From: Candidatus Thorarchaeota archaeon
GTDB taxonomy: Archaea > Asgardarchaeota > Thorarchaeia > Thorarchaeales > Thorarchaeaceae
Assembly (NCBI GenBank): GCA_038893995.1
Contig: JAWAQK010000027.1
Location: 1 to 31,568, forward strand
Reading direction: 5' to 3'
Length of the DNA stretch: 31,568 bases
Part shown: positions 1 through 31,568 of the stretch, piece after piece
Position numbering within the stretch: position 1 is the first letter of the stretch
How the letters are laid out: each line of letters opens with the position of its first letter
Program-made: the position numbers and the translations under genes
Notes under the pieces: generated by a model
What the model was told of the DNA's origin: nothing
Seen by the model: the letters and a program-made list of their open reading frames with translations, nothing else
The model's database searches: none

Positions 1-40
1 TAATGCCAAACCGACTGGGCTTGGTCTTGAACCGGAGGCG

Positions 41-1405
41 TTGACCATGGACTTCTACAAGGCTGCTGGCGTTTCTCCCATCGGTGACAACACACGCACT
101 CATTTCACTGCAGAGTTGTCCCCCGAGCTTGTTGGAAAATCCGTCACCCTGTTGGGGTGGGTACACACGATCCGGGACAAGGGAAAGATCAAGTTCATAG
201 TACTGCGCGACGAGCGCGGTACCGCCCAGGTCGTGGTGTTGGAAGGACGTTCGCCCAAGGATGTATTCGACACATCCGCCTTGCTGAAGCCCGAGTACGT
301 GATTGCAGTCAGGGGACAAGTTGTTGCTACAGACCAGACAAGGTCTGGAGTGGAGATCACACCCGAACGTATCTCAGTCATCAACACATCCGATCGCCTT
401 CCAATAGATGTCGTGGAGGGAAAAGTAGACATAGACCTCGACACTCGGCTTGACAACCGCATTCTCGACCTGCGGAAGCCAAGAGTCAACGCCATCTTCC
501 GCATTCAACATTCACTGGTCCGTTACGCCAGGGAATTCCTGGAAACGGAGGGCTTTGTCGAGATCCATACTCCAAAGATAGTGGCGGAGGCGACAGAGGG
601 TGGTGCAAACCTCTTCAAGATCGACTACTTCGAGCGGAAAGCGTTTCTCGCGCAGAGCCCTCAGTTCTACAAGCAGCTCATGCTTCTGGCCGGCTTCGGT
701 AGGGTGTTCGAGATAGGCCCCGTCTTTCGTGCAGAGAAGCACAATACGAGGCGCCACGTGAACGAATACACTTCCTTCGACCTCGAGATGGCGTGGATCA
801 ATGGCGCGGAAGACGTGATGAGGATGGAGGAGCGCATGCTCAACTATGCCTTCAAGAAGACTGCCAAGACTGCCTCTGCAGAGCTCGAGATGCTTGGTGT
901 GGACCTTGTTGTACCGAAAGTTCCCTTCAAGAGAATAAAGTATGTTGATGCCATCGCCCTCATCAATGAGACTGGGAAAAACATGGGTCCGACCGACGAT
1001 CTCGACCCTGAGTGCGAACGAATCCTCGGAGAGATCTTTCCACAGAAGTTCAAGACAGACATGGTGTTCATCACGCACTATCCGCTAGAGCTCAGACCTG
1101 CTTACACGATGCCCAGTCTGACTGATGAGGGAATGACAGAGAGTTTCGACCTGACATACAAGGGAATGGAGATCACTACCGGAGGGCAACGTATCCACCT
1201 CTATGACCTACTGGTGGAGAGGTTCAGGGCCAAGGGCTTCAACCCGTCTGACTTTGCCTTCTACATCGAGCCCTTCAGGTATGGAGCTCCGCCACACGGA
1301 GGTCTAGGACTGGGTATCGAGCGACTGACAATGCAGGTGCTGGGACTCGACAATATCCGCGAGGCCACGCTATTGCCGCGTGACCGAGACCGTCTGAAAC
1401 CATGA
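41..1405 (+). CDS. aspS: Aspartyl-tRNA synthetase, archaeal type
   Basis: OB-fold N-terminus (GWVHTIRDKGKIKFIVLRD), ATEGGANLF, LAQSPQFYKQ, motif 2 FRAEKHNTRRHVNEY, motif 3 PPHGGLGLGIERL and C-terminal LPRDRDRLKP. GGAGG precedes the start (TTG 41 or ATG 47). Confidence 0.97.
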   Translation: MTMDFYKAAGVSPIGDNTRTHFTAELSPELVGKSVTLLGWVHTIRDKGKIKFIVLRDERGTAQVVVLEGRSPKDVFDTSALLKPEYVIAVRGQVVATDQTRSGVEITPERISVINTSDRLPIDVVEGKVDIDLDTRLDNRILDLRKPRVNAIFRIQHSLVRYAREFLETEGFVEIHTPKIVAEATEGGANLFKIDYFERKAFLAQSPQFYKQLMLLAGFGRVFEIGPVFRAEKHNTRRHVNEYTSFDLEMAWINGAEDVMRMEERMLNYAFKKTAKTASAELEMLGVDLVVPKVPFKRIKYVDAIALINETGKNMGPTDDLDPECERILGEIFPQKFKTDMVFITHYPLELRPAYTMPSLTDEGMTESFDLTYKGMEITTGGQRIHLYDLLVERFRAKGFNPSDFAFYIEPFRYGAPPHGGLGLGIERLTMQVLGLDNIREATLLPRDRDRLKP

Positions 1406-1427
1406 CCGTCCGAGGATAATACTATCC

Positions 1428-1434
1428 CTTATAG
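1428..1434 (+). promoter_or_regulatory. Candidate TATA box for the Vps28N-Vps22/36 gene
   Basis: CTTATAG in the aspS-ESCRT intergenic gap, about 25-55 nt before the candidate starts. Confidence 0.4.
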
Positions 1435-1486
1435 TATCAGTGCACTGTCTGGGTGTACAGTGGATCGCTTCGAGGTAGGTCCTCTC

Positions 1487-2245
1487 ATGGCTGAACACCT
1501 TCACTCCGAGCTGTATGCATCAATTGCCACGCTCGACCAGCTCAAGAGAATGTACAACATGGGTGTGGTTGACGTAGTATCATTTCGAAGGGTTTCAGAG
1601 GCACTCATCAACGATGCGAGAGAAAAGCTGGAAGAGCTTCGACGGATCGGCCATGATGTCCTTCAGTTTATTCGGAGAGAGCGCATTACGGAGGAGTTCC
1701 CCGAGGCCGCTGGAATGTTGAGTCTCTCTCCTGGCTACTCATCGGACTCAAGCGGCACCGTATATCCCGAGGACTATCACAATGACATAGACCTTGCCGT
1801 ACTCGATGTGGCCAATGCACACTCGTCGAAGGTGTTCATGGGTCTCGCCGAATTGATAGTCCAGGTCGTACGGAAGCTACCTCAGTACCGTAACATCACC
1901 TATAACGATGTGATCGAGGCAGTCAACAGGGTTGCTGAGAGTGGTCTGATACCAGGTATCCGCACACTGCCGGGAGGGGTGAAGGTGGTTGGTCTCCGTC
2001 CGGTAGAACTCAGTGCAGATCAGGCGGACGTGATGGGTCTCGCAGCATCGCGAGGCTACGTCACTATCGAAGATGTGATGTTGCATCTGAGATGGTCCCA
2101 AGATCACGCACGCCAGGTACTCATGAGTCTCGTGGATGCTGGCATTGCTGTGTCTGAGATGCGCTACAGCACAGGCGGTCGCTACTACTTCCCTGGTCTG
2201 AACTCCCGTGACAACAAGACTATGTCGACCCAGAATAGTCAGTGA
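1487..2245 (+). CDS. ESCRT-II Vps22/36 (EAP30)-like protein with an N-terminal Vps28-like domain
   Basis: The C-terminal part (ITYNDVIEAVNRV...PVELSADQADVMGLAASRGYVTIEDVMLHLRWSQDHARQVLMSLVDAG...YYFPGL) follows the Vps22/SNF8 tandem winged-helix pattern. The N-terminus (ELYASIATLDQLKRMYNMGVVD...DVLQFIRRERI..EFPEA) resembles the Vps28 N-terminal domain. ATG 1487 follows GAGGTAGG; GTG 1460 is an alternative start. Confidence 0.85.
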   Translation: MAEHLHSELYASIATLDQLKRMYNMGVVDVVSFRRVSEALINDAREKLEELRRIGHDVLQFIRRERITEEFPEAAGMLSLSPGYSSDSSGTVYPEDYHNDIDLAVLDVANAHSSKVFMGLAELIVQVVRKLPQYRNITYNDVIEAVNRVAESGLIPGIRTLPGGVKVVGLRPVELSADQADVMGLAASRGYVTIEDVMLHLRWSQDHARQVLMSLVDAGIAVSEMRYSTGGRYYFPGLNSRDNKTMSTQNSQ

Positions 2246-2948
2246 CCCTCAACTTGACTGCTCCCAACCTCTGGTCGACCCATGTCGCCTGTTTTCTGTC
2301 CACCAGACGTTCCATGATGAGGTGTAGTTCGTCCTCCGGCAACGATGAAAACACCTGATCCCTCTCCTGAATCACAATACTCTTCACATCCAACAGCATG
2401 TTGCCAGTGTCGAGCGCCCACTTGTATATCTCGTCGACCCAATCTTCGAGTGATTTCCAGTAGACTCGGAGTCTAGTGTGGTCGCGGTCGAGCCATTTGG
2501 CAGCACCCGTTCTGACCATGTGGTCCCCTATGAGCGAATACGCCTCGATTCTCCTGCTGAATTCCCTAAATGGAATCTCAGACATGAATGTCGACCTTGA
2601 AAGAATGTGTATTCCTCTCGATCTCATCCAGTCATTCACAAAGTCCGCCCACTCCGATGCCCAACTGGCTATGCTCTTCTCATCGCTGGGGATTGAATAC
2701 ATGTGTCCAGCATCGTCTGCCGTGCCCCATCTCGGCAGGAGCAACGCTTGAGCACTCTCAATGGTCCTGTTCTCCGTGATCCCAGGTACCATCTGACCAG
2801 TCTCAGTTCGGTCTACGAGCGGTGACGACCCAGTATCACTCCTCGTTTCCGATTCTGCAGTTGTTTCTGTCATGTTCCCCTGGTGATCGCTCTCGTGAGT
2901 GTTCCTTTCTGGGCCCCTCCTTCTTTGTCTCTCACGTTCCGTGGTCAC
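2220..2948 (-). CDS. vps25: ESCRT-II Vps25-like protein
   Basis: WASEWADFVNDW...AKWLDRDHTRLRVYWKSLEDWVDEIYKWA...FSSLPEDELHLIMERL matches the Vps25 winged-helix pattern. The GTG start at 2948 overlaps the vps4 stop (GTGA). The N-terminus is low-complexity. Confidence 0.88.
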   Translation of the reverse strand: MTTERERQRRRGPERNTHESDHQGNMTETTAESETRSDTGSSPLVDRTETGQMVPGITENRTIESAQALLLPRWGTADDAGHMYSIPSDEKSIASWASEWADFVNDWMRSRGIHILSRSTFMSEIPFREFSRRIEAYSLIGDHMVRTGAAKWLDRDHTRLRVYWKSLEDWVDEIYKWALDTGNMLLDVKSIVIQERDQVFSSLPEDELHLIMERLVDRKQATWVDQRLGAVKLRVTDYSGST

Positions 2949-4171
2949 TGCTGTCCGCTCTCCGCCCAATCCATATACTTCCTGAGAATATCGGGAGAAG
3001 TGGCTGGCCGCACCTTCTGGATGGCCAACAGAAAGTCTTCCCTGTCGACCGGTCTCACATCCACGACCTCTCTATCAGCTGTACCACTCCTCTGGAGATC
3101 ACGTATGGGCTCCATTGCTGCATCTCTACAGACTACGCTTATGTCCCTTCCACTGTACCCCTCTGTGAGGTCGGCCAGCTCATCAAAGTCTACATTTGGA
3201 GCGACCTCTATGTCCTCCATATGATACTGAAATATTGCCCTCCTAGAATCCCTTGATGGGAGAGGTATCAGGATCTTCTTCTCGAATCTAGACACCAGAG
3301 CAATGTCCAGATGCCACGGGAGGTTCGTTGCTCCGATGACAGTCACCCTCTCGTTATTCCTGCTTGTCACTCCTTGAATCTCGGTCAGCATCTGGGTCTT
3401 CAACCTCCTCTCAGCGCCTATGTCATATCCTGATCTCGACGCTCCAATGGAGTCCAGCTCATCTATGAAAACTATTGATGGCTGATTTGCTCTTGCCATC
3501 TCAAACAGGGTCTTCACGAGCCTCTCCGACTCGCCGAACCATTTGCTGACCAGAGTTGCAGATGAGACATTGAAGAATGTCGCATTGGTTTCGGCAGCGA
3601 CAGCCTTTGCTATGAGGGTCTTTCCGCATCCTGCAGGGCCGTAGAACAGTATACCCCTCCAGGGTTGCCTCGTTCTACCTCGGAACAACTCCGGATGTTT
3701 CATGGGCATGATCAATGCATCGTAGATTGCCTGCTTTGCCTCCTCCAATCCGATTACGTCCGACATCCTGACATCTGGCTTCTCCCTGACTACGGTCCCT
3801 TCAAGCATGCTCTGGAACTGATCATCATCGTCACCATCATCACTTCGTTTCTTCTCTTCGTCCTCGTCAGTCCTCGGAAGTGGCCTCGGCATGCGCGTTT
3901 CTGATGTGGTCTTTGCATGAGATGAGGACGTGGCCTTGGATCGAGTGGTCCGCTTGATGCCCGAGAGAACGTAGACCCTGTCTACACACTCTTGAGCCCT
4001 GTCGAAGTAGAACTTCCTCGTCGACGGCAAAGAGGCAGACTTCGAACACTTCAGCAGTATCTTGCTGGCTCGCAGATAGTAATGGCATGCCTCCTTGCTC
4101 ATGCCGCGTTTGTCAAGATCGATCGCTCTGTCCAGTAAGGCCCTCAGTCCCTTGTCCACACGGTCTGACAT
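2945..4171 (-). CDS. vps4: Vps4 AAA+ ATPase (MIT + AAA)
   Basis: MIT helices (LDRAIDLDKRG..KEACHYY), acidic linker, EKPDVRMSDVIGLEEAKQ, PWRGILFYGPAGCGKT, LVSKWFGESERLVK, Walker B IVFIDELD, GATNLPW and TEGYSGRDI. Confidence 0.96.
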   Translation of the reverse strand: MSDRVDKGLRALLDRAIDLDKRGMSKEACHYYLRASKILLKCSKSASLPSTRKFYFDRAQECVDRVYVLSGIKRTTRSKATSSSHAKTTSETRMPRPLPRTDEDEEKKRSDDGDDDDQFQSMLEGTVVREKPDVRMSDVIGLEEAKQAIYDALIMPMKHPELFRGRTRQPWRGILFYGPAGCGKTLIAKAVAAETNATFFNVSSATLVSKWFGESERLVKTLFEMARANQPSIVFIDELDSIGASRSGYDIGAERRLKTQMLTEIQGVTSRNNERVTVIGATNLPWHLDIALVSRFEKKILIPLPSRDSRRAIFQYHMEDIEVAPNVDFDELADLTEGYSGRDISVVCRDAAMEPIRDLQRSGTADREVVDVRPVDREDFLLAIQKVRPATSPDILRKYMDWAESGQQ

Positions 4172-4259
4172 TGGTCTCCTCTGTCGACAAGGGTCGTAGT
4201 CTTATGAACTTCCTTATTCTGTATGTATGGCCTCCCACGACATCCGTCCGCCGCGAAGG

Positions 4260-4265
4260 TTTAAA
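4260..4265 (+). promoter_or_regulatory. Candidate TATA box in the divergent vps4/ESCRT-III intergenic region
   Basis: TTTAAA about 48 nt upstream of the ESCRT-III start. Confidence 0.45.
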
Positions 4266-4312
4266 CGGCAGTGTCAAGTAGGGTTAGTGTCTGACCGGGG
4301 CGATGGTACGCA

Positions 4313-4927
4313 TTGAGGACACTCAGAAAGGCTCTCACATGGGCTCGCGGTAAGCCCAACGTCAACGAGATAATAGTCAGCCTTCGGAACATCTCGAGAC
4401 AACTAGAGCGGGAGCGTAGGCACCTGGAGAGGGAGGAAGCCTCTATCATGGAGATGGCAGTCCAAGCACGTCAGGCAGGTCATGCGGAGGCATACTACAC
4501 CTACGCATCTGAGATCGCTCGATTCAGGAAACATATCCTTGCAATCGACAAGACTCGGTTCCAGATACTGCGCCTGGCAGCTCATCTTAAGAGGGCACAG
4601 GCCAGTGCACAGGCCGGTGTCGCACTTGAACAGGTGTCTCGTGTCCTTGGAGTCTTGAGGAGCGCGATCGACAGCAGACGGCTGGTTGAGAACGTCGATG
4701 AGATCTCGCGCCAACTGGATGCGCTGCATGTTGAGAGTACAATATCCGAAGAAGCCATGGGCATGGTTGGCGGTGTTGATGTGTCGCAGGAAGATGTGGC
4801 CTCCGTGATGGCTGAAATAGAGCGAAGCACAGGGTCCTCTCCGATCAGGGCTGAGATGGGCTCTACTGACAAGATCAAGAATCTGGAAGAGGCAATTGAG
4901 TCGTTGGAACGTGATCTTGGAGTCTGA
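4313..4927 (+). CDS. ESCRT-III subunit, Snf7 fold, Vps2/24/46-like class
   Basis: 204 aa and all-helical, with a basic N-half and acidic C-half. It contains RQLERERRHLEREE..AVQARQAG...YASEIARFRKH and a C-terminal MIM1-like helix (IKNLEEAIESLERDL). It is divergent from vps4. Confidence 0.9.
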   Translation: MRTLRKALTWARGKPNVNEIIVSLRNISRQLERERRHLEREEASIMEMAVQARQAGHAEAYYTYASEIARFRKHILAIDKTRFQILRLAAHLKRAQASAQAGVALEQVSRVLGVLRSAIDSRRLVENVDEISRQLDALHVESTISEEAMGMVGGVDVSQEDVASVMAEIERSTGSSPIRAEMGSTDKIKNLEEAIESLERDLGV

Positions 4928-4939
4928 CTGACTCCCAGG

Positions 4940-6517
4940 TCAGAATGTATACTGACGCAAGTACTCGTCCATCCTTCTCCTCATCGTATATCGCTCACGC
5001 ATGAGTGACCTGTATCTGGAGACAAAATCGTCCGTCATGAGCCTACCCAGCCTGAGATCTTCGATTGACCTACTGATGGCCCGATCCAGCTGGTCTGCCT
5101 CCTCTCTGAACCTCCTAAGTAAATCATCCTCTGCTCGACGGTAACCGTACGTGTCGTAGGTCCTTGGTTCCATCCGGTCCAGGCTCGGAAGTCCACTGCT
5201 GATGGGCATCCGTCTTCTGGCCTCGTAGTCCCAGGGTGGAAACCAGCGACCGTTGGTACGATCACCCGTCAATTCCCGTTCGTTGAGTCGCGATCTGTCG
5301 TGTGGCGCGAGCGATGTCCTCCTTGAGGAGAGTAGCGTATATACAAGGTCGTCAATCTTGAGCTTCACGTCGCTGGCAGCCACATCCACCTGCTCGAGCC
5401 TGCGCACTCTCTGAAGATCAGTCTGCACATAGCGATCGAACCTCTTGGCAATCTCGATATAGTCTGTCAATACCTTCTGAGTATGCTCTGAGCATGCAAT
5501 CTTCACATCTCCCTGCTTCATCTTGAGCACGAGATGCCGTCTTATTCTACCGTCCTCCTCGATGGAATTCAGGTACATCAGAGGGAAGTCGAACACAACA
5601 CCAGTCGTCTTCCTGAGTCTTCCCGTTTCCGCGATGAAGACCATCCTCTTATTTGTCACATAGAGCTCTCCCGTGCCATGGTCGGCCCTGAGGAAATCAC
5701 TTCCGATCAATCGGACCTCCGGGATGGCACAGATGGGCAGCTCATTCACTGCAAGCTCAGAATGCTGATAGAATCCAGCAAATTCCCTCCTGTGATAGTC
5801 AAGTCCCTCGAGGTGCTTGATGAGTTCTTCGAGTTCCCTGAGTGATGGCTCGACGGTCTCGTCGACGGTCTGCCTGTATTGGTTCCCAATCTCTGTGATC
5901 CTTCTGGTCAGTCCTTCGATAAATGGAAACTGCTCGATATCCCATGTCTCTTGATTCATGAATCCGTTAGTTTCAGCGGCGATTCTTCTAGCAACAATGT
6001 CGGCCTGGCTCACAATCCTATTCTTGATCAGGGGCACGCCATCGAGCAGTCCCTCGAGCTTGTCCTCGAGCCAGTTGAACGCAAGGAAGTTTGCCATCCT
6101 GATCGAATATAGTAGCCTCTTTGCGAGCATCAATCTGTTGGCAAACTCCCTGAACTTGACATGACCGTGTTGAATCAACATGATTGCGTGTCTCAGGTCG
6201 CCTGCGAGCTTTCGTCTCCTCTCCTCTATCGATATCACCCGTGTGGAGAGGCATCGTGGACATACCTGTTCCGTTCTCCTCCCAGACCGGATGTTCTTCG
6301 ACCCGCAGCTCGGGCACTTTGGGTCGGAGCTCTTGGCATCTGGACCAAGATGACCATGACAGTCACCACAGACGAGATACTGTGTGGTCTTGGTCCTGAG
6401 ACAGTCAGGACAGAGTACTGCACCACAGTCCTGACACATGTTGATGGCCCCAGCATTCTGACAAGAGACACACACATTCGTCTTGTGGTCAGCTTTCATT
6501 TCACGTGCTTCTTGCAT
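4940..6517 (-). CDS. Multidomain protein: Zn fingers, coiled coil, PH/GRAM-like domain and C-terminal Vps23/Vps37 steadiness-box-like hairpin (putative ESCRT-I subunit)
   Basis: Six CxxC pairs (aa 16-88), a long helical region, GELYVTNKRMVFIAE..VVFDFPLMYLNSIE (GRAM/PH-like) and C-terminal EADQLDRAISRSIEDLRLGRLMTDDFVSRYRSLMRERY. It is adjacent to the ESCRT-III gene. Confidence 0.7.
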   Translation of the reverse strand: MQEAREMKADHKTNVCVSCQNAGAINMCQDCGAVLCPDCLRTKTTQYLVCGDCHGHLGPDAKSSDPKCPSCGSKNIRSGRRTEQVCPRCLSTRVISIEERRRKLAGDLRHAIMLIQHGHVKFREFANRLMLAKRLLYSIRMANFLAFNWLEDKLEGLLDGVPLIKNRIVSQADIVARRIAAETNGFMNQETWDIEQFPFIEGLTRRITEIGNQYRQTVDETVEPSLRELEELIKHLEGLDYHRREFAGFYQHSELAVNELPICAIPEVRLIGSDFLRADHGTGELYVTNKRMVFIAETGRLRKTTGVVFDFPLMYLNSIEEDGRIRRHLVLKMKQGDVKIACSEHTQKVLTDYIEIAKRFDRYVQTDLQRVRRLEQVDVAASDVKLKIDDLVYTLLSSRRTSLAPHDRSRLNERELTGDRTNGRWFPPWDYEARRRMPISSGLPSLDRMEPRTYDTYGYRRAEDDLLRRFREEADQLDRAISRSIEDLRLGRLMTDDFVSRYRSLMRERYTMRRRMDEYLRQYTF

Positions 6518-6660
6518 GGTCCGGGAGAATTGTCGAAGGCCCTAAGAATAACTCATGTGTTTCTACGATATTATTGACTCCGACCAGACATCATGGAGTC
6601 GTTCTTCAAACATGAACAATTCATTTAATAGCGGGCTCACGCTTACCCCCCTGACCCGAG

Positions 6661-8046
6661 ATGGACGATGAGGCACTCATCGCGATCGAGTCTGCACTGG
6701 ATGCCGGTGCATCGTTTGCAGACGTCCGAATCGAGAACTCGAATGGGTTGTCTATTGAAGTCACTGATGGTGTCACTCGTAGTGCAACACTGTCGTACAT
6801 GAAGGGTGCTGGAGTACGTGCGCTGGCAGGAGGGATCTGGGTCTTCATCCAGACCACAGATCTTACACCTGAGAAGATGCGTGAGACAGGTCGTTCCGCA
6901 GGTGAGCTGGCAAGGTCAATGTCCTCCCGTGTGAGTGAAAGATTCACGATTGAGGCGCCCACATTCAGAGACTCTGTTCGAGTACCTGTCAAGACTCCTC
7001 TCAGGGACGTGTCGATTGAGGAGAAGATGCTCCTTGTAAAAGATCTCGATGAACAGGGCCGCCGCGTTGACGAGAGGATCAAGAACACAGTCACCACCTA
7101 CCGAGAGGTGTGGGAGGAGTTGAGGGTCGTCAACTCTCTTGGTTCCGACGTGAGTTTCCAGAATTCACTCCCTCTCATCAGCTCGACATGTACGTCGATA
7201 GATGGCGACAAGAAACGACAGTCGTTCCTCTCGGTTGGGGGCAGAGGGGGGTTTGAGCTGATGCGGACCGACGACGCGTTGTCAGTCGGAGAGAGGGCTG
7301 CAAAGATTGCAATCGACCTTCTGTCGTCGACGGTGGTCAGAGGCGGCACCTACGATGTTGTAATGGATCCTGAACTCAATGGAACCATGGTACACGAGGC
7401 GTTTGGTCATGCCTGTGAGGCCGATTTCTGGCTGTCACATTCCACTGTCCTTGAGGGTCGTCTCGGAGAGAGCGTCGGGCCGGACTTTCTCAACATAAGT
7501 GACGACCCCACTCTGCCCAACATGAGGGGTACCTGTGAGTACGATTGGGAGGGAACTAGGACCCGAAAACACAGACTGGTCGAGAAAGGCATGCTCACAG
7601 ACCTACTCCATAGTCTTGAAACCGCCTCTAGGCTGGGCTGTACACCGAACGGAGCCGCCAGAGCCGCGTCCTCCATGGGTCTGCCCATTCCACGCATGAG
7701 CAACACGTTCATGGAACCAGGCGACTGGGATGTGAACGAGCTGATCGAGGACACACGCCAAGGCCTGCTGCTGTGCGGTTCCAACTATGGCTACACTGAG
7801 CCATCGAAGGGCCAGTTCATGTTTCAGGCGAGTCATGGCTATCTGATCGAGCATGGAGAGTTGGGACAGATGGTCAGTGACGTGTCGCTTGCGGGAAGTA
7901 TTCTTGATGTTCTCAACAGAATCGATGCAGTGGCAGACGACTTCAAGATGCAGCCCGGCCTCTGCGGCAAGAACGGTCAGATGGTCCCTGAAATGAGTGG
8001 GGGACCTCACGCACGCATAAGGGGAATTCCGGTTGGGGGCGTCTAG
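6661..8046 (+). CDS. tldD: TldD metalloprotease subunit
   Basis: HEAFGHACEAD (HExxxH), ISDDPT, YDWEG, GAARA, PIPRMSNT and CGKNGQ..SGGPH. Confidence 0.95.
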   Translation: MDDEALIAIESALDAGASFADVRIENSNGLSIEVTDGVTRSATLSYMKGAGVRALAGGIWVFIQTTDLTPEKMRETGRSAGELARSMSSRVSERFTIEAPTFRDSVRVPVKTPLRDVSIEEKMLLVKDLDEQGRRVDERIKNTVTTYREVWEELRVVNSLGSDVSFQNSLPLISSTCTSIDGDKKRQSFLSVGGRGGFELMRTDDALSVGERAAKIAIDLLSSTVVRGGTYDVVMDPELNGTMVHEAFGHACEADFWLSHSTVLEGRLGESVGPDFLNISDDPTLPNMRGTCEYDWEGTRTRKHRLVEKGMLTDLLHSLETASRLGCTPNGAARAASSMGLPIPRMSNTFMEPGDWDVNELIEDTRQGLLLCGSNYGYTEPSKGQFMFQASHGYLIEHGELGQMVSDVSLAGSILDVLNRIDAVADDFKMQPGLCGKNGQMVPEMSGGPHARIRGIPVGGV

Positions 8047-8048
8047 GC

Positions 8049-9398
8049 TTGTCTCACGATCTTCTCGAGATTGCTCAGCGTACACTAGCTGAAGCGATAA
8101 GACTTGGTGCGAGACAGGTTGAGGTCTATGTCTCTAGTGTCAGATCCCTCAATCTTGAGGTCGAGAACAACGTGATCAATACGGTATCTCAACACAGTGA
8201 CGCTGGTGTAGGTGTGAGGGTCCTCGTTGGGAAGAGGATGGGCTATGCATATGCCACTGATATCCTTGAGAGTGATGCCATGCAGGTGGCACACGACTCA
8301 GTTGCACTTGCACGGATAGCACTGCCGGATCCCGCACTCGAGAGCTTACCCTCACCCAGTGGAGGATATCCTTCTGTGGGTGGGCTCTACGACAGACGAA
8401 TAGGGGATCTGACTCTGGAGGATGCCACAGACATGGTCCTTGAAACCGTCGATGCTGCAAGAGAGGTGTTGGTCCATCAAGACTTCGCAATTGAGGCACA
8501 TCTCACCTGTGCATCATCTTCCAGAGCAATAGTAAGCTCGCTGGGTGTGGAAGGGGTCTCCAGCTCGACATCGATATTGGTGTCATGCTCTCCTACGATC
8601 AGGACGCATGACGATCAGACATCGTCCTACGACTACGAACTGGGCCGCAGCCTGGACTCCGTTTCACCAGCACATGTTGGGGCAAATGCAGCACAGAATG
8701 CACTTGAGGTACTAGGCGCGAGAACTGTGGAGTGTGGAGACATGCCACTCGTCTTGACGCCAATGGCAGTTGAGTCAGTATTAGATCCTGGACTCACGGA
8801 GGCGCTGAATGCAGAGGAGGTCCTGTTCGGTCGGTCCTTCATGGGCAACGCAATAGGCGAAGAGGTGGCATCTCAGGAACTCCATGTGGTGGACGATGCT
8901 CTACTGCCTGGAGGCATTGGTTCAAGAGTGTTTGATGGTGAGGGCATGCCATCTCAGAGGACTGAGTTGATCAGTGATGGAGTGCTGAAGAGTCTACTTC
9001 ACAACTCCTATTCTGCGTTCAAGGTCGGTGTTCCTAACACGGCCAATGCCAGCCGAATCTCCTATAGGACACCCCCAGGCATCTCTTCCTCGAATCTTGT
9101 CGTGATCCCGGGCTCTGGCCACATCGATGACCTCGTTGCTGAGATGTCACGCGGCATTGTATGCAGATACACCGGAGATCGGCCCAATCCTGCAACTGGT
9201 GACCTCAGCGCTCTAGTGATGGAGGGCTTCTACGTCGAGGATGGTTCCATCAAACATCCCATCAAGAATACACTCGTGGGCATCAACATGCGTGACCTGC
9301 TCAAGCGCGTAGTGAGGATAGGGTCAGACGTACGCATGCTCAGTACAGTTGTGACACCATCCATTCTGATAGACTCTGTGAGAGTGACATCTGGCTGA
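8049..9398 (+). CDS. pmbA: PmbA/TldE subunit
   Basis: DAGVGVRV, FDGEG, LISDGVL, TANASR, NPATGDLS and TPSILI, with no HExxH. It lies directly after tldD. Confidence 0.92.
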   Translation: MSHDLLEIAQRTLAEAIRLGARQVEVYVSSVRSLNLEVENNVINTVSQHSDAGVGVRVLVGKRMGYAYATDILESDAMQVAHDSVALARIALPDPALESLPSPSGGYPSVGGLYDRRIGDLTLEDATDMVLETVDAAREVLVHQDFAIEAHLTCASSSRAIVSSLGVEGVSSSTSILVSCSPTIRTHDDQTSSYDYELGRSLDSVSPAHVGANAAQNALEVLGARTVECGDMPLVLTPMAVESVLDPGLTEALNAEEVLFGRSFMGNAIGEEVASQELHVVDDALLPGGIGSRVFDGEGMPSQRTELISDGVLKSLLHNSYSAFKVGVPNTANASRISYRTPPGISSSNLVVIPGSGHIDDLVAEMSRGIVCRYTGDRPNPATGDLSALVMEGFYVEDGSIKHPIKNTLVGINMRDLLKRVVRIGSDVRMLSTVVTPSILIDSVRVTSG

Positions 9399-11300
9399 CT
9401 ACATCCTATCCACAACCGGTATTCCCAGTAGGCGCATGGCGCTCGACATTGTGATCTCGTATGCCTTCACTAGTCTGATTCTGGCTGCCATCATGGCAGG
9501 CTCCGTGCGCAGGACAGGGCAAGCGTCGTAGAACCGACTGAAGAGAGTCGCAAGTTCGTAGCAGTAGGTCGTGAGCCTGTTTGAGTTGAAAACGACATCC
9601 CAGACATTCTGACGTATACTGTCAACTATCTGAATGATCTCTTCGGGAAGTCTTGATATCATCTTGACCAATGCAAACTCGTGCTGTGACGACAGGAGTG
9701 ACAGATCTGGCTCTTCCCCAATGCTGGGTGCCTTCTCCATTATTCTTCTGGCTCTGGCAACAGAGTATTGTAGGTATGGTCCTGCGTCGCCGGTAAAGTC
9801 TAGTGCCTCGTTCCACCTGAATACGATTCTCCTCTCTGGGGAGGCCTTCAACATGAAGTACCTGAGTGCTCCGACTGCGACTCTCTTGGCTATGTCGACC
9901 CTGACCTCCTCGGGTTGGTCTGGGTTACGCCTGTTGACTTCTTCGAGTGCCAGGGCCTCAAGTCTATTCAGGACATCATCGCAGGTATAGCCGACCCATG
10001 TTCCCAGTCGCCCCGATAGGTCGGCGCCCTCGAGGTCTACAAACTCATAGACCACATGCCGAGAGTTCTGACTCTGTTGCTTGTATCCCATGAGATCGAG
10101 TATGGTGTATATCAGCTTCTGGGGATGGACCTGGTCTGATCCGATGACGTTGAAGACATAGTCAAACTTTCCGAGTCTTCTCTTGCGGCCCCTTGTAGTG
10201 GTCCTGTACACGGGTCTGCCGTTTGGTTGCTTCTCGAACACCTCGTACCTGAATGGGTCCTCTACGATGCCAAACTTCCACATCTGGAAGGCAAGGTCTG
10301 CACCAGTGTAGGTCCTGGTACCATCTGACCTGAAGAGTACCTTGTAGGGCTCCTTCATGTTCTTGAACTCGTCCAGCCTGTCCAGCATGACCACGATGCA
10401 GCCCTTCTTCTCGCCCTCCTCAAGTCGGGTGACGCAGTCGCATCTGAGCATCATCTCTCTTGCCCGGTCTAGAAGCCCGCTGTGGGCAATTGTACTCTCC
10501 CAGACCTGATAGTCGTGATAGATCCCAAGTCGATAGGACGTTTGATTCTGAGCCCTCAGACATTCCTCCACCATCTTCGAGCTGACTCCAAACTCCACGG
10601 AGTCCAAGTTCTCGAGCTGCCTAGCGACTTCGCGGACCTCTTCCTCCACCTTCTTGTCCTTCTCGAAGGCCTCCTGCACCTCGACGTACAGACGCCCGAG
10701 GTAGTGGTCGTACTTCTCCTTGACGTCACTGGAGGGGATGTTCATCATCTTCCATGTCAGTTGTGCGACCTGGAGGCCGAGATCGTTGATGTAGTCTGTA
10801 CGGACCACTCTGTATCCCACTGCCTCTAGGATATTGCCCAGCGTGTCTCCAATGATCGCGTTTCTCGCATGACCAATGTGCCAGGGTTTGGATGGGTTGA
10901 CGGCGGGCGACTCAATGAGGGCCGACTCGCCCCTATAGACAGTGGTCATCCCATACTCCTTCCCTCGTCTGGATACAGCAGGTATCACAATACTGGCGAG
11001 GGTACCAGGATCCAGGAACACATTGAGATACGGTCCCTTAGACTCCGCTCTCCTGACTAGTCTATCACCTGACTCTCCAACACTGGATGCCAGTTCGGTT
11101 GCAATCAGGTTTGGATTCTTCTTCTGTTCCTTTGCCAACCGAAAGGCGATGGTATATGCAAGATCTCCGAGCGAGGGGTCTGGGGGCGTTTCAACAGTCC
11201 TCAGTACGATGTCTTTCTGGACACCGGCCACTCTTGCAACAATGTCTGTGACACGATCTACGATCGACCGCCACGGGTTCTCCAAGTAGCTCTCAGTCAT
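9399..11300 (-). CDS. argS: Arginyl-tRNA synthetase
   Basis: PPDPSLGDLA, GPYLN, NPSKPWHIGHARN (HIGH), DYINDLGLQVA, RSDGTRTY, GDAGPYLQYSVARA and the ending LLGIPVVDRM. The start is placed at ATG 11300; the ORF track extends it to 11351. Confidence 0.96.
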   Translation of the reverse strand: MTESYLENPWRSIVDRVTDIVARVAGVQKDIVLRTVETPPDPSLGDLAYTIAFRLAKEQKKNPNLIATELASSVGESGDRLVRRAESKGPYLNVFLDPGTLASIVIPAVSRRGKEYGMTTVYRGESALIESPAVNPSKPWHIGHARNAIIGDTLGNILEAVGYRVVRTDYINDLGLQVAQLTWKMMNIPSSDVKEKYDHYLGRLYVEVQEAFEKDKKVEEEVREVARQLENLDSVEFGVSSKMVEECLRAQNQTSYRLGIYHDYQVWESTIAHSGLLDRAREMMLRCDCVTRLEEGEKKGCIVVMLDRLDEFKNMKEPYKVLFRSDGTRTYTGADLAFQMWKFGIVEDPFRYEVFEKQPNGRPVYRTTTRGRKRRLGKFDYVFNVIGSDQVHPQKLIYTILDLMGYKQQSQNSRHVVYEFVDLEGADLSGRLGTWVGYTCDDVLNRLEALALEEVNRRNPDQPEEVRVDIAKRVAVGALRYFMLKASPERRIVFRWNEALDFTGDAGPYLQYSVARARRIMEKAPSIGEEPDLSLLSSQHEFALVKMISRLPEEIIQIVDSIRQNVWDVVFNSNRLTTYCYELATLFSRFYDACPVLRTEPAMMAARIRLVKAYEITMSSAMRLLGIPVVDRM

Positions 11301-11581
11301 CGGGAGATGGCCCCACTTCCATGGACCTCTCGGAATACGCTCATAAACCAAGCGATACTCGGCAGATCACTTGTCCGAATTCAGTCAAAGTAGCATCGGT
11401 TTCTCATGGCCCGAGAGCCTGTCTGGAGTCTTTCCGACCGCCAGTATATGGAGGACTCACCTGGTCGGTGCAAATACTTATTTACCTTTGTTCCATCCGA
11501 ACAGTAACGCGCGTCACCACTTCCAACTCACGCCAACTTCAGTTGCATTGGTTCCCAGCCTTAGCTGCAGGCTTGGCTCAG

Positions 11582-12565
11582 ATGGCACCGTGGGAGATGA
11601 TCCGACTGGTCAGCAGACTGATTAAGACCCCCGATAGACCTCGCGACAGAAGCCTCACACCATCCGGGCAGGTCTGTCCAGTGTGTAGCTCCACTGAAGT
11701 CCACATCGATTTGACCCGTGGCGAAGTGATATGCGCCGGCTGCGGGCTGGTTCTCTCGGACCATTCCATTGATATGGGTCCAGAATGGAGGGCATTCACA
11801 GCAGATGAGCAGAATGCTCGTCAGCGTGTGGGAGGTCCAACTGACTGGAGCAAGTTCGATCAGGGCTTGACAACAGTCATTGGTAACCAGAACGTGGACG
11901 CATCCGGTCGCAGACTCAATTCTAACCGACGGGCACAGATAAACAGGCTTCGTAAGTGGCAGATACGCACCAAAGTTCACTCCTCTGACAAGCGCAATCT
12001 TGCAGTCGCAATGACGGAGCTTCATCGCATAAGCTCCCAGCTCAGTATTCCTTATTCTATCCGTGAGACCTCAGCCGTCATCTACAGGAAGGCCCTCCGC
12101 AAGCGTCTCACGCGCGGACGGACGATCCTGGGTATGATTGCAGCCTCTCTCTATCTTGCCTGTCGAGTCCATCAGGTTCCACGTCCCCTTGAGGAGGTCG
12201 TGGAACAGATACACATCACTCGAAAGGAGCTGAGCCTGTGCGTACGACTCATACTTCGACATCTGAACCTCAAGATCCCGTTCTCAAACCCCGTTGAGTT
12301 TGTCCACAGGTTTGGCATGGAACTGAATCTGCCTGGCGAGACCCGACGGAAGGCAATCGACATTCTCAGGATGGCACGCGAGGAGCATCTCACGATAGGA
12401 AAGGATCCAAAGGGGATGGCGGCTGCAGCCATCTACATCTCGAGTATTCTGACAGGCACAAGGCGGACCCAGCTGGAGATCGCAAGAACTGCTAGGGTCA
12501 CTGAAGTGACTGTCAGGAATCGCTACAAGGAGATAGTCGAGAAGCTCAACATAACTACCACCTAG
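11582..12565 (+). CDS. tfb: Transcription initiation factor IIB (TFB)
   Basis: Zn ribbon CPVC...CAGCG, IDMGPEWRAF, RLRKWQ and two cyclin repeats (GKDPKGMAAAAIY, VTEVTVRNRYKE). The start is uncertain (ATG 11582 or 11597). Confidence 0.95.
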   Translation: MAPWEMIRLVSRLIKTPDRPRDRSLTPSGQVCPVCSSTEVHIDLTRGEVICAGCGLVLSDHSIDMGPEWRAFTADEQNARQRVGGPTDWSKFDQGLTTVIGNQNVDASGRRLNSNRRAQINRLRKWQIRTKVHSSDKRNLAVAMTELHRISSQLSIPYSIRETSAVIYRKALRKRLTRGRTILGMIAASLYLACRVHQVPRPLEEVVEQIHITRKELSLCVRLILRHLNLKIPFSNPVEFVHRFGMELNLPGETRRKAIDILRMAREEHLTIGKDPKGMAAAAIYISSILTGTRRTQLEIARTARVTEVTVRNRYKEIVEKLNITTT

Positions 12566-12666
12566 AAACGGTGGCGGCCGGGTCGATCATCTGCAGTGCG
12601 ACCCGGCTGTCTTCCCCGTTCATCCCGCATATGCTTATCACGACTCAACTGTCAGCATTATCTCGG

Positions 12667-13518
12667 ATGATGCATGTCTTGTCCTCGAAACGGTTCATTC
12701 ACGGTGCGTGGTTGATAGAGAAGGACACAGGGAGGACCATGGTCTCACGTGTATACGACCGTACCGAGATCGATATGGACCTGATAGGACCATATCTCTC
12801 AGCCACTCACACCTTCATAGACAGGGCCTCCAGGGAATCGCTCAAGACAATAGATACCGAGAGCAGCAAGTTCGTGTGGGAGACCACAGACCAGCTTCTG
12901 CTTGTGATGGCGGTATCGAAGAATGCACGTCCTGCTCACATCCGTTTTCTTCTACGCTACTGCATCAACGAATTCATGTCTAACCACATTCCCCCCGGCG
13001 AGACCCTCTCCACGATGCTGAAGAGTTGGACCGGCTCTGCTGACACATTCCAGTCGTTTGCCAACTTCCTTGATGAGCTTGTGGAGCAGTACGAGTCCAC
13101 AGACGAGAGTCTTGTGGCCAGCAAGTCGATGGACTGTCTTGAGGTGTACAACCATCTGTTTCGGTCCCTTATGTCTGTCAAGGTCGACCATGAGCTGCGA
13201 GAGAGGCTCGTCAGTGAGATCAGTCGGGCAATGGAACCGCTGATCAAGAAGTACCCGTTCTTGTCAAGGGCAACAGTCGACACGGCCGGCATTGAGGCAC
13301 TTGACATCGATGTCGCAAAGTCTGTCGTCGAATACCGGGTCTTGAGAAAGGCGCTTGAAGAGCTGTTTGTCGTGGTGACGCAGATCATCAAGAGGACGGT
13401 CGATACGTCAGCGTTCCGTAACATGATATTTGACCATGTGATGCCCTACGTGAAACGGGACATGGATCGGCTCCAGACATATGCCATTCTCGACAACGTC
13501 ATTCGGAACATCTTCTAG
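12667..13518 (+). CDS. Longin-like domain protein with an uncharacterised helical C-terminal domain
   Basis: IHGAWLIEKDTGRTMVSR...DMDLIGPYLSATHTF...LKTI...LLLVMAVS...FM..WTG..DTFQSF follows the Asgard longin pattern. The start is uncertain. Confidence 0.7.
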   Translation: MMHVLSSKRFIHGAWLIEKDTGRTMVSRVYDRTEIDMDLIGPYLSATHTFIDRASRESLKTIDTESSKFVWETTDQLLLVMAVSKNARPAHIRFLLRYCINEFMSNHIPPGETLSTMLKSWTGSADTFQSFANFLDELVEQYESTDESLVASKSMDCLEVYNHLFRSLMSVKVDHELRERLVSEISRAMEPLIKKYPFLSRATVDTAGIEALDIDVAKSVVEYRVLRKALEELFVVVTQIIKRTVDTSAFRNMIFDHVMPYVKRDMDRLQTYAILDNVIRNIF

Positions 13519-14849
13519 GTCTTGCAGAGGGTGATGACCTCTCGTTGTACAATCTGCCCTCTCTTCCTCTCAGGTAGGGCAGGCCTGTCCTCTCTGAGTT
13601 TCTTGGATATGACACCGCGATTGTCGACAACTCTGTCACGGGGGAACGGGTCGCATACGCGGAACCCCGTGTCCCTCGTCATCTCTGCGAGGTCTATGCT
13701 GACAGGGCCCAGTTCTGTGCTGACTACGGGCAGGGTCATCGCGAGTTTTCCCTTGGGTTTGAGGATATTCGAGAGACTCCTCAATGATTCCTGATAGAGC
13801 TGAGTGAGGGCAATCATGCTCTTCTGGGCCTCATCCCAAGTGGGGATGTCCTTGTACACTGGTCCAAGTGGGGGCTCTGAAACTATGGCGTCAAAGACCC
13901 GTTCCAGTATCTGATGTGCCCTACGGGCATCGCCCCTGACCACGCTGAACCTCAGTCTGTCTCCGATAATACTTCCGAGCCATCTCATGTTGCTCTTGGT
14001 GCCATCGATCGCGCGGGGGTCGATGTCCAACCCGACACACTCGATGTCAAGTAGTGCCGCCTCCATCAGTACGGTCCCAGTACCACAGAATGGATCGAGT
14101 ATGACCTGCCCAGATCGGACACCGGCGAGATTCAGTAGAGCCCTACAGAGCTTTGGGCTCGTCGTTATCTCTGCGACCACGTAGGGCCTGTTCTCATCCC
14201 GGTGACGCTGAAAGATGGAATCGTATACAGCAGCAGTCTTACCGACATATACTGAGCTCTCAGTGAAGGCAAGGATGATCTCCGCGTTGGGCGGCCTGAG
14301 CAGTCCGTGTCTTGCCAGGGTATGGGGCCAGAGCGCAGTGTTCGGTCGTTCAGGGTCTCTCCTGTCTGGGCCCTCGTACACGTAGTATGATACCTTCTTG
14401 GCTCCCCTCTCGGTGAGCATGTCCTTGACTGTCTCATCGATGCCAAGTGTCAGTTTTCTGAGGTCCACTCTCGATCTCTTGGATACTGGATATGTACTCA
14501 CAGCGAATCTCACAGTCTTCCTCCTGGCATCCTTCCACACAGATCCCAGCCATCTGCAGGATAATACTTCCCGTCTGGCTTCGAGGTCAGCTCGACCACT
14601 CTTCGGAAACGCACGGATGACCGTCTTTGCATCGTATGTGTCGATGACGGTGGCTGTCTTGTAGCATCCGCCCAGTGAGGACTGAATCTCGACGAGCCTA
14701 TCCACGTCGAGCCGCTTCTCAGTTTCGTATATGCATACGTTTCTTGAGAAGTCCACAACCCGTCCTGGGACATCGTTGTTGTCCATGCACGCGATGAGTT
14801 CGGCGACTGACAAGAGCCAGTTCTTTCCCAGGACGAATAGGTATTGCAC
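13515..14849 (-). CDS. trm11: tRNA (guanine-10-N2)-methyltransferase, Trm11/Trm-G10-like
   Basis: N-terminus YLFVLGKNWLLSVAEL, SPKLCRALLNL, ILDPFCGTGTVLMEA, GLDID, GDAR and IVSEPPLG. The GTG start at 14849 overlaps the upstream stop. Confidence 0.85.
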   Translation of the reverse strand: MQYLFVLGKNWLLSVAELIACMDNNDVPGRVVDFSRNVCIYETEKRLDVDRLVEIQSSLGGCYKTATVIDTYDAKTVIRAFPKSGRADLEARREVLSCRWLGSVWKDARRKTVRFAVSTYPVSKRSRVDLRKLTLGIDETVKDMLTERGAKKVSYYVYEGPDRRDPERPNTALWPHTLARHGLLRPPNAEIILAFTESSVYVGKTAAVYDSIFQRHRDENRPYVVAEITTSPKLCRALLNLAGVRSGQVILDPFCGTGTVLMEAALLDIECVGLDIDPRAIDGTKSNMRWLGSIIGDRLRFSVVRGDARRAHQILERVFDAIVSEPPLGPVYKDIPTWDEAQKSMIALTQLYQESLRSLSNILKPKGKLAMTLPVVSTELGPVSIDLAEMTRDTGFRVCDPFPRDRVVDNRGVISKKLREDRPALPERKRGQIVQREVITLCKT

Positions 14850-15691
14850 TACTCCTCGCTCTCCCTGATCATGTGATATAGCTGTTTGACATAGACTGCT
14901 CCCGTGACCGGATCGGGGGTCTCTGATATGAACGTTGGACTGTATCCCCTCTCCACAACAAGCCTCACAAGGGGAAATACATCCGGTCCCCACTCCCCAC
15001 CCATGGGCCTGTGTTCTCTCTCCCCCGTGTCTCCAAAGGTGATGCCGCTCACGTGGAAATGCATGTTGTTGACAAAGCGTTCTCCCAGTTCGCGCTCGAA
15101 GGTGTCCAGCACTCTTGCAAAGTCCTCGGCCCCGAGGTTTCCCTGGTTGCGCGCGTAGAGGTGCGCCCAATCGATCGTCGGCACACAACGGTCTATGTCC
15201 TGGCAGAGTCGGAGGATCTCCTCTAGAGATCCAAAGGCATTTGTCTTCCCTGCCGTCTCGGGACATAACAGGGTCTTGTTGTCGGCATCGATAGCCTCGC
15301 ATATAGACCTCAGCGAGTCTCTGACGATGGGATATGCCTCCTCCGGAGTCAGCCCACTGTAGCTTCCGACGTGAAATACCAGTCGCCTCACCGACATCAG
15401 AGGTGAGAGCCTGAGTCCACGCACTAGCCTGGCCCTCGACCTGGCTCTGATCTGTGGATCCTTTGAAACGAGGCTTATGTAGTATTCCGCGTGCATGCTC
15501 ATCAATATCCTGTGTCTGTCCGCTGCCTCGCCGATGGCTCGTGCGCCACTCTCGTTGACTCTGAGACCGTAGACCGCCTCGTACTCCAATGCATTGAGTC
15601 CCAGTTTGTTGAGCAGGTCGAGTGCAGTGTCTGTGTCCTTGGAACCCTCAGGATACCCCGCCGGCCCAAACCTCACATCGGTCACGGTCAC
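14849..15691 (-). CDS. nfo: Endonuclease IV (AP endonuclease family 2)
   Basis: VRFGPAG, SMHAEYYISL, VFHVG, PETAGK..FGSLEE, IDWAHLYAR, HFHVSGI, EHRP and ISETP. The start is a GTGA overlap with the upstream stop. Confidence 0.92.
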   Translation of the reverse strand: MTVTDVRFGPAGYPEGSKDTDTALDLLNKLGLNALEYEAVYGLRVNESGARAIGEAADRHRILMSMHAEYYISLVSKDPQIRARSRARLVRGLRLSPLMSVRRLVFHVGSYSGLTPEEAYPIVRDSLRSICEAIDADNKTLLCPETAGKTNAFGSLEEILRLCQDIDRCVPTIDWAHLYARNQGNLGAEDFARVLDTFERELGERFVNNMHFHVSGITFGDTGEREHRPMGGEWGPDVFPLVRLVVERGYSPTFISETPDPVTGAVYVKQLYHMIRESEE

Positions 15692-16194
15692 TCCTCCAGC
15701 GAGAACTCCCATGCACAATAGGCGTGATCCGGGTGTGGATCTGGTGGGCAGAAGACGCACTTAGTCCTTATGCGCGGGTCGACGGTCTTTGCGAACTCCT
15801 CGTACTCGATCATGCCCACCTGTTTGCAGGGGAAGTCGGGGAGTCCCTTGCGGTTTCTGGCGGTCTGGACCCTGCAAGACTCCATGGTGAACAGTAGCCT
15901 ATTGTCGTCTAACCATCTTGTGGACTGCTTGTTGAGTGCAGCATAGACCCTGTATTTGAGGGCCTTCTCAAGCGCCTTCAGTCCTCCATTTGCGGTGATT
16001 CCGAATTCCTTCATTATTCGGGATGCCTCGATAGGTGAGAATATCCTCCATGCTGCCTTATCGATCTCGATGGCAACGTCCATGCCGTACTTCTCCTCAA
16101 GTGAAAGAAAGTAGGCACCGTCCATCGCTTGCCACGCCTTTGCGAACATGTCAACGATCTTCAGTAGCTCCTCCTTTGAACACTCTTCGAACAT
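15688..16194 (-). CDS. DUF6125-like protein (ATC-hydrolase/V4R-like fold)
   Basis: AKAWQAMDGAYF..EEKYG.D.A..ID..AW, CRVQTAR..KGL..FPCK and CVFCPPDPHP..YCAWEF. Confidence 0.75.
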   Translation of the reverse strand: MFEECSKEELLKIVDMFAKAWQAMDGAYFLSLEEKYGMDVAIEIDKAAWRIFSPIEASRIMKEFGITANGGLKALEKALKYRVYAALNKQSTRWLDDNRLLFTMESCRVQTARNRKGLPDFPCKQVGMIEYEEFAKTVDPRIRTKCVFCPPDPHPDHAYCAWEFSLEE

Positions 16195-16349
16195 GTCTGT
16201 GCCTCGCAGACTAGTTTGAGTATCACTGCTATGAATGCTTGGATTCGAGGTTCTCTGCCGACAATTCATGTCGGCCTTGCAGCTATCTGCAGTAGAGGGT
16301 GGGAAACTCTTTAATGCTGCTGACGGGGCCACTAGCGTGGTGAGTTGTA

Positions 16350-17243
16350 TTGGCAGACCCGAAGGCACTGCTCAGCATAATCAGACCGCAGAACTGCATC
16401 ATAGGCGGGCTGACTGTCATAGCAGGGATTGCGATTGCCTATGTTCAGGCCCCTGTTGGGGCAATTGAGAGTTATACTCACGTGTTTCTCTATGGTTACC
16501 TGACCTACTTCTTCGTGGCCGCCGGAGGTAACATTGTCAATGACATATTTGACATCGAAGTGGACAAGATCAACCGTCCTCATCGTGCGCTTCCCAGCGG
16601 CAGGATGACTGTCAGAGAGGCATGGGCCTATGTGGGATTCAACTCAGTGTTGGGCGTGTTCTTCGCTTGGCTCAACGGTTTCTATGGTACTCTACTGGTG
16701 ATTCTCTTCCTCGGGGTTGGTTACGTCTACGCTGCGAAGGTCAAGACACTCGGGATAGCTGGAAACTTCATGGTGGCCTTCTCGTTCGCATTTGGCGTCA
16801 TATACGGGTCATTCATATACGCTGAGATGATCTCCTCATTCGTTATCCCCGTGCCGACATGGTTGTTCTTTGTGACGGCCTTCATGATACTTCAGGCTCG
16901 TGAGACCATCAAGGGCGCTGAGGATGTGGAGGGCGACAGGTTGAGGAATGTGAGGACGATCGCCCGAGTCCATGGCTTCCGAGCCGCGGCGGTGGTTCAG
17001 CTTCTACTCAATCTGCTGGGCGTTGTCTGCTACACTCTGATATGGGTCCTTGGATTTGCCAGTTGGGACCTCTGGCTACTTCTTGTGACCGGCGTCATCG
17101 TAGTGCTGGCGGCAGGCATAGTTCCCCTGACAGGTCCCAGTAACAAGTCAAGACTGAAGATGGCGAGCACTCTGGACAAGGTCGGTGCTCTGATTGGACT
17201 AGTTGCCTTTGTGCTGATTCCGCTCTACTCGATACTATGGTGA
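16350..17243 (+). CDS. Digeranylgeranylglyceryl phosphate synthase (UbiA family)
   Basis: IIRPQNC, NDIFDIEVDKINRPHRALPSG, RETIKGAEDVEGD and multiple TM segments. Confidence 0.92.
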   Translation: MADPKALLSIIRPQNCIIGGLTVIAGIAIAYVQAPVGAIESYTHVFLYGYLTYFFVAAGGNIVNDIFDIEVDKINRPHRALPSGRMTVREAWAYVGFNSVLGVFFAWLNGFYGTLLVILFLGVGYVYAAKVKTLGIAGNFMVAFSFAFGVIYGSFIYAEMISSFVIPVPTWLFFVTAFMILQARETIKGAEDVEGDRLRNVRTIARVHGFRAAAVVQLLLNLLGVVCYTLIWVLGFASWDLWLLLVTGVIVVLAAGIVPLTGPSNKSRLKMASTLDKVGALIGLVAFVLIPLYSILW

Positions 17244-17244
17244 G

Positions 17245-18045
17245 CTAGTGTACTTGCCAGAACGTCAGAATGAGAATTGCTGTGCATATGGCAGAGATCG
17301 CAAATGCCCACGAAGTTGAGGTATTGTGCACTTCCCTGATACCGAAGGCCAAGATGAACCCGACCCATATGAACGAGGCGGTGGTCAGGTAGTCTATGAT
17401 GACGAATGCGCCCGACTGAAACACAGTCGTCACGATGTATGTTGTACCATATTGCTCTACTGACATCTCTGGAATCGTCAACATCAGGATGAGGACTCCC
17501 AGCAGCCTTGCCAGTATCACAGGCACCAAGCTGTATCCGACGATCATCATGGACCTGCCGTACCTTGCAGTACCGCCGGCTATCTTCAATATGACATGAG
17601 CAGCTCCGGCACCTATCGTCAGGTAGAGCATACCCAGAATCAAGTTGGGGACGATTGTGAATAGCCCTACGCTTATTACTCCCGGTGCGACAGGGCTAGA
17701 CAGAAGACCAATCGCGACAGGTTCCTCATCAACTATGTAGTTCAGCGTCAGTTTGGAGCACACTGCAAGGAATGCCGCTGTCATGATCAGTGCGTTGAAG
17801 AGGACTACAACGGCAGGACCCCTGCCATCCGGTCGTCGAGCGATGTCCCGGAATGTAGCAGCCGGCCTGATCAAGACTCCTATTATCCTACCCACGAGCC
17901 CGAGCGTCTTGACGTCCTCTGCAAGTGGTCGTTTCAGAAATGGGAGTACTCTCTCGAGAATCTCTTCGGCTATCTTCTGTCCGCAGACGGGACAGACAGT
18001 TGCGTCCGAGGGTACTGGACTGTTGCAGGCGCTGCATCTTCTCAC
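17245..18045 (-). CDS. Zinc-ribbon + Yip1-domain membrane protein
   Basis: N-terminal CSAC..CPVC, GVLIRPAATFRDI, LKIAGG..YG..M.IVGYSLVP, GIREVH and about 5 TM helices. Confidence 0.8.
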   Translation of the reverse strand: MRRCSACNSPVPSDATVCPVCGQKIAEEILERVLPFLKRPLAEDVKTLGLVGRIIGVLIRPAATFRDIARRPDGRGPAVVVLFNALIMTAAFLAVCSKLTLNYIVDEEPVAIGLLSSPVAPGVISVGLFTIVPNLILGMLYLTIGAGAAHVILKIAGGTARYGRSMMIVGYSLVPVILARLLGVLILMLTIPEMSVEQYGTTYIVTTVFQSGAFVIIDYLTTASFIWVGFILAFGIREVHNTSTSWAFAISAICTAILILTFWQVH

Positions 18046-18174
18046 TGGAGGTCATCCCAGCGCTGTTTCTGTATTGACGACCCTTGCGTTCTCTATTTAA
18101 TGTATCTTGGGCGTGTCAGCTGTAAGCACCCTTGAGGTCCCCCTCCTGCCACGAAGATTGTCTCGACAGAATGA

Positions 18175-18777
18175 TTACCACATTCTGAACTCTCTGAAGA
18201 GGTTGGTGGGGTAGACAATCAGATAGGGAATGGTTGCATCGAGGATGCTCTGGGTCGTGTTTATGACATATACTATGGTCGTGATTGTCAGGGCGTCGAG
18301 CGAGAATAGGGGCATGATTATTGCCAGGTTGAGCAGGAGCATTATGTTGAGTCGAGTCAGATAGCCGAACAACATGTAGAGTGCATATCGTCCGATGGAT
18401 CGTAGGTTACTCCCATCATGATGTAACCTAGCTGACCACAGCAGGACCCACGGGACAATCATCATTGGTGCAGTAGCTGCAAGTTTCATGAGGGGCCCGA
18501 TCGGAGCAAAGGGGTCGAATAGGAACAGCCCCAGTGTGCCCGCCGCAGCAGTTATCATCCCGACTCTTATGCCTCCGATCAGAAATGCTATCATCCATAC
18601 GAACGAGACAGGATCGAAGTAGGCGATTCCCCATCCGGGGATTCTTGGGATGAACGATGCTGAGTATCCAATGGCTATCGACAGAGCGGCCAGCAGCCCA
18701 GAAACAGCCACGGTCATAGAGTTTCGCGAGCGCAAGGAGTCGTATCCTTTAGTTTCAGAACTATCGTGTTCAGCCAT
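18175..18777 (-). CDS. ECF transporter S-component-like membrane protein
   Basis: About 200 aa and hydrophobic, with VAVSGLLAALS (AxxxA), YFDPVSFVW and FLIGG..G. Confidence 0.65.
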   Translation of the reverse strand: MAEHDSSETKGYDSLRSRNSMTVAVSGLLAALSIAIGYSASFIPRIPGWGIAYFDPVSFVWMIAFLIGGIRVGMITAAAGTLGLFLFDPFAPIGPLMKLAATAPMMIVPWVLLWSARLHHDGSNLRSIGRYALYMLFGYLTRLNIMLLLNLAIIMPLFSLDALTITTIVYVINTTQSILDATIPYLIVYPTNLFREFRMW

Positions 18778-18826
18778 GACACATTACCTGGCATCTGGGC
18801 AGTACGGGGTGTGTATTTAAGTATAA

Positions 18827-19207
18827 CTAATTCGTAGTAACTACTCGCTTTTGAGTAAACGGTGATACCGGCTCGTCCTGTGCAGTTCTTCTGTCACCGT
18901 GCAGCCGAGAACGACTCACCATCTGAAGAAGTTTCCTTGCAGCCTCTATGCATTCTGGGTTTATGCGCCATTCCGACCATTCAAATCCCGATGTCAGAGA
19001 GGCACGGCTGAGAATGAACCGAGACCCGGCAACCTCATTGATCCTGTTGAGCATAGTACCTATGGTCACTGCTCCAAGTACAGGCCTGACCTGCCTTGCA
19101 ACCCTGATCAGGTCGGAGGTCGACACCCACCCACCATCCTCGATCAACAGTCTGAGTACCCTTGACCTGACCGCGTCTGATTCAAGCACGTCCTTGAGTG
19201 GAGCCAA
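18827..19207 (-). CDS. Hypothetical winged-helix protein
   Basis: RSRVLRLLIEDGGWVSTSDL...SEWRINPE fits a wHTH pattern. The start is uncertain. Confidence 0.6.
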   Translation of the reverse strand: MAPLKDVLESDAVRSRVLRLLIEDGGWVSTSDLIRVARQVRPVLGAVTIGTMLNRINEVAGSRFILSRASLTSGFEWSEWRINPECIEAARKLLQMVSRSRLHGDRRTAQDEPVSPFTQKRVVTTN

Positions 19208-19386
19208 GTTGAAAGACTCACGTCGACTGAATGCGTGTGGCCGGGCGGACAGTTCGTCCCTGGACTCATAGTATGTCGTTCTGCATCCCTGGCCATGTTG
19301 CCGAACAAGTCGATTTTAAATGAAGTATTATCCTACATCATTTCCGTAGGACTCATATTGAGGCTACGTCCTAGAGTGTTCCCATC

Positions 19387-19767
19387 ATGAGGTATCATAA
19401 TCCCCTCGACAGTCTCTTCAAGACATCCTTCAGGCGTCCATCGGACTTCATATGTTGCGCGTTCGGACTACAGAGGAGTGAGATAGACACATACTTTGCT
19501 CTACTGTCCGGCGAGAAGAGTGCGAGCGAGATAAGCGCGGCTCTGTCTCTCGACCGAAGTACGGTCCAACGTGCCCTCAAGAGCCTGATGGAAAAGCAAC
19601 TGGTCTTCAGGAACAAGAGGAGCATCGAGGGTGGGGGTTACTACTACACCTACCGGGCCGTGTCAACTGAGGAGATCCGTTCACAGATACTGCAGCAGCT
19701 CGACAAGTGGTATGCAGATACCAGAAGGTTCTTGATGCAATCATGGTCGGTCCAGCCCGGAGACTGA
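19387..19767 (+). CDS. TrmB/COG3355-like HTH transcriptional regulator
   Basis: CCAFGLQRSEIDTYFALL, SEISAALSLDRSTVQRALKSL and GGGYYYTY. Confidence 0.85.
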   Translation: MRYHNPLDSLFKTSFRRPSDFICCAFGLQRSEIDTYFALLSGEKSASEISAALSLDRSTVQRALKSLMEKQLVFRNKRSIEGGGYYYTYRAVSTEEIRSQILQQLDKWYADTRRFLMQSWSVQPGD

Positions 19768-19770
19768 GGT

Positions 19771-20307
19771 GTGCCAATGAGTCTACACGGAGTCAATACG
19801 ACCATCTGGACTACCACAATGGCTGTCATCGGAGCAGTTGGAATTGTCGTCAGGATTTTTGTCCGGATCACGGTCATTCCGGGACTGGAGCTAACTCCTG
19901 GCTTCATGTTCTCAATGCTGGGCGGCATTGTTGGAGGTCTGCCCGGCGGAATTGTTGTGGGATCCATCGTGGGCATTGGTGGTGCAATCGCCGGTGGTGA
20001 GACTCCTCTATTGCCCCTGATCGGCAACATCTGTCTCGGTGTGGGCACCGGCATAGGTTTCTATGTTGACACCAACAGAAACTCGCTCAGATACTACACC
20101 TCTGTGATAGTCGGTGGAACCGTGATTGGAGGCTTCATACCTACACTGACGATATTCTCAGGGTTTGAGTTTGTGGCAGCATTGATCCCAGCACTCGCGG
20201 ACGCATTTCAGGCATTCATCTGGGCCGTCCTCGCTCTGCTGATTGACCTGAGAATGGTCCGTCCCCTTCTGGGACCCCATCTCTATCTTTCGGAGGGTCA
20301 GAACTAG
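19771..20307 (+). CDS. Membrane protein, ECF S-component-like
   Basis: About 6 Gly-rich TM segments, including MAVIGAV and LGGIVGGLPGGIVVG. Confidence 0.55.
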   Translation: MPMSLHGVNTTIWTTTMAVIGAVGIVVRIFVRITVIPGLELTPGFMFSMLGGIVGGLPGGIVVGSIVGIGGAIAGGETPLLPLIGNICLGVGTGIGFYVDTNRNSLRYYTSVIVGGTVIGGFIPTLTIFSGFEFVAALIPALADAFQAFIWAVLALLIDLRMVRPLLGPHLYLSEGQN

Positions 20308-20334
20308 CGAGCAGATTAGTAGATGTGATGGCAA

Positions 20335-20982
20335 TTGAGCAAGACCATATCGATTGATGTCAAGAAGGACCTGTTCGGGGCAAATGCAGAGGTGGCTGCT
20401 GAGAACGCAGCACGGTTCGGGAAGTACGGGATCAGGGTCTACGATGTCATGGGCTCCGTGGGAACAGGCAAGACAATGTTGATTGAGTCCATCTGCCAGA
20501 GACTGAAGGACAGATACTCTATCTTGATGGTGGCTGGCGACCTTGAAACCAGGATCGATGCCGATCGGGTCTCGTCCCACGGGATCGATACCGTCCAGAT
20601 AAACACCAAGACGGCCTGTCATCTCGACGCCAGGATGTTGAGCCTCGCCCTGAGGGACATTGATCTGTCAAAGTACCAGGTCATATTCGTTGAGAACGTG
20701 GGCAATCTGATATGTCCTGCCGGCTACTCACTGGGGGCCGAGAAGAAGATTGTAGTCGTGAGTGTGACAGAAGGACCATACATGATCCGAAAACATCCCC
20801 TGACCATCAAACGCGCCGACCTCGTGGTCATCAACAAGATCGACCTCCAGGGTGTGATGGGTGTGGATGCAGATGCATTGGTCAGGGATGTGAGAGAAAT
20901 AGATGCCAATCTCCCTGTATTCAAGGTGAGTGCTGTCACTGGCGATGGTCTCGATAGACTGATAGCCGGTCTGGGGCTCTAG
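20335..20982 (+). CDS. hypB: Hydrogenase nickel incorporation GTPase HypB
   Basis: GSVGTGKT, DADR, CHLDA, ENVGNLICPA, SVTEG, KHP, NKID and SAVTG. Confidence 0.95.
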   Translation: MSKTISIDVKKDLFGANAEVAAENAARFGKYGIRVYDVMGSVGTGKTMLIESICQRLKDRYSILMVAGDLETRIDADRVSSHGIDTVQINTKTACHLDARMLSLALRDIDLSKYQVIFVENVGNLICPAGYSLGAEKKIVVVSVTEGPYMIRKHPLTIKRADLVVINKIDLQGVMGVDADALVRDVREIDANLPVFKVSAVTGDGLDRLIAGLGL

Positions 20983-21731
20983 CCTCCGGCTGCAGCGATG
21001 CGTTCTAGAGCAGCTCTGACGCCTGCAAGATGCCCCGCTCCAATCACAACAACTACCTTCCCTTGCACATCCTCCAGGATCCTCGATATGGCTCGCGCAA
21101 CGTAGTCATCGCGCTGATCAATGAGCACATTCGTCAGTCCCGGAAACTGCCTTCTGAACTCTGACAAGAGCTTCTCCAAGTTCTCCTCGTTGGTGAGATC
21201 CCGCGTCATCTCCAACACATTGCCCCCGGATATCTCACGAGTTACACTGGGTATCATCTCCATGAGTCGGTATATCTCGTCCAGCGGAACCTTGTCCAGG
21301 GCCTGTACAGTGACGTGGAGCGGCCTGTCCACGAGGGCTATCTTGGCTCCGATCTTCCTGCCCTCTTCGATTGCTGCCAGCATCTCCCCTCCTACCTGGG
21401 AACCAGTGGCGTTACCGATGAGGTCCTCCAGGACTGCTATCTGTTGAAGCAACGTCTGGACGCCGTCTGTACTCTGTCCGGTCGAAACGGCCGTCTGAGT
21501 CGCGTCCCTACTGAGCAGCTGATCCAGACGATACCTGTCAAGCTCAACTGCAACAACATCTGGCCTGTGAAGCCTCACGGTCTCTCTGACCTTGACCACA
21601 CTCTCGCTGTCAGTGTGAATGACACCGACGAACAGGACCCTCTGCAGGTCGTCCGGGCTCCTCATCAGAGGTGGTACTCGCGTATCTCCTTTTACTTGTT
21701 CCGAATTATGAACCAGAGTGATCTGTCTCAT
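20979..21731 (-). CDS. TraB/GumN family protein
   Basis: VGVIH, PDVVAVELD..R, GGEMLAAI, LVDR, LIDQRD and VVVVIGAGHL. The true start may be a little downstream. Confidence 0.9.
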   Translation of the reverse strand: MRQITLVHNSEQVKGDTRVPPLMRSPDDLQRVLFVGVIHTDSESVVKVRETVRLHRPDVVAVELDRYRLDQLLSRDATQTAVSTGQSTDGVQTLLQQIAVLEDLIGNATGSQVGGEMLAAIEEGRKIGAKIALVDRPLHVTVQALDKVPLDEIYRLMEMIPSVTREISGGNVLEMTRDLTNEENLEKLLSEFRRQFPGLTNVLIDQRDDYVARAISRILEDVQGKVVVVIGAGHLAGVRAALERIAAAGG

Positions 21732-21877
21732 CCGTAGCGAGCGATCTGTAGCTTGTGTCGTCGATACCCTGTGTTGGGGATATACTGATATTTCCCATCT
21801 GTGCTGACACAGTCAATCGCCGTCGAGCCCCCTATCGCTGTTCGGTCTATGTCAGAACAACCCATGCAGACGGAGTG

Positions 21878-22816
21878 ATGAATGTGTCCGAACACAGTGA
21901 TGGCAACGAATGTCTCACCTCATCGAAAACGAACCCCCTCCACAAGCTTGCTGCCGTGTCAGAAGTACTTCTTGTCAGGTTTGTGATCTACTCGCTTGTG
22001 GCACTTGCACTGATGCAGGTGATGTACGGTACCCCTGCACCAGACCAGTATCCCCTCGAGTCGTACTACGTCGTCGGGTCTCTGTGGTTCGTCATACCCG
22101 CCGTCATGATACTAGGACTCCGGCGAGAGCCCCATCTGTATGGTCTGACATCCGTGTCGAGTAGACAGAGTGTTGACCTGGCCCTCAGCGCATTTCCGTT
22201 CATGGTCCTTGGAATGAATGCAGTGATGGTGCTACTGATGATGCTGGGGTGGTCGTATCTTGAACCGCTGGGTGCACTGACGCTTACCGCATCACTGACC
22301 GTAGCGTCGTTGTTCATCATCAGGATGTCCTACCGCAAGTACCCATCTTTCCACAATGTCTCAGTCCCGTATCGGACTCACTGTATCAACGTGGTCGCCA
22401 TTCTGCTCCTCCTGCTACTGCCCATGGTGCTAGGACTCGTGCTGGGTCGTCTGTCACTCCTCCTAGTTTCTACTGTTGTATGGCAGTTTGTCTTCTCAGG
22501 ATTCGGAGAAGAGGTGTTCTTCCGGGGGTACATCCAGTCAAGGCTCAATATGGCCTTTGGCCGACCGTTTGAGTGGCTGGGAATCCGATTCGGTGTCGGT
22601 CTCTTCATCTCTGCGTCCATCTTCTCTGTGACTCACATGTTGAATACTGCAAATATCTGGCTCGGAGACTTCAACATCGCCTGGTGGTGGGGCACATTTT
22701 CCCTAGTTGGTGGTATCCTCCTCGGACTCCTGCGTGAGAAGACTGGATCAGTAGTCGCGTCTGGTACCCTACACGGACTTGAAGCAGTCGGAGAAGGACT
22801 TGCCCTCCTGTTTTGA
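21878..22816 (+). CDS. CPBP (CAAX/Abi) family intramembrane metalloprotease
   Basis: EEVFFRGYIQ, FSVTH, REKTGS and TLH, with multiple TM segments. Confidence 0.9.
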   Translation: MNVSEHSDGNECLTSSKTNPLHKLAAVSEVLLVRFVIYSLVALALMQVMYGTPAPDQYPLESYYVVGSLWFVIPAVMILGLRREPHLYGLTSVSSRQSVDLALSAFPFMVLGMNAVMVLLMMLGWSYLEPLGALTLTASLTVASLFIIRMSYRKYPSFHNVSVPYRTHCINVVAILLLLLLPMVLGLVLGRLSLLLVSTVVWQFVFSGFGEEVFFRGYIQSRLNMAFGRPFEWLGIRFGVGLFISASIFSVTHMLNTANIWLGDFNIAWWWGTFSLVGGILLGLLREKTGSVVASGTLHGLEAVGEGLALLF

Positions 22817-22967
22817 GATTCACCGCTGCGGCCTTGGGCCGCCAGATCATGACAAGAGGCCAGTCCCGGCTCGCCTAGACGAGACCGAGTATGTCCTCGG
22901 GTGCACAAAGCTTTTCCATGATGTGAGCCCCTGTCTGGATGACTTCTACAACGGGATGTGAGATGAG

Positions 22968-23315
22968 ATGAGAGCTGATCTCGAGAGAGCCTTCTCCAAA
23001 CTCATGAATCCTCGTATGAGTGCTGGACTGATGATCCTTCATAGTCTACTTAGTCCGCTGAGGGGCCCCCCCATTCCTCCCAAGGAGGTACGAGAAACAG
23101 TCGAGAAACTGGTTGAGCAGGGTGACGTTTCAAAGCAGTCGATCACCAATGCCGCACGACGACTCGAGGAGGCCAACATAGTCGTACGCGAAGAGGGATA
23201 CTCCGTCAACTATGGATACCTCCTATCTGTACTACTTGACGCCGTCATGGACCTGACAGCTCGAGTCAACCGGTTGGAGGAGGAGCTCGAGTCAATCAGC
23301 CAGTCGCAGTCGTAG
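22968..23315 (+). CDS. Hypothetical winged-helix + coiled-coil protein
   Basis: SKQSITNAARRLEEANIV reads as a recognition helix and wing, followed by a heptad C-terminus. Confidence 0.65.
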   Translation: MRADLERAFSKLMNPRMSAGLMILHSLLSPLRGPPIPPKEVRETVEKLVEQGDVSKQSITNAARRLEEANIVVREEGYSVNYGYLLSVLLDAVMDLTARVNRLEEELESISQSQS

Positions 23316-23318
23316 TTC

Positions 23319-24494
23319 TCAATACCCGCCCCTCAGCACTGTGTCAAGATCATCGAAGAAGTCGTCCAGCACATCCCCCGTCACATGAGGCATCACAATG
23401 AGCCTCATTGATGGTGGCAGTGGTGAGATCGCAGTGCTCCACCCCATGCTCTCCATCCTGTCTGCCACCTGGTCAAGCTGCTCTTCTTGCACGCGGAAAG
23501 CAACTATGTTCATCACGGGCCGGATCACCAGCTCCAGGCGAGGGTTGGCTGCTATCCTGTCCACACTGTGCTGCGTGTTCCTCATGCACTCCCTCACAAT
23601 ATTGCGGTATCCCTCTCTACCCAAATGTTTCATTATTGCCCAGGCAGAGAGGATAGTGGACGCGGGACGTGTTCCCAAGAGTGTGGACTGCCTTGAGCTC
23701 GTTCCTCGGAGATAGGGTATCGTCCGGGTGATGGCGTCCAAGTGGTCCTTCTCTCTCATCAAGAGACATCCTGCTGGTATTGGTGCGAGTCCCATCTTGT
23801 GAGGATCGATACTGACACTGGTGACGCCCTCTATCTCGAAATCGAACCGGTGGTCTGACATCCCAAGGTCCCTCAGGAATGGAATGACGAACCCGCCGAA
23901 GGCCGCATCTACATGAAGGGGAAGCCCATGGTCCCTGGCGATCGAGGCGATACTCTCTATCGGGTCTATCTGTCCGACGTAAGTGGTCCCTGCAGTTGCT
24001 ACTAGTCCGACTGTGTCACAGGTGATCTGCTTCTCCATCTCCGATGGCATCGCCCGATACTCATCATCAACAGGTGTCTTCTTGATTCGGATGCCAAGTA
24101 ACCACGCGGCCTTGTCAACCGATGGATGAACCGTTTCTGGCGCCACTATTTCAGGACCCGTTGTGCGTCGTCTTCCCAATTCTCTGTGCGACAGGACGGC
24201 GAGTATGTTTGATTCTGTCCCTCCTGAGGTGGTTGTTCCAAGGGGAGCTTCTAGATGAAGCAGGTCTCCTAGCATCTCGATGAGTTCCTTCTCTATGATC
24301 GCCGTTCCCGGGAACGAGTGCAATCGTCCAGCATTCTTCTCGGCATATCGTGTCAGAATCTCAATCCCAAGGCTATGAGGGATGGTTGACATTGATGCAA
24401 CAGGACGCCCACTCCTGTATGTACAGTCTTTCTTCAGGACATCTTCAAGTGACCTGATGACGTCTTCAGCATCAGTTCCTCTCTCGGCGAACAT
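23319..24494 (-). CDS. mfnA: Tyrosine/aspartate decarboxylase MfnA (PLP-dependent)
   Basis: SMST.PH, SGGTESN, HPSVDKAA, AGTT..GQIDPI, HVDAAFGG, IDPHKMG, LGTRP and MPHV. Confidence 0.93.
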   Translation of the reverse strand: MFAERGTDAEDVIRSLEDVLKKDCTYRSGRPVASMSTIPHSLGIEILTRYAEKNAGRLHSFPGTAIIEKELIEMLGDLLHLEAPLGTTTSGGTESNILAVLSHRELGRRRTTGPEIVAPETVHPSVDKAAWLLGIRIKKTPVDDEYRAMPSEMEKQITCDTVGLVATAGTTYVGQIDPIESIASIARDHGLPLHVDAAFGGFVIPFLRDLGMSDHRFDFEIEGVTSVSIDPHKMGLAPIPAGCLLMREKDHLDAITRTIPYLRGTSSRQSTLLGTRPASTILSAWAIMKHLGREGYRNIVRECMRNTQHSVDRIAANPRLELVIRPVMNIVAFRVQEEQLDQVADRMESMGWSTAISPLPPSMRLIVMPHVTGDVLDDFFDDLDTVLRGGY

Positions 24495-24654
24495 TCCTTT
24501 CTCTCCGCAGGGCTCTACATCCTTGTTTCCCGACTTACCGCGTACGGGAATGGAATGGTCTTCGCACTCTGGCAGTGCATCTGGAGGCGACGGCTGATGA
24601 ATAAGCTAATAAACCAAGGGTACTGGGAACAGATTGGCCTCTTCGGAGAGCCAT

Positions 24655-24759
24655 GGCCTCGGTGGTGTAACGGTAACATAGGGGACTGTGGATCCCCTGC
24701 CGCGGGACTCATCCTCACTCCGAGATGAGACGCGAATTCAACTCCCGCCCGGGGCCCCA
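24655..24759 (+). tRNA. tRNA-His(GUG) with encoded G-1 and CCA, and a 30-nt intron at 53/54 (24707-24736)
   Basis: Acceptor stem GCCTCGG/CCGGGGC with G-1:C73. Anticodon arm GGGGA-CTGTGGA-TCCCC. The T arm GCGGG/TTCAACT/CCCGC forms once 24707-24736 is removed. Confidence 0.93.
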
Positions 24760-24847
24760 TATTCTGGTCGTATCAGACTGAGGGTGGCGCAGTGCACGGA
24801 TCTCTTGGTGGGACTGTATACTCCGCGAAGTGGAGGCCGTTGCCAGA

Positions 24848-25165
24848 ATGAATCGAGTCGTCATCGTGGTGCGGGAGATCAGGGGGAACTGTCCCGTATT
24901 CAAGGTCGGAGACCGCATGGTATTTGATGGTGCAGCACTCAACATGGATCTGACCGATGCCTACTGTGTCTGGGCTGCACAGTCGTTCACACCATTCCTC
25001 ATATCGGCCAGGCGTCTAGTACCTCCGTCTGAGTTGGGCCTTGCAAGAGAGGGACTGAAGTATCTCGTACAGTGTCTTGATCCAGGTCCTCCACTTACAG
25101 ACGGAGGGACCGTCGTGTTTGAGATGCATGCTGAGACTTCGGACAGTGATACTGTTGTCCATTGA
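24848..25165 (+). CDS. TIGR04076-like small Cys-containing protein
   Basis: V.EIRGNCPVFKVGD, CVWA and VQCLDPG....GTVVFE. Confidence 0.75.
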   Translation: MNRVVIVVREIRGNCPVFKVGDRMVFDGAALNMDLTDAYCVWAAQSFTPFLISARRLVPPSELGLAREGLKYLVQCLDPGPPLTDGGTVVFEMHAETSDSDTVVH

Positions 25166-25166
25166 G

Positions 25167-25610
25167 TCACACGTGATTCCCTATCTCGTGAGTGTGGTTT
25201 CCTTCTCTGACCTCGACCGGAACTGCCGAGAGTCTGGCATGTTCGACGCCTGATATGCTTGATATCTTATTGGCCGTGTACTCAATCTCCTCTCTTGTCC
25301 CCCTGAGTGTTATGACCTCAAGGCATAGTCTTTCCGTGAGATGGACATGAACAGTAGATATTATGTCAGCCCTTGAGGAGTGCTGAATCTTGATGAGTTT
25401 GGAGACTAGGCTGGGCCGGTTATCATAGACTATGTTCAGGACCGCCACGTACGTCCCCTGTCCCGCCTCCCATCTGGAGCCTGATATGAAGTCGCGCATG
25501 GCGTCTCTTATCGCCTCTGATCGCCCGAGATACCCCTTGCGCTGGATCACTTCATCAAACTCTTTCAGCAGCTCCCCGGGTATTGATACTCCAAACCTCT
25601 GCAATACCAT
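25167..25610 (-). CDS. nikR: Nickel-responsive regulator NikR
   Basis: RHH domain (QRFGVSIP..LLKEFD...RSEAIRDAMR) and Ni-site residues (QH, HVHL, CLEVI). Confidence 0.95.
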   Translation of the reverse strand: MVLQRFGVSIPGELLKEFDEVIQRKGYLGRSEAIRDAMRDFISGSRWEAGQGTYVAVLNIVYDNRPSLVSKLIKIQHSSRADIISTVHVHLTERLCLEVITLRGTREEIEYTANKISSISGVEHARLSAVPVEVREGNHTHEIGNHV

Positions 25611-25658
25611 GGTATGTCCTCCTGAGTGTGCCTACGGTAGCAAAACTCCTCAGTATTG

Positions 25659-25685
25659 GTGACACGAATTCCAATTTCGTAACAC
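25659..25685. promoter_or_regulatory. Candidate NikR operator, GTGACAC-N13-GTAACAC
   Basis: Imperfect inverted repeat between divergent nikR and nikM, abutting a TATA-like CTTAAG at 25685-25690. Confidence 0.65.
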
Positions 25686-25729
25686 TTAAGAGTTCGCCCA
25701 GTCGACCGTGCACACGAGGCTCAGATACC

Positions 25730-26440
25730 ATGCATGTTCCTGATGGCATAATACCTCTCTGGCTTCAGTTGTTTATGTCTGGTCTGACACTGGTCTTCTT
25801 GGTACTTGCCGTGAGGACTGTAAACCGTAAGTTCGATACGAAGATGGTCCCCTATCTTGGCGTACTAGCGGCTGCAATATTTGCAGCACAGTTTGTCAAC
25901 TTCCCGATAGGCAACTTCTCGAGCGGTCATCTTGTCGGTTCGACGCTCCTTGCAGTCTTGGTAGGACCATGGGCTGCCATGTTGATCATGGCACTAGTCT
26001 TGTTTGTACAGGCACTCTATGGTGACGGTGGGCTACTGACCTATGGGTTGAACTTCTTCAACATGGGCATTGTCGCCACTCTCGTGGGTTGGTCAGTTGT
26101 CCTGCTCTCCTTCAGGCTGCTCCGCAGGGTCACTGCACCACGAATCGCAGTCATTACAGGCGCAGGAGTAGGTTCATTCATTTCGATAGTGGCCGCAGCT
26201 GTCGTTTTGGGCATCGAGCTCTTGACAGTCCCCGGATTCGGGACCGAGGCATTTACAGTGCTCACTCTGATTCATGTTGTAATCGCTCTCGGAGAAGCTG
26301 CGATAACAGTCGCGGTCATACTGTACTTCTTGAAGGCCAAGCCCAGTATCATATCCCTCCTAGACGAGAGTGAGACGAGGGACCTTGCGCATGAACCACT
26401 CAGAAGGGCATTGGTCCCCGAGCAGACAATCAGGGGGTGA
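25730..26440 (+). CDS. nikM: Ni/Co ECF transporter S component NikM/CbiM
   Basis: Diagnostic N-terminus MHVPDG, SSGHLVG, QALYGDGG, G.NFFNMG and H..IALGEA. Confidence 0.92.
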   Translation: MHVPDGIIPLWLQLFMSGLTLVFLVLAVRTVNRKFDTKMVPYLGVLAAAIFAAQFVNFPIGNFSSGHLVGSTLLAVLVGPWAAMLIMALVLFVQALYGDGGLLTYGLNFFNMGIVATLVGWSVVLLSFRLLRRVTAPRIAVITGAGVGSFISIVAAAVVLGIELLTVPGFGTEAFTVLTLIHVVIALGEAAITVAVILYFLKAKPSIISLLDESETRDLAHEPLRRALVPEQTIRG

Positions 26441-26447
26441 AGAGAGG

Positions 26448-26735
26448 TTGAGCAGAGAAAAGATGGTCAGGGTCGTCTTACCGAGTGTGATTTTTCTAGT
26501 TGCCGTTCTCTCGGCTGTGATCCTCACGGGGATGGCCTCCCAGAACCCGGATGGCTTTGAGTGGACTCTATTTGACTTCGCCGGCGTCGCAGAACCGGAG
26601 CCCCTGTTTGAGGGGATCTGGTCTTTCATGGAAGAGGGGCCAGTCACCGACGTCATCATCGGAGTGGTAGGCGTAGTCCTCGTGCTTGCGATCAGCTATG
26701 TACTGTTCTGGGCCCTCTCGCGCAGAAACAGATGA
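26448..26735 (+). CDS. nikN: NikN / PDGLE-domain membrane protein
   Basis: Two TM helices flanking ASQNPDGFE. Confidence 0.8.
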   Translation: MSREKMVRVVLPSVIFLVAVLSAVILTGMASQNPDGFEWTLFDFAGVAEPEPLFEGIWSFMEEGPVTDVIIGVVGVVLVLAISYVLFWALSRRNR

Positions 26736-26765
26736 GTATAGACGAGTGTATGAGATGAGCCAGCC

Positions 26766-27539
26766 GTGCATCATTTTCTATTACCCTTCAGTACAGAGAG
26801 AAGGACCGGCAGGACCTTCTCTCCGACCTCTATCCTTGTTCTCTCGGTATGTGTAGCAGCACTAGTCTCAATCCAGAGCAATCTTCTATTTCTCTCTCTC
26901 CTGTTCATCTGTATCTTGGTGGGAGGTACGATCGCACATACCCCGTGGGGACGCATATATGGGCTGGCTGCTCGGTTCGAGTTGATTGTGCTATTCTGGA
27001 TCCTCCTCGAGCCATTCATGTTTGGGACCACTGTGATGTTCTACCTTCCTACACCTCTTGGGAACTTGACCGCATACTGGGAGGGACTACAGATGGGTCT
27101 GCTCCTTGGCCTCAGGATGATCTGTGTGATAGTCCTCATCCTGGGTACCCTGTCACACATGTCATTGTCTGAGTTCATGGGCGTCCTCAGGTTTCTTCGA
27201 GTCCCTGCAGTCATTCTGGGCTCGCTGTTGGTGATGTTGCGTTACATCCCTCTCTTCGTATCTGAGAGGCAGAGAACGCTCGAGTCTGCACTCCTGCGAG
27301 GACTCAGAAGAGGTAGTCGAGTCTCGAGAGTGATGACCGGGGGCTCGCTGATCGGCCTGACGATTGACCGAGCATTCGGAAGGAGCGAGAGGCTCTTCGA
27401 TGCCATGACGTTGAGGGGATTTGGGAAGTCCATGCCCGTCAGCAATGCTCGACCAAGGCGAGCCGACATTGCACTAGTGCTGCTCGTCATGCTATCCTAT
27501 GCGGTCTTTCTCGTTGGTATGCCCGTCTGGCTGGGGTGA
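26766..27539 (+). CDS. nikQ: ECF transmembrane T component NikQ/CbiQ
   Basis: LRVP, MLRYIPLF..E, LRG and RSERLFDAMTLRGF. Confidence 0.88.
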   Translation: MHHFLLPFSTERRTGRTFSPTSILVLSVCVAALVSIQSNLLFLSLLFICILVGGTIAHTPWGRIYGLAARFELIVLFWILLEPFMFGTTVMFYLPTPLGNLTAYWEGLQMGLLLGLRMICVIVLILGTLSHMSLSEFMGVLRFLRVPAVILGSLLVMLRYIPLFVSERQRTLESALLRGLRRGSRVSRVMTGGSLIGLTIDRAFGRSERLFDAMTLRGFGKSMPVSNARPRRADIALVLLVMLSYAVFLVGMPVWLG

Positions 27540-27546
27540 GATCAAG

Positions 27547-28299
27547 ATGACCTGCGCAATCGACATCCTGAACCTCTCATTCAGCTATGGTAGCTTCTCC
27601 ATTAAGAACATCAACACAGAGCTGCATCAGTGTGAACACAAGGCACTGATAGGCCCCAATGGGTCGGGAAAGACCACCCTGTTCAGGCTACTCGTTGGGT
27701 TGCTCAGACCCGCCTCTGGAGAGATATACGTGAACGAGAGGCTTCTGACAGATGAGAGCCTCTGGGAGATTCGAAAGGATATAGGATTCCTGTTTCAGAA
27801 CCCGGAGGATCAGCTCTTTGCCCCTACTGTCTGGGAAGATGTCGCATTCGGTCCGCGAAACCTGGGACTTCCCGATGATGAGGTACAACAGAGGGTCCGC
27901 GATGCACTGCATTTCGTCGGAATGGACGGTTTCGAACACAGACCCATCAATTCGATGAGCTATGGTCAGGCAAAGAGAGTCGCACTCGCCGGAATCCTGG
28001 CCATGCGGCCCAGGATCCTTCTCCTAGACGAGCCCTTTGATGGACTTGACTTTCCCATGACACGGGTCCTGGCTGGCATGATGCGCGTTCTCAGAGAGCA
28101 GGGTGTCAGCGTCCTATTCACGACCCACAATCGTTTCTTCGTGGAGAACTGGGCGGACTCTGTAGTTGCTCTGCGAGATGGGGAAGTGATCTTTGATGGC
28201 CCTGTGAAACATGCACTTCAGGATCCGAATGTGATTGAGATCCTCGGGGACTGGGACAGTCTCAGGGGCGAGCTCCAACGCTCGCGCATCTGCTATTGA
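27547..28299 (+). CDS. nikO: ECF ATPase NikO/CbiO
   Basis: GPNGSGKT, FQNPEDQLFAPTV.EDVAFGP.N, SYGQAKRVALAG and LLDEP. Confidence 0.92.
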   Translation: MTCAIDILNLSFSYGSFSIKNINTELHQCEHKALIGPNGSGKTTLFRLLVGLLRPASGEIYVNERLLTDESLWEIRKDIGFLFQNPEDQLFAPTVWEDVAFGPRNLGLPDDEVQQRVRDALHFVGMDGFEHRPINSMSYGQAKRVALAGILAMRPRILLLDEPFDGLDFPMTRVLAGMMRVLREQGVSVLFTTHNRFFVENWADSVVALRDGEVIFDGPVKHALQDPNVIEILGDWDSLRGELQRSRICY

Positions 28300-28409
28300 C
28301 AGATTCCTAGTCGATGTCGGCATGTAGAGTACGTCACGGACCAGAAATGAAACTAAACGAAGGGGGAACAGAAATGCTTATCACATGTTTCTGCCCGCAC
28401 AGTAGGCGT

Positions 28410-28557
28410 GCGGAGGTTGCCAAGCCTGGTCAAAGGCGTAGGACTCAGGCTCCTATGGCTGTAAGGCCTCCTGCAGTCAGGAGACTTCCGTAGGGATTCG
28501 CGAGTCTACGTGTGCGATGCACATGTGGCGCGAATTCAAATCTCGCCCTCCGCACCA
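28410..28557 (+). tRNA. tRNA-Leu(CAG) with two 30-nt introns at 43/44 (28456-28485) and 53/54 (28505-28534), CCA encoded
   Basis: Acceptor stem GCGGAGG/CCTCCGC plus A-CCA. D arm GCC..GGC. Anticodon arm TAGGA-CTCAGGC-TCCTA. After removing both introns, the variable arm is TTCC-GTA-GGGA, the T arm is GCGAG/TTCAAAT/CTCGC, and the mature length is 88 nt. Confidence 0.92.
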
Positions 28558-28906
28558 CCTATTGACCGTGATATGGCACGACTCTTCTCGATATTACCTC
28601 GTGCAGTCGTAGATATAATGCTGCACGGACGCAAAATCTGGGTCGAATGGCGAACCGATCGCATGCCTTGACTCAATATGCAGCATGCCGACTGTGTGAG
28701 CGGATGATCCTATACTTAGTGCCTCACCATGTCGCCTTTCACGACACTGATGTACACTGCCCCTACTATCTGCAGGCTGGCCTCAAATTGACGATCCTGA
28801 GTCCAATGAACCCGGCATATGACCGCTAGCGTTCCGGACCTACGACAAGTGTGGGACTGTTGAAGAGAATTAGCGGCACTCATCCTGCGGGTGACTCCGA
28901 CGAGAG

Positions 28907-29710
28907 TCACAGCATTTTCTCGATTATTCGGTCTCTCCTGAACATCTTGACTGCAAGATACAATGTCGATATTGCGGCCGTCCCAGTAATGACGGAGCTG
29001 ATCGCTATGACGTACACCCCCATGACTAGGACTCCGGTGACTGCACCCAACATGAAGAATACCACTGGTAGGATGAGTGCTCCCGTGATCTGTTGAGATT
29101 CCAACGATGTCTGAACCCTTGCTGAAACCAGGACGGTGATAGTTATGACTAGCACAGACATCGATGGTCCAAGAAAGATCGCCAGGATGAGATAACGAAT
29201 TTCAAATAGCAGGAACTGCCCAACAATCGGATATGATACTAGTGTGAGACTCACAACAGAGATGCCGAAGGAGATCCAGAACATTGTAAGTGATGGTATC
29301 AGACTTGCTAGTACCTTCCCGAGGAATAGTTCAAGGTCGCTCACTGGCGCGAGGACCAGTGCCTCAATAGTCTTGCGTTCCTTCTCTCCAGCAAAGCTAT
29401 TGGCCGAGAGCACAGATGTCGTTGCAACTGGAACTATCAGTATGGCAACCGGAAACAGGTACTGAACAAAGAACACAGTCCCAAGTTGTATCAGTGTCAT
29501 GTCCTGTGCTCCAGGGATGAGGTCCATCAGGAATGGGGGGACTACCACGTTGTCAACAAAGGACGCGAGCCGTGTTATGAGGAAGAGGGCCACAGGCAAT
29601 AGAAGGGAGAATAGCAGTGGCATGATCATCATTGACATGAGCAACTGGCGCGACCTGAAGGCCTCCCTCCATTCTTTGCGTGCAATCAGAATTGGCTTGT
29701 ATTCCTTCAT
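28907..29710 (-). CDS. ABC-2 type exporter permease
   Basis: IARKEWRE, SFAGEKERKTIEALVLAP and LFLGKVLAS, with about 6 TM segments. Confidence 0.9.
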   Translation of the reverse strand: MKEYKPILIARKEWREAFRSRQLLMSMMIMPLLFSLLLPVALFLITRLASFVDNVVVPPFLMDLIPGAQDMTLIQLGTVFFVQYLFPVAILIVPVATTSVLSANSFAGEKERKTIEALVLAPVSDLELFLGKVLASLIPSLTMFWISFGISVVSLTLVSYPIVGQFLLFEIRYLILAIFLGPSMSVLVITITVLVSARVQTSLESQQITGALILPVVFFMLGAVTGVLVMGVYVIAISSVITGTAAISTLYLAVKMFRRDRIIEKML

Positions 29711-29711
29711 T

Positions 29712-30686
29712 CTAGGATCTCACCGCCTTCCTATAGACATCCCACATCGTACCCCTCTTCGTGTCTATTGACCTGACCTTCCCGCCTCCCTTCACCACGG
29801 ATTCGACTATTGTAGGAGTCGCTGTTTCTGCGTCTTTGACAAGAATGACAATGGTATTACCCTGCACACGGACCTCCTCCGCTATCTCTAGATTTCTTAC
29901 TGTTTCAACCAGTTGCGGCGTTGGCACTTCTTGCAGCTGGACCTGTATCTCTTCACCGCTAGAGACCCTTGCTGCAAGTTCCCTCGGAGTTCCAGCAGCG
30001 ACTATCTTCCCTCTCTGGATGATGCACACTCTGTTGCAGAGCTTCTCCGCCTCATACAGATTGTGTGTTGTGATGAACACGACCTTCTCCTCTGCACGCA
30101 GAGTTCCTATGAGATCCCATATCTCCTCCGTCATTATGGGGTCTAGGTCTGCGGTCGGGCTGTCCAAGAATATCACTTTCGGGTCGTGAATGAGTGCCCT
30201 CGCGAAGGCGACTTTCTTTGCGGTCCCCCTACTGAGATGACCTGCGAAACGATTCTGGTACTCTGTCAAGCCGAAGTACTCGATGAGTTCTGCAATCCGC
30301 CTCGACCTCTTGTCCCTGGGAACCTCATATATGCCCGCGTAGAACTCAAGATTCTCCCTGACGGTGAGCCGTGTATAGAGACATGTGTTCTCAGTGAGGA
30401 CTCCACATATTTTCCGAACCATGTGGGGGGATTCAATCACATCGATACCGTCGATGCTAGCATGACCTGAAGTGGGTCTTATTGCACCAGCCAACATCCT
30501 CACGGTGGTGGTCTTTCCTGCCCCGTTGGGTCCCAGGTATCCGAAGACGTCGCCCGGTTCCACATCGAAGCTGACTCGATCTACAGCCACGAGTTCCCCA
30601 AAATGCTTTGATAGATCCCTCGCCGAAATCAAGAATGGTCTAATCCCACTGCTGACTTTGACAGACGTCTGGCAAAGACTTCTCAT
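29712..30686 (-). CDS. ABC exporter ATP-binding protein (DrrA/NatA-like)
   Basis: GPNGAGKTT, LTVRENL, LSRGTAKKV, IFLDSPT and TTHNL. Confidence 0.92.
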   Translation of the reverse strand: MRSLCQTSVKVSSGIRPFLISARDLSKHFGELVAVDRVSFDVEPGDVFGYLGPNGAGKTTTVRMLAGAIRPTSGHASIDGIDVIESPHMVRKICGVLTENTCLYTRLTVRENLEFYAGIYEVPRDKRSRRIAELIEYFGLTEYQNRFAGHLSRGTAKKVAFARALIHDPKVIFLDSPTADLDPIMTEEIWDLIGTLRAEEKVVFITTHNLYEAEKLCNRVCIIQRGKIVAAGTPRELAARVSSGEEIQVQLQEVPTPQLVETVRNLEIAEEVRVQGNTIVILVKDAETATPTIVESVVKGGGKVRSIDTKRGTMWDVYRKAVRS

Positions 30687-30858
30687 GATACTGTAGGGAG
30701 AGTCATTTAAGGGTTACCGCTCGACTACAACCAATATCTCCCATAGAGTTTCAGGAACAAGTCTCTTTGCAGGATTGTGCGGATACAGCAGCACCTTGTA
30801 AAAGACGACCATTGCCATTTGCGTTCGTGATAGACTCTTGCGGAGGTGGTCATGTTAG

Positions 30859-31568
30859 ATGAGCGCCCCGAGAAATAACATTCCACGTTTCGGATTGGTC
30901 CTGCCAACTTACGGCACTGGGTTCGACTGGAAACAGACAGTTACCGCTGCATGCCTAGCCGAGGAACTCGGATATGACTCCCTGTGGGTTCCCGACCATC
31001 TGGTGTCCCCAACAGGTAGTGGTGGTTGCTTTGAGGGGTGGACCGTCTTGTCTGCACTTGGTACCGTGACAAGCAGGATTGAGCTAGGCACGTTCGTGCT
31101 GTGCAATCAGTTCAGACACCCCTCCTTGGTCAGTAAGATGGTTTCAACACTGGACCATCTTTCGTGTGGACGGTCTGTGATGGGGATTGGTTCATGCTCT
31201 CTTGGACGTGAACATGATGAGTTTGGTATTGAATGGGGCAGCAGGACCTGATCGCATCGGCAGACTTCGGGAGTCTATTCAGCTTATCAAGACGCTCTGG
31301 ACTGAGCACAGCGTCACCTTCGAGGGGAAGTACTATCAGACTCTGAGTGCATCCGCCAATCCGATGCCGGTACGGAGGCCTCACCCCCCAATCATTGTCG
31401 GAGGTCGTTCCAGGGCTATCATGGATGTCGCTACGGATCTTGCAGATGGATGGGCCCCCTACTTGCTTGACCCTGACGGACTGAGTGTTCGTATTGAATA
31501 CGTCAAGACTCGTTTGAGAGATATAGGTAGACCTCTTGGTGATTCCGAGATTATTTACGGTGCGGACC
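30859..31568 (+). pseudogene. LLM-class (luciferase-like, probably F420-dependent) oxidoreductase, frameshifted near 31235-31250 and truncated by the window end
   Basis: AEELGYDSLWVPDHL and FRHPSLVSKMVSTLDHLS.GR, then a stop at 31249-31251. Homology continues in the +1 frame (DRIGRLRESIQLIKTLW...FEGKYY...PHPPIIVGG...ADGW), which stays open to the end. Confidence 0.8.

Follow-up and report, generated by a model that had tools for sequence, protein, structure and literature searches.

In eukaryotes, the ESCRT-I headpiece is built from three hairpins, belonging to Vps23, Vps28, and Vps37, and ESCRT-II contains Vps22, Vps36, and two copies of Vps25. The closest systems described so far come from Asgard archaea. 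Hatano et al. (2022, Nat Commun, PMC9192718) cloned the orthologues SB (steadiness box), ESCRT3A, Vps4, Vps25, and Vps22 of Thorarchaeota AB_25 and used them in yeast two-hybrid assays. According to their report, Thorarchaeota are without ubiquitin, Thor Vps22 interacts with itself, Vps25 binds ESCRT-IIIB, and a Loki SB protein binds Vps22. The UEV-Vps23 protein is missing from both Thor and Loki (bioRxiv 10.1101/2023.07.25.550441). In Asgard, Makarova et al. (2024, mBio, PMC10936438) described SB-fused Vps22 and a further family, Znr_CC_PH_SB, which they regard as probably part of ESCRT-I and whose PH domain is predicted to bind membrane.

The locus analyzed here is of the same kind. The genes ThorAB25_08990-09030 are five in number and arranged in an order identical to that of the present cluster, and both genomes encode ESCRT-IIIB elsewhere and lack ubiquitin. 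Amino-acid identity to AB_25 ranged from about 50% for the 525-aa protein (48% to its orthologue) to 60% for Vps22, and no architectural difference was found. The present metagenome-assembled genome (MAG) is smaller (2.3 Mb) than that of AB_25, and within their families its proteins diverge the most (best matches 53% and 68%). The unusual wiring, in which Vps22 carries a Vps28-type hairpin, the adaptor is of the Zn/PH/SB type, and ubiquitin is lacking, is real, but papers of 2022 and 2024 had described it before, which answers the question of the preliminary description whether this architecture had been described.

Layout and conservation of the five-gene cluster

Positions 1487-6517 of the window (the whole 31,568-nt stretch of DNA under analysis) contain five adjoining ESCRT genes on mixed strands, identified by ORF calls, Pfam, PDB profile searches, and AlphaFold models combined with structure searches:

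1487..2245, + strand: 252-aa Vps22-like ESCRT-II subunit (start codon ATG at 1487) that begins with a Vps28-N domain of the steadiness-box type
2220..2969, - strand: Vps25 (ESCRT-II), PF05871
2945..4171, - strand: Vps4 AAA+ ATPase, Pfam AAA
4313..4927, + strand: ESCRT-III (Snf7 Pfam), assigned to the IIIA (Vps2/24/46-like) type from PDB profile matches and the positional orthologue
4940..6517, - strand: Znr_CC_PH_SB protein of 525 aa, putative ESCRT-I-like adaptor, from the AF2 model and homologues

The adjacent genes and the domain assignments of the preliminary description were thus recovered by Pfam, PDB profiles, and the AlphaFold models, the hairpins at the level of structure and with sub-threshold sequence matches. 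To compare synteny, as that description had suggested, related loci were retrieved and the neighbors were searched by tblastn across 73 loci, one of them the AB_25 contig (L046). The order ArgRS-TldD-TldD-ZnPHSB-Snf7-Vps4-Vps25-Vps22-AspRS was kept in all 73 retrieved Thorarchaeota loci, as far as the contigs reach. This is the standard Thorarchaeota five-gene ESCRT membrane-remodelling cluster. It is organized in four transcription units, namely Vps22, Vps4 followed by Vps25, ESCRT-IIIA, and Znr_CC_PH_SB; the start of Vps25 and the stop of Vps4 overlap by 25 nt, and these two genes are probably translationally coupled.

The three central products gave clear family matches. Vps25 matched PF05871 with an E value of 1.9e-12 (48 bits, cut-off 27), and its C-terminal part alone reached 6.5e-13. 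The protein consists of a conserved short basic N-terminal motif, which aligns among the Thor orthologues and with the start of ThorAB25_09020, then a variable acidic linker and winged helices. An SB-like N-terminal subdomain was looked for in Thor Vps25, and only the basic motif and the acidic linker were seen there. Vps4 has the AAA+ domain (AAA, E 5.8e-40; AAA_lid_3, E 1e-13) flanked by an N-terminal MIT domain (E 3e-5, 24.5 bits, cut-off 30) and a C-terminal Vps4_C domain (E 6e-4, 20.2 bits, cut-off 21.3), both in the expected places and slightly below threshold. The 4313-4927 product passed the Snf7/ESCRT-III Pfam cut-off (E 1.1e-9), and its best PDB profile matches were CHMP2A (2.2e-4) and CHMP3 (the two together 2e-4 to 1e-3), but Heimdall ESCRT-IIIB scored close to them (2e-3). 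Its positional orthologue ThorAB25_09000 carries the ESCRT3A label in the data of Hatano et al., and on these profile matches and this label the clustered ESCRT-III is tentatively classified as IIIA. An ESCRT-IIIB type is encoded outside the cluster, on contig C54.

Domain architecture of the two hairpin-bearing proteins

The 1487-2245 product matched EAP30 (PF04157) with an E value of 8e-10 (39.2 bits, cut-off 26.8), and its family profile found human SNF8/Vps22 at E 7.6e-20 in the PDB profile search. Vps22 chains were the top matches of the whole AF2 model (pLDDT 79.8) in both Foldseek and VIA-align. Two parts were delimited by VIA-align on this model:

1487..1723, + strand: Vps28-N-like helical hairpin and short helices, residues 1-79
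1757..2209, + strand: Vps22 helix and tandem winged-helix core, residues 91-241

The core superposed on 3cuq_A (Z 14.5, rmsd 2.9 Å over 150 aa) and 1w7p_A (Z 13.8). Residues 1-79 superposed on chain 6vme_E of the human ESCRT-I headpiece, assigned to VPS28 from residue numbering, with a Z of 11.1 and an rmsd of 1.8 Å over 77 aa. The match to yeast Vps28 2caz_E had a Z of 8.5. For small helical domains, Z values of about 10-11 fall within the range where, as VIA-align warns, a match may reflect a common arrangement. The sequence signals were below threshold: the Pfam VPS28 match covered model positions 2-61 (E 0.077, 13.2 bits against 24.5), and the family profile found the yeast Vps28 core at E about 0.1. 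A partial VPS28 match was also seen in Vps22-sized ORFs of four relatives, and the motif A-S-I-A-T-L-D in this domain is invariant across 33 orthologues. [quoted passage not shown] The SB-fused Vps22 of Makarova et al. (cog.002769) likewise starts with an SB-type hairpin and continues with Vps22 winged helices; in comparison, the present hairpin matches the Vps28 subunit specifically, including the short helices after the hairpin, and a search of 24 genomes of the present family yielded no free canonical Vps28 in addition to it.

The 525-aa protein as a whole matched no Pfam family. Its AlphaFold model (pLDDT 78.7) shows five parts:

6230..6481, - strand: zinc-binding region, residues 13-96, whose six Cys pairs would suffice for three Zn sites
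5783..6229, - strand: three long helices, coiled-coil or stalk-like, residues 97-245 (AF2 secondary structure, pLDDT mostly >90)
5420..5755, - strand: PH domain of the GRAM/GLUE type, residues 255-366, from structural matches
5147..5317, - strand: disordered, poorly conserved linker, residues 401-457 (pLDDT <50, variable alignment columns)
4943..5146, - strand: C-terminal steadiness-box helical hairpin, residues 458-525 (pLDDT about 96)

Across 33 sequences, the six Cys pairs are either invariant or retained in 90% or more, and the zinc region gave sub-threshold Pfam matches to DZR, zf-B_box, and Zn_Ribbon_TF, together with weak RING/FYVE/PHD-like PDB matches. The PH domain aligned with the MTMR2 GRAM-PH domain 1lw3_A (Z 13.4, rmsd 2.5 Å over 107 aa) and with EAP45-GLUE 2dx5_A (Z 10.8); Foldseek found 2hth_B, 2cay_A, and 5gnh (E 1e-4 to 1e-3), and there was a weak Pfam GRAM match. 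The hairpin superposed on the yeast Vps23 steadiness box (2p22_A, residues 320-385) with an rmsd of 1.8 Å over 66 aa and a Z of 10.1, once again within the warning range, and its sequence matches were sub-threshold (Pfam Mod_r/Vps37 C-terminus, E 0.18; Vps23 core, E 0.59). The SB carries the motif R-x-G...F-x-R-R-Y. Whole-model Foldseek searches recovered the Vps22 core and the PH domain and missed both hairpins, which were found only by the exhaustive VIA-align search. This succession of Zn ribbons, coiled coil, PH, and C-terminal steadiness box is that of Znr_CC_PH_SB (cog.011556), here recovered independently by modelling.

We found 98 homologues of the 525-aa protein, nearly all labelled Thorarchaeota and forming 84 clusters at 50% identity, and of 81 Asgard genomes sampled, 54 contained the family. 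The relatives from other Asgard lineages resemble it over residues 10-400 or so and differ in length and in the C-terminal part; the full-length matches were reading frames of about 440-730 aa.

Searches for ubiquitin and Vps28 genes, and candidate partners in the genome

In agreement with the preliminary description, a Pfam comparison of 37 window ORFs, all but a few short or overlapping ones, detected no ubiquitin, E1, E2, E3, or UEV family. The search was extended to the whole genome, a MAG of 82 contigs that is 91% complete, and the families for ubiquitin, UEV, E2, and Vps28 (PF00240, PF05743, PF00179, and PF03997) gave nothing above noise; for the first three, the best E value was 0.13. 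The only small proteins that turned up were three of the ThiS/MoaD type. A conventional UEV-Vps23 together with a separate canonical Vps28, a pair that could have served these roles, was looked for elsewhere in this genome, and neither was found. Moreover, canonical Vps28 was found in none of 24 genomes of the same family, several of them 97-98% complete, and VPS28 exceeded the Pfam cut-off in 11 of 16 other Asgard genomes.

Two further proteins are candidate partners, their genes unlinked to the ESCRT cluster. The first is a 410-aa BAR/Vps28-like protein encoded on contig C1, whose family is conserved in Thorarchaeota. Pfam VPS28 was matched by 10 of 32 family members (best E 1.4e-5), and the family profile matched 2j9w_A, a C-terminal domain of Vps28, at E 0.089; the copy in this genome had no VPS28 Pfam match, and an Atlas search returned only unnamed clusters. 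A Thor 'BAR-SB' protein with an HHpred match to Vps28 2J9U is listed in Table S3 of Makarova et al. The second is a small GvpG/SHOCT-like hairpin protein of ~110-125 aa (C13:35000-35371), apparently unremarked so far, which 40 of the 41 family genomes encode; hhalign aligned it to the SB hairpin at a probability of 71% (E 3.8e-5). A reading frame at C14:21442-21810, a weaker candidate for a second small SB-like ORF, gave no significant match (hhalign probability 1-4% against the SB profile and the small-protein family; custom HMM E 4.1). A second multidomain EAP30 protein, encoded elsewhere in the genome, is a further possible partner.

Probable wiring of the ESCRT-I/II layer

Collectively, the gene identities, the domain folds, and the strict synteny are established, and genes for ubiquitin, UEV, E2, and canonical Vps28 were not detectable. 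The folds shared with eukaryotic ESCRT-I and ESCRT-II and their downstream partners are the Vps23-type SB, the Vps28-N hairpin, the GLUE/GRAM-type PH, the tandem winged helices, Vps25, ESCRT-III, and Vps4. They are distributed otherwise than in eukaryotes, as had been proposed: Vps28-N is fused to Vps22 and not to a Vps28-C bundle, the SB protein and not Vps36 carries the PH and Zn modules, the PH domain is unsplit, and there is no UEV, ubiquitin, or recognizable Vps37 or Mvb12. The cluster supplies two headpiece-type hairpins, compared with three in eukaryotes. Within their proteins, these two rank with the regions of highest conservation and model confidence, and in solved ESCRT-I headpieces they superpose on different subunits, at 1.8 Å each. 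The 525-aa and Vps22 family profiles, i.e., SB against Vps28-N, aligned with an hhalign probability of 0.25%, a value that says nothing on binding.

We think it fairly probable that this is a vertically inherited, canonical Thorarchaeota ESCRT locus encoding a ubiquitin-independent, reduced Asgard pathway in which the 525-aa adaptor is joined to the Vps22 hairpin. The 525-aa protein would act upstream as an ESCRT-I-like adaptor, and its GRAM/GLUE-type PH and zinc modules may bind the membrane and/or a non-ubiquitin signal. Contact between its Vps23-type SB hairpin and the Vps28-type hairpin of Vps22 would join the adaptor to ESCRT-II without a free Vps28. Vps25 would then recruit ESCRT-IIIB, followed by the ESCRT-IIIA of the cluster, and Vps4 would take the ESCRT-III polymer apart. 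The preliminary description had seen in the cluster a minimal chain and supercomplex. The modules of such a chain are present, but three points weaken the minimal supercomplex: the clustered ESCRT-III is probably of the IIIA type, and the IIIB type, which bound Vps25 in published yeast two-hybrid assays, is encoded on C54; the 410-aa and second EAP30 proteins are encoded elsewhere; and the profiles of the two hairpins bear no recognizable resemblance.

Alternatively, the SB hairpin could assemble with separate hairpin proteins (the small one, the 410-aa one, or both), with the Vps28-C-like bundle of the 410-aa protein contacting ESCRT-II and the Vps22 hairpin serving dimerization or another role. 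The conservation of both families, the VPS28 and 2j9w_A matches of the 410-aa family, the listed BAR-SB protein, and the alignment of the small protein to the SB hairpin are in line with this arrangement. We nevertheless hold it to be rather unlikely: the similarities are all weak, the genes lie apart from the cluster, and the invariant Vps28-N-like domain on Vps22 would be left without an explained partner.

It is also conceivable, although we judge it unlikely, that the cluster serves mainly cell division or membrane repair instead of cargo sorting, the 525-aa protein being a membrane-targeting or regulatory factor whose hairpin only self-associates and forms no ESCRT-I-like headpiece. ESCRT-III and Vps4 act in division in TACK archaea (PMC10936438), no cargo tag (ubiquitin) was detectable genome-wide, and Pfam matches indicate that SHOCT/GvpG-type helical hairpins are common oligomerization modules. 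Against this, synteny of the 525-aa gene with ESCRT-II/III/Vps4 is strict in the 73 loci, its hairpin has Vps23 of the solved ESCRT-I core as top structural match, and in another Asgard genome (G031, contig C44) the genes for a homologue of the 525-aa protein and for a canonical Vps28 lie about 5 kb apart.

A three-hairpin, ubiquitin-independent headpiece, in which SB and the Vps22 hairpin would be completed by the C13 protein as Vps37 and Zn/PH would read a non-ubiquitin signal, seems to us quite improbable. That a ubiquitin/UEV/Vps28 set sits in the unassembled ~9% of the genome and the rewiring is an assembly artefact, as 91% completeness and 82 contigs might suggest, is hardly credible given the absence of canonical Vps28 from all 24 same-family genomes and two independent papers reporting Thorarchaeota without ubiquitin or UEV-Vps23.

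The reduced pathway that we favor bears on how an ESCRT-I/II layer can work without ubiquitin in Thorarchaeota, and on whether ubiquitin coupling is ancestral or came later on the path to eukaryotes. This question and the architecture are already in the literature (Hatano et al. 2022; Makarova et al. 2024), and no new question is opened by the present locus. What the window contributes is one more, rather divergent, orthologous copy, together with structural evidence, obtained independently, for both hairpin assignments and a set of further candidate partners encoded in this genome.

The conserved ESCRT cluster

Five adjacent ESCRT genes had been described at positions 1487-6517, and this was borne out by the open reading frames, Pfam, AlphaFold models and structure searches:

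1487-2245, + strand, Vps22-like protein, Pfam EAP30
2220-2969, - strand, Vps25, Pfam ESCRT-II/Vps25
2945-4171, - strand, Vps4, Pfam AAA with weak MIT and Vps4_C matches
4313-4927, + strand, ESCRT-III, Pfam Snf7
4940-6517, - strand, 525-aa protein, matching no Pfam family

The genome, whose contig C27 is the window, comprises 2.33 Mb in 82 contigs and is 91% complete, and almost all closest matches of the proteins encoded on this contig carry a Thorarchaeota label. A scan of species-representative genomes gave 73 loci, nearly all labelled Thorarchaeota. At 73/73, judged as far as each contig reaches, the gene order ArgRS, TldD, TldD, ZnPHSB (the 525-aa protein), Snf7, Vps4, Vps25, Vps22, AspRS and the orientations were identical, and all nine genes were visible in 46. 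The cluster differs in architecture from none of the 73 syntenic loci, and we have hardly any doubt that it is the standard Thorarchaeota ESCRT cluster. The 525-aa family was found in 54 of the 81 sampled Asgard genomes (14/21 sampled families), and in one genome outside Thorarchaeota (G031, contig C44) roughly 5 kb separate its gene from a canonical Vps28 gene.

Vps4 and Vps25 lie on the same strand with a 25-nt overlap, the Vps25 start falling over the Vps4 stop, which suggests that the two are coupled in translation. The long Vps25 start is supported by a short basic N-terminal motif (Arg/Lys/Glu-rich; 2876-2969, - strand) that is kept across Thorarchaeota orthologues, where it is followed by a variable acidic linker of 60-80 aa and then winged helices.

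Elsewhere in the window, a 315-aa protein (12571-13518, + strand) is encoded 6 kb from the cluster, its sole Pfam hint being the FUZ/MON1/HPS1 first longin domain (E 0.0025, under the cut-off). A membrane protein that joins an N-terminal zinc ribbon to a Yip1 domain is encoded at 17245-18045 (- strand). In a 414-aa TFIIB homologue (11321-12565, + strand) the zinc ribbon begins only at residue 118; provided that translation does start at the ATG at 11321, the N-terminus is extended by about 115 aa.

Domain architecture of the Vps22-like and 525-aa proteins

A Vps22 family profile built from 33 orthologues matched human SNF8/Vps22 over positions 89-240 (E 7.6e-20), and its next four matches were all yeast Vps28 core fragments (E about 0.1, positions 6-66). 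The single sequence gave a Pfam VPS28 match below threshold (model positions 2-61), and the same partial match recurs in four related genomes, in ORFs of Vps22 size. The AlphaFold model (pLDDT 79.8) has an N-terminal hairpin with short helices, a disordered linker and a winged-helix core. In the exhaustive structure search, residues 91-241 corresponded to the Vps22 fold (3cuq_A, Z 14.5), while residues 1-79 superposed on residues 34-111 of 6vme_E (Z 11.1, rmsd 1.8 Å over 77 aa) and on yeast Vps28 of the ESCRT-I core (2caz_E, Z 8.5). The 6vme_E chain, from the human ESCRT-I headpiece, was taken as VPS28 because no other subunit fits the residue numbering. A Vps28 C-terminal bundle is absent. 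Since a Vps28-N-type fold precedes a Vps22 core, the name 'Vps28N-Vps22' proposed in the preliminary description is correct.

Across 33 aligned orthologues of the 525-aa protein, residues 14-89 contain six conserved Cys pairs; the centre that follows is also well conserved, and beyond it a variable linker leads to a C-terminal motif that is again conserved. The AlphaFold model (pLDDT 78.7) was divided as follows:

residues 13-96, zinc region
residues 97-245, three long helices
residues 261-363, PH fold of seven strands and a helix
residues 401-457, disordered linker
residues 458-524, helical hairpin, very confident

The PH domain matched MTMR2 (Z 13.4), Lam6 (Z 12.8) and EAP45-GLUE (Z 10.8, 18% identity), Foldseek also recovered Vps36 and EAP45 GLUE domains, and the domain is of GRAM/GLUE type. 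The C-terminal hairpin superposed on the yeast Vps23 steadiness box (SB; 2p22_A residues 320-385; Z 10.1, rmsd 1.8 Å/66 aa); below-threshold sequence matches to the Mod_r/Vps37 C-terminus (E 0.18) and Vps23 core (E 0.59) agree with the structure. The Cys pairs, the model and the MTMR2, GLUE and 2p22_A matches uphold the earlier reading of this product as a Zn/PH/steadiness-box protein.

Ubiquitin-related and ESCRT-like genes outside the cluster

As first noted, no ubiquitin, E1, E2, E3 or UEV family was matched by the 37 ORFs of the window scanned against Pfam. A six-frame search of the whole 91%-complete genome with PF00240 and PF05743, for ubiquitin and UEV genes, and with PF00179 and PF03997 yielded no match below E 0.13. 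Small beta-grasp proteins of the ThiS/MoaD type occur in most archaea, and three over the Pfam cut-off (C28:25828-26091, C5:24409-24618 and C25:23225-23449, on other contigs of this genome) were the only ubiquitin-like folds detected. Vps28 matches over the Pfam cut-off were found in 0/24 same-family genomes and were clear (E 1e-12 to 1e-18) in 11 of 16 other Asgard genomes.

The cluster had been proposed to encode a minimal chain from the Zn/PH sensor through ESCRT-II, Vps25 and ESCRT-III to Vps4. Its domain identities stand, but the clustered ESCRT-III is one type only, and further candidate components lie elsewhere. The clustered protein has CHMP2A and CHMP3 as its best PDB matches, and Hatano et al. 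label its positional orthologue, ThorAB25_09000, as ESCRT3A; it is probably of the IIIA type. ESCRT-IIIB (Vps20/32/60-like; C54:9167-9832, + strand, equal to retrieved locus L090:6168-6833) is encoded apart, between inositol monophosphatase-like and HAD hydrolase genes, and its best PDB match is Heimdall ESCRT-IIIB (E 1.6e-7). A conserved helical 410-aa Thorarchaeota protein has its orthologue at C1:29915-31147 (- strand; L015:1498-2745), adjoining a D-aminoacyl-tRNA deacylase gene. Weak Pfam matches to VPS28 (10/32 members) and BAR (6/32) and a profile match to the Vps28 C-terminal domain (E 0.089) were obtained for this family, which is probably the Thorarchaeota 'BAR-SB' entry of Makarova 2024, Table S3.

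A second ESCRT-II-like locus (L111:4775-9995) encodes an 876-aa protein (C7:25364-27994, + strand) in which a C-terminal EAP30 domain is combined with a carboxypeptidase-regulatory-like domain. Next to it and divergent from it are genes for a 370-aa unknown protein, an N-terminally extended Arf/Roc-type GTPase and a coiled-coil protein of 217 aa ending in a GvpG-like hairpin. A 745-aa ORF on contig C2 gave a further weak EAP30 match.

An additional ORF of the genome was picked up by the SB-hairpin HMM (C13:35000-35371, + strand, E 1e-3; L089:6001-6375/L091:1501-1875), with a product of ~110-125 aa; it is a genuine gene that 40/41 genomes of the family share. Its C-terminal helix-turn-helix aligned with the 525-aa SB hairpin (hhalign probability 71%, E 3.8e-5). 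Pfam reported it as GvpG/SHOCT-like, and it lies between Fe-S oxidoreductase and ZnuA genes with no ESCRT genes nearby. It may provide a third hairpin, but the likeness may be just a common hairpin motif. For a 123-aa ORF with the motif L-D-R-G-E-I-D-A-D-V-F (C14:21442-21810, + strand), profile comparisons with the SB gave no significant match.

Published descriptions and a possible ESCRT-I/II bridge

Makarova et al. 2024 (PMC10936438) reported that Asgard Vps22 proteins carry an SB fusion, and that cog.011556, made up of three Zn ribbons, a coiled coil, an SB and a PH domain that should bind membranes, is likely to be part of ESCRT-I and was probably already present in the Asgard ancestor. 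Hatano et al. 2022 (PMC9192718) put six Thorarchaeota AB_25 proteins into Y2H: ThorAB25_08990 'SB', 09000 'ESCRT3A', 09010 Vps4, 09020 Vps25, 09030 Vps22 and 07240 'ESCRT3B'. ThorAB25_08990 to 09030 are the five genes of our cluster, the AB_25 contig being among the syntenic loci (L046). In that study, Thorarchaeota Vps22 interacted with itself, the Loki SB protein bound Vps22, Vps25 bound ESCRT-IIIB, and ubiquitin seemed to be missing from Thorarchaeota. A 2023 preprint (10.1101/2023.07.25.550441) notes that, among Asgard lineages, UEV-Vps23 is missing only from Loki and Thor. Given the 2024 and 2022 descriptions, whether this architecture was described before is answered with yes; the preliminary observation is correct and its interpretation reasonable, and both are already in the literature.

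From the folds, their conservation and the Loki SB-Vps22 Y2H result, we lean slightly towards the proposal that the SB of the 525-aa protein would dock directly on the Vps28-N hairpin of Vps22, forming a covalently simplified ESCRT-I/II bridge.

Follow-up and report, generated by a model that had tools for sequence, protein, structure and literature searches.

The Znr_CC_PH_SB family and its Thorarchaeota ortholog

The closest described relatives of the protein studied here come from two publications on Asgard archaea. Makarova et al. (2024, mBio; PMC10936438) named the family Znr_CC_PH_SB (asCOG cog.011556), proposed it as a likely ESCRT-I component and expected its PH domain to be located at the membrane. 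The three N-terminal zinc modules are called zinc ribbons in that paper, and the steadiness-box hairpin is related there to CdvA by HHpred, the architectures of the two proteins being described as similar. Hatano et al. (2022, Nat Commun; PMC9192718) included the Thorarchaeota protein ThorAB25_08990, as the 'SB' protein, in their yeast two-hybrid screen; they reported that Loki SB interacts with Vps22, and wrote that in both Loki and Thor the SB protein, which is freestanding, 'may interact with Vps28'. The legend of their Supplementary Figure 8, dealing with the ESCRT-I proteins of Loki GC14_75, includes RING, CC and PH among the domain labels. A lack of ubiquitin in Thorarchaeota has also been published.

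Here, we analysed a window of 31,568 nucleotides (the whole stretch of DNA under study) from a Candidatus Thorarchaeota archaeon. It contains an open reading frame, P0001, whose domains and neighbouring genes are listed in Table 1. The start of P0001 is likelier to be at M7 (nt 6499), as in the database gene call, which would give a protein of 519 aa. The gene is single-copy in the window genome.

Table 1. Features of the P0001 locus (positions in the window)
Feature	Position	Strand	Basis or remark
Vps22-like ESCRT-II subunit, EAP30 domain	1487..2245	+	Pfam EAP30
Vps28-N-domain-like N-terminal hairpin of the Vps22-like protein	1487-1756	+	Profile comparison
Vps25-like ESCRT-II subunit	2220..2969	-	Pfam ESCRT-II, E 1.9e-12
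Vps4 AAA ATPase with MIT domain	2945..4171	-	Pfam AAA, MIT, Vps4_C
Snf7-family ESCRT-III subunit	4313..4927	+	Pfam Snf7
P0001, Asgard Znr_CC_PH_SB member	4940..6517	-	525 aa, stop-free translation
Helical hairpin, Vps23-type steadiness box (predicted), residues 458-525	4943..5146	-	AlphaFold2 and family profile
Pro/Arg/Tyr-rich disordered linker, residues 398-457	5147..5326	-	AlphaFold2, pLDDT <50 over 401-457
PH-like domain, GLUE/GRAM type, residues 258-376	5390..5746	-	AlphaFold2, VIA-align, Foldseek, Pfam
Helical stalk/bundle, three long helices, residues 97-252	5762..6229	-	AlphaFold2, pLDDT mostly >90
Zinc module, six CxxC pairs, residues 16-89	6251..6472	-	Read from sequence

P0001 is the Thorarchaeota ortholog of the published, Asgard-only Znr_CC_PH_SB, and the protein is already known. 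Its membership in cog.011556 was established via the sequence of Hatano et al. and synteny. A homologue, P0055 (E 1.6e-151 against P0001), agrees in its first 21 and its last 20 residues with the sequence printed for ThorAB25_08990|SB (PMC9192718), a protein to which P0001 is about 48% identical, and the ThorAB25 gene order (08990 SB, 09000 ESCRT-IIIA, 09010 Vps4, 09020 Vps25, 09030 Vps22) is that of the window. A Loki-type homologue, P0113 (E 4e-29 against P0001), lies in a locus arranged as L35Ae - X - MetE - Snf7, which is the arrangement published for cog.011556 in Lokiarchaeum GC14_75 (PMC10936438). We found 98 homologues at 43-57% identity, the named ones being mostly from Thorarchaeota; across the 301 Asgard genomes searched the family was matched in 219, and within the window genome's own family in 69 of 70. 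The sequence-only reading had presented P0001 as a candidate novel ESCRT-I adaptor. This part of it fell, since both the architecture and the inference drawn from it had been published as Znr_CC_PH_SB, cog.011556 (PMC10936438), and a Thorarchaeota ortholog had already been used in the yeast two-hybrid work (PMC9192718).

The ESCRT cluster of the window reads Vps22-Vps25-Vps4-Snf7, and the Snf7 gene is convergent with that of P0001, with a gap of 12 nt between them. In the window and in loci L006-L011, which come from Thorarchaeota, Lokiarchaeota and other Asgard archaea, a Snf7 gene adjoins the adaptor gene or lies within a few kb of it, and some of the six loci examined show this proximity with no ESCRT-II gene nearby. 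Snf7 is the neighbouring gene in L006, L008, L009, L010 and L011, and the conserved linkage also takes in ESCRT-II and Vps4 genes. The linkage is kept across deep divergence, down to 20-30% identity. Conserved linkage to ESCRT-III, named in the sequence-only reading as a check on its assignment, is hence borne out in all these lineages.

Domain architecture of P0001

Searches with P0001 as a single sequence against Pfam, NCBIfam and PDB sequences returned nothing beyond sub-threshold zinc-ribbon matches; the domain signals were therefore detected via family profiles, together with an AlphaFold2 model of mean pLDDT 80.9. The Pfam models for UEV, EAP30 and CdvA gave no match in P0001. Six CxxC pairs, a stalk, a beta-rich PH-like segment, a Pro/Arg linker and a terminal hairpin had been read from the letters before, and all of them were recovered within a few codons of where they had been placed.

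The CxxC pairs of the zinc module lie at C16/19, 28/31, 36/39, 50/53, 68/71 and 86/89. Among 52 homologues C50-C89 are invariant and C28-C39 at least 90% conserved. As judged from sequence, six pairs would be enough for three Zn sites. Pfam matches to this region were all sub-threshold (DZR, E 0.012-0.033; DZR_2; B-box, E 5.7), with the ribbons scoring better, and precomputed zf-B_box matches exist in a few homologues. The modules are putative N-terminal ribbons or B-box-like fingers. The stalk that follows was modelled as three helices (97-142, 148-183 and 194-245).

The PH region was modelled as a seven-strand sandwich (261-341) with a capping helix (344-376). By VIA-align its best structural match was the MTMR2 PH-GRAM domain (Z 12.7, rmsd 2.6 A over 104 aligned residues, 20% identity); the EAP45 GLUE domain was matched at Z 10.8, and many PH domains at Z 10-12.7. 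By Foldseek the first match was the EAP45 GLUE domain 2hth_B (E 2.5e-5), and the Vps36 PH domain 2cay_A was found at E 1.4e-4. The GLUE/GRAM-like character given to this domain by the sequence-only reading thus stands, with EAP45/Vps36 GLUE and MTMR2 PH-GRAM as its closest structures. Pfam matches per member point the same way: bPH_3 in 50 of 52 members, GRAM in 38 of 52 (counted at E <=1; best relative 1.9e-4) and Vps36 GLUE in 17 of 52, the GRAM score of P0001 itself being 12.1 bits against a cut-off of 23.6. Foldseek with the full-length model placed DH-PH RhoGEF modules first; these were rejected as not homologous, the PH part alone superposing (TM ~0.2, rmsd ~20 A for the full length).

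The 60 residues of the linker include 6 Pro and 12 Lys/Arg. It is poorly conserved and of variable length among family members, and no short motif was seen to be conserved in it.

The terminal hairpin, made of two helices (458-489 and 495-524 in the model), has G-x-L-x-x-D-x-F as its conserved core. This agrees with the G-x-[LI]-x-x-D-x-F pattern noticed earlier, G491, D497, F498 and L505 being invariant or nearly so. When the family profile of the hairpin was compared with 177,635 PDB sequences, the Vps23 core headed the specific matches: yeast Vps23 core 2p22_A at E 0.004, 2f66_A at 0.018 and 2caz_A at 0.053, followed by TSG101 (6vme_B) at E 1.2. Matches in this range (E 0.004-1.2) are marginal as sequence evidence. 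Member by member, Pfam gave Vps23_core in 27 of 52 hairpins (best 5e-5) and Mod_r in 15 of 52; the resemblance of the hairpin to the Vps23 core and Mod_r is below threshold yet consistent over the family. These profile matches and counts sustain the ESCRT-I-like assignment of the sequence-only reading. The hairpin of P0001 itself matched Mod_r alone (E 0.033, 14.6 bits against a cut-off of 30.1, model positions 91-143), with no Pfam match to Vps23_core. A Mod_r match of the same hairpin in a genome scan (E 0.19) was set aside as non-specific by itself, weak matches being present in 11 of 14 control genomes. In a set of 86 divergent representatives, 31 carry the hairpin at their extreme C-terminus.

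Predicted docking and alternative readings

The profile of the Vps22-like N-terminus matched yeast Vps28 N-domain structures in the PDB (E 0.04-0.075), and positions 2-76 of Pfam VPS28 matched the Vps22-like orthologs in 6 Thorarchaeota genomes, below cut-off. Complex prediction for the adaptor hairpin together with this N-terminus gave a score of 0.79, while the best of three controls reached 0.01. Of 80 solved complexes 58 attained this score mark, as did 2 of 110 mismatched pairs; these counts hold only roughly, since own alignments were used. The runs agreed in at least 91% of contacts with a partner pLDDT of at least 78, and the predicted interface draws on the residues that are best conserved in each hairpin. 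The prediction supports docking of the hairpin on the Vps22-like N-terminus, as likeness and not as binding, and its score may stem from the predictor's familiarity with the Vps23-Vps28 core solved for yeast (2f66, 2caz, 2p22), to which the predicted complex is similar. An hhalign comparison of the two hairpin profiles (adaptor against Vps22-like) found no similarity (probability 2%). At the level of profiles the two hairpins are not detectably paralogous, which says nothing about their binding.

In the window genome, which is 91% complete, Pfam gave no UEV match anywhere at E <=1 and nothing above cut-off for ubiquitin, VPS28, Vps23_core or Mod_r; the genome-wide Vps23_core scan returned one unrelated match, at 11.6 bits. 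The ubiquitin result is in line with the published lack of ubiquitin in the phylum. With neither a UEV domain nor a ubiquitin gene detected, targeting by the adaptor is probably independent of ubiquitin.

We consider it likely that P0001 acts as an ESCRT-I-like adaptor of the Znr_CC_PH_SB type, placed upstream in the pathway. Its GLUE/GRAM-type PH domain, perhaps together with the zinc module, would place it on a membrane or cargo. The flexible linker would let the C-terminal Vps23-type hairpin pack against the Vps28-N-like hairpin, which in the Thorarchaeota lineage would be joined N-terminally to the Vps22-like subunit encoded four genes off. Recruitment of Snf7 and Vps4 would follow through ESCRT-II (Vps22/Vps25). 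That the adaptor recognises inositol lipids or some non-ubiquitin signal, as the sequence-only reading suggested, is pure inference; the sequence gives no indication of specificity for a lipid or a cargo. A bolder version of this mechanism, to which we give less than even credence, is that in ubiquitin-less Thorarchaeota ESCRT-I and ESCRT-II are hard-wired by the docking of the hairpin on Vps22, with the zinc and PH modules reading a non-ubiquitin signal (lipid, protein or nucleic acid). If so, a Vps22 homodimer could give a three-hairpin headpiece, and the assembly would be an upstream layer of ESCRT that is minimal and possibly ancestral. Parts of such an assembly are published; its docking geometry, which comes from modelling, and its ubiquitin independence are proposals.

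The statement that the window genome has no Vps28 has to be qualified, because a family-wide VPS28 scan led to P0308, a divergent Vps28-like protein of 410 aa encoded on contig C1 (29915-31141). The hairpin could dock on this protein and not mainly on the Vps22-like N-terminus, in which case a Vps23-like and a Vps28-like subunit would make up an ESCRT-I closer to that of eukaryotes, and this complex would contact ESCRT-II. The P0308 family is conserved across Thorarchaeota, Pfam VPS28 is found in 28 of its 40 members (best E 2.9e-5, none above cut-off), its profile matches the Vps28 C-terminal domain 2j9w_A at E 0.021 (profile positions 111-191), and the remark of Hatano et al. on Vps28 (PMC9192718) is in keeping with such a partner. 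However, the window genome's own P0308 gives no VPS28 match at E <=1, its gene is unlinked to the ESCRT cluster, and no Thor Vps28 is included in the six ThorAB25 proteins listed in that publication. Moreover, the PDB match of the P0308 family is to the Vps28 C-terminal domain only, whereas it is the Vps22-like N-terminus that matches the Vps28 N-domain. We therefore regard P0308 as the main partner as unlikely, though worth keeping in mind.

Rather improbable, in our opinion, is that the adaptor is a functional analogue of CdvA, i.e., a membrane-bound recruiter that positions ESCRT-III/Vps4 for division or vesicle scission, and not a cargo-sorting ESCRT-I subunit. The Snf7 gene is convergent or within a few kb in 6 of 6 loci examined, even where no ESCRT-II gene is near, Thorarchaeota lack ubiquitin, and the HHpred likeness and similar architecture described by Makarova et al. 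(PMC10936438) fit this idea; against it, the Pfam CdvA model does not match P0001, the best hairpin matches are to Vps23, and the predicted partner belongs to ESCRT-II rather than to ESCRT-III. The question here is one of cellular process, and the CdvA-like role is compatible with docking of the hairpin on Vps22.

If the zinc module were a RING- or B-box-type, E3-like domain, the adaptor would modify its targets instead of only binding them. We judge this very improbable: the RING, CC and PH labels in the legend of Supplementary Figure 8 (PMC9192718), the zf-B_box matches of a few homologues and the B-box match of P0001 speak for it, but neither ubiquitin nor UEV was detected in the window genome, the Pfam matches are sub-threshold with the better ones being DZR ribbons, and the modules are zinc ribbons according to Makarova et al. 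(PMC10936438). Least credible of all, and already disfavoured, is a generic zinc-finger/PH protein outside ESCRT whose steadiness-box likeness arose by chance, since, common as helical hairpins are and although every hairpin sequence match stays below curated thresholds, the Vps23 core comes first among the specific PDB matches, Vps23_core recurs in more than half of the family members, Snf7 linkage is retained at low identity and the complex prediction stands well above its controls.

What is new here is the Vps28-N-like N-terminus of the Vps22-like protein, the predicted docking, the absence of UEV and ubiquitin by Pfam and the divergent Vps28-like protein.

Comparison with known ESCRT and Cdv components

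In comparison to the published Znr_CC_PH_SB proteins, P0001 has the same order of parts (three zinc sites, helical region, PH, linker, steadiness box) and the same neighbourhood, and does not differ from them in kind. Longer linkers give the Loki-type members a greater length (650-700 aa). Like Vps23/TSG101, the adaptor ends in a putative steadiness box with the G-x-[LI]-x-x-D-x-F core, preceded by a stalk and a Pro-rich linker, and its hairpin is predicted to pack on a Vps28-N-like hairpin. Vps23/TSG101, however, carries a UEV domain for binding ubiquitin and P(S/T)xP, in place of which the adaptor has zinc fingers and a PH domain with no UEV; its long heterotrimeric coiled coil has as counterpart a compact three-helix bundle in our model, and neither a Vps37 nor an Mvb12 partner is known for the adaptor.

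With Vps36/EAP45 the adaptor shares a PH domain of the GLUE/GRAM subgroup, and with yeast Vps36 the presence of zinc fingers in the same protein. To this extent the yeast Vps36 parallel drawn by the sequence-only reading is justified; it fails in the arrangement, the zinc modules of the adaptor being N-terminal whereas the NZF fingers of yeast Vps36 are inserted in the PH domain. The adaptor is also without EAP30 winged helices, which are encoded by the separate gene at 1487-2245, and the steadiness box is absent from Vps36. The family matters for the origin of ESCRT in that it joins in one protein modules that are found apart in eukaryotes, on ESCRT-I (steadiness box) and on ESCRT-II (PH and zinc fingers). 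Such joining in a ubiquitin-less lineage is already in the literature, and the window adds one ortholog and a testable docking prediction, not a discovery.

MTMR2 shares the PH-GRAM fold, which shows no shared ligand, and differs by its phosphatase domain, absent from the adaptor. Finally, like CdvA of TACK archaea, the adaptor would be an upstream, membrane-associated recruiter whose gene lies beside ESCRT-III/Vps4 and which combines a coiled coil with a hairpin, that of CdvA being the one likened to the steadiness box by Makarova et al.; CdvA, unlike the adaptor, has a PRC barrel and a C-terminal peptide that binds the CdvB winged helix, and the two show no sequence match.

Domain architecture of P0001

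The gene under study, whose product we refer to as P0001, is present in a single copy in its genome. Translation gave an uninterrupted ORF of 525 aa; a start at M7 (nt 6499), favoured by the database gene call and by the start of all family alignments, gives 519 aa. Six CxxC pairs lie at nt 6251-6472; across 52 homologues the final three never vary, and C28-C39 is kept in at least 90%. The domain order is seen in the AlphaFold2 model built on the 52-homologue alignment (mean pLDDT 80.9; see the table), and the linker, poorly conserved, holds 6 Pro and 12 Lys/Arg per 60 residues. The sequence-only reading had described zinc fingers, a coiled coil, a PH-like domain, a Pro/Arg-rich linker and a terminal hairpin, and all of these elements, with their coordinate ranges, were borne out by the ORF translation, the CxxC positions, the model and the linker composition. 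Searches with the single P0001 sequence returned nothing beyond sub-threshold zinc-ribbon matches.

Segments of P0001 (residues) and genes of the window (nucleotides)
Feature	Position	Strand	Remark
Zinc region of P0001	residues 16-89	-	small beta elements, AlphaFold2 model
Three long helices of P0001	residues 97-142, 148-183, 194-245	-	AlphaFold2 model
Seven-strand sandwich of P0001	residues 261-341	-	AlphaFold2 model
Long helix capping the sandwich	residues 344-376	-	AlphaFold2 model
Additional helix of P0001	residues 382-397	-	AlphaFold2 model
Disordered stretch of P0001	residues 401-457	-	AlphaFold2 pLDDT <50
C-terminal helical hairpin of P0001	residues 458-489 + 495-524	-	AlphaFold2 model
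AspRS	41-1405	+	cluster neighbour
Vps22-like EAP30 protein	1460/1487-2245	+	cluster gene
Its N-terminal 90 residues	1487-1756	+	helical hairpin
Vps25	2220-2969	-	cluster gene
Vps4	2945-4171	-	cluster gene
Snf7	4313-4927	+	cluster gene, before P0001 gene
P0001 gene	4940-6517	-	between Snf7 and TldD/PmbA genes
TldD/PmbA genes (two)	beyond P0001 gene		cluster flank
TFIIB ORF	11321-12565	+	414 aa
Methyltransferase ORF	13515-15302	-	595 aa
TIM-barrel ORF	14849-15760	-	AP endonuclease/xylose-isomerase-like
Yip1-domain membrane protein	17245-18045	-	N-terminal zinc ribbon

The PH region was tested against Pfam for each member of its alignment (n = 52), and every match was below cut-off: bPH_3 in 50/52, GRAM in 38/52, PH-GRAM_MTMR6-like in 25/52 and Vps36 GLUE in 17/52. 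Modelled alone, the domain reached a pLDDT of 83.8. Its closest structure by VIA-align was the MTMR2 PH-GRAM domain (Z 12.7, rmsd 2.6 Å, 104 residues aligned), followed by many further PH domains at Z 10-12, including EAP45 GLUE at Z 10.8; the top Foldseek matches were EAP45 GLUE 2hth_B (E 2.5e-5), MTMR2 and yeast Vps36 PH 2cay_A (E 1.4e-4). When the profile of the C-terminal hairpin was compared with PDB sequences, the yeast Vps23 ESCRT-I core was the sole specific family (2p22_A, E 0.004; 2f66_A, 0.018; 2caz_A, 0.053; TSG101 6vme_B, 1.2), and the region aligned in the Vps23 core is the steadiness box. In Pfam, Vps23_core matched 27 of the 52 members (best 5e-5) and Mod_r 15 (best 9.7e-5), the hairpin of P0001 itself matching Mod_r only (E 0.033). 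These matches are singly weak, yet taken together they consistently suggest a steadiness box.

A published Asgard family and its gene neighbourhood

P0001 belongs to a family already in the literature, 'Znr_PH_CC_SB' or 'Znr_CC_PH_SB' (asCOG cog.011556; Makarova et al. 2024, PMC10936438). According to that paper, three zinc ribbons come together in it with a PH domain, a coiled coil and a steadiness box, and the family occurs in several Asgard lineages, is missing from eukaryotes and is probably ancestral. The authors regard it as 'a likely ESCRT-I component' and write that the PH domain 'is expected to be membrane associated'. In a table of that paper, the member from Lokiarchaeum GC14_75 has 650 aa and is flanked by L35Ae and by MetE/Vps20. 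The sequence of ThorAB25_08990 appears, under the label 'SB', in Hatano et al. (2022, PMC9192718), who list it with 09000 (ESCRT-IIIA), 09010 (Vps4), 09020 (Vps25) and 09030 (Vps22), all included in their yeast two-hybrid screen; in the legend of their Supplementary Figure 8, on Loki GC14_75 ESCRT-I proteins, the domain labels include RING, CC and PH.

P0001 is tied to both papers because of three observations. A homologue with 48% identity to P0001 (P0055, E 1.6e-151) is identical to ThorAB25_08990 over its first 21 and last 20 residues; the ESCRT gene order of the window is that of ThorAB25; and the locus of a distant homologue (P0113, Promethearchaeota, 692 aa, E 4e-29), L35Ae - ATP_bind_1 - X - MetE - Snf7, mirrors the published Loki locus. 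The initial proposal of an ESCRT-I adaptor was right in substance, but the protein is not novel, the family having already appeared in both papers (PMC10936438, PMC9192718).

The source of the window is an Asgard archaeon of the Thorarchaeota type, and the named close homologues are all from Thorarchaeota or Promethearchaeota MAGs. All-against-all HMMER searching yielded 84 representative clusters, 65 of them at E ≤1e-10, with identities down to 20-30% and lengths of 460-1171 aa. The PH domain was found by the Thor PH-region HMM in 73 of 86 representative proteins, and the Thor hairpin HMM matched 31 of the 86, in each case at the very C-terminal end of the protein. Of 301 Asgard genomes with a completeness of 80% or more that were scanned with a profile, the family was matched in 219 genomes, 57/76 genera and 69/70 genomes of the window's own family, while several Asgard families had no match; its distribution is therefore wide but not universal. 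The gene stands at the edge of the ESCRT cluster and this linkage is conserved: Snf7 adjoins it or lies within a few kb in 6/6 loci examined, and the locus of a 53%-identical homologue (L008), on a 235-kb Thorarchaeota contig, is fully syntenic.

In the Vps25-like protein, some 95 residues precede the ESCRT-II domain (Pfam residues 101-190) as an N-terminal extension; this extension is acidic, Thr/Ser-rich and probably disordered, and the TTG start is uncertain. The remainder of the window holds housekeeping and transport genes, and ARAGORN found no tRNA across its whole length. In the TFIIB ORF the zinc ribbon comes as late as residues 118-159, and the syntenic homologue in L008 has 324 aa, so the ORF is either over-extended or an N-terminally extended copy. 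The methyltransferase ORF overlaps the TIM-barrel ORF by about 450 nt; its start is probably over-called, because the syntenic homologue in L008 has 445 aa. The Yip1 family is linked to eukaryotic vesicle trafficking.

Putative partners of the C-terminal hairpin

The N-terminal hairpin of the Vps22-like protein is conserved, and its profile matches the yeast Vps28 N-domain of ESCRT-I core structures (2f6m_B, 2f66_B, 2p22_B, 2caz_B; E 0.04-0.075); Pfam VPS28 positions 2-76 also weakly match the orthologs in six Thor genomes. Judged by these profiles, the gene would effectively be a Vps28N-Vps22 fusion. Complex prediction for this hairpin and that of P0001 gave a score of 0.79 (best of 3 controls, 0.01). 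The mark it reached was also reached by 58/80 solved complexes and 2/110 mismatched pairs, counts that are rough because own alignments were used. The similar yeast Vps23-Vps28 core is already solved, so the pass may be carried over from that structure and is evidence of likeness only. The runs share at least 91% of contacts, with a partner pLDDT of at least 78, and the predicted interface (P0001 residues 485-514, Vps22-like residues 3-40) is made up of the positions that are best conserved in the two hairpins. As a prediction, the modelling supports binding of the P0001 hairpin to the Vps22-like N-terminus but is no demonstration of it.

A second candidate partner was found elsewhere in the genome (2.33 Mb, 82 contigs). 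VPS28, Vps23_core, UEV and ubiquitin gave no above-cut-off match in this 91%-complete genome, which for ubiquitin agrees with its published lack in Thorarchaeota. When 40 genomes of the window's own family were scanned, proteins of about 410 aa showed full-length, sub-threshold VPS28 matches. This family, conserved in Thorarchaeota, matches Pfam VPS28 in 28/40 members (best 2.9e-5, all below cut-off), and its profile matches the Vps28 C-terminal domain 2j9w_A (E 0.021); the resemblance to Vps28 involves a divergent N-terminal half, and a few relatives carry precomputed BAR-domain matches. Contig C1 of this genome bears an ortholog of 66% identity (29915-31141, minus strand; L015:1498-2745), and a divergent Vps28-like protein is therefore present. 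Its gene is not linked to the ESCRT cluster, and the protein is a candidate alternative or additional steadiness-box partner.

In the mechanism we propose, the PH domain, perhaps aided by the zinc module, would target membrane or cargo, and the flexible linker would allow the Vps23-type hairpin to dock with a hairpin of the Vps28-N type carried by Vps22 or by the Vps28-like protein. ESCRT-II would next recruit Snf7 and Vps4, in a process that may be sorting, vesicle budding or division.

The sole new element here is the predicted docking of P0001 onto the Vps22-like protein. The Vps28-N-like hairpin of the latter fits the steadiness box that Makarova et al. (2024, PMC10936438) describe as fused to Asgard Vps22 proteins, and the yeast two-hybrid interaction of the Loki SB protein with Vps22 (Hatano et al., PMC9192718) points the same way as the complex prediction.
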